The position numbers were made by a program, and so were the translations under genes. Source: Neophaeotheca triangularis (Eukaryota). Taken from it: a DNA stretch of 64,000 nt. Under the pieces are notes generated by a model. It saw only the letters and a program-made list of their open reading frames with translations. It had not been told where the DNA came from and did no database searches. Location of the stretch: assembly GCA_054600435.1 (NCBI GenBank), contig BAAIJX010000018.1, positions 248,001 through 312,000 on the forward strand, read 5' to 3'. Positions 1 through 64,000 of this stretch are shown here, piece after piece (positions within the stretch are counted from its first letter, which is position 1; every line of letters starts with the position of its first letter).

Positions 1-240
1 GGCTGCCTTTCAAGACTAGACAAGTAGAGCGGCTTATCGCCAGGTCTGACTGGAAGCAGAAGTGTAGCTTGATTGAAACCGCAAGCTATCTACCTACTCC
101 TAGGTATCTACAAACTGCCCACCTTCAATTACATAACTTCATATCTCCAAGTCCAAGGCCGGCCCTCTCGTCGACTCAATCTTGACTACCATCACATTCC
201 CCAAGTCAATTCTCTACCAACACTCCAACCCAGATGACTA

Positions 241-1011
241 CTACATACCCCCGCCCATACCCCCCAAAGCAGCCCACATATGCATGCCCGGCCGCACTCC
301 CCTCCTCTCCCACCTCCGAGCCGTTCGCACCACACTTCGAACGATCTCTTCCGCCTCATCGTAACTACATTGAGCACGAATATCACGCCACACTTCTCGC
401 GCAAACCCCGGATCGTGTGTTTGGCCGCCGCTAAGATCGTGCAGTTGGTCGTGGGCCATGATCCAGTGCGAGCGGAGCTCTCTCCAATCTTGTGCTGTGC
501 CATATAGATTGTCTCCAGGTCTGTGACGGGACTGAATCATGTTGGCTCTGGCTTGGTAGTTGTTCGGGTTAGCTTGCACTTGAGTCGGGTACTGGGCTTG
601 CTGCATCTGGTTGGCGGGGTCTTGCGGGTAGTAGCTGTCTTGGTAGCCGCCTTGCTGGAAGCTATCTTGTTGGTATCCGTCTTGTTGGTAGCCACCTTGT
701 TGTCCACCACCTTGCTGATAGCCGCCTTGATGGTAGCTTTCCTGCTGGCCAGGATCCTGCTGATAACCGCCCGCTTGATACTGATCCTGAGAGTAGCCGC
801 GTTGTTGGTACGCCCCCTGTTGGTAGTGATCCTGGGGGTAGCTACCCTGTGGGTAGCCGGCTTGTTGGTGGTCTTGAAACGTTGGGGCCGCCTGTGAGTA
901 TTGGGGTCGTCCGGACGATCGAGCCTGGGGACTCTGGCGTTGGTAGGCCTGTTGATTGTAATCGTCCAAGTCTGCTTTAGCGAGTATCTCGCTGAGGCTG
1001 ATTCGTGACAT
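241..1011 (-). CDS. Hypothetical protein (256 aa) with central Q/G/Y-rich repeat region; paralog of 1348..1977
   Basis: ATG at 1011 (MSRISLSEILAKADLDD) inside ORF 241..1335. N- and C-terminal blocks align with the neighbouring ORF. Repeated QQGGYQQ-like units. Confidence 0.75.
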   Translation of the reverse strand: MSRISLSEILAKADLDDYNQQAYQRQSPQARSSGRPQYSQAAPTFQDHQQAGYPQGSYPQDHYQQGAYQQRGYSQDQYQAGGYQQDPGQQESYHQGGYQQGGGQQGGYQQDGYQQDSFQQGGYQDSYYPQDPANQMQQAQYPTQVQANPNNYQARANMIQSRHRPGDNLYGTAQDWRELRSHWIMAHDQLHDLSGGQTHDPGFAREVWRDIRAQCSYDEAEEIVRSVVRTARRWERRGVRPGMHMWAALGGMGGGM

Positions 1012-1347
1012 AGTGATTGTTGGTATGAGAAGTAGTGTTTGGTTTTGATTGAAGTGGAAGCTTGGTGTTGGAAGATTGTGAGTTGATGATATGGATGGGT
1101 GAGTAAGTAGATTTTGTTTAGTAGGAAAGGTAGAAACTTGCTGGTAAGGCGTGGATTTTTTTATCGTTGCTTTGGTACCTTCGGCGGTCAATGATAGAGC
1201 TCTTTTATTGACCTGAGGGTAAGTGTACCACCAAGCGTAGTTCCTACCCCTGAATCTCCTGACCTGCTGCTTATGACTCGAAGTCACTTTGTCGCACGTC
1301 CCATGCCATCTCACGGGACCTGGTCCACTGAGCAAACCTGTAAAGCA

Positions 1348-1977
1348 TCACGAGAATCCTCCCATCCTGCCTATTTCGCCCATCGCTTGGGAAGCCGCCT
1401 GCCTTTGCAATTGGATCTGCAAACGCCGAGCCTCCTGGCGCATCTCGTTCTCCTCGTCCTCTATCTCGTCCTTCATCTCGTCCCTCTTATCCCTCGCCCT
1501 ATAGACCTCTTGGACCATACCATGTGCGCCATACCGAGCCCAGTTAACCTCGAAGACTGCCAAGGCCTCCTTCCTGTCGAGAGTCTCGCCATCGCTGAGT
1601 TCATACATTTGTCGGTGTACATTGAGCCATGCGCGCCGAATGCGTTTCCAAGCATATCTTTCGCAATCGGCGGAGGGGTGTCCTTGTTGGGTGGGAGCTC
1701 CGTAGTTCGAACGGATGGTGCTGGCTATGGGATGATAACTGTTTTGGTTCGCGGACTCTTCATTTGCGTATTGAGCCGATTCCCACGTTGATGTGGAAGC
1801 GCCAACATTCGGGTAGTGAGCTTGTTGGTCGCCTTGAGTCTGATATGGGGCTGTGACGGTGTGTTGTGGATGCTCTGAGGATGAACAGGAGGAAGCAGTT
1901 GGACGTTGGTAAGACTGTTGCATAAAGTCGTCTGCATCTGCAGCGGCGAGAATTTCATCGACGTCAATGGTCGACAT
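1348..1977 (-). CDS. Hypothetical protein (209 aa); paralog of 241..1011
   Basis: ATG at 1977 (MSTIDVDEILAAADADD). Shares EILAxADxDDxxQQxYQR and WxxxRxxWxxxHxQxxxLSxGxTxD with the previous gene. Confidence 0.75.
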   Translation of the reverse strand: MSTIDVDEILAAADADDFMQQSYQRPTASSCSSSEHPQHTVTAPYQTQGDQQAHYPNVGASTSTWESAQYANEESANQNSYHPIASTIRSNYGAPTQQGHPSADCERYAWKRIRRAWLNVHRQMYELSDGETLDRKEALAVFEVNWARYGAHGMVQEVYRARDKRDEMKDEIEDEENEMRQEARRLQIQLQRQAASQAMGEIGRMGGFS

Positions 1978-2417
1978 GCTGGTAGTAGGTTTGGTGGGAA
2001 TAGTTGTTGGTATTGCTTCTTGTAAGGACTCTTGGGTTGACCGGATTGAATGGGGCAACTGTTGGTCAGCCGTGCAAGAACAACTTATCTTAGTGCCCTC
2101 GCCGGTCAATGACCCAAGTCTTGCGTTGACTACTAGCTGGAGAGTGACTGCAACCAGCAGCATCAACCCCCTGATCTTGCTCTTGGCCATGCTGAAGCCG
2201 CTTCAATGAAGCAATGTTGGTAACATGCCAAAGCGTCTTCATTCCAAAAAGCTTATCTCCGACTTGTCATGGACCTAAATGTCAGCATCTTCTCAATAGT
2301 AGGATAGGCCGATCCGATGATTGAGGTATCGGTAACGTTGCCCAAGGTAAGGCTCAGACTTGTTGCCATGTCCTCGCGGCGACTGTGCTATTAAACCGCC
2401 TTGAGGTTTAATGCGTG

Positions 2418-3857
2418 TCAATCTGCGTCATATTCGCCAACAGATTGTTCATCAGAGGTATCTGTATACCACAAGTGATCGTTGTTCATCAGGGCAGCTT
2501 CTTTGCCTTGTTCGTCGGCGTACTTAAGTGCAAATTCAAGACAGGCCAGGTCTTCCGTCACTTCCCCCCGACTGCGACATTCTAAAGCGAACTCATCCCT
2601 CACAGTATCGCTATGTTGGGCTAAAACTCCGCCTTCCCCGTCAATTGCTCCGTCAGGCCTCTGGCTTGTGCCTCGCGTTTTCTGGAATTCGATCGAGCCC
2701 ATCCTCACACCATGAGAATTGTTGGAGCGATAGGTGAGATCGAGGCAAAGTAAATACTCAAGGCACAAAAACCGATCTCTCAGAAGCGTGAAGACCGGGT
2801 CCCAGACGCGAGATTCACCGCTTGAGTTTGGAGCTTCGTGGCGAAGTTCGATGTGTCCGAGTTTGATGTGGGTCAATGTGGCACTTGAGGCCTCTAAGAA
2901 GCTGGTAAGACTGGCGGCATCTACTTCTAGGCTGTCTAGTTTCAGGCGAAGCAAAGTCTCTGCGGCGTTCGCTAAGACGATGTGGTTGAGTACTGCGCAG
3001 GTGTACTCCATGTTAGACGTGAGGAAGGCAAGAGAGAACGACTGAAGATCGGGCATTGATTGAAGCAATCGAGCAACACTCTTGCCCCTGTGGACTTCTG
3101 TCAAAGCATCACTGCAATGGATAGTTAAATTGAGCTCCAATTGTGTCAATTTCACGTTGGCCTTAGCGAGTACCGCATTGTTCAAGTCTTCCGGCAGAAT
3201 GCCGTCTAGTTCAATGGTGTCCGTGTATAGTCGCTCTAACCGATGTGTTTCAAGACTTGCAAGTGCATGCTCGATGGCCTTGAATAGCTCCGTCGCCTCA
3301 GAAAGTAGGTCTTCACGAAAGCCGCTCCAAGGGTGACCGATCACTCGAGGATCTCCCAGGCCAGTCGTTCGCTTCAACCTGTTGCAGCCCCAGGGGTAAT
3401 GATCGGTGCTCCTTCGCATGCCGACTACCTTCATATTTGGCAGATTACGGAAGAGGCTAGGGAGCACGGCATCTTGCAATTTTTGCCCATAGAGAAGTTC
3501 ATGGTGGTCCTTTCGTTCACCCAAGTATGTGCCATACCCAGATGTTTGCGCGAGAATTTCCCTTTCTTCCTCGGCAAAGCGATCGTCTTCGTACCTGAAA
3601 GTGTAGAAGTCGGGATTGAACCAAATGTGTTCCACGCATTTGCGTAATCCCCGATGCTTGCCGATAGATGCCAGCACATTCAGGCTCTCGGTGGTGATCA
3701 GGAAGCCTTTCTTCCGGAAGAAGCGCCTACCAAAGCCGTCGAAGGAGGCTTCTTCCAGATATCGATGCGTCAAACGAGTTGCGAATACACTCTGTCGGCC
3801 ACACCAGGAGACGATATGTTCTATCAACTCCGGTGGAAGGTCAAGTATGCCAGTCAT
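2418..3857 (-). CDS. F-box-like protein with RNI/LRR-like C-terminal region
   Basis: 479-aa uninterrupted ORF. N-terminal ILDLPPELIEHIV F-box signature; LxxLxL repeats downstream. Confidence 0.75.
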   Translation of the reverse strand: MTGILDLPPELIEHIVSWCGRQSVFATRLTHRYLEEASFDGFGRRFFRKKGFLITTESLNVLASIGKHRGLRKCVEHIWFNPDFYTFRYEDDRFAEEEREILAQTSGYGTYLGERKDHHELLYGQKLQDAVLPSLFRNLPNMKVVGMRRSTDHYPWGCNRLKRTTGLGDPRVIGHPWSGFREDLLSEATELFKAIEHALASLETHRLERLYTDTIELDGILPEDLNNAVLAKANVKLTQLELNLTIHCSDALTEVHRGKSVARLLQSMPDLQSFSLAFLTSNMEYTCAVLNHIVLANAAETLLRLKLDSLEVDAASLTSFLEASSATLTHIKLGHIELRHEAPNSSGESRVWDPVFTLLRDRFLCLEYLLCLDLTYRSNNSHGVRMGSIEFQKTRGTSQRPDGAIDGEGGVLAQHSDTVRDEFALECRSRGEVTEDLACLEFALKYADEQGKEAALMNNDHLWYTDTSDEQSVGEYDAD

Positions 3858-4114
3858 GCTAATTTTGGTTGCTAGCAGTATTTTCTAGTCCAATATTGGT
3901 AGGTTCCGGCCGGATGTCGAGCAGTCGCTTTAAGTTTCTTTGTTTGCTGAAGACTGTTTGCGATAGACAGTTTCTTGCCACCTGGTCTCATGCTTCTTGT
4001 CAAGCAAGCAAGTGAAGTCGTATAAGACATACAGTATATAGACGAGCACAGACCACGTTTCTATAATCTCAAGCCTCCACCCTCCAACGACAACCCAACA
4101 CGACAACCTTCACC

Positions 4115-5281
4115 ATGACCCAACACCTCTCCGAAGACGACATCTACCGGCAATCAAGCCAATACCGACTGTGGTCCTTCTCTCCCGAAAAGCTCGCCCA
4201 AACCCGGCGCAAAACCCACGACCTCGCCCTCGAACGAGCCCGCCGCTATGCCCCCCAAACAACCGGGCTAAACAGCCTCCCCGAAACCGAGATACCAAAC
4301 CACTGCCTCACTGAAGAGGAAGAACTCCGCCTAGTCCAGCGTTATAGCGACCAAATCCGCACCACGAGCGACAAACTCGGCTTCCCGGCCAACGCCAAGG
4401 CTACGGCTATCCAATACCTCAAGCGCTTCTACCTCTCCAACTCCTGCCTTACGTACCCGCCGAAGGAGATCTATAAGACGATTTTGTTTCTGGCTTGCAA
4501 GACTGAGGCCACCCACGTCACGCTTTCGGAGTATGCGAGGCGCATTTCCACCGACCCGGAGGTGGTGTTGGCGCCGGAGTATAAGGTCATGCAGGCGTTG
4601 AGGTTTACGTTGGATGTGAGGCAGCCCTATAGGGGGTTGAAGGGGGTCTTGATGGAGTTGTTGAATTTGGCTGCGGGAGTTGAGGGGGTGGGGATTGGGG
4701 CGGATGGGGAGAAGAGGACAGTGGGGGAGTTGAGGGAAGAGATGGGGACGTTGAGGGCACCGAGGGAGGAGGACAGAACGCTGTGGAAGGGTGGGAAGGC
4801 GGAGAAGACGACGGAAGAGAACCTCAGTGATCGTGTCAATGCTGCATACTCTGCTGCGAGGGATGTGCTGGATGCGCCGGCGCTGTTGACGGATGTTTAC
4901 TTTCTCTACACGCCTTCGCAGATACTGCTGGCAGCGATGTTGCTGGCTGACCAGTCGCTCATGGACTTCTACTTGGCTAGCAAACTACCTGTGTCCCTAC
5001 CGGAGCGGCCGAAGATTCTAGCTACGTTACGGGCGTGTGCAAACGTGCTGGCTTCTTACTCTCAGGCCGGAATATTGTCGAAAGACGAAAGGGCGGCATT
5101 GGAGGCGAAATTGGAGGGTTGCAGGGATCCAAACACCCGCGACTTGGTGAAAAGTCTTGCTTTGCGGCGAGGAGACGGCGGCGCAGATGGCAAGATCGAT
5201 CATGAGAAGGCTCAGAAGCGGGTAGCTGGCAGAGAAAAAAACAAGAAAGAAGGCGAAGATCTATTTGGACCGGCTTTGTAA
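4115..5281 (+). CDS. CCL1: Cyclin H / Ccl1 (TFIIK-CAK cyclin)
   Basis: YRQSSQYRLWSF N-terminus, cyclin box ATAIQYLKRFYL...LFLACKTE, and LTDVYFLYTPSQI. Confidence 0.9.
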   Translation: MTQHLSEDDIYRQSSQYRLWSFSPEKLAQTRRKTHDLALERARRYAPQTTGLNSLPETEIPNHCLTEEEELRLVQRYSDQIRTTSDKLGFPANAKATAIQYLKRFYLSNSCLTYPPKEIYKTILFLACKTEATHVTLSEYARRISTDPEVVLAPEYKVMQALRFTLDVRQPYRGLKGVLMELLNLAAGVEGVGIGADGEKRTVGELREEMGTLRAPREEDRTLWKGGKAEKTTEENLSDRVNAAYSAARDVLDAPALLTDVYFLYTPSQILLAAMLLADQSLMDFYLASKLPVSLPERPKILATLRACANVLASYSQAGILSKDERAALEAKLEGCRDPNTRDLVKSLALRRGDGGADGKIDHEKAQKRVAGREKNKKEGEDLFGPAL

Positions 5282-5431
5282 GCTCGCGGCACCTCGCTCT
5301 ACAATACATCTAGATGCTAGCAACTGGTGGGCGTAAGTATTGAGCAAGTCAAAGGCGGCCCTCTCTCTCTCTCCGCCTACCACTAGCCAACGAGCACTCT
5401 GTTCCGAAAGAATGCATCGAAGCAGTGTTAC

Positions 5432-6704
5432 TTATGCCACTTGCTGCTCATCCTTAACGCTCGCGACCCCTGGCTCCGCCTCAACTCCCTCGTCGATGAA
5501 CTTCGATATCGTGCCGAGAGCTCCGCCGACGGCCGAAAACATCTCCCCAACTGTGTAGAAGTCTTCGTATCGGCCAGTGCTCATAGCCGACGCTAAGCCG
5601 CTACTTTCTTCTAAACACACGTCGAGTTCTTTCTTGAGCAAAGTAAGACGACTGCGTTTCGAGGGCTTGGCTTCTTCGAGCCTTGAATCAGCCTTGCGCT
5701 TGTGGGTTGCTTGCGATTCATGGTGTGACTTGTTGCCGGCAGCACCTTTCACAGCAAGTGCGTTTGGCAGGGCGGCATCGATTGTGGTCGACTTGGCTTG
5801 TAGGGTCACGGAAGTGTCAGCCCTCAACTTGGGCGGGGGACGACTGTTGTCTTCGGCAAGCTCAGAATCCGATCCGAACGTGGACTGGTCTCCAGTCTCG
5901 TCGTCTGAAACTTCGTCGTCCTTGCTTTGGTACTCGTTGGGCTCGCTCTAATACGCGGTGGTCAGAATCATTCTGCACATCATCAGGGCATGGAAGCTTA
6001 CCTCGCTACCGCTGTCATCAAGTTCCCGCGTCTACAGGAAAGAGTTAGTATTGGGCAAGAGCTTTACGAGGTATGCTCTTGTCACTTGCTAGAAAATTGT
6101 CGGGCATCTGCTCACCCTCTTCGGACCCTTCAACACTGGCCATCTCATCCTCGTCATCCGAAACTACAAAGCCAATGCAGTTCAAGTGTTTGCGATATGC
6201 CTTTTCTCGAAGGTAGTTGACCGAGTTGACCTTGTCGACGACCCACTGGAAGCGATGGGACAGAGCCGATCGAAGAATTCGCAAATCACTCGGTGTGAGA
6301 ATGGCGTTGACCTTCGTCCGGTCCTTAGCACCCGCAAGCTCTTCCACGTCTTCCTGACAATAGTTGGGTCCGTGTTCGGGAGCCAGCTTCATAGTGAGGT
6401 TGACAAGCTTTTGCGCGGCCTCGTCCGTAGAAATAGTCACCACTTCGAGCAGGATGTATTCGAGCTTGATCTTTCTCAGGAACATGTGCAGCAGCGGCTT
6501 GATCGCGACTTGCTCGTAGCCGGAGGTGTCGAGAGTCAATGCTGCTTTGACATGGCCGTGCTGGCCCTCTGGGTATGGCCAGCATTCGCTGTCCTTGATT
6601 CCTTGGACGAAGTCGCGGATGTTGTCGCGGCGACGAAGGGTGTCCAGCTTCTCTTTCAAGTATGCTTCCGTCCTCGCTACTGCAGCTGCGTGTGGGTCAT
6701 CCAT
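5432..6704 (-). CDS. Orphan family member A (3 exons: 6704-6090, 6031-6002, 5947-5432)
   Basis: LRRRDNIRDFVQGI..ECWPYPEGQHGH motif shared with B and C. Predicted introns 6032-6089 (GC-AG, TACTAAC branch) and 5948-6001 (GT-AG) join the frames. Confidence 0.75.
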
Positions 6705-7150
6705 CTCGAAAGTACCGCGGTGGTGTTTGGTTCGAATCAGTGGATGCGTACGATGTTGTAGTGGATGAGTGCGGTGTCCTGTGAAGTGGAGTGAAGTGAA
6801 GTGAATTGAGGTCTCAGGACAGAAGGCGAGAAGCCCGGCGTAAGGCATAGGCAGCCCCTTTCACCTTTGAACGAAAAGCGGTGTCACGGGACTTCGACGC
6901 CAACACCCAGGAAAGAACAAACTTGGAAGTGACCTGCTTTCAATCAGGTCGTTAGGAAGAAATACTTTGAGGGGGGATTGAGAGTTGGTATTTCATGTCT
7001 CATTCTTGGCTAGTACTGGAAATTGAAGCAACTCAGTCCAGGGCCAGCACTTTAGGTACTCTAAAGAATAGATCGGCTGAGGTAAGAGCGAGTTTTGATG
7101 GCTTTCCATTGCATCACATAAAGTGCATTTGCTCCATCAGTGACCGTTCC

Positions 7151-8497
7151 TCACGACTGAGAGTCTTCCTTTAACCCGGTAAAGAGCTGAGCCACTGTGT
7201 TCATGCCTTCAGACATGGCCGTGAACACGCCACCGATTGCGGCCAAATCGATTTGCGAGCCTCGCTGCATGTTCTTGCCCATAGACTCGATGAAGCTTGC
7301 CGTGTCCCTGAGTTCGCTGAGGAGCCCGTCAGGACGCTGACGCTTCGTGGGTCCGTGGTCATCTTCGGCAGCTGCGCGCTTGCGAGGAACGACCGCATTG
7401 GGTTGTGGAACGTTTTCCTCGTACCTGGCCCCAAGCATGGCTTTCACGGGCATCTTGGCATCAGGATCCGGGACAAGGGCTTTCTGCTCAGAAGATAGGG
7501 GGTTGGGTGACTCCTGAACAGGGTGTGCAGACGAAAACGCCTCACCGATGCCGAGTCGAGATCCTGCTTGCGATGCCGTTTCTGCAGGCATGTCCGAGTC
7601 CGATTCTCCGGTGTCGATCTCATCATCTTCGGAAGTGTCTCTAAGACACCGTCAGCTATTCCCGTCACAGTGCTCCAACGTTTGCGGGCACGTAACTCAC
7701 TCTTCGAGATCAAGCTTCCACTCCTCCAAGTCTTCCTTGTACTCGTACATCTGTAAAGTATAGTTAGCTTTTCCATCGATTACAGGGGATGTTTCAATAC
7801 CACGTACGTCGTCGTCGAGCAGATCCTGGTCGTCGTCGAGCAGATTCTGGTCCTCGTCGAGCAGATCATGGTCCTTGTCGAGCAGATCCTGGTCCTCGTC
7901 GAGCAGATCCTGGTCCTCGTCGAGCATGGCGTCCCCCTCGAGCAGGTCCTCGCTCCATGCCATGGCAACCTCAAAGGTGCCCAAATCCTCATGCAACCCG
8001 ATGTGCTTGAGGTACGCGTCCTCTCTTGCCGCATTAGCATAGCAGATTTTGCTGGCAACCCACAAGTAGCGCTCGAGGTGCCGATGTTGGAAGGTTCTGA
8101 GGATACTTGGGGTGACGGTCGGGACGAGACCGTTGTCGTTACGTTCAATCTTCTCAAAGGCGATCTCGTATGTGCCCATTCCTAGTGGGGTAAGAAGCTT
8201 GATGGTAACGTTGCAGAGTTCTCCGTTATTGAGGACCTTCTCAAGTGTGAACACCTTGAGGGCTTGGTACGCCGATGGCTTGAGTACGACTCGCTTGAAA
8301 CCCGTCACCTCGTCCAGAGTGAGGGCAGCTTCGGAATTACCGTTCTGTGCGTTGGGGTACGGCCAACACTCGCAAGCTTCAATGCCATGGACGAAATCCC
8401 TGATGTTGTCTCGGCGAATGATGTCGTGCATTTTCGTTTTCAGGTAGTCGTCTCGGACGTCTCCCAGGCCTTCTAAAGACACAGAATCGGTGGTCAT
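7151..8497 (-). CDS. Orphan family member B (3 exons: 8497-7808, 7750-7701, 7640-7151)
   Basis: IRRDNIRDFVHGI..ECWPYPNAQNGN motif. GT-AG introns 7751-7807 and 7641-7700 with GCTAAC/GCTGAC branch sites; splicing restores frame with ORF 7151..7591. Confidence 0.8.
7808..7924 (-). repeat. 21-bp coding minisatellite, ~5.6 copies, encoding LDEDQDL
   Basis: Repeated gtcgagcagatcctggtcctc units on the + strand. Confidence 0.95.
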
Positions 8498-9347
8498 CTT
8501 GTAGGTGACAAAGTCAAAGGGCATATGTTGCAAGAGGAGAACCAGGTAGGATGAATACCTCCCGCTGTCGTATGGTGTGAAATGTAACGAGGCTCAATCG
8601 GTATCAGTCAACAGGTGTTGATCGATGACGGTAGGTTTCGTAAAGTTGGCTATATGATGTCCTGGAAGCGCCGAGTAAGTGAATCGAGGGAAATCGATAC
8701 TACTTGCTGTGTCAAGTTAGTCTTCACAAGTCCGATGTCAAAGTATCAAGATCGAAAAGGACACCCTGAAGTACCCGACGTAGAAAAGTCGAGGAGAGCT
8801 CTTCTGGCACATTCGATCGGAGCTTTTGTAAAATTGCTGGCTAGGTAGGCCTCAGAGATACTGCTTTGTTGGAGAGACTGTCTAGACCTTGTGAGTCCTT
8901 CAAAGGAGATCTGCCCACACGGAGAGTATGTTCGAGGCTCACTTTGAGTGTTGCGTGGGAATGAGTCCACAACTTGTCAAGTAACGCGAATTGAGCATAT
9001 GCTGGTGGCCAAACAGATTCGAGTGAATGGATGGATATTTGACAGCCGTACTGGCAAAGCTTTAGCATCAATTGGCTTAAGCTCTCTCAGGGGTCTGTCT
9101 GGGCGCAAGAATGGTCGACATGCGGCGAAAGAACTTGGAACACCATTCGTTCATCGTCAAGTATTGCTCTAGCCACCACTTCAATTTACTAACAGCTACA
9201 CTTCAATCAGCTACACTTCTCATGGTCATTTCACACCCGAACACAGAGCTCACTTCCAATATAACGATGCCTCTTCAACAAAGTAGCGACTGACCGTCAA
9301 GTGCTGACCCGCCAAACCTCGCCGCAGCAAGACCACTTCGAACAAGC

Positions 9348-10549
9348 CTAGTCCCCATTCTCAGTCTTCAGCAGATCCCCAATAGCCGTCAGGCATGTGG
9401 CAACATCCATCAACTGGTGGCCGACGTTTTTAAAACCTGAAGATTCGCCTTTGTGCATCTTTGCAGCGTTGAACTCGACACCGTCGGCGTAATCAGTCAG
9501 CAGCTCCGCCAGATCTGCACGACGCTGATGTTTGATGCAGAGTTTTCCCTCCGCGGGTGAGGCTGAGGCTGGACGCTTGCGATCTACCAGTGTGTCGGAA
9601 ACAGATTCAGGCTCTTCGCTGTCAGGGCCGGTGGTGATCTTGCCGGTTTGGGCGGCAGAATTTCTCGGCTCGCGTGGGACCAGCAAGCTCGATTCAGATT
9701 GGTCACGTTTGAGTCCAGGAGAGGCACGGTCGATTGTCTCCGCAGGTGCGATATCCGACATGGACTCGTCGCTGCCATCGGTGCTAGCCTCAGTCTCGCC
9801 CTCCTCGCTTTCGTACTCATTGAGCTGGGCGAAAGTCGTTAGCAGCTGCATGACTGGCAAGAAAGAGGAAAACCATACATCGCTTTCCTCAGCGCTACCT
9901 CCACGATTGACCCACTCCTAGAGATCAAAGTTAGCATGGCTTCGTAACTTCTCATTGCGCTGGTGATGCTCACTCCTTGGCGATAGCCGGACATCTCACG
10001 CTCGCCCTCCTCCGATCCTTCAGCTGGAGACTGGTAGCCATCGCTGGAGACATCGATGTCGACATTGTCGTTCACCTGTCGCAAGACCTTCTCACGCTGG
10101 TAGTTCACGCTGGAGACCTTGCTGTTGACCCACTCGTAGCGATTCAGCAAGGCAGAGCGCAGATCGCGCACGCTGCTGGGCTCCAGCTCAGCATTCGAGT
10201 GATGTACCGCGTGGTCGAGAATGTCGGATTCTTCCTGGCAGTAGCTCGGGCCAAGCTCGGGGAGGATCTTGATAGTGAAGTTGACGAGCGTTCGACGGTA
10301 CGTGACACTTTCGAGCTTGACTCTCCTGAGTGGCATGTTCTTCATCGGCTTGATGTACACCATCTTGGGCTGGAGATCGTTACCAGAGAAAGCAGCCACT
10401 GGGTGACCGTTCTGTCCCTCTGGATAAGGCCAGCATTCTGAAGGATGGAGCCCTATTACAAAGTCTCGGATGTTGTCTCGACGACGAAGCGTGGCAAGCA
10501 TTTCCGCGAGATACGTGTTCGATCCAATGGTCGTCTCGGTGTCTGCCAT
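9348..10549 (-). CDS. Orphan family member C (3 exons: 10549-9974, 9917-9879, 9824-9348)
   Basis: LRRRDNIRDFVIGL..ECWPYPEGQNGH motif. GT-AG introns 9918-9973 and 9825-9878, each with GCTAAC; frames join. Confidence 0.8.
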
Positions 10550-11008
10550 TGTGCTTGCGGTGCCGTGGAGTATACTTAGGTAGGGCAACCGTGGACGGAG
10601 CGAGGCGAAGGGGAAGGTGGGAGATGGAGTGAAGTTGAAGTGAGCTGAAAGGTAGAAAGGAAAGGGTGGAAGAGTGGTACGATGCCTGAAGATGATGACA
10701 GGTGCGGGCATCTGAGGTACCTACCTACCTTAGGTAGCCTAAATCGCTGCTGCAGTATACGTTAGGCAGCTGCCACGCGCTGTCACGGGACCTCAACGCC
10801 TTGACCGACTCTTGGATAGAGGCAAGAACGACCTCGCAAACGCAGCTGAAGGCTTCGCCTAGGTAATGTACGGCCACTGAAGGGGCATACCATAATAGTA
10901 GCAACAAAGAAGTCGTAACTCATCGTTATCGCATCAAAATACCTACCTACCCACCCACCTACCTACCTCGCATCCCTCGCATCCCTCCATATGAATGATC
11001 ACCATCAC

Positions 11009-14000
11009 CTAATAACTCCCCACCGTTCCACGACAACTCACGAAAAACTCCCTCACCACATCCCTAGTCTTCTTCGCGCCCCTAAGCGCGATGACCTGTT
11101 GCAAAAACCTCCTTTTCTCCGCCTCGCCAACCCCCTGCCCTTCGACAGGCTGCGGGAAGCCCTCCCCAAGCAACGCCCGCTCCAGCCACCGCTTAGCAAC
11201 AGGCACGTTGTACACGAGTGCCTTGAGCGGTTCGCACAAGTAATCGAGCTCGGAACGCTGGCCCAAACCACCGATCTGCGCCATCAGCGCCACGCTGAGT
11301 TGCGGGCCGTAATGGGAGAGAAGTTCTTGGGTTTGGCCTTTGACGGTGTTATCGGAGTGGGTGGTTTGCGGGCCGGCGAGGGTAATGAGTTTGGCCCAGA
11401 AGTCGCAGGCGGAGCGTTTGGGGAGGGGATCTTGGCCGCGGACGGCTTGGATTGTGTAGGAGAGGATGAGGGTCTGAGACTCTTGGGGAGAGTTGAGGAG
11501 AAGGGTGGCGTAGGTTGGGAGCAGGCGGCTGCAGACGTCGAAGAGGGCTTGGGCTATAGAAGGGTCGTTTGCCGGGTCGACTAAGCGGCTGAGGAGTTCG
11601 GAGACGCTGGCGAGAATTTGGGTGACTTCAGGTTCGATGCGTGAGGTGTTTTGGCGGCTGTGTTGCGTAATGAGCATGCCGGCGGTGGAGAGGACGCTTT
11701 CAAGCTGAGAGGTGCTGAGGGAGCATTGCTGAAGGAAGTTGACGGTGACGGATGGTGGGAGGACGAACGGTCCAGGTGTTGACTCGGCGAAGCCACTGCG
11801 CAGCACACTGCAAGCGGCGTCGATCGCTTCACCGCTGTTGTTGAGGATGTTGAGGATGGAGAAGCAGCCGGTGATGCGATGTTGCAGTCCAGTGCCCTCG
11901 GCACTACTCCATACCTCCGCCTTTTCCTTGGCCGCTTGTGCGTCATTCTCGTCGTCGTCAAGAAGTATAGGCACGTCCTCGGGTACCTGCGAAGCTCTCC
12001 CTATGCTTGCTAGACACGTCAAGGCGCTCACACCGGTCGATTCTGCTGACTCCGGATCACCAGCTTCCATGTACTGTCGAGTGCGTTCAGCGTCCTGGCT
12101 CACATTGTCCAACAGTGCCATGAGTGGACGTATCTTCAGGCTTTCCGGTTGCAAAGCTTGTATAATTGAAGCAATGCCACCAACAACCTTCTCTTTCGTG
12201 TATGAATCGCACGTCGAGGACTGCAAGAAGCGCTGATACTGCGAGAGGAAACCATCCAGCTCACTTGTGAGACTCTGCCGACAGGCTGAGCACAAGAGGG
12301 CGATTGATTTCGCAGAGGAGTTTGCAAGTGCTGGTGCCTCGAGCGAAGCAAACAAAAATCGAAGTGCGTCCGGGAGGTACTCGGCATGTTGCTCAATGTA
12401 GTCACCGTAATATCCGAGCATGTCGACCGCCGTCCGCCGGGTCTGTGGTGGTATCTGTTGGGTAAAGTCGGCCACCTCGCGAAAGAGGCTCGAGCCAAAG
12501 ACTGAAGCTAGCGGAGTCTGGTCGCTATTTCCTTCGAGTATGTTGTCTACAAGCATGCTGAGGCAATACATTGCAGCCTCGAGAGGCCGCCATGCCTTTG
12601 CTTTGAGTGAGCTGAGCAAAAGCTGCACAAGTTGGATCTGTATCTCGCTGCCTTTCAACACGAACATTGAACCCACGCAATCCGTCGCGTCAGTCCTGAA
12701 CTCGCGGTACAAACTCTTCTCCTGGTCCTCCCAGCAGTCTGTTATCTCTGTTGGTGGAATCTGCATCTTGAAGCACAAAGCATCGACTACCCCCGGCAGG
12801 ACATCTTTTGCAGGCGCCAGCCACGACGGCCGGGGTGCGTTGAGATCCAACGAAAACTGGGTGTCGATGACCAGTTCCACGTAGGTATTCCAGAAATCAA
12901 CTGTCGAAGCGGAGAGAGAATCGTTCCAGCCAGGCCAGGACTTTGGCTCACGCAGAATTTTGTCGCCAAGCAGTGTGAACAGATACTGTGAGTGATCGCT
13001 AGTCGGACTGTACATTATGTCTTGCACCACTGCTTTGCTGTAGGCGACGATAACCTCCCCAAAATCGGCAGCCTCGTCGAATTGCTCCTCCTGGAAAAGC
13101 TCGAGCATGCGCGGCCCGAGTCGAGAAACTATGACTTGTCCCAGGAGTTGCATGTCTTCTGGTCGGAAGAAGCTCGTATATGTGTCCAGAATATCGCGGA
13201 CGACGTCAAGAGCTTCTGATTCGAGATCGTTTTCGGAAATCAGGTACCGGAAGACGGAAGGCGAGATGGACCTTACGTGCTCGAGTGCTTCCGGTTTGGT
13301 CGGCCACATCGGCTGGGCGTAGCTGATCCAGGTCTTCGAAACATTAGTCAAGCTCTACGTTATTAGAGTTGAGAGCACTTACCTGAAGGCATCGTAGAGC
13401 CTCACTGCTGCTGGTAGCAGCAGTATCGTCCTGCCCATCTAAGCCCCACGTAATGACGACTCGCGCGTCCGCCACGATGGCTTCCATTTGAGCATGATGC
13501 TTAGCGTGGGCTGGGCTAGAGTTTTCAATCTTGCCAACCTCATGTGCCAGGGTCGCACAGAATTGCAGGATGGACTCGTAGTGTCGGAGAGTCGGCAGGG
13601 GGAACAACTGCTGCATGGTGACGCCGGCCTTGCTCACATCGTCCATGGTGAGAGCAGCGCCATGCTTGAAGGAGGCCGCCAGTTGCAAGAGCGGATGCTC
13701 CCACAGGACAGGCGAGCGGATGTAGTAGGTAGCGAGGGTCGAGCACAGTTTCTTGCGAACAAGACCGGACTGTTCGCGTTGGATTGAAACGATCTGTGTC
13801 GGTCAGCGCGACTCCTAGGGAGGGGCGATTCATGGCACATTAATTTAGGGGGCAACTCACAATCCAATGAATCAGTCGATGAAGTACTGTTTGCGCGGCG
13901 CCCTCGTCGAGTGAAGCCCTGAGTATGTGTATTAGCAAATGCTTCACCGTCTCTCAATTCAGGGCGCTACTGACCCATCATTATTGAGCTTTACTTGGAA

Positions 14001-14213
14001 AGTAAGCGCACCAAAAAAACGAACTTGAGGGTCGTCGCTTGCGAGGAGTGCGTCGGCGATTTGCCAACCTTCGGAAGATCGCTGGAGCTGCTTGAGGCGT
14101 TCATCGATCCCCGTAATCAGTTGCGGCGAACCAGCTGAGTACAAGCGTTTGACAAGCTCTTCGACATCGGAAACGCTTCGAGGCGCCGGAATGTCGTTGG
14201 TGTAGCCGTTCAT
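11009..14213 (-). CDS. Importin-beta family karyopherin (importin-13/Kap122-like), multi-exon
   Basis: IBN_N-like start (LKQLQRSSEGWQIADALL...VRFFGALTFQVKL), long HEAT-like helical ORF, WRPLEAAMYCL motif; several short introns at 13.3-14.0 kb. Confidence 0.85.
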
Positions 14214-14402
14214 GGTAGGGATTCCGGGAGGAAGTGTGTGGAATTGTCAAGAGCGGGAAGGTGTGGAAGAGCTCTCATGACCTTTGATTTCTTGTTCGAC
14301 AAGGTGAAAGCTCTGAGTGTGACCTTGGTAGGTGGGGAAGGAAGCGTTTGGTGATACAGAACCGCAAAGTGAAGATGTCGGGCGTTAAGTCTTGGCGCTT
14401 CT

Positions 14403-14428
14403 ACGCGTCTTCCCGCATTCGGACGCGT
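14403..14428 (+). promoter_or_regulatory. Two MCB (ACGCGT) cell-cycle boxes upstream of ORC2
   Basis: ACGCGT at 14403-14408 and 14423-14428, within ~80 nt of the ORC2 ATG. Confidence 0.6.
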
Positions 14429-14483
14429 TTGGCTTCACTTCATCTGGGGTTTTTCTTGCAAGCAAGACAAAGCTCGTGACGAC

Positions 14484-16283
14484 ATGCCCAAGCGTAGAAG
14501 GCAGGATGCCGATGGTGACGGGGTTGAGGATGAAGATGCCACACCACGAAAGACTAGGAGCGCCCGCCGAGAGCAGCCCCAGGACCAGCCGGCTGCAGAA
14601 GCCGAAACACCTTCTAGACGATCCATCTTGAAAAGTACACCCAGCAAACTGAACACTTTGACCGATGAGGAGCCCACGCCCAAGTCTCTCAGGAAGGTCT
14701 TGTTCTCTACGCCTGCAAAGCCGCGCGAGGAAGCGTCAGAACCAGACGAGCAAACGCCGACGGCTGCTCGCAATAACCGGTCTGCCCGTAAGAAGAGCGC
14801 TAGGCTGTTACAGCAAGAGAAGTCCGATGATATGAATAGCGATGCGGAAGAAGACGAGGGAGAGTTTGCTCTTGCCGAAGAGATCATGGAAGATGAAGCC
14901 GAGGAGGAAGAGGATGTAGCAGCTGGGGGTGCAGAGGAAGATGCTGAGATGATCGTGGCTACAGCGGCGCCTGATACGCCCTCTAAAGCGAAGACGGGCA
15001 GACCCCGGGGGAGACCGAAAGGGCGAAAAAGAGAGAGAACGCCTTCTCCCCCGCCCGACTTGCCTCCTCACGAGCAATATTTCTTCGACAACAGGCCAGG
15101 AGGGAGCAAGACCTCTACAAACACCTTGCCACCTAATCTGCTTCTGAGCCATGAGGATTTTTTCAAGAGAATCACGGCCTATAATGACCGTCATGAAGGT
15201 GATATCGAGCAGCTGAGGCAGCTTCACCAGCGAGCATTCGATCAATGGGTCTTTGAACTCGAGGAAGGCTTCAATATCTGCCTCTACGGCTACGGATCGA
15301 AACGTAGACTTGTCATGGACTTTGCCGAACACGTCTACAGCCAGTCCAAGCGAACTCCTACCATTGTTGTTGTAAACGGCTACACTCCAGGCCTAACGAT
15401 TCGAGATGTCCTCACAACAGTAGCTTCCCAAGTCCTCCCGCCCCACGAGACCAAGCTCCCAAACCAGCCTCCCGCCCTCCTCGAGCTCATCCTCGCAACG
15501 CTAACCTCAGAACCCCCAACCTCGACTTTACAACTCCTAATACACTCTCTCGACCACTCCAATCTTCGCAAACCTACAACCCAAGCCCTCCTCTCCCGCT
15601 TAGCCTCCCACCCCTCAATCTCCCTAACAGCAACCTGCGACACTCCCAACTTCCCCCTCCTCTGGGATACGACCCTAACCAACGCCTACAGATTCCTGTA
15701 CCACGACGCCACGACCTTTGAGCCCTACCGCGCCGAACTCGACGTTGTAGAGGAATCCAACACCCTGCTCGGCAGAAGCGGCCGTCGCCTCGCCGGCAAA
15801 GATGGCGTGGGCTATGTACTCAAGTCGCTACCCGAAAACGCCCGCACCCTCTTCCGCATCCTCGTCGCCGAGCAGCTCGCCAGCGCCGACGCGGAACCCA
15901 ACGCTTTTCAAACAAGTGCAGAAGCCTCAGACGACAACGACGACGACTCCATTCTGGGTGCCTCTGATGACGATGCTGCCGCGACGAACACACCTTCCCG
16001 ACGCAGACAGAAGCGCGGCCGGCCTGCGAAGAAACCTAAAACTCCCACGAAGATTGCCAAGATCGCTAAAGAGGCTGTGCCAGAGGGCGTGCCGTATCGT
16101 ACGCTGTATCACAAGGCTGTGGAGGAATTTGTGGCGTCGAGTGAGATTAGTTTCAGGACGCTGTTGAAGGAGTTCCATGATCATGCTATGATCGAGTCGC
16201 GTAGAGATGCTATGGGGACGGAGAGGTTGAGCGTGCCATTTGGGCGAGAGGAGTTGGAGGGGATTTTGGAGGAGTTGGTTTGA
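14484..16283 (+). CDS. ORC2: Origin recognition complex subunit 2
   Basis: QWVFELEEGFNICLYGYGSKR, VVNGY, HDATTFEPY and FRTLLKEFHDH motifs; AT-hook-like GRPRGRP in the disordered N-terminus. Confidence 0.95.
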   Translation: MPKRRRQDADGDGVEDEDATPRKTRSARREQPQDQPAAEAETPSRRSILKSTPSKLNTLTDEEPTPKSLRKVLFSTPAKPREEASEPDEQTPTAARNNRSARKKSARLLQQEKSDDMNSDAEEDEGEFALAEEIMEDEAEEEEDVAAGGAEEDAEMIVATAAPDTPSKAKTGRPRGRPKGRKRERTPSPPPDLPPHEQYFFDNRPGGSKTSTNTLPPNLLLSHEDFFKRITAYNDRHEGDIEQLRQLHQRAFDQWVFELEEGFNICLYGYGSKRRLVMDFAEHVYSQSKRTPTIVVVNGYTPGLTIRDVLTTVASQVLPPHETKLPNQPPALLELILATLTSEPPTSTLQLLIHSLDHSNLRKPTTQALLSRLASHPSISLTATCDTPNFPLLWDTTLTNAYRFLYHDATTFEPYRAELDVVEESNTLLGRSGRRLAGKDGVGYVLKSLPENARTLFRILVAEQLASADAEPNAFQTSAEASDDNDDDSILGASDDDAAATNTPSRRRQKRGRPAKKPKTPTKIAKIAKEAVPEGVPYRTLYHKAVEEFVASSEISFRTLLKEFHDHAMIESRRDAMGTERLSVPFGREELEGILEELV

Positions 16284-16581
16284 GTTGGGCGCATGTATTA
16301 CAGGCTATGAAACCGAGGTCGGCGATGAGGAGGGTGTGTTCTTTTGGTGGGTGCAAGAGCCCCAGCTCTTCTTGGAGCGTATCTTCCAGCATTTTCCGTG
16401 CGGATATAACATATGTACAATCACAGTGCCGTCGCCCATCGTCACCGCCATGATCGACCTGCTTTATACACCTCCGTAGTCTTCTGCCAACACAATGTGG
16501 CAACCTCTCCCTCTCCCTCTCCCTCCTCTTGTCTATCCCATCCCCCCTCCGCTCCAAACCCTCCCTCGACCCAAGCCACAT

Positions 16582-17144
16582 CTAAAACTCAGCAAAAGCG
16601 CTCAATGCAAACATAGCCCCAAAACTCAACTTAAACCCGACATTGTCCTGCACGGCACTGCGCAAGTCAATCTTGCCGAAATACCTCTGCAGTCTCCCAT
16701 ACGGCACGAGCCGAATACCATAGCTCTCGGCAGTCTGCACGCCCACAACCACAATCCCTATGAGCAGCGCGAGCGGCTTGCTGAAAACACTTACGCCTAG
16801 ACCGGCGAGGAGGCCTGCCACACACCTATGTCAGCACGGAAACAACGTGTATGGGGGTTGAGGGGAAGCGTACCGAGCACACTGCCCATGCTTAATTGCC
16901 GCACGGCTTGAGCGTTGAGTCCACCACCATTGGGTTTTGTAAGGGGCGCGGTGGCTTCGTTTTGGTATTGCGAGAAGGACCAATCTTTGGGGCTGGACGG
17001 GACGGGGGAGCTGTCGAGCCGGAGAGCTTGTCGGCGGTGTGTTGTATAGAGAAGGTAGCTGCTGCTTGCGCCTAGGGCGGCGGCTAGGAGGGGGGTGCGG
17101 AGTGTGGGGTGGAGGAGGGAGGGGGAGAAGAGGCGGGAGGCCAT
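16582..17144 (-). CDS. FUN14-family mitochondrial membrane protein (2 exons)
   Basis: RQLSMGSVLG joined by a short intron (~16816-16873) to GLLAGLGVSVFSK...FKLSFG; mitochondrial-type N-terminus. Confidence 0.75.
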
Positions 17145-17821
17145 TGTGGTGGGTTTGGATGCGAGGTTGGTTGTGGTGATGTTGTTGCGGCGGAGGAGGG
17201 GAGAAAACGCTGGAGTGTGATTGCGGGAGAGGTCGTTGTAGTGGAGGTGGGAGGCTGGTGGTAATGATCTACCGGTGGTATAAGGTGGCCAGTACCTAGG
17301 TAGTGAGGTGGATCTGACTTATTACTTGATGTTGATGCTATGGCATCTTGACCTAGGTACAGTGAAACTCCAAGGTCCACAGCTCCACGTGCGGCGTACG
17401 AGACTTGACGTTCGTCGCTGCTTTTATATCCGCTGCTTAAAGCCGGGTGGTAGTATCCTTACACCTGGGCAGTCCCGTCAGTACCAAAGGTGCGTTCGTG
17501 TAGCAATAATAATGAAGTCAATAATGCTTACGGGCTCTATAATATTCAGGGCTCCGATGCAAACACCCCCACCCGATGCCGGTGCGCCTCGTCGCTACCG
17601 CATTAGGCAAGTCAAAGCGAACCTCTGGAAAGCGCGACTGCACAGCAGCACGATCTGGGCCATGCAGTCTTCCGCCCCGCGATCGGAGGCGGCGGGCAGC
17701 CTCGGCCTTGGTGGGGCGACTTTTTTATCCAAAGAAGGAAGTCATGACTACAAGTCACAGTTGAGGTGACTGCTCTGCTCAAAGCATCTATTACGCCTTT
17801 CCATCTACATCTTTGACCGTT

Positions 17822-17828
17822 TGACTCA
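17822..17828 (+). promoter_or_regulatory. Gcn4/CpcA-type element TGACTCA upstream of PDX1
   Basis: Exact TGACTCA ~90 nt before the ATG at 17915. Confidence 0.45.
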
Positions 17829-17914
17829 TTCTCCTCCATCGATATAGTAGAGTCGCAATTCCCACCACCACCTCCTCTCCTCTTCCCTCCCGTCAATAAC
17901 CACAACCACACACA

Positions 17915-18883
17915 ATGTCCACCAACGGCACCACCAACGGCACCGTCACCGACTCCCCCGCCACGGCCGCCAAAAAGACCACCACCAGCATGACGCAAAC
18001 AAGCCCCCAATCCTCCTTCGCCGTCAAAGCCGGCCTGGCGCAAATGCTCAAAGGCGGCGTCATCATGGACGTCGTCAACGCCGAACAGGCACGCATCGCG
18101 GAAGAAGCAGGCGCCTGCGCCGTCATGGCCCTCGAGCGCGTGCCCGCCGATATCCGCGCCCAGGGCGGCGTCGCGCGCATGTCCGACCCGGACATGATCC
18201 AGGACATCATGCGCACCGTCACTATCCCCGTCATGGCGAAAGCACGTATCGGACACCTCGTCGAGTGCCAGATTCTGCAGCACGTGGGTGTGGATTATAT
18301 CGATGAGAGCGAGGTTCTCACCCCAGCGGACCCGACGCACCACGTGGATAAGAATTTGTTCGAGACTCCGTTTGTGTGTGGGTGCAGGAATCTGGGGGAG
18401 GCGCTGAGGAGGATTGCTGAGGGCGCGGCGATGATTAGAACCAAGGGCGAGGCCGGGACGGGGGATGTTGTGGAAGCGGTCAGGCACATGCAGACGGTGA
18501 ACGGCGAGATTGCCAAGGCGAGCAGTGCGAGCGACGCGGACTTGCGCATGATGGCTAGGGAGTTGGAATGCGATTACGCGTTGTTGAAGGAGACTGCGAA
18601 GCTGGGCAGGCTGCCGGTTGTGAACTTTGCGGCTGGTGGCATTGCTACGCCTGCCGATGCGGCGCTCATGATGCAGATGGGGTGTGACGGAGTGTTTGTC
18701 GGCAGCGGCATTTTCAAGAGCGGCGATGCGGCGAAGCGGGCTAAGGCGATTGTGCAGGCGACGACGCACTTTAGGGACCCCAAGGTGTTGACCGATGTGA
18801 GCATTGGACTTGGTGAGGCCATGGTTGGGTTGAACTGTGGGGCCATGGGAGAGTCGGACAAGCTTGCGAAGCGCGGATGGTAA
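17915..18883 (+). CDS. PDX1: Pyridoxal 5'-phosphate synthase subunit PDX1 (SNZ1/SOR1)
   Basis: [32 protein letters not shown] and [12 protein letters not shown] motifs; intronless 322 aa. Confidence 0.98.
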
Positions 18884-19057
18884 GAGGCTGAAAATAGGTG
18901 ATGTGTTTATTATTACTGGCTGCATGCCTTGGAACTGACTTGGCGGATCGATTGCTCTTGTGCATAGCACAGGCGTCTGTATTGCTTTCAAAAGAGCGAA
19001 GATAAAAGTGCTTCAACACCCCATCCATATCGTATCATGTCGATACCTCTCAACAAC

Positions 19058-21062
19058 TCAATACGGCGCACACTCCCTCTCCAACCACTTCCTAGTCCTC
19101 TCGTCGCCCTCGAAAAACTTGGCCGTCTTCTCCAAAACCTCTCTATGATACGCATTCAACCACTCCCTCTCCCCCTCGGTCAGCAAGCTGACATCGACCA
19201 ACTTCCTACACATGGGCACCATCGTCACATGCTCGAAGCCCAAGAACGGCTTATCCCCAAACTTGTGCTTTGTCTCCACTTCCCGCACCATAATGACATT
19301 CTCAATACGGACGCCAAAATTCCCATCCTCGTAATACCCAGGCTCGTCGCTGATAACGTTGCCGACGCTAAGAGGGACGTCGGCGTACTGCACGCGCGTT
19401 CCAATGCCAATGGGGCCTTCGTGGACGTTCAAGAAGCTGCCGACGCCGTGGCCCGTGCCGTGGCGGTAGTCAAGTCCGCTCTGCCACAGGTGCTGGCGCG
19501 CGAGGCAGTCGAGAGCAAAACCTGAAGTGCCTTTGGGAAATTTGGCCACTTCGAGGCCGATGTTGCCCTTGAGGACGAGTGTGTAAGCGTAGCGTTCCAT
19601 GTCCGTGGGCTCGCCATAGTGCAGCGTGCGGGTTGTGTCTGTTGTACCGTCGAGGTATTGTGCGCCGCTGTCGCAGAGGTAGACAGCTTTTGGGTCGATG
19701 ACGCTGCAGTTGCCGGGTTCGGGCTTGTAGTGGATGACGGCGGCGTTGGCGCCTGTGGAGGAGATGGTGTCAAAACTCAGGCCGACGAAATGGGTGTGTT
19801 TGGAGCGAATGGCTTCGAGTTTGTCGGCGGCTTGGACCTCATCGAGTTTGGTTGATTTTTCGATGAGCTCCTCTTCCAGCCAGGCAAAGTATTCAATCAG
19901 CGCTGCGCCGTCGCGAATGTGGCATTCACGCATTCCGGCCATTTCGGTCGTGTTCTTGACAGCTTTGGCGTCGCCGATGGGAGAGCGGACTTCTTCCACT
20001 TTGTCTTCGCCTCCTAGCGCTTGAGAGAGGGCCCAAGAAGCCTTGGTCGAGATGAAGTACTTGGGCTTCGGTGAGGCGGTTGTGCTGGGCTGGGCTGGAA
20101 CGGGGTCCTGATTCGCGAGGGCTTTGATGTCGGAGAAGATTGATTCGTATGGTTTGATGTCGACGCCCATGAGGTGCGCTTTGGCATTCTCGGGGAGTTT
20201 GGAGGAGTCGATGTATAAGGTTGCGGCTGTAGGTGTGATTACTGCGTATGAGAAGAAGACGGGGTTGTAGGGGATGTCGTTGCCTCGAAGGTTGAACAGC
20301 CAGGCGATCTCGTCGAGCATGCTCACTACAAATGCGGCAGCTTTCTTCTTCTCGAGCTCCTTTCGCAGCTCATCCACCTTGATCTGCCATTTCTTCCCGG
20401 CGAAATCCAACCCAAGCACACGAACGGGCTCGTTCGGTCTCGCGGGCTTGTCCTTGGCCCAGACTTCGTCGACGAGGTTGCTCGTTATACTGACAAGATC
20501 GTTGCCGCCCTTCTTCTTGATCTTCTCCGCAAGCTTGCGACCTTGAGGGGCTGTGATGGTCGTCGGATCAACACCAACAGTCTTACCCCCCTCGGCCTGC
20601 TCAATGGTCCAGTCTTGCCAGGTCGGTACATCTTGCAGCCCTTGCTTGAGAAGGGTCCAGTTGTTGTCAAGCTGCTTGCTCGCCTGGTTGAAGTACCGTC
20701 CATCGGTGGCTAGTGCGGCTTTCTCAAGGCCAACAATTGCAGTACCTGCGGAGCCAGAGAAGCCGGATATGAACTCGCGACGAGCATCGGTTGGTGCTAT
20801 GTATTCGGATTGATGCGAGTCTTCACTTGGGACGACTACGACACTTTGTCAGTCAGTGAATATGCCCCGGAGTGGAGTAACAAGTAGGCATACTGTAGAG
20901 ATCTACCTTGTTCTCCTTCATGAGCTGCCTCAGATGCCTGAGGCGCTCGGATGTGTCGACGGTCTCCATTTCCAACGGTCTTCGTAGGACAGCAGATGTG
21001 GTGAAGCTTCGAATGGGAAGCTTGGTTCCGTGGGAGAGCAGGCGGGAGAGACTGCTGAGCAT
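19058..21062 (-). CDS. Xaa-Pro aminopeptidase P (M24B), intron 20836-20893
   Basis: [44 protein letters not shown] and EPGYY motifs. Second in-frame ATG at 20969. Confidence 0.95.
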
Positions 21063-21253
21063 TCCAATGGTAGAGAATGTGGACAATCACGTGGGAAGAG
21101 GTCGGGATTGTACCATCAGACGATACAGTAGATACAACATGCGGGTGGATTGCAGCTACTCCTGCCTCTTTGGGAATTGGGACTTCGGCCGGGATTTCAC
21201 CGGCCGCTTCATCAAAAGCATACAGAACAGTACGTTCTTGATATTTTCACATA

Positions 21254-21293
21254 TGAGTAACTACCCTGAGTCACTTTGACCTGACTTTTATAT
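21254..21293 (+). promoter_or_regulatory. Gcn4/CpcA sites and TATA-like box upstream of ARG7
   Basis: TGAGTAA at 21254-21260, exact TGAGTCA at 21267-21273, TTTTATATA at ~21286. Confidence 0.6.
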
Positions 21294-21415
21294 AGCCAAG
21301 GGGTCTCATACATGAGGTATATGAGTTACAGCTCCTGCGCTTCGTACAGTCGGCCCCAGAAAGAGAGCTTGATGCCAACCCATTGAATCGTCCCGACTCC
21401 TTTTACTACCGCATC

Positions 21416-22876
21416 ATGGCCACCAAGACCATGGCCACCAGGCGTCTCTTCTCTGGCGCCTTTCAGATACGATGCTATTCGGCCCCAGCAGAGAAATCTA
21501 TACCGCCCGCCAAACAAAAGTATGTCCCGACGAGCGGCACCTACCCTAAAGGTTTTGTCGCGGGTAGCGCCTTTGCTGGCGTTAAACCTAGCAACACCAA
21601 GTACGACGACTTGGCCGTGGTTGCATCAGAAACGCCAGCATCTGCTGCCCTTGTCACTACCAGGAATGTGTTCAAAGCAGCTCCCGTCACCTTGAGCAAA
21701 CAGATGGTCGCTCAACCCAGCCGCAGTCGAGACTTCCGCGGTGTAGTCGTCAACTCTGGCTGCGCCAACGCCGTCACGGGCAAGGAAGGCTACGAGGATG
21801 CATTGGCCATGTCCAAGGCCGCGGAAAAGCACTTCGCGCCTTCTGGCGGCAACAAAGACGCGCATCATATGCTGGTAATGAGCACTGGTGTCATCGGCCA
21901 GCGCCTCCCCATTGATAAAATCACGTCCAACATCCCCAAACTGCACACCAACTGCGGCGAAACGCACGAACACTGGCTCAACGCCGCTCGCGCTATCTGT
22001 ACCACCGACACCTTTCCCAAACTTCTCTCTCGCACCTTCACCCTCCCCTCTCACCCAGAAACAACCTACTCTATAGCCGGCATGACCAAGGGCGCCGGCA
22101 TGATCCACCCCAACATGGGCACACTCCTGGGCATTCTTTGTACCGATGTCTCGCTCGAGCAAAATAGCTCCGTACTCGCCCTCCGCCGCGCCACAAACCT
22201 AAGCTTCAACGCCATCTCCATCGACGGCGACACGAGCACCAACGACGCCGTCGCCCTCTTCGCCAACGGCGCCACAACACCAACCACCAACCCCTCCACC
22301 AACCCCATCGAGTTCACCCGCGATCCCGATGAACAACAATCAGCCGATGCCACAGCCTTCGAGAGCGTCCTCTCATCCTTCATGACCGACTTGGCCAAAC
22401 TCGTCGTACGCGACGGTGAAGGGGCGACCAAGTTCGTCACCATTCGTGTGCGCGGCGACAACGCTGCTAGCAAACAGAATCCGCGAAGTCTCGTCACCCG
22501 CGTCGCCAAATCCATCGCCACCTCGTCTCTCGTCAAAACCGCTCTGTACGGCAAAGACGCCAACTGGGGCCGCATCCTGTGCGCCATTGGCTACGCTCCC
22601 GGGATCAAGCGCGGCGCCATTAATCCCGAGCGCACGAGCGTGAGCTTTGTGCCCGCCGATGGGAGCGCCGAGTTGCCGCTCCTGGTGCGTGGCGAGCCGG
22701 AGAAGGTGGACGAGGTGCGCGCCAAGGAGATTCTGGAGATGGAGGACTTGGAGATTTTGGTGCGGTTGGATGACGATGGGCCTGAGACGAGTGAGAAGTG
22801 GGATCAGGAGGCCGTAGTGTGGACTTGTGATTTTAGTCATGAGTATGTTACTATTAACGGAGATTATCGGACGTGA
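21416..22876 (+). CDS. ARG7: Mitochondrial ornithine acetyltransferase / ArgJ
   Basis: [35 protein letters not shown] autocleavage site, [16 protein letters not shown] and C-terminal INGDYRT. Confidence 0.97.
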
Positions 22877-24434
22877 AGAATAGACGGAGTGATGGGTTTG
22901 CTGTTAGTTAAAGACTCGACTTGGAGTTGTAGTTGGGAAAGCAAATCATGGCAGGGATGAAGAGCGAGCCTTCTGAGACCGAGTGCAACCCGTCGAGAAT
23001 TGCGGTGCTAGAATGAAGTTGGGATCTTTGCAAGGGTACAGGAGAGACAGTGGGAGTCGCTAACGGCTATAGGCAACAGGCGGAACTTTGGACAGTTTTG
23101 CTTCGCATATAAAGACATACATTGGATAACGACTCAAACGTAGGTGAAGCAACTTCCTTGGGGTTGATATACAAAACTACATAGTCAACCAGCAACCTAC
23201 ATCTCTAGCAAAGACTGCTCGACTACATGGTACGTCCCCGCTCCACGCTAACTAACACTCACAGGACCCCCCTTTAGTTCAAGCCTCTGTCCCATCCTTC
23301 AGTCACGACGTCGAGTGTAGACGATGAATACCTATAGTCAGAGGTAAACCAATTCTTCACTCGAGAAGTCTACTCTCCGATTACTGCTAAAGCTATTGGT
23401 GTTTTTCCTTTTTTAGAGGAAGTGGTGAGTTTGTTACTGCTTGAGTGAATGAGTTGCACGTGTACGCAAGTTATCCGTGTTTGTGTCTATCTCGCCCGCG
23501 CGACGGCCTTTCTCCTACTACAGCCCGTTCCAACGTCCACGGTGCAGGCGTGAGTGATGCAAACAGTGACGGTAACGTACTCAATAGTTCCCACGGCTTC
23601 GCAAAATCCTCTACGAGGCCTCCTAGCTCGGCACTCGACTCTTTTCGCCACTCTTCTGTCGCAATACCTCCCAGCCTCCGACTGTAAACCCTCCACTGAA
23701 ATTGCCGGAAAAGAGAAAACGCAAACATCGCAACAACGAATGCAGGGCTTTAGCACTCGATCGTGACTAAGTGATATGATCAAAGCCCTGCAGTCGTCGT
23801 TGCGATGCTTCCATTTTCTCTCTATCGGTCATTCATTGCCGGAGCCCTCCTTGGCTGTGAAGATGTGTCCAGCCCATCTTGTACGGCATGCACACGCCGG
23901 CACAATCCTGGATGAAGCAGGAAATGAAATTTCGTTTCTCTTGATTTCACCGTCGCCTGTGCGGGTTTGGTCGGCGTCGCGCTATAGCTCGGTCGGCTGA
24001 GACACGTATCTGTAGTCTAGGCCTTTCGTATTCCCGCTTGGGTGGTGCTACTGAGGGCCTTGCTACTGAGGAAATTCCCGGCCAAACTTGAAAAGCTCAA
24101 TGGCCGACCATCTGTCGACTCAACTCGCTTGCGGGTGCCGCTCGATCCAGCATTCGTCTGCCTCCTGCACGCTCTGACGTCGTGTTTCCCAGGGTTATTC
24201 CGCATCTCTCCAAGGCTCAAGATGTACGGTTCAGCCCACAGCTAGCCTCCGTCTTTCCAAGTCTGCTATCCCACTAGCGCATCTTCTCGCTTTGCAATCA
24301 TCCGACCTGATGTGACCATTATTATTGCATCTCACTGAGAACAACATTTGAGGCTTTTCTCCTCGGCTGTTGCGTATCATCTCGTCAGTGCTCTAGATTC
24401 CGGGTATCTCGAAATAATCGGCTTGGGCCTCGCC

Positions 24435-25151
24435 CTAGAAAATACCCATCTTCTGACCCCAGCCGTCGTTCTTCGGGTTGACTAGAATCTGGTAAGGGAA
24501 CGGGTTCGCCTCCGTAGTCGTGATGGGCGGAATGTGGTTGCGATCGCGGTTGACAACGCTAATGATCTTCATTGAGGCCTTTTGAAGGGAGCGCTCCATT
24601 TGGCGTCTGGTCTTCGTTCCATCTGCGCTGATATCAGCTTCACTGCCTCGAGGTAGCTCAAAGATAGGTTGGTGGTCAAGCTTACCGTTCTCACTCCTAC
24701 TCGTTGCTAACGTAACATCCACAACCCAGCACTCCCACACCGTCTCCTCGTCGGCCTTTGTCCCGAACCAACCGCCCTTGCGCCGCTTCTTCTCGAGAAA
24801 CTGGACGACGATCTGGCCCTTACCGCCTTTCTGACTGTATTGTGGCGACTGCTGATTGTTGGCTACATCTAGCTGTCTAACCAAAGCCGTTGCGCGCTGC
24901 TCGACGAGCGTTTCGATCTCGTCATCGGTGACGTAGGGAAGGGTGATGTCGAGAACGTCGTGAGTAGCAGGGTAGAGGGGCGTGAAATAGCGGTGGAAGA
25001 AGATGGTATGGAGGACGCCTGAGCAGTGTTGTTAGCTGGTGTATCGGCGGTGGTCGTAGCGGTATGGCTTCCTACCTTTGACTACGTCCTTGACGTTGGG
25101 GCGGTCGGCGGTGACCTCGAGCTGGTACTCGGGAGCTCGGCGGGGCTCCAT
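24435..25151 (-). CDS. ATG101: Autophagy protein Atg101 (3 exons)
   Basis: MEPRRAPEY...GVLHTIFFHRYF, WF finger (GGWFG), VWECW and HIPPIT...PFPY motifs. Introns 25019-25075 and ~24623-24685. Confidence 0.9.
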
Positions 25152-25583
25152 GTTGTCGATATTTCGTAGTTTGGATGCTCAGGGTGGCCTGCCCCAAGAA
25201 GTCGAGGGCTGAGTGGTAATCATGCTTGTCCGAAGGAGTCAGGCGGGGTGAGGTCCAGGGCGCGTGTTTACTGTCTCCTACTACTGCATGTCCAGGTGAC
25301 GAGGCATCCAACTGGTGAGATAAGCTGATAAGAGAGCGCATGTGGAAGTGGGGCCGGTCGGGTCCGACAAAATACCGAACACTCACTTAAGTTCAGGATC
25401 TTCGAGACCGCGGATATCTGATGGCAAGGCTTGGACGACTGCCATCATCTGTCCACAACTCTGCACAAGGTATCAAAGAGCCATTCTCCTCGAACTTGTG
25501 GGATCATACGCAGGAAGGTCAGCAAGCGCCGCGTTTTCCGCGGTTCGACGCCTGGCCCTAGGGTCAGAGTTGGAGTAAGCGGT

Positions 25584-26351
25584 ATGGCGACGGCGACCTC
25601 TGTGGCCTTCTCTACGCAAGATCGAGAGACACTAGAGTATCTCCAGTCCGTTCTGTACTCGTTCCTTGTGCGTAACAAGAACCAGCACCGCCGCAGCATC
25701 TGGTGGCGGCAATTCTCGACATTCCGACGTCAAGTCGACATTCTGACCAAAGCTGTCGTACAACTATACGAGACACCTACAACCAATCTACTACGGACAA
25801 GAAAGAAAGCCAAGGATCGGGAAATACAAGCCGATATAACTCAGCGTTTACAGTTCTGGCAGGACGTCCAAGTTCCGAAATGGCAACACGCCTTTTCCCA
25901 GGTCATCGCGGATGGTCGTTTCGCTGTGCTAGGACTAGTACTTTACGCCACGCTGGCCCAGATTTGCAAAGTCACGGGGCTGGTGGCGAAATTTGAGGAC
26001 CTGGGGCAAGCAGAGATGCAGCGTGTGCTTGAGGCGTTCGGGAAGGAGCATTGGCAAGACGAGGTTGCTGGGTTGGAGGAGCGTTCTGGCGAGGAGGACT
26101 TTGGGGAGGTCGTTCAGCGGGAAGAAGATATTGGAGATCGTGAGGAGACCACGGCAATGCCACGTGGGGTACCAGCGCTCCCAGACGAGACCGCAATTGA
26201 CCGACGCCAAGCTCCAGACCCAAGAGAATCTAAGCCAATAGAACAGGCAACAAAGACTGGCGAAAAGAGAAACGCAGAGCCGACGAAGAAAGCGCCCAAG
26301 AAAAAGAAGAAGAAGGGCAACGCAATCGACGATTTGTTCAGCGGGCTGTGA
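25584..26351 (+). CDS. RMP1: RNase MRP protein subunit Rmp1-like
   Basis: RNKNQHRRSIWWRQF and AFSQVIADGRFAVLGLVL motifs; C-terminal KKKKKK..AIDDLF. Confidence 0.85.
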   Translation: MATATSVAFSTQDRETLEYLQSVLYSFLVRNKNQHRRSIWWRQFSTFRRQVDILTKAVVQLYETPTTNLLRTRKKAKDREIQADITQRLQFWQDVQVPKWQHAFSQVIADGRFAVLGLVLYATLAQICKVTGLVAKFEDLGQAEMQRVLEAFGKEHWQDEVAGLEERSGEEDFGEVVQREEDIGDREETTAMPRGVPALPDETAIDRRQAPDPRESKPIEQATKTGEKRNAEPTKKAPKKKKKKGNAIDDLFSGL

Positions 26352-26380
26352 TGGCCCAATGATGCCGATCTATGTAACAT

Positions 26381-29300
26381 CTACGCTGCACTCCCCGCCC
26401 ACCAGAGGAGACTCCCAAGCCCGCAATTCACCAGCAAATGCCACGCCACAGCCCAAGCTGCTGCATAGAGATACTTTGGGCTGAAAACCGTCCAGATGAA
26501 CAGATGCGTCCTCAAAGCGGTGCAAGCCGCCATCACGGCTAGTAGACTGCCAGCTATGAAAGCAGTCATGCAGGTCAGATATACTCGCCAAGTCTCGTCG
26601 TCTTCAGCCGTGGCTGGAGAAGACGTTTGGCCCACGCCCGTACGGAGAGCGTCTTCTCGCAATTTCGCCCTTTCCGCATTTACCCAGTCTCTGCCACCGG
26701 CATTTGCCACCGGTTTGGCAGAATCGGAGGCGGTAGGCTCTTGTGAGAGTAGCAAAACCGCGGTGCTGCACCACCACACCGGTCCCGCCCAGTTGCTCGC
26801 AAACAGCAGCACGCCCACTGCGACGATGTTGTAATCCGCAACACCGTTGTACGCATTGCTGAGATCAATACTGGAGATCGAGTTCGACCCCCCCATGCAG
26901 AAATAGTAGACGTTCGAGAGAAGCAGGGCGGACGTCGCAACAGAGACCGCCTTGCCGCGCCTTCTGCCGGATTGGTCCTCAGGCCGCGCCAGAAGTTCGC
27001 CGAGAAGCTGCCTCATGGCATCCAGCGCAAGAAAAAGCGGCACATTCGGAGCCCTCGTCTGCGTCATCAAAAACAGCGTGAGCAAAGGATGCAGCCTCTC
27101 AGCCAAGCCGACACCCTTCTGCCCCTCCCCACCACCAGCGCTACTGGTCACACTCAGCCTCTTCAGCATCTGCGGCAACACCATCACGAGCACAGTCACC
27201 ATCCCCGAAAGGGCAAAAACAACTCTCGCCTGCGTGACCAGATTAAACCCCTCGGTCCACTCTCGCAACTGCTTCCCGAGCTCCTGCACCAACTCCGGCG
27301 CATCTGCTTGCGTGAAGTTGAGCTTGAAAATCACCGCCGGCACGAACAGCATAGCTGCAAGACTCGCCGAAAAACCGGGGGGAAGGATTTCCGAGAAGCT
27401 ATAGCGGGCGATTTGCCGCGAGTTGTAGCCGTAGGCCGCGAGCACGAGCGTCCACATCAGCATGTGGTGGGAGGGGAAGAAGTGGTAAACGATGTCGGGC
27501 TCGCCGGCGTGCTTTTGGCCCGTTTGGTTCCAGCGGATGGAGAGGCGGTGGAGGGATAGGAGTGAAGCTCCCATGAGGAGAGTTCGGAGCGTCTTGTCCT
27601 TGGAAGCGGCACGCAGTTTGGTGAGAGTGAGGTAGAGGAGCCAGGCGGGCGTGATCCAATACCAGAATTGCTGCTCTTCTTCCACGTAGCTGCTGGCGAA
27701 CATCATGATGCCGTAGAGGAGGACCGTGACCGAGAGGAATATGGTGGACGGTGTCGGGGGCCAGAGAGACGGGCAGGCCGCGAGAGTTGCCGCTAGCGCG
27801 ACGAAAATAAGCGTCATGCCCGCCACCATGCGAGGGATATCGTAAGAGCTCGCGGTGCTGCTCATCTCCTCCTGGGCGGCATAGAGGAACTGTAGAAATT
27901 AGCACGCGCCATCTACGGAGAATGGCAGAAAAAGACAAACCTCGAGCAATCTCTCCCTCGCTCCCTCTCCCCTCTCGAGAGCAACTTCAGCAACAGCCCA
28001 CTTATACGCCAACTCTCCCAAGACACCGCTCGCCCCCAGTGAAGCCGACACCCCCTCCCTACGCACCTTGCCCTTCCACCCCTCCACCTCAGCCCCCCAA
28101 ACCCCAACCCCAAAAGCCGCCTCCACAATCCCCAAAACCTGCCTCGCATTTCCCTCCAACAACTCCAGAGCCTCCTTTTCCCCCCAAAACCCCAACAACT
28201 CACTCACCAAAACCCCCAAACTATTGCGACTGACCGGCAAGCCAAGCAACCCGGCAAGCGAAGGCACCAAATCACTCTGCTCCACCTTGCGATAAAAGTG
28301 AAACTCGGTACCCGCCTGGGGCAGCGTCGGACACTCGTAGACTTCCCCGCCCCGCAACGTCTTGAACTTCGGGCTCGCGAAGACAAGCGCCGGCTCCGTT
28401 TCGCCCGGCCCGCTGCCCCCGTGGTTGCCGCCAGCGTTCATGCCGTGGTCGCCTGCCAGCACGAGCAGCGTGTCTTGCTGGTGCGGCTCGGTTTCCATCG
28501 CCCGGTAGATGGTCTCCACGATGGCGTCCATTTCGCGTTGCTTGGGGGCCATGGCGGGGCCCGAGGGCCCGGTTTTGTGGCCGATGTGGTCGAGGCCTAG
28601 GTAATGCATGATCATGCCGTCCCAGTCGGCTTGCCTTAATTCGTGGGGTAAGTGTCGCGTCACGTTGTTGTCTACTTGGGTGAAATCCTGTGCGCGAGAA
28701 ATGATGGGGATACTTTCAGCTATCTGTTCTATGTAGTTGACAGGGGGTACCGGGCCTACCAGGGCCAGTTTTGGTGGTGACTGACCGAGACGAAGAAGGA
28801 GCTTGTTCCATCACTTCTTTTGAAAAAGGGCTCAGGGGCTGTGTTGTCGCTGGGAGGGCTTTGTGGGAAAAGTTTGAGCCAAGTGTCGTCGCCGTAGAAG
28901 ACAAGGCCGCTTGACTCGACCTCTCTGTCCATACCCGCAGCACCTGCGCTTGCTCCTATACCTCTTGATTTTCTAGCCCGCAACTGCGCAAGCCATGTAT
29001 CCTGCCCACTCAGACTAGAACTCGTATCCGCTTCGGCAAAGTTCAGTATCAAGTCCAGAAAACTGGGCACACTGCCCGTCGTCAATGCTTTAACCCGCGG
29101 CATTGTGACTGTCGGCGGCGTGGCATGCGCAGTGAAAGGTATGGCTGCGCCATCGCGGATCAGACTCTGCGTAAAAGCCATGTGGGAGTCGGCGCCATAG
29201 ACGAAGTCGGTCCGCAAGGCGTCCACGACCATGAAGATGACGCGCTTAAAGGGGGCATTGTGCGCGGTGGCTTCGCTCGTTTCGGGGAGGCTCGCGAGGC

Positions 29301-29415
29301 CGGGGAGGACGGGCTTGTAGGGGAAGAAGCCGGAGGCGAAGACAAGAACTGCTAGGGTGAGGAGGGCATTGGCTGCGATGAGGGCGAGGAGCCGTGTTGT
29401 CTTGCCGGAGACCAT
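26381..29415 (-). CDS. GPI7: GPI ethanolamine-phosphate transferase 2 (GPI7/LAS21, PIG-G), 3 exons
   Basis: VVDALR, PPTVTMPR, GDDTW, HYLGLDHIGH, GDHGM and LRTHLFIWTVFSPKY motifs. Introns 28688-28785 and 27890-27940. Confidence 0.93.
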
Positions 29416-30165
29416 GGCTGGATGAGAAGCTGCAGAAGTCAGTAAGGTATACTCAACGGAGCATCATTACAGAGAGGCTCAGAATACGATAGCAGAGACA
29501 CAGCAAATGGAAAAGCAAATAGACGATGACAGCTTTTGCGGTAGGAGAGAGCAGGTAGGTACTGTAAGGTAGCTGAGTAGAGAGGTAGCAACTGCTCAAA
29601 GTCCTGCCAAGACCAAACGACCGCGGCGAGTTCGAGCTTCATGGGGGAAGAAACATAATCAATGGGTCACTGAACAAATACATCACAATCCAGCAGGGCC
29701 CAGGGAATCTCATAAATCATTGTGAGAGGAGTCAATTGAAGCTAGTCTGCGTCTAAACTAACAACCACCGCTGTCCCTCTTTTCTCAAGGAAATACTGTA
29801 ACAACGCTTTTCATGACCTTTTCTGCCTCCCTCGCAGCCCGCCATGTAGAACCCCTTTCGAAACAAACGCCGAGCTATCTGCCGCTTCTGTGTATTGGTA
29901 CGAGTACCTTATTATGCGGTCTAGCATGTCGAATCGAGCAAGCCGGGGGGTATCGGGTGATGATAGCCGGCAAAACAACGCAATGCAGAGAGAAGAATGA
30001 TGTCCATACAGGCCTCGAGCGCGACAGGCGGGTCATCACTCCCGCTATGTGCTCGAGGCCTGTTGGTCTTGCCGAAGTTGCATGGCCCATGACATCCAAA
30101 AAATTCGATCATTTGCGGCCATCCAGGTAGAGCGCACCTGGAATGGCTGCCGGTCCAAACGGGAC

Positions 30166-32760
30166 CTATTTGCGCCCAAAGTCCATGTCGTCCCAGTTCT
30201 CCTTGAGAGGAGAGGAAACAAAGGTGGAGAATGGGTTGCCGCCGTGGGTCGGGCTAACGTGCTGAACGCCGGACGAGCTGCGCTGAGGAGGCATGCTTCC
30301 TGGGTAGTGCTGGCCTGGAATCTGTACCATGCTGCGAGGAGCGCTCACAGCCGAGGCGCCGTTGCCACGGTAGCGAGAGGATGGCGTGACGGGAGGCGCC
30401 TGGTAGCCTTGCTCGAGCATGAAGGGGGAACCTGGCATACCCTGAGGAAGGAAACCAGGAGCGGACTGTGGGTATGGGTTGGCCTGGTACGGACCACCGG
30501 CGTACGGGCCCATGTGAAGTGGCGAGAAGCCCTGCGCACCATAGGCTGGCATACCATAAGCTGGTGGTGTCGAATGCTGGTGGAAGCGAGCCTCTTCGCG
30601 CTGCTGAGGCGTCGTGCCACGATCGAAGCGACCACGGAACTGGCGACTATCTCGGGACAGCGTGTTGCTCTTGGGAGGAAATAGGCCGATCTGTTGGGCA
30701 TTGTCCTGGGAACGCTGCTTCTTCGAAAGGTTGTTGGGGGGAGGCATGTCTCTCTCCTGGCCAACGAGGTAGAGCATCTCCGGACCATGGACTGTGTCCT
30801 CGGTCCACCAAAGCTTGGGACGGTGTTGAGGAAACTCGTCCATAATGGCCGAGTTTCTGAACTTCTCGATGAGACCCTCAAGACCCTGAATGGTGGCGTA
30901 GGAATAGTCGGAGAACTTCCTGGGAGAGCTGGACGACCATGGACGGTTCTGGTAGTAGAGGACGAAGTCTCTGATGGCATCGCAACGGGAGAAGTTGACA
31001 AAGCCGTAGCCGACGTTCTTGTCCTGAGCAAAGTCGATGCGCAGGTAGGAGAAGTCGTACTTGCCTGGAACCGCGGCATCAAGCAGTGCCTTGAATCCGT
31101 CGGCCTTCAGGTTGTTTGGCATGTTGCGAAGCATCAGAGTGGTGCGTGTGTCGAGGCCGAGCTCCAACTTGTCGATAGTGACGTCCTGGTTCTGCTGGTC
31201 ACGCCTCTGCGGGCGACCGGAGCGAGAAGGCGTGTACTGAGATACACCGACATCAGGGGAGAATGAGTACGGGTCCATGCACCGCCCAGGGCTGTAGGTC
31301 TGGTACGCCCCAAGCTGCTGCTGCATCTGACGCTGCGGAGGGGTGTACGGGGAGCCTCCCGAGTTGTTGACGACAGGAAGCACACGAGGCGGAGGCAGGA
31401 GGGTTGTGTTGCCGTCAAGGTCGGTGACCCACTGCGTCCGGGCGGTAGGACTTGTCTGGGTGACGCCGTACATGTGCTGCTGCCTGTTGCTTGGGGTGAG
31501 CGCCAAGCTGTTCATGTTTGACGCTAGGGCGGCGGCAGACGGAGAAGATGAGGCCTGCTCATAGGCAGTTGCCTTCCACTGCGTAGCAGCAACCTTGAAG
31601 TCCTCGACGACCTTGGGAATGGGGGAGCAAGCCTCAACAAGCTTCCTGACCGACGTGATCTTGGTGTACTCAACACGAAACTCGAAGAAGGGGTGGACTG
31701 CATCGTCGAGCATGAGGAAGCCAACGATCTTGCCGAAACCGTTAGCAAATTCCTTGACCTTTTTGCGAAGCGCCACCGTGTCAATGTTGATGGCGTCTTT
31801 GGAGAGGCCAGTGAAAGTCGCCGAAAGCCGCGCCTGTGCTTCGTACATACTTGATGGTTGACGGACAAGAGGGCTGTTGTGCGTCGCTCCGATGGCCTGT
31901 GCGAAGTCGGCCTGGGACGCGACCTCGACAACCCACTTGGAGTCGACGGACTGGAGCATGTCCATGGCTTCGTTGACCTCGTTGAGATCGTCGAAGCGCA
32001 TGTGCCAGACAAGCTTGTTGGTGGCGCCGATGGTGCAGGCCTTGTGTTCAAGGACTTTGTCTTGGAAGCCGAGCTGTTGAAGAGTTAGTGAAAGACTCGA
32101 CACATGTTTGCCCCTGAAGAACTGTTGACCTACCATCTCGACTGCGGTGGCGGACCCAGCAGCTTGGAAGTCCGCGGGGTCGACGTTCATGACGACGACG
32201 TAGTGGGTGCCGATCCAACGGCCACCCCTGGCACAGTCCGTGGTGAACTCCGCCGCCTCCTGCTTCTCCGTTGGGCTGTAGCCCGGAGACATGGTGCCAA
32301 TTGGCGTCGGCAGCGACGCGGGGACCTTGGCGAGCCCTTTGGTCTTGATCGGGGTCGGAGAGCTGACGATGAGTGGCTGATCGTCGGACACGCTGCCGTA
32401 GTTGAGCAACGAGATTGGCTTGGGCCTGGGCTTGCCAGAAGAAGCGCCAATGACAGACGGCTTGAACACATTAGCCGAGACGTTCATCTTGGGGCCAGCA
32501 GAGTCGGAGCTGTTTGGGTAGAATGGGTCCATGCTGCCAAACGTCGGCATGTACCTGGTAGAGGGGCCGCCGGATGAGTCGGAGGAGCCGTTGGAAGTGG
32601 TCCTGCGCGATTGTTAGAGACATTCAGGTGTTGAAGTAATAGTCAAGTGTTGAACTTACTTGACCATGGGCGAGCCTGCGGGCTGGCCGTTGGTGGTGCT
32701 CGAGGCAGCGGGGCCGCCACCTGCGCGAGGCTTGACGCTCCTGTCAAACGCGTCCATCAT
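30166..32760 (-). CDS. Mei2-like RNA-binding protein (RRM_2 domain)
   Basis: DTRTTLMLRNMPN...YDFSYLRIDF..NVGYGFVNF...YATIQG..LIEKFRNS. First intron 32603-32659 joins the ATG at 32760 in frame; probable in-frame intron near 32074-32133. Confidence 0.9.
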
Positions 32761-34938
32761 GTTGGCGGATGTGCGACAGCGACAGGAGAGTGAAGGGAGC
32801 GAAAGATGAAGTGGAGGTGATCAAGAGAATGAAGGATGGGTGTTGTTGTGATGTGAGGGAGACCTGTTCAAGAGGCGAGGAACGAAGTCCAAACACTTCT
32901 GGCAGCTCTGCACCTGTCGCGTACCAACTCGCTGCAGCGTACCCAACGTCAAGACGTCCGATACGAGCTTTGTGATGGTCGAGAAAGAATGCAGGGATGT
33001 GATAGAGAGAGTGTGTGAGCGAGGATGGTGGGTAGGTGTGAATGAAGGTGCAGATGTGGATGAGGATGAGGATGTGGGTGTGCGGGTGGAAGAAGAGGAG
33101 AGGAAGCAAAAGGCAAAAACAAAAGCCCACGAAAGTAGCCAAGTGTGCGGCGGCGGCAGCAGTTCGGGAGTCCAGGCTGGCCCAGCAACCCCTCAGACCA
33201 ATAGGGAGTTCCCTGCGGCGGGGGGCGGGGCGGGGGTGGGAAATGCATGCATGCATGAAACAGCGTGGTCAAGTAAGTCGACATGGCTCCAATGTGCCTG
33301 CAACACACCAAGGTATTGCTGCAACAATCAGATTCCGAACAGACTTGCAGGGAGGGCAGAGGAAGCTCACCTGAAGGAGCCGAGTGAATCTCATCTAGCT
33401 TTGCACGCCACGAGAAGAGTGGTAGAGCGGCGGAGGTACCCATACTGCGAAAGCCTAGTAGGGCTTGGCCACCAGGGCAGGGCATGGTGCAAATGTTCGA
33501 TGGGACGGACACGTGCACAAAGTGCTGTAGTGCATGCAGTACACTTCATCGACAGCAGTGAATGCTCTGCCACTGCTCGTGCATATAAATTAGTGCTCCA
33601 TCTGCGTAATGACTCGGAGCATCTCACAAAGCTCATGACCGACTTTTGTGCACTCACCCAGTGTTTGGCGCAGTAAAGCGACCAGACAGAGGTCATCATA
33701 AAGGCGAGCATTGGCTGGCTCCACTCGACTTTTTGATAGAGGCCGTGCACTGCAGGCGTTCCTTCCCTGCATAAAGTCGTTAAATTCGTGGAGGAAGGAG
33801 CGGGAAGCGGGCTGGCCCGCCCAAATCGCGCTATCCGGAAGGGGCCGCAGCGAGAGGCGTTCGACATCGCCGCTTCACTTCGACCAGATCCATAGATGGT
33901 ATGCTCGTTATCGACTTTCGGTTGGCGATAGATACCTGTGCAAGTTGCAGTATTGTCGATTCCAGGATCTCTCAAGTCGAGGTTTTCATCAGGTATCGCG
34001 AGAGGCGCGGCGTCAACTGAACTTTTCGAAACTCGATCACGCGCCAGCGATCAGTCATCCTCAAAAGACCAGGTAGCCGGAGAAGGCGACAACCCTAGAA
34101 GGTCCAAGGAACCCCTGAGTGAAGAGAGGGGAATCCAGCTGCAGATTCAGGCCGAACCCTTCCCGAGGCAGCCGGCGAAATTGCTCCAAGTGTGTTCTAT
34201 CGCAGTACCGAACCGGAGACGGAAGCCCCAAATACTGCGAAGAAGGCGAGCCAAACAGGGCGGAAGACAGCGACCCGATCTGGTTCAATCCTCCCGAAGC
34301 CGCTTTCCACGAATCGAAAGGTGTATATCGAAGCCCGGTTGTTGTGAGGGTTTCCAGGAGTAGCCGGCCAGCGGAGAAAGCGCTTGTTATCAAACCCGCT
34401 TCCACGTGGCAGCAACTGGGGCTGATCCTATCGAAAGCCGCGCTGCAGAAGAAGGTGCGTTGGCTGATTCTTCCGTTTCCGCTCTTGCTACTTGGAGCCA
34501 GCAATCTTCAGCCAACGAGGAAAGCTCGAAGGCCTCGTCTCAAGAGGTTGCGGGCGGGAGGAAAGGACTTCGTTCCAAGCGCTTACCTTGCGTCAAGGGA
34601 AAGTGAGTAGGGCGGAGTATCTTCACCAGCGTGAGATCTGGCAGGAAGTGCAGGCTAGACTCGGAAAAGGTTCGGGGTCCCAACCTCACTTGGCTTTGCC
34701 CCTCTCTGCACTGAGGCAGCATTTCAAACACCACAAGCACCGGGAAGCATCAGTGAAAGCTACTACTGCGAAGGTAGTCATCTCGGCGACAGCCCGAACA
34801 AGGACCAGCTGCGAGCAGTCCACGAAAGGAAAGTCTTGAAGTCAAGGCCGGAGTCGTTAAAGCCCAGGGCAAGACCAGCACTCGGCAACACCGCTCACAG
34901 GAGCTTTCATAACTGCTTAGTGCAACTACACGCTTGGA

Positions 34939-35214
34939 AGTGCCGCTCACACTTGTCATAGTTGTCCGAGAGGGACCAAAAGCCTACGCTCCAGCAAACG
35001 ACGCCTACTGGAATTGCCCTTACTGCTTTGTCTAGCACTCGTTTGGTAGTGCTGCTTACAAGATTGATCCGGACCACTTAGGGTAAAAACATCTCTAATA
35101 GTGCCGCTCACAAGAGCTGCCCGGACCACCAAGTGTAAGGACACACTCACTAGTGCCGCTCACAGGGGTCAAACACTGTTTAGTTGGACTAAACGCAGAA
35201 GAGTGCCGCTTACA
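34939..35214. repeat. Array of five AGTGCYGCTYACA cores, ~52-nt period
   Basis: Copies start at 34939, 35048, 35100, 35152 and 35202. Confidence 0.85.
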
Positions 35215-35351
35215 GAAGGCTTTGGAATCTCCCAGCGCGGCCCCATTATTCAGCAGTGTAGTTTAGAATACCTGCAGCACCCAGGCCGTGGCGAATAAGG
35301 CCATCAAGGGCCCACTGCCGTTTGCAAATAAAGTCTTGCACATTCGCAAAG

Positions 35352-37934
35352 ATGCCGGGAGCTGTCGACCTACACGATGATCTCACCGCCTCGGTGCACA
35401 AGGTATGTTTGCATCGTCCCTACACCATCGACGTCGAACCTCTTTAAGACACTTCAAACTCAATCAAAATAAGATCACGCTGACGCACATCTCAATAGAT
35501 CATTCTTTCTTCCTCCGAGTCGGATTATCTCGACCCATTAATATCGCTACTGAAGACTGCAGAGAATCAAAGCAATGGTTCAAGTAGCTCAGCGAGCCTG
35601 CAGCCTATGCTCCAAGCTCTCAATCAGATATCGACTGACCGGGAGACCGAAATCGAACGCATCTGCAACAGCAACCACCAAGAATTCATCTCAAGCGTGA
35701 ACCAGCTCCAGAAGGTACGAGAGGGTACGGTCGAGCTCACATCCGAAATCATGGCCTTAAGTCAAAGCATCGAAGCGTCCACGGAGAAACTGGCAGCACA
35801 AAAGAAAGCCCTGGTCGACTCTCGAGGGGTTCGCAGTAACATCGACGAAACCACTCAGGCTCTCAAAGACTGTCTTGAGGTTCTGCGGTTAGCGAACCAA
35901 GTCCATGATCTGCTTAGTCGCAAGAACCACTACGCTGCTCTTCGCGCGCTCGACGAATTGCAAAACGTGCACCTTCGTGAAGTCACCCGCTACAAGATCG
36001 CCGAGATGATTGAGCGCTCGGTACCCGCGACCCAAAGGCTGATTGCAGATGCAGTCATGTCGGATCTCAACACTTGGCTCTTCCGCATCCGTGAGACGAG
36101 CCAGTTCCTAGGCGAGGTGGCATTCTACCATACCGAGCTGAGGCGTCGTCGCCAGCAAGAGCGTGGAGAAAATAACGAGGCGCTCGGAGGTCATAGCCTG
36201 AACTCCGCTGTTGAGCTCGTAGCAGACGAAGCCGAAGAGTATGATGTGCTTCACAATGATGAGGTACAAGTCGACTTCTCGCCGCTTTTCGAATGCTTGC
36301 ACATTCATGACGCGCTTGGTCAGACGGACAAGTTTAGGACCGAGTACAGCGCCACTCGACGCAGACAGAAGGAGTTACTGATTCCTACAGCGATCAAGCT
36401 CATCTCTGAAGACAACGAAACTACCGAGTTGTCAGGCTTGCTTGAAGGCATCGCGGGCTTTGCCATTGTCGAGAAAGCTACAATGATGAAAGCGGAGGGC
36501 CTGCGTGCCCAAGGCGATGTTGATGAGCTTTGGGATAGCATGTGCCAGTCTGCTGTGAATCTCATCAGTGCTTCGCTGCATACCGTCAACAGCGATGAGG
36601 AGCTGCTCAGGATCAAGGCGGTGGTGGCTTTGTTCATTCAAACCATGGACTCTTGGGGCTACTCAACCTCAAGCATGGACTCATTGCAGCTCACGTTGTT
36701 TGAGAAGTACAGCAGCATCTTGCGCAAGCGTTTTAGCGAAGAATTTGAAGAGGTGAGATTGCTCAGACAGTCAACCTCGTGAAAGACATGCTAATCTTTG
36801 ATTATCCAGGTTGTGTCCACGGACGATTACATGCCCATGCCCATCAGCAGCGCCGAAGCGTACACTCGTGTGCTCGACGTCACCTGGTATTCACCACCAG
36901 AAGGTCAGGAAGACCCAGAGACTACCCAGTACCCCTTCATCCTCCCATTCTCGCAGATGTATCCAATGGTGTGCATCGACATTCGCAACTTCATGAACCA
37001 GATTGTCCTTTTCTCCGACGATCATTTCCGGCATCGCAATGTCATGGACACCACACTGCGCCGCGACCTAGATGAGCTGCTGGTCGACAAAGTCTGCACC
37101 TCCCTAGTCGATCGGCTGGCCTCTCAATACCCAGGGCAGATCGTCCAGATCCTTGTCAACCTTGACTGGATCGAGCAAGGCTGCCGCGAGTTAGAAGGTA
37201 TGCTGATGAACTGGCGCTCCTCCTCCACCGCTGCCGGCCCCATCTCCTTGCGCGCGGTAGAAGAGTTCGGCGCAGCCAAGAAGAAGGCCGAAAAACGCAT
37301 ATTCGAGCTCGTCAACAGCAAGATCGACGACCTCATCGAAACCGCCGAATACGATTGGCTCTCGACCTACGTCCCAGAAACAGCCTCACCGTACATGTCC
37401 GAGCTCACGCGCTACCTCTCCAACATCATGTCCTCTGTGCTCCTCGGCCTACCGAACCCCATCAAAGAACTCATCTACTTCGACGCTCTCGCGCACATCA
37501 GCCAAGCCCTCCTAGACCTACCCCTAAGCAACGAGATTCGCAAGATCAGCCCGCAAGCCGTCACGGCCTACACCCTAGACGTCCACCACCTGGTCGAATT
37601 CGTCAACTCGCTTGAAGAGTCCGCGGTCCTGCTCGACGGGCTCGATGAATTGCGTCAGACGACTGATCTCATGGGTTTGGCGGTTGAAGGTAATGGTGAA
37701 GAGTTCTTTGACTCCAGTAAGAGCGGGAGGCGGTTTGGGAGGGTGGATAAGGTCAAGGGCGCGGAGTTGTTGGAGAAGGTCACGCAGGGTGCTGAAGAGG
37801 TGCCTAGGAGCCCGCAAGTGCCTGAGCATGTTGAGAAGGAGAAAAAGGGGACTTTTGGCATGAGTGATTTGAGGGGCAGATTCGGTGGGATGGGGTTCAG
37901 GGGTGGAGAAAGGATGAGTAGTGGGAAGGAGTGA
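35352..37934 (+). CDS. SEC15: Exocyst subunit Sec15 (3 exons)
   Basis: EIERICNSNHQEFISSV, VDFSPLFECLHIH, PFSQMYP and IFELVNSKIDD motifs. Introns 35403-35498 and 36753-36809 join the frames. Confidence 0.93.
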
Positions 37935-39192
37935 GGTATACAAGAGTTGAAATCGGAGGTAATGTGGATGGCCGTGGCGGTGCTGTTCTCGGAAAATAGA
38001 GTGCGCGTATCGAGAAGTATCGCATGCGCTGTTTCAGGCAACGATGATCCGCATCCCATGTCACCACATCCAGCCCCGGCATATATAGAACTCAAGTACT
38101 TTCCACTGCATCACCACACTCGCAAACGCTGCACCCAACCAATCTCCTTAGCCAGCCTCAACCGTCGGAACCTCATCCATCATCGCACATGACCACGGAA
38201 GTCCCTCGCACACGAGGCCCGCACATGCAATCAAACCTCACACGATAAAACGCAATCTTCCACCCTCCTAAGCCTCCCCTCCGAAAAGCTAACCTCGAGC
38301 ACATAGCGGGAGTGATGACCGGCCTGTGGCCCGCCACCTATCGCCCGCCGCCTCTAGCGCTCGAGAAAAGCAACGCATGCGAACGACGCTCAAGCAGCTC
38401 CCACCGTCAATCAGACCTTCAACCTAGTAGGTAAATAAGTAGACGATCAGGGACTTCACGCTTAGGTTCCGAAAAGTGTAAGAAGCGAAGGCTACGAACA
38501 GGGTGGCTATCTACTGTCTTTCCTTCCACGGCTACTAAAGGAGCAAACAACGCCTATCTCGCCCGCCTATCTCTACATAAGACTACACAAAGTAGCCTCT
38601 TTGTTATCAGACCAGCGAACGCACGTGGACGATAGGTAAGCCATCCCCCCCGCCGGTCAAGGTAGATGTTTAAACTTGTAGGCTATACGACTATCAGATT
38701 TCTGGACGCTTGGATCCTGACTCTGTGTAAAATCTAAAAGCCTATATCGGGGGTGCAAGTCTCCTTTCTCTTCCTCACTTCGAACTTTCGACTTCGGCGT
38801 CAGTATCACGATTTTTGGTTTCACTCCTGCTCTTCCGGCGAGGGAGAAGATTGGTGGGCAAGGGCGGCTCACTGTAGGGGTAACGTGTGTGAAAGACGTG
38901 GGGAGTTATGCGCGGATCGCATGTATCTAAGTTGGTCTTAGGGAGACTTGTAGGGGAGCTTTTTATTTAGAAAAATGTGGAGGCGAGGCTTCTTGCACCT
39001 GACTACAAGTTAGACTATTGGAGGCGCTGATTCGCCCGCTCGAGTGGGAGGATAACGTGTCTTATGATGATGAACCCTTGTCTTTCATAGGAACGGGCGG
39101 ATTCGGTAATCATGGCTTCTGTTATGCTATCGTTAACTCTGCAGTGTCATTATCCTATATCGTTCCAGCAGCGGAGAGTTAAAGGCATCGTC

Positions 39193-40440
39193 TCAGTTCT
39201 CCATCCTACTGCTCCCATTCGGCCGCACCATCGGCCCGTGTCCACGCTCCCCAAGCGCCTTGTTCTGGAAAGGGTTGCCGGAGTAATTCAGCACATTCGC
39301 CTTGCCGCTTCCTGACCCCTGCTTACCCTCGCCTTCCTTCTTCTCACCAGCCGCCTTCTCCTCCCCTTCCTCCGCAGGCGCCTTGTTGTTGGCAAAAGCC
39401 TGCACCCGACTGCCAATAGCCCTCATATCTTCGTCCTTCTCTGCCTCGCCCTCGACGCCGGGCTCGCTCGCGACTCTCTTCTCGACAATGCCGATGACTT
39501 CCTGCCCTTGCTCGCCCAGCCCCTTGCGTTGATCAACCCACTCGCCATAGTCCTCCCACCACCAGGAATGCGTCACGCCATCCCGCCCTTTGTAACCCGC
39601 CGACCCATCTGCCGCGACCCGGCTCGCCCACGGTTTGTCGACGATATAATGCAGACAGACCACTTCCTCGTCCCTCCAAATGTTCTCGTGCCAGTAGCGC
39701 ATCGTCTTGAGAGCGTTAAACTGCCAGCCTAAACTGCGCCACTTGCCCTTGAAGAAAGCGGCCAAGAAGTCCTGATCCGGAAACTTGAAACTCGAGAGCT
39801 CTTTGGACGTATTGAAATACTCCATCATGCGGTCCCAGAGTTCCTCGGACGGGTGAAAGAGAAACATGCCACTGTTCAGAAGATGGTGCGTCGGTCTGGA
39901 CTCCGGCAAGACCTCCGTCGGTTTGGTAAGGGCCGTCGGATGCTCGAGCGGCGTGTATGCGCAATTTTCCTTCTTCCAGTCTTTAGGCGCCCAGGGGTCG
40001 GAGTCGAGGTTGCAAACGCATGCGTGGTTCGCGGCGATCCAATCTGGTGGCAAATCCGCACCGCGATGCGAGAAGACACTGTCCATGTTGTTGCGCAGCG
40101 TCATGTCGGCGTCGAGGTAGCAGACAGTGTCGTACTCGAAGAGCTCGAAGACGCGGAGTTTGGTCCACGTGTCGGCGAAGCGCTCGGCGATTAGATGGGT
40201 GGGGGTGTCGGAGTTTGGCAGGAGGGGTGGACAGGGCCGTAGGATTAGATTGGTTTGGGGGGCTTCAAGTTCCAGCACGCGGAGGGCGTCGGGGGCCAGG
40301 CTGGGGGTGTAGAGGACGACTAGGGGATGTTTCGCGCCATGTTTCCGGAGGGTGTGGGCGAGGATGATGACGCCGGCGAGGTAGGAGGCGCGGGTTACCA
40401 AAGTGGTGTAGGCTAGGCGCTCGCCGGTAGATGAAGCCAT
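39193..40440 (-). CDS. Glycosyltransferase family 8 (glycogenin/galactinol-synthase-like)
   Basis: AYTTLVT..YLAG, TWTKLRVF, YLDADM (DxD), NSGMF, PDQDFL and HYIVDKPW motifs. Confidence 0.92.
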   Translation of the reverse strand: MASSTGERLAYTTLVTRASYLAGVIILAHTLRKHGAKHPLVVLYTPSLAPDALRVLELEAPQTNLILRPCPPLLPNSDTPTHLIAERFADTWTKLRVFELFEYDTVCYLDADMTLRNNMDSVFSHRGADLPPDWIAANHACVCNLDSDPWAPKDWKKENCAYTPLEHPTALTKPTEVLPESRPTHHLLNSGMFLFHPSEELWDRMMEYFNTSKELSSFKFPDQDFLAAFFKGKWRSLGWQFNALKTMRYWHENIWRDEEVVCLHYIVDKPWASRVAADGSAGYKGRDGVTHSWWWEDYGEWVDQRKGLGEQGQEVIGIVEKRVASEPGVEGEAEKDEDMRAIGSRVQAFANNKAPAEEGEEKAAGEKKEGEGKQGSGSGKANVLNYSGNPFQNKALGERGHGPMVRPNGSSRMEN

Positions 40441-41280
40441 GGCGGAGTGATTCTGTTTCAATTTGGATGGATGCTGGGGCTCGATAGTGGCAATCCTTGC
40501 CGGGTGTCGTTTGTTCGTATGTCGAGATGACTCGTGAAGTGCCTTACTTACCTTACCTAGGTACACGCAACTACCTTGTCCGGCACCTCAATCTATAGAT
40601 AAGGTAGAAACTGCGACGAAGCGGTGACGTATTCCTCACCGAAGTAGGATCGAAGAAGGCCACGGAAGACTCGTCGGGAGTGAGGTATCGATGTCTTATC
40701 TTTTATCTCTTCTGTCACCTTGAACTGTGAAAAGGTCGTTTACTTCTCTTTAATTGAGAAGTAACCATGAAGCAAGTGAAGTTGACCTGCTGTGAAACAT
40801 GCATGCAGGTGGCATTGCCATTGGTACACCTGTTCGGCATTCTCCAGTAGTGTTCATTGGCCGATATCTCGATACGCTAGCTCAGGGACGCCCAGAGCAA
40901 ACCACCCGCGGCCCTTCACTTTATAATGAATGCATTGCATAGAAATAGCGTGCGAACGCATCGACCCGTACGGTACTCTCGGAAGCAGATGCTGATCTCA
41001 CGTATCGCCACGCGGACAGTCCGTACACACCAACTTCTTCTCCACCAAGACCTTGCCCAAAAGCAGGGGCAAGACATAGAAAAAAAGCCATCATTCACTT
41101 CACTAGCCCCCTGGCTGAGGAACTTGAAGTCGAGATGTGCCTGTCTTGTACTTTCTAGCTATTTCCTACAAATCGTCCAGAATATTGCCTCACAAATACT
41201 AGCGTCAAGTCACAAGATATCTAACCCAAGCACCAGCGCCTTGCGTAACCGAAAATACCTATACAGCGAGCCTGACCTGG

Positions 41281-42738
41281 CTACCTCGCATGCCCATTCC
41301 CTTGCTTGGGCTCCTCGTCATCACTCATGAGGCCCTCGAGCTCAAACTCCTCGGCATCTTGTGCCTGCCGCTCAGCAGCGTCAGGTAGCCGCACGTGGCC
41401 GTTCGGCATCGTCCTTCTGCCGTCGTCCTTTTTCGGCAGACCAACTGGGAGAGTGTGCGAGGAGTAGAGGTGTAGAAGCATTAGTACGACTGTTGGAGTT
41501 AGCGTTATCTTCTGTTGATTTCAAGGTTAGATCGGCTTACACAGGAACAGAAGGAAAGAAATAGAGTAGAGGATGAGGATGTAGGAAACGTGTGTGACGT
41601 GAGCATCGGACAGCACGGCCATTTGTTCCTCGGTCGCGCCCATGAAGAGGAAGCCGGAAGCGTAGAGCAGGAACGGAGGCAGCCACTGGAAACTGTTGAT
41701 CTCTTGACCGCCCTCATCGCTGCCTTCCCGAATATCCTGAAGGGTGTTCCTGTCCTTGAGCACGAAGCTGATTTCGATTATCCTAGCAGCACCGGCAGCC
41801 ATTAGTGTGTACCCAAAAACAGAATGCACCATCGTGCTGAGCTCCAGCGCTTGCGGGTGCGCGGACATGGCCCAACCTGTGAGCAAGATGACAATACCCG
41901 GGATTAAATTGCGTTTGGGTCGTCCATGGCGGTCCCGACTCAGCCAAATACCCACGAGCCCAGCGGCCCACCAGATGATGCCCATGGTCGTATGCTGCAG
42001 ATCGTTGTGCACCCACGGCCCACCCCACCTATGCTCGGTGAAGGTATTTACGCAGCCCCAAGCACTGATGACACAGCTATCCCAGAACTCCTGGCTCTTC
42101 CCACTCCTCACCAACAGCGCCTGCCCATTAACCAGCAAGATCGTCAAAACAATCCCGTACCCAACAAAAGCGCTTCCCATAATAAAATGCGCCAGACACT
42201 GCCCCATGTGATCCGCCCGACAGAAACCCTGCGACGCAATTCCCCCAAGCAGCATCTGCACCCACGCCGCCACAGGTATCACCCCGCCAAGCACCGCATG
42301 CCCCTTGACCAGCCACTTCCGTACCCTCCCCAAAAACCCCTTCTCAATGTGCAACCGCAAATACACCCCCAGCACCACCTGCGAAACCAGCATCAACATC
42401 AACCAATTCGCAAACCCAGCGTGAGCATTGTGCGCAAACTGACGGCCCTTGTGAAGGTGTCCTAGAAAGTACCCGAGGACCGCGAGCGCTGTTCCCAGGA
42501 TCTGCGTCGGTACGTGCCAGCGTGATCGTACCAAGCCGAGCACCATTCCCGTCGGGAAAAGGATGCCCCACGCGAAGGTTTGGATGAGGATGTGTGCCCA
42601 CAATGTGCTGTCCATGGGTTCCGAGGAGATGGCTTCGCCTTCGGGGATGTGTTCGTGGCCGCCATGGGCGTGGGTTAGACCGTGGAAGAGGGTCGAGGCG
42701 GCGAGGGCCAGGGCTGGCCTGGTTCGGAATGTCGCCAT
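41281..42738 (-). CDS. YTP1: Ytp1-like integral membrane protein (2 exons, intron 41490-41540)
   Basis: Signal peptide, His-rich TM segments, QCLAHFIMGS, NTFTEHRWG and DLQHTTMG motifs. Confidence 0.85.
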
Positions 42739-43050
42739 GAGGTGGTTTTGGGGGATAAGAATGGTGGGAGTGTGAGTGGAAATGTAAAGGGACCTCAGGC
42801 TTTACGGGTGGCACTGGGCTGGACCTGGACTCGATGAGAGGGTTCTTGATGAGTAAGGCGCGCACGCACGCCCGGATACGAGCAGCACTGGATCCGGCTT
42901 GGCATTGATGCGCCTCCCCCCTGCGACCTCATCCATTGAATTTATACGATAGCTCGAATACCGGAAGAGTCCCAGAGCTTCTGCACGCGTTCGTATAGTA
43001 CGAAAAATGTCAATGTATGGCGAGAACGTCGCATCAGCACCGAGCCCAAC

Positions 43051-43515
43051 ATGAGCACGCCTCACCAAACGACAATGGACGCACCCCCGTCCTCCGACGC
43101 GACAACCCTGAGCTCCCCAGCACCCAAACTCTCCCAAGAACAATCCCAACCTACCACCGCGCCCTCTTCAACAGCAGCGCTCCCTCCCGCCTCCAACCCC
43201 CGCCTCCAAGCGCTCGCTAGCAAAAAAGCCACTCTCGAGCAAAAGCTCCATGACCTACAGACCCAACGCGCCGAAGCCGTAGCCAAAGCCACTCTGCCCT
43301 CCGGTCTCGCCATGCCGGAAGATTGGAGCGAGGAGCAGAAGTCCAAGCAAGCTTTTGCGACGGCTAATGGCTTGATCAAAGAGCACATTGCGCTGCTGCA
43401 TCGGTATAACGAGGTCAAGGATATTGGCTTGGGGTTGATGGGCATGGTTGCGGAGAAGAGGAGTGTCAAGCAGGCGGAGGTTATGGAGGAGTTTGGGGTT
43501 GGGGAGAAGGATTGA
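43051..43515 (+). CDS. SWI5: Swi5/Sae3 recombination mediator
   Basis: IKEHIALLHRYNEVKDIGLGLMGMVAEKR motif; one ACGCGT at 42985-42990 upstream. Confidence 0.9.
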   Translation: MSTPHQTTMDAPPSSDATTLSSPAPKLSQEQSQPTTAPSSTAALPPASNPRLQALASKKATLEQKLHDLQTQRAEAVAKATLPSGLAMPEDWSEEQKSKQAFATANGLIKEHIALLHRYNEVKDIGLGLMGMVAEKRSVKQAEVMEEFGVGEKD

Positions 43516-44380
43516 GGTGGGTGGGGGTTGTTTGCTTGGTATGGAATGTTGAGGCGCTTGTCAGCTGGCAGAGTGGTCTCGTTAGATGTGGGTGTCTTTG
43601 GAGCTTGATGTGCGAGTGAGTACTACGCGGGATGCTGCAGCATACGGCGGGCACTTGTTTGTTTTGCCGTGTTGCCCGGAGCCAGGGTGCTTCTGGCATC
43701 AACCAAGTTTCGCTATGTGCACTCAGATCGGCTACGCGCTTTCAACGCGGCGAGAAAAATGGCTTGAGAAGACGGTTGCATAAGATTGCTCCCGAGGACA
43801 TCTCGCTGGAGATGAGTGCGCATGGTGCCTACGGCCAGTCTCATCGGTATGGTGGCGACCTACTGTGGAAGGCTGTGATGGCCGGAGCCAATGGTAATTT
43901 GACCCTACCCACGAAATTGACTTCACAACCGGCATACACTAATCCAGTGATGAAGAAATTAGTAGCGTCTCGTAGCGCTCTTCAGGAAGGGCTAGTTGCC
44001 TTTGCCACACTGCCCATGAAGATACACTCGGCCCAGCTCAGCTGTGGTTGGGAGTGATGGATGGGGGTGGAACGTTGCTAGAGTAGGTTAGGTAGCAGAG
44101 TGCGAGTGCGAGAATTCACGTCCAACAGTGATTTTGTCAAGTATTGATGACTGCCCAACCAGGTTTACTACTGATAGTAAGGTAAGGTAGGTAATCTTCA
44201 TTCGAACACACGCTAAGCCAAGCTAGTCCCGACTTTATTCTGCTGACCACGGCCGTCCCCCGCCGTCTTTACCACTTCCATTCACGGCAAGATCAGGTGA
44301 CGCCACAACAATAGCGAAACTGGGGGCAGGTGCCTCTTATTGTCCTCATTCACTACAAGTACCCGCCCGACTTCGACCTC

Positions 44381-44431
44381 TACTACCTCCTACCTCCTAC
44401 CTCCTACCTCCTACTACCTACTACCTACTAG
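44381..44431. repeat. (CCTACCT)n / CTAC simple repeat
   Basis: tactacctcctacctcctacctcctacctcctactacctactacctacta. Confidence 0.9.
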
Positions 44432-44745
44432 TTGGTACCTACCTCACCTCAGTTCTTGTGCCAGTGGACAACACTCACTGGCCATTTCTTGACACTTCCA
44501 ACCGGGCTGCCACTACCTCACCTCTCGACTACTACTACTCTCTCCTTTCAATCCAACCCTCCCCTTCCACCCGTCCTTTCTACTACCCGATTCTCACTTA
44601 CCATCCTCAAATCACAAGCATCCAGTCACACAAGACCTCTGCTCACCAACATCATCTTCCCTGCCAAATACCAAATACCAAATACCTTGGGCCGGCCAAC
44701 CTTGAACAACAACAACAACCAGCTTCACTATACCACTACATCAAG

Positions 44746-45855
44746 ATGAAATCCCGTACCGTCGATTCGGTCGACTGCCAAACCAGCAAGACGAAGCCTG
44801 ACGCGACCGCTGGTCGGACTGAAGGTCAACCTATCGAGCTCTATCCCACCAAGCCACTCAACACCCACCCCTTCAAGCCCTTCGACTACGCCGATTGCGA
44901 GATTGATGAACTGAAAAAGTTCGTCCACGACCGCAAACTCACCATGGACGGCTACAAGCGCCCGGACAAAAAGTCCGTCTTGGTACGTCGCCTAATCCAA
45001 GCCGACAAGCAACCAGCACCATTCCCATTCTTCAGACTCCCACCGGAGCTGCGCAATTCCATCTATGAAAACGTCCTCACCTTCACCGGCGGCAACAAGC
45101 GCGAAAAGCCACGATGCCACCCCCAGATCCTCTACACCTGCAAACAAGCCGCTGAAGAAGCCGCCCAAATCCTCTACCATGAGAACGACATGACGATCAA
45201 GATCCCACGCCGACCAAAAGCCAACCTAGCGTTCCCACCTTGCCTGCACTACCTCAACCACCTGACTGTCTATTCCAACTACGAAATGGACCCCAGTCCA
45301 TGGTCCCACGAGCCCATCTCCACTGCCAAACGCCTCGAAAACTTCCTCAAGAAACTCTCCAAACACTTAGCAGAAGCCCACGTTCTCAAAAGCCTCACCA
45401 TCCACGTCGACGAAGACCGCCTGGGCAACGGCGACGCACTGAAGCTTGCGGTGGTACCCGTGCGCGCCCTGGGATCTATCGCGACTTTCAAGCTCATCCA
45501 CGACGCTCTCCCAGCCGAAGCGGTTGAGTACGCGCGGAAGGAAGTCGTCGCTTTTGCCAGGTCTGTTATTCCCAGCCATTGCTCCGCTTCAGGCGCCAGG
45601 ACGATCGCCTTGAGGAAGCTTTTGAAGGAGGTCACGGGCGAAGGGTCGGTCAGTAGGTTCGTGGGGTCGGTTTCGAATGTTGACGAGTTTGTCGAGCGTC
45701 AGAATAAGTTCTTCGCGCTTGAGCGGCACTTTATGGAGGTGGTTGAGAGGCTTGGTGGGTGGAAGGATGGAGATGGTGTTTTCGATGTTGCAGTAAAGGA
45801 GACGGTTGCTGCTTCCGAAGCTGGAAAGGTGGGACGGGGGCCTTTCGGTCAGTGA
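44746..45855 (+). CDS. Fungal F-box-like (FFRLPPELRNxIY) protein with N-terminal SAP-like helix pair
   Basis: PFPFFRLPPELRNSIYENVL and PQILYTCKQ..EEA..ILY motifs; ELKKFVHDRKL...KKSVLVRRL upstream. Confidence 0.75.
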   Translation: MKSRTVDSVDCQTSKTKPDATAGRTEGQPIELYPTKPLNTHPFKPFDYADCEIDELKKFVHDRKLTMDGYKRPDKKSVLVRRLIQADKQPAPFPFFRLPPELRNSIYENVLTFTGGNKREKPRCHPQILYTCKQAAEEAAQILYHENDMTIKIPRRPKANLAFPPCLHYLNHLTVYSNYEMDPSPWSHEPISTAKRLENFLKKLSKHLAEAHVLKSLTIHVDEDRLGNGDALKLAVVPVRALGSIATFKLIHDALPAEAVEYARKEVVAFARSVIPSHCSASGARTIALRKLLKEVTGEGSVSRFVGSVSNVDEFVERQNKFFALERHFMEVVERLGGWKDGDGVFDVAVKETVAASEAGKVGRGPFGQ

Positions 45856-47148
45856 CGTTTGCGATGGGAGTCAGAGGGGGTGAATTCAATTGCTAAGTTC
45901 CGAGATGGCGTTCTCATACGATACGGAGATCTTTTGTTGTTCCTTGCTAAGCGTGGTATGCTAGTGCTTTGCTTACGTTGCGCGTAGTTTCCAGTATACC
46001 TAGCTAGCTGGCAAAGAACGACGCCACGGTCCACACAAGTTTTTCTAGACCTCGTCACTGACTTTCTCGTACAAGATCATGCAACAGAGCCGCCTCGATG
46101 TATAACAGCCTCCCCAACTCCGGCCATTTACCCAAGAGCCGGCATACAACCAAAGAGTTCATGCTCCATCCGCCTTCTTGCGTCCCCCTACTATCCGGTC
46201 TCCGCATGGCTACAGGCTTCCGTGTTACTCTCCTGACTTGAATCCAGAAGCAACCTAACCGGGCCCTTGCCGAGAGCGCTGAAGACGTAGACTGAGGGAA
46301 CGAGTGTTTACTTCCAGGATTTTTGTGGATGTTCCAATCACCCAGCCGGACGGAGCGGGACATCGGCGACTCCGCCCATTCGAGCACGACGGAATGCGTC
46401 GTCGAAAGGGGTCTCGACCAGTGCCGGTCCCGTTGCCCTGCCAGCCAAGAGTCCGTGTAGGAAAAACCCATACTCGCGAGTCCGGTCCCGGTATGTGTGG
46501 CCTTTTGCTGATCCTTTGGGGTCACGGGGCTCCTTTCCGCGCCCTTGCTTCTTGGGTTCAAAGCAAGCATACTCACCAGTTCGCTCAATCCTTGCCAGAG
46601 ACTTAGCTCGCTCTCTTCGCGGCGAGCTATGAAATGCTCTTGGGATGTCAAACGCACGATGTATCTCTGTGAGCTGTAGGACTCTGTTCGTTTTAGGGCC
46701 GTCACGACCAGCGATCAGACCGAACGTGTGCTCGAGAAGTTCCTATGCAGACGAGAAGGTCTGGCGGAGATTCAATTGTCAATGTATGCACTACCTTTGT
46801 GGCCAGCACGTGAGCGTGGCCTCGGCGCTTCTGGTAGGGTCTCAACAGTACCACGGTTGATTCAAGAGTGTCCGGCAGTAGGAAGACAATGAGAGAGCGG
46901 GAGAGTCTTGTGGGTTGACAGTTGTGGTTTTAGTGGCTAGAAGTGGCTGAGGCTGCTGAGTGATCGTACAGGGGTATCAGACTAGAATTTGTGAAGATAA
47001 AAGCCTCGTAATCCCCAACCGGCCGGGAACAGAGAGGGCTAAGGGAAACCTCGACATCCAGCGCCGCCCAACCGCGGCATCCAGAGATACTCCATCCAAG
47101 AGTGCCAAGCACAAACACCCTGAGAAAGCATTACCACCTCCATCAAAC

Positions 47149-48597
47149 TCAAGACCTCTCCCTAGTCTCCTCTTCCCTCCTCTTCCTCTCCTTCCTTTCG
47201 TCCTTCGTCTCTCCAGATTTCGACCTCACCTCGCTTTCAACCTCCCTCTCACATCTCTCATCCCTATCCTCCTTCCTCTTCCTGCTCCGGCTCTTGTGTC
47301 TCCTATCCCTACTCCTCTCCTCTTCATCCCTACCCTCCCCGGCTAGAACATTCGCCATCCCCATCGCCATCTCCATCCCCGGCTGCTGCCGCTGCTGCTG
47401 TGGGGAGAAAGTCACTGGACTCCCGAAAGGCGCCCCACCTGGCGGAGATCCAGTGCTCCAACTACTAGCACTCTGGCTCGTAGTCGTAGTGGTGGTGACA
47501 ACCTGCTGCTGCTGAAATTGCTGCGGCAGCGGCTGCACAGGCTGGCTCGGCGCATACTGCACCACGGGCTGCTGCTGCGGTTGCTGTTCCGGCGGCGGCA
47601 AAGCTTTCTGGGGCTCCGGAGTCGGCAGCGTGGCTTTGTCATTCAGTAATCTCTGCACCATCTCGTCCAAGCGGCCTTCAATAAGTTTGTCGTAGGTTCT
47701 CGAGGCTTTGGGGCCGCCCTCTTCTCCTCTCGCTTTGGCTTTTTCGAGGAAATAGTTGGCTGCCGCGACGCGCATTTTGCCTGTTATGCTGGGGATTTTC
47801 AGAGGTGCTGGGGCTTGCCTGGGAGCTTGGTTGATCTGGATGTTGTAATTGTGCTGGTTGTTCTGCACATTCTGGGTGTTGTTGGTTGTCGCCGTGTTTG
47901 TGGAGTTGCTGCTCTGGGCACCGGCTTGGGGGGCTACAACGACCTGCGTGCCGGGTGGGTTGCGGCGCTCGCGCATAATCTGCTCGGTGAAGACTATATT
48001 GAAGAAAAGCGGACTGTAGTCCGCGTCGTAGCATGGTATGCCGCGGCGAATGCACTCTTGTTCAGCCCACTGCATCCTTTGTGCGTTGGTAAGCGTGGGC
48101 TGATTGCGGATGAGATCCCCATAAGCCGACCAAAGAGATTGAAGATTCTGTTCAAACATTGTCAGTAAGCGCTTGATATGCAGCAAGCAGGGATTGCATT
48201 TCTATCATAAAAAACTTACGGGATTGTGCTTCAAAAAGTCGAGACCAACGTTCACGGTATCACCAACAGTGAACCAAGTCCATTCACCATCACCGCGCCG
48301 CTCTAGCCAGTTCTGGCATTGCGAAGCTGTGTGCAAGTCCTGGTGTGGGTAACCATTGGTATCAAAATGTATGTCTTGGCCAACAGTCGGGCAAAACCGC
48401 ACCTGGAGGCGACTGTCTTGTGGGCAAGGTCGGGGTTCACCGAGGCTGTTCTTGAACTCTGCCATCGAACGATCCGCGGCGAGCGGGTCACCTAGTTCAT
48501 GCCATTGATATAACGCTGCAGGCCCCTGGAAAAATCTTTCCCCACTGATGTTGCCCTGTCCATAGGGCACCATACCATTCTGCCAGTTGGGATACAT
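47149..48597 (-). CDS. Hypothetical protein (~458 aa) with Q/P-rich and charged C-terminus; intron 48148-48219
   Basis: GTAAGT donor, ACTGAC branch and CAG acceptor join ORFs 48205..48645 and 47149..48186 in phase 0. Confidence 0.7.
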
Positions 48598-48857
48598 CCT
48601 ATCCAAGATTCGCAACCGAAAGGTACCGGAGGTGAACAAAGTCAACTAGGAGGTAGGAGCGTCCAAGAAGCAGTAGTATGGATGAAGAATGCTTGCCAAA
48701 GGAGGTCGAGTCGGAGAGTTGATGGTATTGGAAGGTTGTAGAAGGGTTGGGAATAGGAGGCCAAAGATATAGCAGCCTCTGGTTGCCAGAGGGGTGACCG
48801 TGGACAATACTGTGGCTTTGGTGGAGACGTCACTACTAGAGAGAGGCGTTGTGTTAT

Positions 48858-49205
48858 GCTAGTGGTCAGGGCGCTGACGTTTTCTGCGCGGTCGGTGTGT
48901 TGGCGTGGCTGCGTCGTCAGAGGGGCGTAACAGTGGGCTTTCGAGGCTTAGTAGAGCGCCTGGCATATGGTAGGTGATGGTGCTAGTGATCAGGTGCTGA
49001 CGTATAGTAGGCAGTTGGCGTATACTTTGTAAGAGAGGCGTAACCATTAGCTCTTGAAGCTCAGCAAAGCTGGTTTCATTTGCTAGGTCATGGCGCTAGC
49101 GGTCAGGCGCTGATCAATTGGCATACTGGCGTGGCTGCGTTGTTGGAGAGATGTAACAGTGGACCACCAAGGCTCAGCAAAGCTGCAGGCATTGAATAAG
49201 TGACG
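48858..49205. repeat. Three degenerate tandem copies of a ~120-bp unit
   Basis: GCTAGYGRTCAGG(G)YGCTGA starts at 48858, 48982 and 49095, with colinear downstream blocks. Confidence 0.85.
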
Positions 49206-49352
49206 TGCGCAATAATGTAGCATTGACCAAGAATGGGGTATCTCTATAAGCCACGAAGTATCCTACAAATGACTACTATGAGTCAGCAAACTCTTACAAA
49301 CACATACTCATACAAACTCCCCCAAATCTCAACATACCACTATAGCCACTAA

Positions 49353-51128
49353 TCAATCCTGATTCATATGACTAGGCAAATTGTAATCCTTATAATCCAT
49401 GTGCACAAAGGCGCGATCGACCTCGGGCACCGACTCAAGCACATACTGCAAACTCTCGCCTAAATCGTGACTATCCCTCAAACTCGTGCCCTCGTCAAGC
49501 ACGAGATCAACCTCGACGTTTAGCTTGTCGCCCGAGTGATAAGCCTGTAAGCCCTGGATCTTACGGATTGTGTGCGCGAACCGCATAGTCAGGTAGAGGA
49601 GCACGTTGCGCTGGTCGGCGGTGGCGGCGGCACCGGTGAGGTTCTTGATGTGGCTGGAGGAGGTCGATGCCCAGGAGAAGATGACGTAGAGGGATAGGAG
49701 GACGCCGCCTAGCGGGTCGAGCCACCAGATGGAGAAGTAGTAGCCCAGGAGGGGGAAGATGATGGAAAAGGTGTTGAAGACGATGTCGGTGATGGCGTCC
49801 TGGGCGAGAGCTTGCACGGAGGAGTTGGGGATGAGGCGGCAGTAGAGCCAGCAGAGGAATTTGACGCCGACTGTTGCGGCCATGATGACGATGGCTGGGA
49901 TGGTGAGAGAAACAATGCTGTGGTCGGGGCTGCTGAGCTTATTGAGACCTTCTAGGGCAACTTGCACAAAGGAGACGATCATGATGACGGAGAAGACTAG
50001 GACGCCGATGGGTTCGAGGCGTCGGCGGCCCACGGGGTAGCGGTAGGTGTCTTTACGTTTTATCAAGAAGGTCGTCGTCCAGATGATTGCGGTTGAGAGG
50101 AAGTCTAGGGCTGCGTCGACGAGGGAGGCGAGGACGGATACGGAGTCTGTGAGGATGGCGACGGCGATTTTCATGATCAAGAGGCACGCGTTGGCGACGA
50201 AGTTGATGTAGATGGCGATCGTGACCACGCGAGAACCGGAGTCGGCCTCGTCTTCAAACTCGAGGTCGGGAGGCATCACTTCTTCAGGGTCTTCGCCATC
50301 CTCAGGACTCTGAGCACGCAGTAGGGGAGTAGACTCGGCACTGGTATGGCGGAAAATGTCTTTCGGCGTGCGCTTCACCCTAGTCGTCGTAACGAGCTCG
50401 CCGTTGGGCAGCATGGCCTCCAAGTCTCCATTCGGCGTACCTGCACCACCTGTCCCCGCTCCATTATCTCGATAACTGCTCGCCATAGAGCTGGGCTCTT
50501 CAGCGATCGTTGGCGGCACGATCGGCGCAGGTTGGGTGGTCCCATAGCCATTCCCCATGAACGACGAAGGCGGGGGCTGATCGTATTCTTGCATCAACTG
50601 ATGCGGCAGGGTGGAGTCCAGCAGCCGATCAATATACGTGTACTGCTGAATCAAATAATTGTTCCTCTCGTAGTACGCCCGCAACTTCTTCGGCATCTTG
50701 TTCAGCTGAGACTCCGTCTTCCAATACTGTCCCCAGTGATAGCGGGGATTCGAGTTCCCAATCAACCGCTGGCTGCGCATCTCCGGCGTCATGAGGATGC
50801 TCATACGTCGGCGTTCGTCTTCGCTGAGCAGCGACTGCGCTTCGAGGTCGTGGCCAATGGCACTGAGGTTAGGGTGTTCCCCGTCGCTGCTGGTTGTGCG
50901 GTGGAGATCGGACGAGCCGAAAGAGCTGCGCCGTCGGGTGTGTAGGTTTGGAGAAGCATACTTCCGCGCATCGTGGACGTTGCCGCTTGACTGAGACTGG
51001 ATAAGGGCCGGAAGATGTTGTCCGCGGGTGGAAAAGTTGGTGTCTTCGGAGAGGGGGAGGAAGCCGGCGGGACGTCCGATGCGAAAATGGCGGGCTTGTT
51101 CTGCAGACTGGGAGTTTGGAGTCGTCAT
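49353..51128 (-). CDS. Cation diffusion facilitator (Mn-CDF/MTP-like) transporter
   Basis: SVLASLVDAALDFLS, YPVGRRRLEPIG, AQDAITD, SHDLGESLQ and VDRAFVHMDY motifs. Confidence 0.93.
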   Translation of the reverse strand: MTTPNSQSAEQARHFRIGRPAGFLPLSEDTNFSTRGQHLPALIQSQSSGNVHDARKYASPNLHTRRRSSFGSSDLHRTTSSDGEHPNLSAIGHDLEAQSLLSEDERRRMSILMTPEMRSQRLIGNSNPRYHWGQYWKTESQLNKMPKKLRAYYERNNYLIQQYTYIDRLLDSTLPHQLMQEYDQPPPSSFMGNGYGTTQPAPIVPPTIAEEPSSMASSYRDNGAGTGGAGTPNGDLEAMLPNGELVTTTRVKRTPKDIFRHTSAESTPLLRAQSPEDGEDPEEVMPPDLEFEDEADSGSRVVTIAIYINFVANACLLIMKIAVAILTDSVSVLASLVDAALDFLSTAIIWTTTFLIKRKDTYRYPVGRRRLEPIGVLVFSVIMIVSFVQVALEGLNKLSSPDHSIVSLTIPAIVIMAATVGVKFLCWLYCRLIPNSSVQALAQDAITDIVFNTFSIIFPLLGYYFSIWWLDPLGGVLLSLYVIFSWASTSSSHIKNLTGAAATADQRNVLLYLTMRFAHTIRKIQGLQAYHSGDKLNVEVDLVLDEGTSLRDSHDLGESLQYVLESVPEVDRAFVHMDYKDYNLPSHMNQD

Positions 51129-51567
51129 GATGGGGCCCGTTGATACAAGTTTTCAGTCGCGTACTGTCATTTTGAAGATTCTATCGCGTGGACATGTTAG
51201 ATCGACAATGGAAGTGTTGAGCAAAGCAAGGTTGGTAGACACGTCGGTAAATGAGAATTGCTCTTTATGGTTAGCGCCTCCAACAATCTGCGCTTCCCCA
51301 GACATAATGGATGCAATTAAGCTTATTCACGTGCTTATCTTATGGTGACGGAGGTCGCGCTGGCACGTGCGTGGGCATGCGAAAGACGAGCTGCCGTACC
51401 TAATGTAGGAAAGGGAAGGGATGAAATCGGGAACGTTATTAGAGGCAATGAGTTTTGCCAGATCAGCGACCAATAGCCACTGCCTGCGTCCTAGTCCTGC
51501 AACAACGAGCGAAATGGAAGACCCCTGATGATCAGCGCATCTCTCCACAACTTACTGCTCACCACCT

Positions 51568-52820
51568 TCAATCTTTCACCTCGCCAGCCTCAGTCTTCCC
51601 AGCACCACCACCATCCGCCTTTTGGGCATCTCTCGCAGCTTGCTTAGCCTCCCTCTTCTTCCTACTCTCCTCTTGGACAACCTTAAACTTCTCCGCACAC
51701 TCATCCACCAACCCCTTCTGATCCCCATGCATGGCCTGAATAGCAGCCCAAGCCCCGGCCTCGGCTTTGTTTTTCCCTTCACCCTTTCCCAGTAGCTCTC
51801 CCTCATAGCCCCAACCATGCAGATACAGCGCGATAAAGTGCAAATTCTGGCCAATCTGATCCCCTTTCAGTTCCACACTCGGCTTATCAACCCTATACTC
51901 AAGTCGCACACCCGGCCCCATGATGCGCTTCTGCAGCGTCGCCTTCGCTTCGGGATCGTAGCTCTTAGTAAGATCCCCACTTGCGTCGCCGGCAATATGC
52001 TCAGCACCGTACCCAGCCTCAACAAGCTTGCTCGCCCAGAGCGCCGTCATCCACTTCTCCGCGACCGAGAAGCCCTCTTCCGCATCCGCGAGCACGACTG
52101 CAGCGAGGTATGCTTCAAACACATCGCCGAGCACCTTGTTCATGCCTTTGTTGCCCCGCTCCTTTTCGCTGTCTTTGCCTTTGACACCGGCCAGCATAGA
52201 CTCCTTGTCACTGACCTCCAGTCTCTCCTCGAAGCCATACATTCTCGCATAACCTGCCAGTGTCTCGTTCTTGACCAGCAGTTCCCGAAGTTGCGACATC
52301 TGGCCTGCTGGCAGGTGCGGGTAGCGGTGGAAGATGAGTCGGGTCGCGAGAACCTCAAGATAAGCGTCTCCATAGTATTCCAGCTTTTCGTAGGTCAGAT
52401 CGGAAGAGTCGGACTTGTTCGACGTTGAGCGAGAGTAGTTGATGGTGGACTTGTGCCTAAAGGGCGCGGCTTCGAGTGGGTTACCTTCTGGGATCAGAGG
52501 AAGAGGTGGTGCGCCCGTGGGAGCGGTGAAGTTGACAAAGTTCGGGATGGCGCCTGCAGATCCTGTAGAAGGAGGGAGCTTAGCGACAGCGTTTACATCG
52601 ATCCTAGGTAGAGACTGGCTGGTGAGGGGTGAGCTTCAATTTCTGATTCTTGTTCAAAACGCACAGGGCCTAGTGGTTTCTCTGTAGCTTACTGTTGCCC
52701 GCCTCCACCTGAACGGCTATCACGGCTGCCAGAATGTTGTCTCGCGCTGCCGACACTTTGCTTGCGATATTTATGAGGTTGATAATGGGAGCCGTTGGGT
52801 TCAGGCCCTCGCTTCGACAT
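51568..52820 (-). CDS. Ribonuclease III domain protein with C-terminal dsRBD-like region; intron 52604-52692
   Basis: YEKLEYYGDAYL signature, LVKNETLA, LGDVFEAYL and GEGKNKAEAG motifs; splicing keeps the frame. Confidence 0.88.
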
Positions 52821-53128
52821 TGCGGATGGATTCAGTAGAAATTTCGTAGCATAGGCCCTAATTCAAGCTCTCCTCTACGCCGTAAAGAATGTGTACGTCG
52901 GCGAGATGAGCACGCACTAGGATGTGGTGAGAGGAAATGAAGATAGAAGAGAAGAAGGAATGCTGCCCTCGAAGTCGGAACAGCGAGAGCTCGAGTGCGG
53001 AAGCCATTCCGAGCGGACTTCCGGCCGGCTTGGCAATATCTCCAGCCGACCTACCTCATCGCAACATCTCGCGGAGAGCTTCACCACTCCAGCCGCATAC
53101 CCTGACAATCGCGGCTCGCACTTCAAAA

Positions 53129-53507
53129 ATGGCAGTCCCACGCTCCCGAATACTAGACCTCGTGAAGGCACGCAACACTCCCCAACCCACGCTCTGCCCC
53201 AAAACTAACCCCCTCCTCCCAGACTCAATGCCAAATCTTCTCCACCATCTTCAACCCAACCGGTCAACGCCTCGGAAACAAGATCTTGCGACAAAGGCTT
53301 CGCGGCCCAGCTCTTGCAGCTTACTACCCGCGACGCGTGGCCGAGTACAAGGACCTCAAGCGACTCTATCCCGGCTACGAGACTTATGACGATGATGAGG
53401 AGGACCGGTTAGAGGGGATTCAGATTGCGAAGAGTAGGGGCAAGGGCGCGCCCAAGAAGAAGAGAACGGCTGCGGAGAGTAAGAAGAATAAGTCGAAGAA
53501 GAGGTAG
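53129..53507 (+). CDS. RSM27: Mitochondrial small-subunit ribosomal protein S27/mS33; GC-AG intron 53168-53222
   Basis: MAVPRSRILDLVK|TQCQIFSTIFNPTGQRLGNKILRQRLRGP...YYP...RGKGAPKK. Confidence 0.92.
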
Positions 53508-54311
53508 AGTGGTGGCTGTGGGATGAGCATTCATGGCGTCTTTTTTTTTTTTTTGGAGGGGGTTGGTTGGCATTTGCGTGGAGTTTGGGGTGTGCTTGTG
53601 CAGTGCTCGCGGAAGAGCCGAAGTGTCGTACGGCTGATTCGGAGGACAACGCTCGATCTCTAGAGAGGGCGTCGTTTGTATATTTATCAAGTGTACAGTA
53701 GGCTGGCTTGTGGCTGGCCGCATTACCTGCCACTCAGTTTGCCCAACATTCGAACAACACTGCAGGAGGACGTCACGCTACTGGTGCTATGCGCTGAGAA
53801 CGTTGAAGCTTTGCGGTTGCCTCAAGCACAGACTGGGGCTCCACTTACGTTCAAGGTAGATCGTGAGCGGTAGTAAATCAAAGTTCTGAGACAGTCTTCT
53901 TGAAAAGCCTCCAGTGAAGATCGCATAGCGTCACGGCCAGGTGTATACGCTTTCATTTGAAACGGTTCGTTAAGAGGTGCACTTGGTTGCACTCTAGTGC
54001 TCTCGGATCGCGCATCGAGGCATAGATGCTTCTGCAACTGCTTCTTGGTAGACTTCGTGAACGCTTGGTGCCGCAATTAATACGACGCTGGTAGGGGATG
54101 CGACAGAGCAGTCCCTCGCACGATGTCCTGAGTGGAAAAGCTCTAGCGTGCCTCACCTTATCGTGCTCTGGTGTCAGGATAAGACACTCTCGTAGTATAT
54201 ACCTGGACATTGCGTCGTGGGGGCTCCTCCAGTTGAAACAATATATACAATAATTGCAGAAAGATTTGTAAGCTTTGGCTCCAAACTTCGGTGACCGGAT
54301 TGAAAAAACAC

Positions 54312-54407
54312 GAGGTAGTTGGGAGGGGTCGGGGTTAAGCCGTCAAACGCTTCCTCATGGTTAGCTGCCTCAAGTTTCGGCGTGAGTTCGATCCCTCGCG
54401 CCGTCTC
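54312..54407 (+). ncRNA. Candidate structured, tRNA-like/Pol III element (not a canonical tRNA)
   Basis: B-box-like GAGTTCGATCC in hairpin CGGCGTGAG/CTCGCGCCG; second stem GAGGTAGTT/AGCTGCCTC. Confidence 0.3.
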
Positions 54408-55997
54408 TGGATAAGTAAAACCAGCCTAATATATCTGAATATTGGGTGCTTTAAATGGTATTTCTCCCTCAGTACTCAAGGGGAAAAGAGGGTTCTTTTT
54501 GCTCTTTTTGTGGTCAGTGAACGTGGGTGATGGAATGCCGTCCAGTGCACTGATTTCCAAATCATATCTCGAATTGTCTTCACGCGCTTCTCTGGTGGTT
54601 GTAAAAGCGCTTCGAGATGATATCTGTTCATCATGTTAACTAAATCTTTTCATCACCCCCCATGGCCTCGCCTTGAATTTGTAATTCTCTGACCTTGCGT
54701 CTCATTTGCCTGCGTCGACGGAGTACTGCAATATCTAGCGCTCGCACTACCTGCAAGCCAACGGCTGCGCGGGACACACTAAGCCAGGCCGCACATGGCA
54801 ATCAGATCCGCATGGGCTGGCGTACTTGCTCAAGTCGAATGCGAACGACCAGTCTCATCGCTCTGCGGGCAAGGGGAGCCCCCGCTGGCCTTCCCACCAG
54901 GGATGGGATGGCCTTTTGAGGAATATGCAATGGTGAAGCCGGCATGCAGCGACAGGAAGATACACCTGCTGACAAAAGAGGCATGTTGGCCAGCAGAAAT
55001 TAGTTGCCGCGTAGGGACGTGGCCATCGACGGTCATACACAGTTTGTATGACAGCACCGCGGGAGCAATCCAAATCAAATGCATGAGCACCTTGAGATCT
55101 GCTTTGCACGCGATCGAGCAGCAGAGCGTTCCCTGTCGCCGAACATCGCTCTGGGTACATCGGCACGCAAAGGTCAACTGGAATTGTGAGGCGGCAGATG
55201 TGAAGGTGTCTCCGCGACATCACCACTTGTCGAAGAATACATCTTTGATGCTTCCGAAGCATTTCCCTGCCCCAGAGCGTGGTTGACTGTAGTGGCGATC
55301 CTTGTGGCCATGTTGCGAGTCGAGGACGGTGTCCCGGGGCTGAGATGCCCGCCCGTGGCAGCATGAAGGTCCGACGATCTCGCCAATGGTGAGGTATGTT
55401 TGGCGTCTACACGGTGCCACTCCACCGAACGACCCCGACGCGTTCCATCGCGCAAGCAGCGGTATTTGGTACTTCCCCGTACGGATAATTGGGCAGAGAA
55501 GTCTGTTTCGTTCGACGTGCCTGTCTAGAGTCGACTGTCGTATGAGCAGCTCTGCTATATAGGGTTTCAAACAAGATGTTACAATGGGTGCGTACATCGA
55601 CAGTGATAATATGGATCTCTGGCAGGCGACGCCTAAGAATAGAGCCCGAGCTTACCTTTTCTACCGTTTTAGTGTCGAGGGTTAGAGTTTGGGTCACATG
55701 TGTGTTAGGGTTAGACTTTGGGTTACTGACTTTGATTGTGTTGACACCTCACACCTAACATAAACGATTGTCGCTAACAGAAATTGCGCCTAAGTCATGC
55801 GTAGGATATCCCCTAACAAAAACTCGAGGTCTAGACATAGTTTCGACATTTTTTGTTAGAGTTAGGGAGAATAAAAAAGGCAGCCGGATTTATCCGTTAG
55901 TTGTAGGTCAACTTCTAAATTCGATGTTTACGACTTATAACAATGACATCGATCTACCTATATACTGCCTTTTTTCTAACGCGATAGGTATAGGCTT

Positions 55998-56311
55998 CTA
56001 ACAAAAAGTTAAGTGTTATTGTTAGGAGTACTTCTACTAACAAAATACAGATATATTGTTAGGAGCATGCGTTGTAGTCGCGATACTAGCTAGTCATGTG
56101 AGAAAAGCTACTCTATATAACTTACCTAGCATGATAACACAGTTTTATGTATATGCCTCCTTATTTGTATAAAGGATTTATATCTAATAAAAAGTTAGGG
56201 GTTCTTATTAAGAGTACTTATACTAATAAAAAACAGGTGTTACTATTAAGGATACTTATTACTACTTAGTTATAGTACTAGCTAGTTATATGATAAGTAA
56301 ACTCTATATAG
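55998..56311. repeat. Tandem duplication with ~185-bp period at the start of the RIP block
   Basis: ctaacaaaaagtta..gagtacttctactaacaaaa..tactagctagtca..actctatata recurs at ~56183 with C>T/G>A changes. Confidence 0.75.
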
Positions 56312-56399
56312 TATACTTAACGACAACTCTAGATACCTAAGGCAAGCTACTCCTAACTCCTATACTATATCTATATACCTAATAAAAACATAACTACCT

Positions 56400-57650
56400 A
56401 ATAACAATATCGAGTTTACTTAGGTATAGCTTTCGCTTCTATTATCGCTTGACATAACCGTCTTCTATATATAGATATGCGCGACCTTACCTCAAAGAGC
56501 TTAAACAATAACCTAAGAATAATAAGGTTATATAGGAGATGTATATATGCCCTATATATGAGGTTCGACTTCACTTAGAGTAATAACAAAAACCTTACCT
56601 AGCTTCTTGTTATAAGAACTTATTTAGTTCCTAGCTCTCTTCTTCTTCCTATTTTTTCTTTAGTTCTAATAACTATAGTAGTAGTAATAGTAATAGTAAT
56701 AGTAACATTAATAGTAATAGTAGTAATAATAGTAATAGTAGTAACTATACCCTCTACTCGCTATAGTACCCCTACTATTATCGAGCGTAACGAGCGCTAG
56801 ACATTAGCCCTTATGGCTAACATTACCTATAGTGCCTTACGCTAGGGTCGTAGCGCTAAGCGCTAAATGCGGTATGAACTTTAGCTATAAGTGCTTCCTA
56901 TTTCCTACTAGATTAATGTTATAAGCATAATCTACTAGATAACAAAAACATGAGGAGAAGACTAACTTTATGTTAGTAGCGCTCGCGCCTCTACTACTAC
57001 TACCGTCGACCTTATTAGTAGTTAGCTAGCTAGTCTCGCGTTACCTAGGGTTAGCGCCCCTACGGCCGTCTTACCTTCTACTACTAGGTCTCCTATATCT
57101 ATACTAGCTTCTACTTCTAGGGGTAGCTCCCCCTTAGTCTCTCGCTCTCTATCGCTAGCCTACTCCCTATCGTCTAGTTTCGCCTCTAGGGGTAGAGACG
57201 ACTAGTCTCTCCCCCCTTCTCCTTCTCCTAGCTAGGTATCCCCCTCCCCTTACTAGCATCTTAGTATATACTTCCTCTATAGCGCCCTCCCCCTATATAC
57301 CTAGCGCCTTTATAGCGCCACTACGCGACCTATTCGTAGCTAGCGCTACTAGTCTCTTCTAGACTCTAGCGCCTATAGGTTCGCCTATAGTCTCTATATC
57401 TACCCCTACTCCTATTACTACTACTAGTCCCTTAAGGACCCTAACTCCTACTATATACTATATCCCTAGCTACCCCCTAAGCTCGACCTTCGTCGAGCGC
57501 TATCCTACTATAGGTAGGGTAGGTTCCTTCTATTATGCGTTTACCCCTACATAATAGACCGGTAAGTTTAATTCCTTAATAGTATTTAAAATTAGGATGT
57601 TTAGACTAACTTATTTACTAGGTATAACTACTAAAAACCGCTACTAATTC
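56400..57650 (+). pseudogene. RIP-decayed spliced low-complexity gene or TE ORF
   Basis: TpA-rich sequence with many TAG/TAA; intact intron signals GTAAGT(57562)..GACTAAC..TAG(57621); (AGTAAT)n tract at ~56680-56745. Confidence 0.4.
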
Positions 57651-57729
57651 ACGTATATTAGCCGTATCTAGGAGGACACTACGGTGTCCACTCCGCGCGC
57701 TCCGGCGTACTCTTACTATCGCGGTAAGG

Positions 57730-58148
57730 TGTTACGGCTAAGCTAAGTAGAGCTAGAATCCCTAGTCTAAGCTAGGGTCTAACCCTAAAGCTTACTAGAT
57801 ACATGATCTTAGAACTAGCTAAGATGTTCGCTTAGACTTTAACTAAGTATACTCGCTTAGACTTAGACTAAGTCTAAGCTAGGACACTTAGGATTAGTCT
57901 AATCCTAAGCATAATAGATTAGTTAAGGACTAATCTAACATAAATCTCCTATATATATAGCTAGCGATATTTCCTAGGTAGAGATTTATATTCAACTTAT
58001 GTTATAATCTTACTAAAAGGTTTATAGTAATACTTCACATATCTTTAAAATCCTTATAATAAAGGAAATACCCTTACTAGCCTTCTTTAATATCTCTCCT
58101 CTTCTACTATAAGCTCTACCTATAAGACTACCTTATAGGATTGTAATA
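57730..58148 (+). repeat. 5' LTR (419 bp), heavily RIP-mutated
   Basis: Starts TGTTACGG and ends TTGTAATA (RIP form of TCGCAACA); 3' half aligns with 60640-60848. Confidence 0.9.
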
Positions 58149-60391
58149 CTTTAAACACCCTCTAAGAAAGAGAGATTAATAGACAAGTATGTCCCTATCC
58201 GATAACCAAGATGTAAGCATCGCTAGTACTTAACGAGAAGTATTAACTATAACAACTAATAAGGTTACTAAACCGGACTACTTCTATAGTGAACATAATA
58301 AGCTAGATAACTAGGTTAATTAGATGATGATGTTCTTTCTTATAGAGAGTGTTAGTAAGTAGAAGTAATCTCTTACTACTACTTCTTTCCTTCGAGGAGA
58401 AGCTAAACACTAGATCTGCCTTAAGCTTATAGATTTCCTTATAGAACGAATTGACCCTAAAGGACTATTCTCGAACTAGAAGTCTTTCATTAAAGTCATC
58501 TATAATGTTTATAGATTAAGTAACAATCGACAAGTTACTATCTAAATGATTTAGTACCTTATATAGAAAATATCTACCTCTTAGTATACTACTAAGTTTT
58601 AGGAGTACTTAGCTAAGACTAACTAGGACGATAACGCTCTTATAACTATGTACTATTAAGGACTTAAGGATAACATAAAGGACGAACTTATATGCTATAG
58701 AGGCGATTAGTCAACTCTCCCTAGAATGATCAAATTAGCGATCGAAGTTAATAATATGCTCTATAAATAGTTTATAGAAAAACGCTATACTAGACAATTT
58801 CGCGGACGAACTAGCTATACTACTAGTAGCTAGCCTATTAGTTAGTAACATCGCAATCCTAATACGATAGAACTTGACTCTATGTAATAGCATCCTAGGA
58901 AGGGTAGGGATAGAGGATAGAGTAAATAGAACGCCCTAGGCAAGAAACGGAATAGACCGGAATACTATAACTACTATAAGATAGGGCACTATATATAAGA
59001 CTACTATAGGAAATAGATATGCCTACGATAGGAGGTTAATACGATTTTAACCTAATAGGATAACGACTCTCCTACTAATAAGAGCTATAGAGCTTACGAC
59101 ATTACTAGAACTTATGAAGAACTAGACTATGACGAACTTTACTAGAGGTTTTGTAAGAGGGATTACTATTTAGTACATAAAAGTTAGGGACTAGTAACTA
59201 ACAGAATACCTATTAGACCTCGGAAGGAAGTGAATATTATCGAACGAGTTACTCTAAAGTCCGGAACGGACGCGCTAATCGAGTAATACTAGAAGCTTAG
59301 GGAGTTTCACGATAACTTAGTTAGTTATAAGGAGTAGACTAAAGAACACTTTAACCTTATGATCTAAGTAGCTAATTAGATAGTAGATCTTAACGACAGG
59401 ATTAAGGCCATAATAGATAAGGAATCTGAGTAACTATATAAGCCTTAGAAGGAACTTAACATAATGTTAAGACGCTAACTATTATAGTAGTTAAGGGACG
59501 ATAGCAATATAGCCCAAGGAAGGTCCCTACCTCTATTTATATAGGAGGACGATAAACTATAAGAAAACTAAGCACTATTACTAATAATAGTACTACTAAC
59601 ACCCGACTTAGATAACGAAGAAATATCTTAGACACTAGAACTTACTATAATTATACTAATACTAGAGATTAGCCTCTTAAGACTATCGATATCTCTAGAG
59701 ATTCTAGAATTATAAGAAGATATAATAGTAATGGATTCTAAAGATGACTCCGAATACGATTATACTGACGATAACGAACTAGACGATAATGACATAGTAG
59801 AGTTTATTATGTATAGACTAGGTCTAATCAAGAAAATGGTCATTTACATCATATAGTTATATGAAGAAGTGTTCCTAGTAATCTAAGGTAAACGACGCTT
59901 AGAACCTAATCAATTCGAAGCTATACTTATATAACTATAAGTAATGTTCTAGGACTACTAAAAGGTCGCTATTAAGTATAACGCTACTACCTTTATCTAG
60001 GATAGGCTACTAATAGGAAGTACTTTCTATAGAGAAAATAGCTATATTACGCTAGATAGGATATGAATCCTATACACAATAAGATAATGAGTTAAGATAG
60101 TTAAGAATCATTATAGAGAATTCTAGCTCATCTAGGAGTAATAGAGAGAAGAAGAAATCACGCTTTAAGAAATGAAGAAATAAGTATAGGATTCCTTAGA
60201 CTAATAGATAATAGTACTATATAAAAAATTTCTACTACTAGTCGACTAAAAGATGATTCTTAGACACATTAAAGTAACTACATAAGGACCTATTACTATA
60301 CACATAATCTAAGGAAAAGTTACGATTAGACCTTAGGACGGACCCCTTTACTAAGAAGTCTCTCTCGAGATAGCGGATTTATCTACCTACT

Positions 60392-60848
60392 TGTTACGGA
60401 CAACACACGACTAGGACATGAAGGAAGAGATTATTGGATAAAGACTGAAAGCGCTAATGGCAGGACTCCGAGACTAAGCACACGGAGCTTGCCAAGAACT
60501 AAGCACGCTAAGAACTAAGCAGCCTCTTGCTTAGTAATGCTTAGTTGAACTGATCACTACTAATCAGTCTCGAGTACTGAGCAGCTCCTCGCTTAGCGGC
60601 GCTTAATGGGACTAAGCACCACTGATTAGGATGATTAACACGAATCTCTTTTGTATTTAGCTAGTGGTGTTTCCTAGGTAGAGATGTGTGTTCAACTCAT
60701 GTTACAATCTTACTGAAAGGTCTACAGCGACACTTTACGTATCTTTGAAATCCTTACGACAAAGGAAACACCCTTGCTAGCCTTCTTCGATATCTCTCCT
60801 CTTCCGCTACGAGCTCTACCCGTGAGACTACCTTGTAGGATCGCAACA
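60392..60848 (+). mobile_element. Solo LTR (457 bp) nested at the gag/pol junction, 5-bp TSD CTACT
   Basis: TG...CA termini; CTACT at 60387-60391 and 60849-60853. Confidence 0.95.
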
Positions 60849-60857
60849 CTACTTCTT

Positions 60858-60897
60858 AAAAAACGAATAGGACCTATTACTAAGAGCGAGCATTAGG
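60858..60897 (+). other. Programmed -1 frameshift signal (A AAA AAC plus downstream stem-loop)
   Basis: Gag ends TTA AAA AAC GAA TAG; the -1 frame leads to the protease motif. Confidence 0.8.
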
Positions 60898-63601
60898 AAC
60901 TAAACAACATAAATACTTAATATGAAATAACATTAGGAACGGTCTTCTAAACAATATATACTATCGATAGATATGAAACCTTTACTATAATAGATTCTAG
61001 AGCTAGTAGAAACTTTATCTTAGAAACATTTATATATTAGTATAGGCTAGCTACCTAGAAGAAAACAGATAGTAGGTACGAACTAATAGCTGTAGACAGC
61101 TTATTACTACCTAATGTAGATAGCGAAATAGTACTACTACTACTTGTCTTCTAAAAGTATCATAAGCGAATTATCCTAGATGTTATACCTATAGCTAGAC
61201 ATAACATCATTCTAGGCACTCCTTAGTTAGAATAATATAATCCTATAGTAGATTAGAGAAAACGAGTACTTACATTCGATAGGTATAGTTATGTTACTAC
61301 AACCTACCCTACGCGCTAGTAGTAATCGATAGTAGATAAGAGAAGGTAGATCAACAAAACATATTGCTAATTAACCATAATACTAATATGAATTAGATTA
61401 GACTCTATAGGTACCGAACTAGCCTAAATAGACTAATAGGTAAGAGTTAAGGAAGGAAGTCATATACCTTCGGATATCCCTAGAGAATTCAGGAAATATA
61501 AGTACCTTTTCTAGGAAGAGGAAGGAGTAGCTACTCTATCTAGACATTAACTATAGGACTACTGAATCGACATTTAGCCTAGTATGAAAATACTATAGGG
61601 GCTACTTTATACGCTATCCAAAAAAGAGCTTGAAGAATAATGATAATAGCTAGATGAAAAGATGAAGAAAGGATAGATCCGACCCTCTACTTTATTAGCT
61701 ACTTTACTACTGTTTTTTATTCTAAAGAAAGGAGGAAAGTTATAAATAGTTATCGATTTTAGACGACTTAATATAATCACTACTAAAAACCGTTATCTAC
61801 TACCTAATATCGACGAGATAAGAGATCGACTTACTAGTTCATACTAGTTCACTAAAATCGATCTCTAAGATACATTCTATTTAGTTAGAATAGTAAGGGG
61901 GGAAGAGTAGAAAACAGCTTTTCGAACGTACTATAGACTTTACGAATTCTAGGTTATATCTATAGGACTCATAAATGCCCTAGTAACCTATTAATAACTC
62001 GTTAATAACATCCTACGAGACCTGCTTAACATTACTGTTATTACCTATATTGACGACATATTAGTCTTTACGAAAAGATTATGAGAATAGTATACTAAGG
62101 ACATATATACTATATTCGAATGACTCAATAAGGTAGACTTTAGGATAGTACTAGAGAAGTACGAGTTCTATAAAAAGGAAGTCGACTTTCTAGGCTTTAT
62201 GATTAGCACTACTAGGATCTAAATAGATCTAAAGAAAACTTAATCGATCGAGGAATAGCTAACACCTAAGTTAGTTAAGGACATCTAAGCGTTCCTCGGA
62301 CTAGCTAACTATAATCAGAAATTCGTGTAAGACTATTTAAGGCTCGCTATACCTCTAACTAATCTTATAAAGAAAGATATACTATTCATATAGGGAAAGA
62401 TTTAACAACAATCCTTCGATAAGCTTAAGGAGTTATATATGACTACCTCTATACTTAGGATGTTCGACCCTAAGAGACCTATCTAAATCGAAACCGATAC
62501 CTCTAATAGAGTAATAGGAGCTTGCCTTATATAGGAGGTTAAAAGCAAACGATACCCTATTGCCTACTTCTTAAGGAAGATGTTACTAGTAGAATAGAAT
62601 TACGAGATCTATAATAAAGAACTACTCGTAATTATTATAATATTATGATACTAGAGAATATACTATAAAGGAGTAACTAGACTAACTATTTACTTAGATC
62701 ATAAGAACCTATAATACTTCATAACTACTAAGGAACTATTACGCTAAAAATATAGATAGTTAGAGCTACTTAGACAATATAAGTTTAACATAGTCTACAC
62801 TCCCGGAAAAGATAATAGGCATGTAGATATGCTAAGTAGAAGAAGCGACTATATAGAAGGGTACCTTCTATAGTAATACTATATACTAAAGGTTAATAAG
62901 GATAGAAGCCTAAGCGCTAACCCTTAGGAATTTAACTTAGTATTATAAGTACTATAGGATGATACTGAAGAATTCCCTATCGAACATAGGAAGTTTAGGG
63001 TTCTAAATAAAAAGGAACGCTAGTGTATCTAGGACTACTATAATAGACCTACTAACGGACATCTAGGAATCGCTAGAGTAGTAGAACATATTAGACATAA
63101 CTTCATATTCCCTAGAATAAGACAGAAGGTCTTAGAGTACATTAAGAAATATATGAGCTACTAATAAAATAAAGCTTTGAGACATGCTAAATATAGAAAC
63201 CTATAATTCTAGGAGCTACTAGATCTACTATAGAATAAGGTTATAATGGATTTTATCATTAAGTTACTAAGATCTAAGGACCTGTTAACAAGTAAGGACT
63301 ATGATTTAATTCTAGTTATAGTCGATAGACTTACGAAGTATTCACATTTCGTTCCCTATAACGAGATAATTACTATAGAGGAACTCGGATACCTTATTCT
63401 CGACAGATTAGTATAATACTATAGCATTCCTACAGTTCTAATTATAGATAGAGATAAGCTCTTTACATCTAACTACTAGAAAACCTTGATTTTAGTAATT
63501 AGAGTGAAACATGAACTATCGACAGCATTTTACCTAGAAACTAATAGATAGATAGAATGCTTAAACTAATCCCTCGAAACATACTTAAGACATTATGTTA
63601 A

Positions 63602-64000
63602 TGTTACGGGATTTCCCGAACACAGGATTTCATTAGTTAGTATAGAAGGATTAAGAGCTAAGGAACGTAGCGTCTCGACAAAACGCGGTCGAGCTGCATC
63701 CTAACCACACTTCGGCCGAAGACTTATGCTATGTCTCGCTTAGCTCGCGTCGAGACAGTCGACCTTGCTCGACTACTCGACGGGCGAGATGGCGAGCAGA
63801 AATCGACTATCTCGAGAACGAGACAGTCGAGACACACGAATCTCCTTTGTATTTAGGTAGCGACATTTCCTAGATAGAGATTTATGTTCAACTTATGTTA
63901 CAATCTTACTAAAAGGTCTATAGCGACACTTCACGTATCTTTGAAATCCTTACGACAAAGGAAACACCCTTGCTAGCCTTCTTCGATATCTCTCCTCTTC
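63602..64000 (+). mobile_element. Third LTR inserted into the integrase region (solo LTR or start of a nested element), truncated by window end
   Basis: TGTTACGG interrupts LRHYVN-coding sequence; 63837-64000 aligns with the other two LTRs. Confidence 0.9.

Follow-up and report, generated by a model that had tools for sequence, protein, structure and literature searches.

The window, i.e. the whole stretch of 64,000 nucleotides of DNA that was analyzed from Neophaeotheca triangularis, a fungus of the black-yeast type, contains exactly three copies of one family gene, referred to here as genes A, B and C. All three lie on the minus strand and are flanked by a cyclin H gene and a gene of the importin-13/transportin-3 type (Table 1); open reading frames and Pfam matches of the flanking genes thus bear out the original prediction of a co-oriented trio between cyclin H and an importin. 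The stop codons of the cyclin H gene and gene A are about 150 nt apart. As had been pointed out, the six-frame track splits each gene in two, giving the minus-strand ORF pairs 6045–6860 and 5432–5947 (A), 7697–8593 and 7151–7651 (B), and 9839–10720 and 9348–9917 (C). The GC content of the region is ordinary (0.47–0.56) and lends no support to the earlier proposal that the copies escaped RIP by divergence.

Table 1. Coordinates (positions in the window) of the genes and sequence features of the locus.
Feature	Position	Strand	Details
Cyclin H (Ccl1-type) gene	4115–5278	+	Pfam Cyclin_C_2, E 2.6e-29; convergent with gene A
Gene A, 386 aa	5432–6704	−	exons 6704–6090, 6031–6002, 5947–5432 (including stop), 615/30/516 nt
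Gene A introns	6089–6032; 6001–5948	−	58 nt, GC–AG, donor GCAAGT; 54 nt
Gene A N-domain core	6204–6632	−	RRDNIRDFV..ECWPYP 6632–6570; long-helix motif R..R.....R..WV..K....N..RE 6281–6204
Gene A bipartite basic motif, KRKx12KRSR (putative NLS)	5645–5701	−	KRKADSRLEEAKPSKRSRL
Gene A C-terminal part	5435–5644	−	predicted helical hairpin (~65 aa)
24-nt upstream element of gene A	6878–6901	−	recurs upstream of gene C, 10777–10800, 21/24 bases identical
CACTTCA-type leader repeat	6780–6807 and 10618–10635		common to genes A and C
Gene B, 409 aa	7151–8497	−	exons 8497–7808, 7750–7701, 7640–7151 (including stop), 690/50/490 nt
Gene B introns	7807–7751; 7700–7641	−	57 nt; 60 nt
Gene B N-domain core	8021–8416	−	alignment conservation
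21-nt tandem repeat, end of gene B exon 1	7787–7947	−	~6 copies; encodes DEDQDLL-type acidic heptads
Gene B bipartite basic motif, RKRx10KRQR	7331–7384	−	RKRAAAEDDHGPTKRQRP
Gene B C-terminal part	7154–7330	−	predicted helical hairpin
Gene C, 363 aa	9348–10549	−	exons 10549–9974, 9917–9879, 9824–9348 (including stop), 576/39/477 nt
Gene C introns	9973–9918; 9878–9825	−	56 nt; 54 nt, in frame
Gene C N-domain core	10091–10483	−	alignment conservation; sequence modeled by AF2
Gene C bipartite basic motif, RKRx13KHQRR	9519–9581	−	RKRPASASPAEGKLCIKHQRR
Gene C C-terminal part	9351–9518	−	predicted helical hairpin
Importin-13/transportin-3-type gene	11012–13354	−	Pfam, E 5.3e-12

Frame-consistent models and intron signals agree with the anticipated structure of two short introns around a micro-exon in each gene, down to the stated micro-exon sizes of 30, 50 and 39 nt. 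All three copies have unbroken reading frames, and each of the six predicted introns displays a YAG acceptor preceded, 15–20 nt upstream, by CTAAC or CTGAC. Intron 1 of gene A, a 58-nt intron, is in frame only with a GC donor; two GT donors, GTGAGC at 6115 and GTGACA at 6085, were rejected because both break the frame. The GC donor was adopted because of the frame and of the S-E-E motif found family-wide. The resulting protein is identical to NCBI entry P0002 (hypothetical protein g2185t1, Neophaeotheca triangularis), except at the start of intron 1, where the P0002 model takes a GTTGAA donor at 6134 and therefore loses the family-conserved EGSEEGE motif; the public model thus probably sidesteps a GC–AG intron by dropping a conserved motif. 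Comparison with a near-identical variant, P0001, reveals a single difference over the 15 codons that separate the candidate donors and four over the 14 codons past the GC donor, counts that are too low to decide. Gene C matches P0030 (g2187t1, 381 aa, also from N. triangularis) letter for letter, but the P0030 model keeps intron 2 as coding sequence. Since this intron is 54 nt long and in frame, read-through also stays open, and the P0030 model appears to retain an intron. The annotation fixes proposed are the probable GC–AG intron of gene A and intron 2 of gene C.

Over their N-terminal domains (~170 aa), A, B and C are clearly paralogous, with pairwise BLASTP E-values between 1e-20 and 1e-48 (nominal database size 1e8), far beyond chance. 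Alignment of the first exons, in which identity to A is 36% for B and 48% for C, contains 47 columns out of 243 that are invariant across the trio, including the two shared blocks that had been predicted, RRDNIRDFVxG.....ECWPYP and R..R.....R..WV..K....N..RE. Over 21 aligned members of the family, the invariant residues are R24, D25, N26, E38, P41, P43, R137 and W140. The CWPYP signature is conserved, as proposed, in the trio and in its own clade, but not in distant relatives: the Cys-Trp pair is confined to the one clade and is replaced by E(V/I)(F/Y)PYP elsewhere. A conserved acidic S-E-E motif lies at the end of exon 1. The AF2 model of the gene C domain (pLDDT 81.9, pTM 0.72) was obtained from an alignment of only 21 sequences, so that even a confident model may be wrong. 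The predicted fold is of the α/β type and consists of (i) an N-terminal helix, (ii) the RRDN...E..PYP loop, (iii) a short helix, (iv) a four-stranded sheet and (v) a 40-residue helix bearing the conserved R, R, W, K, N and R residues. Homodimer prediction for this domain gave a score of 0.00 in two runs, in which the alignment was unused and the fold of the partner was uncertain at least once, and is evidence neither way.

The acidic linker comprises 100–150 disordered, Ser/Thr-rich residues, with 25–50 Asp and Glu versus 8–9 Lys and Arg in A, B and C; S-x-x-E/D sequences resemble CK2 sites. In the full-length AF2 model of P0002 (gene A), residues 180–295 are disordered (pLDDT <50) and two C-terminal helices (297–323 and 328–356, pLDDT 71–85) come after the basic motif. 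A KR-x10-13-K(R/H)xR motif directly precedes the C-terminal helices in each of the three copies, so that both the acidic linker and the bipartite basic motifs are present as claimed. The classical bipartite NLS consensus reads (K/R)(K/R)-x10-12-(3 of 5 basic); the spacers between the basic clusters are 12 (A), 10 (B) and 13 residues long (C), the last being outside this range. From the fit of the motif to this pattern, the proteins of the trio probably act in the nucleus. A similar arrangement is found in two distant members, P0039 and P0011, and at locus L005, and it is on account of these and of the trio that we call the architecture conserved. Among the metagenome relatives, the closest (contigs L001–L003) appear from a three-frame read to have tails of a different kind. 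Between A, B and C, the tails give no BLASTP match at E ≤ 10; the C-terminal helix that had been described as alignable hence stands as a common layout with an M..G...(V/I)G pattern, and not as measurable sequence similarity.

A profile search of 1,835,955,588 representative proteins yielded 29 relatives at E ≤ 0.001, falling into three clades; the trio therefore belongs to a small family and is not a species orphan, as the strict sense of the earlier term would have it. Besides N. triangularis, the only named relative is a protein from an unplaced Dothideomycete, and judging from these sequences the family is so far found only in Dothideomycete-type fungi. In the tree, genes A, B and C cluster together within the ECWPYP clade (support 88/83, 85% of bootstrap trees), and B, with a branch length of 2.04 changes per column, is the most diverged of the three. 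In L002 and L003, cyclin H is the tail-to-tail neighbor of the family gene, as in the window, and each contig carries a single copy in the stretch examined, at a conserved position; their family proteins are only about 30–34% identical to those of the window. At the one informative locus L005, there is no cyclin H within ~2.9 kb downstream of the family gene. The L003 cyclin H, searched against fused or long models only, is closest to Pseudocercospora (53% versus 34–37% for Eurotiomycetes), a weak hint that the contig may come from a Dothideomycete. Among the orthologues of metagenome contigs L001, L002, L003 and L009, dN/dS is 0.14–0.19 in five of six pairs and 0.40 at a dS of 0.06 in the sixth. 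Between the paralogues, synonymous sites have reached saturation (pS 0.72–0.78), and the array is therefore old and stable. Both the age of the array and the purifying selection had been part of the original prediction.

The N-terminal domain is in no curated family, in keeping with its having gone unrecognized at the outset: hmmscan of six window pieces and eight relatives against Pfam gave no family at E ≤ 1 except two chance-level rows, SURF2 (10.5 bits, cut-off 25) and Death_EDAR (13 bits, cut-off 27), and no match to a characterized Pfam or TE protein; the observation thus withstands the database hit that had been named as able to refute it. The family alignment, run by hmmsearch against 177,635 distinct PDB sequences, had a best E-value of 0.42. 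Fold searches with the N-domain model against 48,161 representative PDB chains gave nothing above background; weak or absent matches in such searches are no proof of a new fold. A protein language-model search returned clusters named "hypothetical protein" (0.92 and 0.91) and DUF7730 (0.89), i.e. low recognition, and, when limited to named clusters, no usable match. No mention of ECWPYP, RRDNIRDF or CWPYP was found in the full-text literature.

We favor, with a probability of roughly 0.55, the view that the three genes are a real trio born of an old triplication, and that they encode four-part proteins of a small undescribed family, nuclear adaptors or chaperone-like proteins. A single ancestral gene, tail-to-tail with cyclin H, would have been triplicated long ago within this lineage. 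The four parts would be, in order, the N-terminal α/β domain, the acidic S-E-E motif, the acidic linker, and the basic motif with the helical hairpin. The basic motif would act as a classical importin-α-dependent nuclear import signal, while a basic/aromatic face of the N-domain may bind a conserved partner and the hairpin may serve in self-association or in binding another partner. The acidic linker would bind basic nuclear proteins, probably in a phosphorylated state, and the three copies would have diverged in tail and linker. That the trio are nuclear adaptors or chaperone-like proteins is our best guess, import, partner binding and the chaperone role being read from the layout only.

Retention of the tail-to-tail cyclin H gene in the window and in two contigs with such divergent family proteins, together with the limited meaning of a weak or missing fold match, would also fit a fast-evolving known nuclear factor missed by the searches, for instance one associated with cyclin H, the CDK-activating kinase or TFIIH. 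In that case the domain would not count as new, but we hold this to be unlikely. Lower still do we place the proposal that the N-domain is a new fold and the proteins a hitherto undescribed nuclear factor, in black yeasts of the Dothideomycetes, that is functionally coupled to cyclin H (CAK/TFIIH), a coupling that could operate via overlapping 3′ ends, given the spacing of the stop codons, or via physical interaction. Real and constrained as the genes are, their products might still be cytoplasmic, with the basic stretch, which lies directly before the first C-terminal helix and may extend into it, forming for example a membrane-, RNA- or protein-binding patch of a C-terminal helical module; yet the two-cluster pattern is present in all three paralogues despite tails that BLASTP cannot otherwise align, and recurs in P0039 and P0011, which are distant members, so that a cytoplasmic role seems doubtful.

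The array had also been put forward as a possible non-self recognition or drive system. A selfish or conflict function (meiotic drive, spore killing or non-self recognition) would suit a tandem array of narrow lineage with a fast-evolving copy B, in which the acidic repeat is expanded, but the low dN/dS among orthologues, the single copy at a conserved position in the examined stretches of L002 and L003, and the age and stability of the array all speak against it, as does the lack of any HET, NACHT, toxin or nuclease domain by Pfam at E ≤ 1, a test that drive genes devoid of signature domains would escape. We regard such a function as very improbable. The disagreement between public models, P0002 dropping a conserved motif and P0030 keeping a likely intron, might be expected of TE relics, pseudogenes or annotation artifacts. 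This reading is largely refuted and hardly credible: frames are intact in the three copies, intron signals are consistent, relatives are under purifying selection, Pfam detects no transposase, RT or integrase domain, and the 5000–11200 region has no terminal repeats and no dispersed repeats save the coding 21-nt repeat.

What is new here is a protein family and possibly a fold, as opposed to a demonstrated mechanism. Fungi commonly have lineage-restricted families whose function is unknown; this one has a conserved, constrained and confidently modeled domain devoid of a match in Pfam, PDB sequences and representative chains, which makes it a reasonable target for structure work and candidate for a new family entry. 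If its members are nuclear adaptors, they would be an added component of nuclear biology in melanized marine and extremotolerant Dothideomycetes, fungi that are little studied. If the coupling to cyclin H holds true, the triplication would have produced three specialized transcription or cell-cycle regulators in a lineage known for unusual cell-division modes.

Several known systems invite comparison. DUF7730 (PF24864) likewise groups ascomycete proteins of no known function, with a cosine of 0.89 (a lead only, being <0.9), but only 99 of 256 features are common to both and hmmscan did not return PF24864 at E ≤ 1. Several E2, UEV and RWD chains appeared among the Foldseek rows of the N-domain. 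Like it, they have a helix at the N-terminus, then a small antiparallel sheet and further helices; in the N-domain model, however, the sheet comes only after a long conserved loop and an additional helix, so that the elements are arranged in another order, and we treated a UBC/UEV/RWD relationship as probable noise (E 1.6–4.1, TM 0.08–0.16, rmsd 16–21 Å on the listed rows with one exception, 2a7l_A, at 9.5 Å). Foldseek gave no match for the full-length P0002 model; the only matches of the full-length model, in the tail, are generic antiparallel helical hairpins (PKN1 HR1b, 4nkg_B; PspA, 4whe_A; Mediator Med11/Med22, 3r84_A). Finally, acidic chaperones of the nucleoplasmin/NPM type have as their core a pentamer of eight-stranded β-sandwiches, whereas the family lacks a Pfam Nucleoplasmin domain, has an N-domain whose predicted α/β fold contains four strands and a long helix of 40 residues, and adds a C-terminal helical hairpin. 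The likeness is one of layout, with a folded N-domain, acidic tracts and a bipartite basic motif in the same order, and makes nucleoplasmin a comparison for how the proteins of the trio might work and not for family membership.

The region 5432–10549 comprises three pairs of long ORFs on the minus strand, and its GC content varies between 0.47 and 0.56, with no AT-rich stretch detected by the GC scan. By enumerating introns that leave the reading frame open between each start codon and the end of the downstream ORF, we assembled each pair into a single gene (genes A, B and C), with micro-exons of 30, 50 and 39 nt, respectively, the very sizes put forward in the original prediction. Each of the six introns has a YAG 3' end, preceded at a distance of 15–20 nt by CTAAC or CTGAC, an element of the type that usually serves as branch-point signal in fungi.

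Positions, strand and predicted structure of the three paralogs and of their neighbors
Feature	Position	Strand	Remarks
Cyclin H-type gene	4115–5278	+	Upstream of the region; Pfam Cyclin_C_2, E = 2.6e-29
Gene A	Exons 6704–6090, 6031–6002, 5947–5432	-	Introns of 58 and 54 nt; 386 aa
Gene B	Exons 8497–7808, 7750–7701, 7640–7151	-	Introns of 57 and 60 nt; 409 aa
Gene C	Exons 10549–9974, 9917–9879, 9824–9348	-	Introns of 56 and 54 nt; 363 aa
Importin-13/transportin-3-type gene	11012–13354	-	Downstream of the region; Pfam, E = 5.3e-12

In the shared parts, genes A and C match letter for letter the NCBI entries "hypothetical protein MBLNU230_g2185t1" and "...g2187t1 [Neophaeotheca triangularis]". Intron 1 of gene A (6089–6032) requires the donor GCAAGT, i.e. 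a GC–AG intron; the obvious GT donors were rejected, as they break the frame. The NCBI model of gene A (P0002, 371 aa) uses instead GTTGAA at 6134, 45 nt upstream of the GC donor, and is devoid of EGSEEGE, with 15 conserved residues lost. This motif is common to genes A and C, and its S-E-E core is nearly invariant throughout the family. Because the weak GTTGAA donor removes it, the sequence argues for the GC donor, and intron 1 is probably of the GC–AG type. Aligned with gene A, the near-identical variant P0001 favors neither donor. Intron 2 of gene C (9878–9825) is in frame and has good splice signals, but the NCBI model (P0030, 381 aa) translates it, thereby inserting 18 mostly hydrophobic residues into an otherwise acidic linker; these extra residues probably correspond to a retained intron. 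Strains of N. triangularis are listed in a genome announcement (PMC13064199), in which the term "RNA-seq" does not occur.

The three paralogous genes are intact and their layout is modular. The first exons, which translate into 205 (A), 230 (B) and 192 (C) residues, encode a folded N-terminal domain of ~170 residues (the N-domain). Pairwise BLASTP E values between the N-domains range from 1e-20 to 1e-48, 47 of the 243 alignment columns are invariant among the three first exons, and identity to A reaches 36% for B and 48% for C. The two motifs initially read from the sequence, RRDNIRDFVxG.....ECWPYP and R..R.....R..WV..K....N..RE, are borne out by the alignment in all three copies. No further copy emerged when the six frames of the 64-kb window were scanned with a profile. 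Across 21 members, R24, D25, N26, E38, P41, P43, R137 and W140 (gene C numbering) are invariant, and R23, F30, G33, L34, V64, P97, G100, G102, R131, K144, N149, R152 and E180 nearly so.

Purifying selection, as originally proposed, is evident from the Nei–Gojobori dN/dS values of 0.14–0.19 obtained for five pairs of orthologous first exons (from metagenome loci L001, L002, L003 and L009); the ORFs compared extend slightly into intron sequence, but the low values hold regardless, and the closest orthologous pair (dS 0.06) gives 0.40. The array also proved to be old: synonymous differences among A, B and C are saturated (pS 0.72–0.78), so the duplications are ancient. In a maximum-likelihood tree of 24 members, which displays three clades, A, B and C form one group (support 88/83, 85% of bootstrap trees) nested in the ECWPYP clade (99/97), the placement of gene B being less sure owing to its branch length of 2.04. 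The simplest reading of these sequences would be a triplication within this lineage. Genes A and C also share a 24-nt element (6878–6901 and 10777–10800, 21/24 bases identical, ~175–250 nt upstream of the start codons) as well as a CACTTCA-type leader repeat (6780–6807 and 10618–10635), both absent from gene B. Because this likeness persists although synonymous sites are saturated, it suggests a conserved regulatory element.

The family is genuine and undescribed. Six pieces from the window and eight relatives were scanned against Pfam, and only two rows, both falling well short of their cut-offs, came up, in keeping with a domain that belongs to no known family; when PDB chain sequences were searched with a profile, the best E value was 0.42, two language-model searches provided no usable lead and a full-text literature search with the motifs found no paper. 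The AlphaFold2 model of the N-domain, built from a 21-sequence alignment, is confident, with a mean pLDDT of 81.9 (80–82 for all five models) and a pTM of 0.72, and has helices at 5–22, 68–75 and 124–163 and strands at 76–84, 87–95, 104–110 and 120–122; the conserved loop between the first two helices is partly of low confidence (pLDDT below 50 at 43–48). Foldseek found no match to this model at E ≤ 0.001 among 350,542 PDB chains (best E 1.2), and the fold may be new. Sequence and secondary structure together place several conserved residues at i, i+3/4 and i+7 spacings along the long helix, where they would form a single basic/aromatic face.

The family is small but no orphan in the strict sense: in a HMMER search of 1,835,955,588 representative proteins with a profile of the three N-domains, 29 matched at E ≤ 0.001 (20 at E ≤ 1e-10, 4 at E ≤ 1e-30), the top three being the genes of the window themselves or variants nearly identical to them. 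With a profile of 21 sequences, a word-index search yielded 12 proteins, of which only two carry an organism name, the N. triangularis protein and P0039 ("Dothideomycetes sp. NU457"), and nine loci were detected in metagenome contigs. The cyclin H encoded at L003 is closest to that of Pseudocercospora (53%) and far from those of Eurotiomycetes (34–37%) in a search that covered only long models. Judging from the members that bear a name or can be placed, this small family is confined to Dothideomycete-type fungi, a range that is a lower bound. The closest metagenome relatives (L002 8258–8938, L003 4596–5234 and L001 from 251) carry a Cys-rich insert, C.CCGE, within the variable loop that follows PYP, and their downstream tail looks unlike those of the window genes. 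L005 (843–2060) is a complete member of the second, EVFPFP-type clade, in which an acidic linker is accompanied by KR...KKQR and a tail that is helical.

Cyclin H and gene A are convergent, and as only ~150 nt separate the stop codons (5281–5432), the two genes probably touch or overlap at their 3' ends. Three of the nine metagenome loci reach at least 2 kb past the N-domain match, the other six being too short for a neighbor check; two of these three, L002 and L003, have a convergent cyclin H gene immediately downstream and a single family copy in the stretch fetched, and L005, from the different clade, has no cyclin H within ~2.9 kb downstream. The ancestral state was probably one gene lying tail-to-tail with cyclin H.

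Beyond the N-domain, the linkers of A, B and C contain 25, 50 and 30 Asp+Glu versus 8, 8 and 9 Lys+Arg, with 13–24 Ser+Thr; in gene B, a 21-nt tandem repeat (7787–7947, ~6 copies) encoding acidic DEDQDLL heptads is a copy-specific expansion. The two basic clusters predicted per copy are present (KRK-x12-KRSR, RKR-x10-KRQR and RKR-x13-KHQRR) and directly precede the first tail helix in all three; in another clade, P0039, P0011 (both database proteins) and L005 have a comparable pattern, KR...KKKAR or KKQR, ahead of a helix. The tails, whose C-terminal helix was described at the outset as alignable, have no mutual BLASTP similarity at E ≤ 10; what they have in common is limited to the M..G...(V/I)G pattern and the layout.

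It is, in our opinion, highly probable that the family is real, protein-coding and under constraint, and that it has this layout. As to function, drive or non-self recognition, suggested at first, has gained no positive support and meets some evidence against it. A chromatin or histone-chaperone-like role is unlikely; nuclear localization is slightly more probable than not. The preferred reading, which combines a real family, this layout and a nuclear adaptor or chaperone-like activity, has a probability of roughly 0.55. According to this nuclear adaptor reading, the bipartite basic motif would drive nuclear import, the conserved face of the N-domain would bind a partner, and the C-terminal hairpin might mediate self-association or the binding of a second partner; the acidic linker, probably phosphorylated, would be akin to those of nuclear chaperones.
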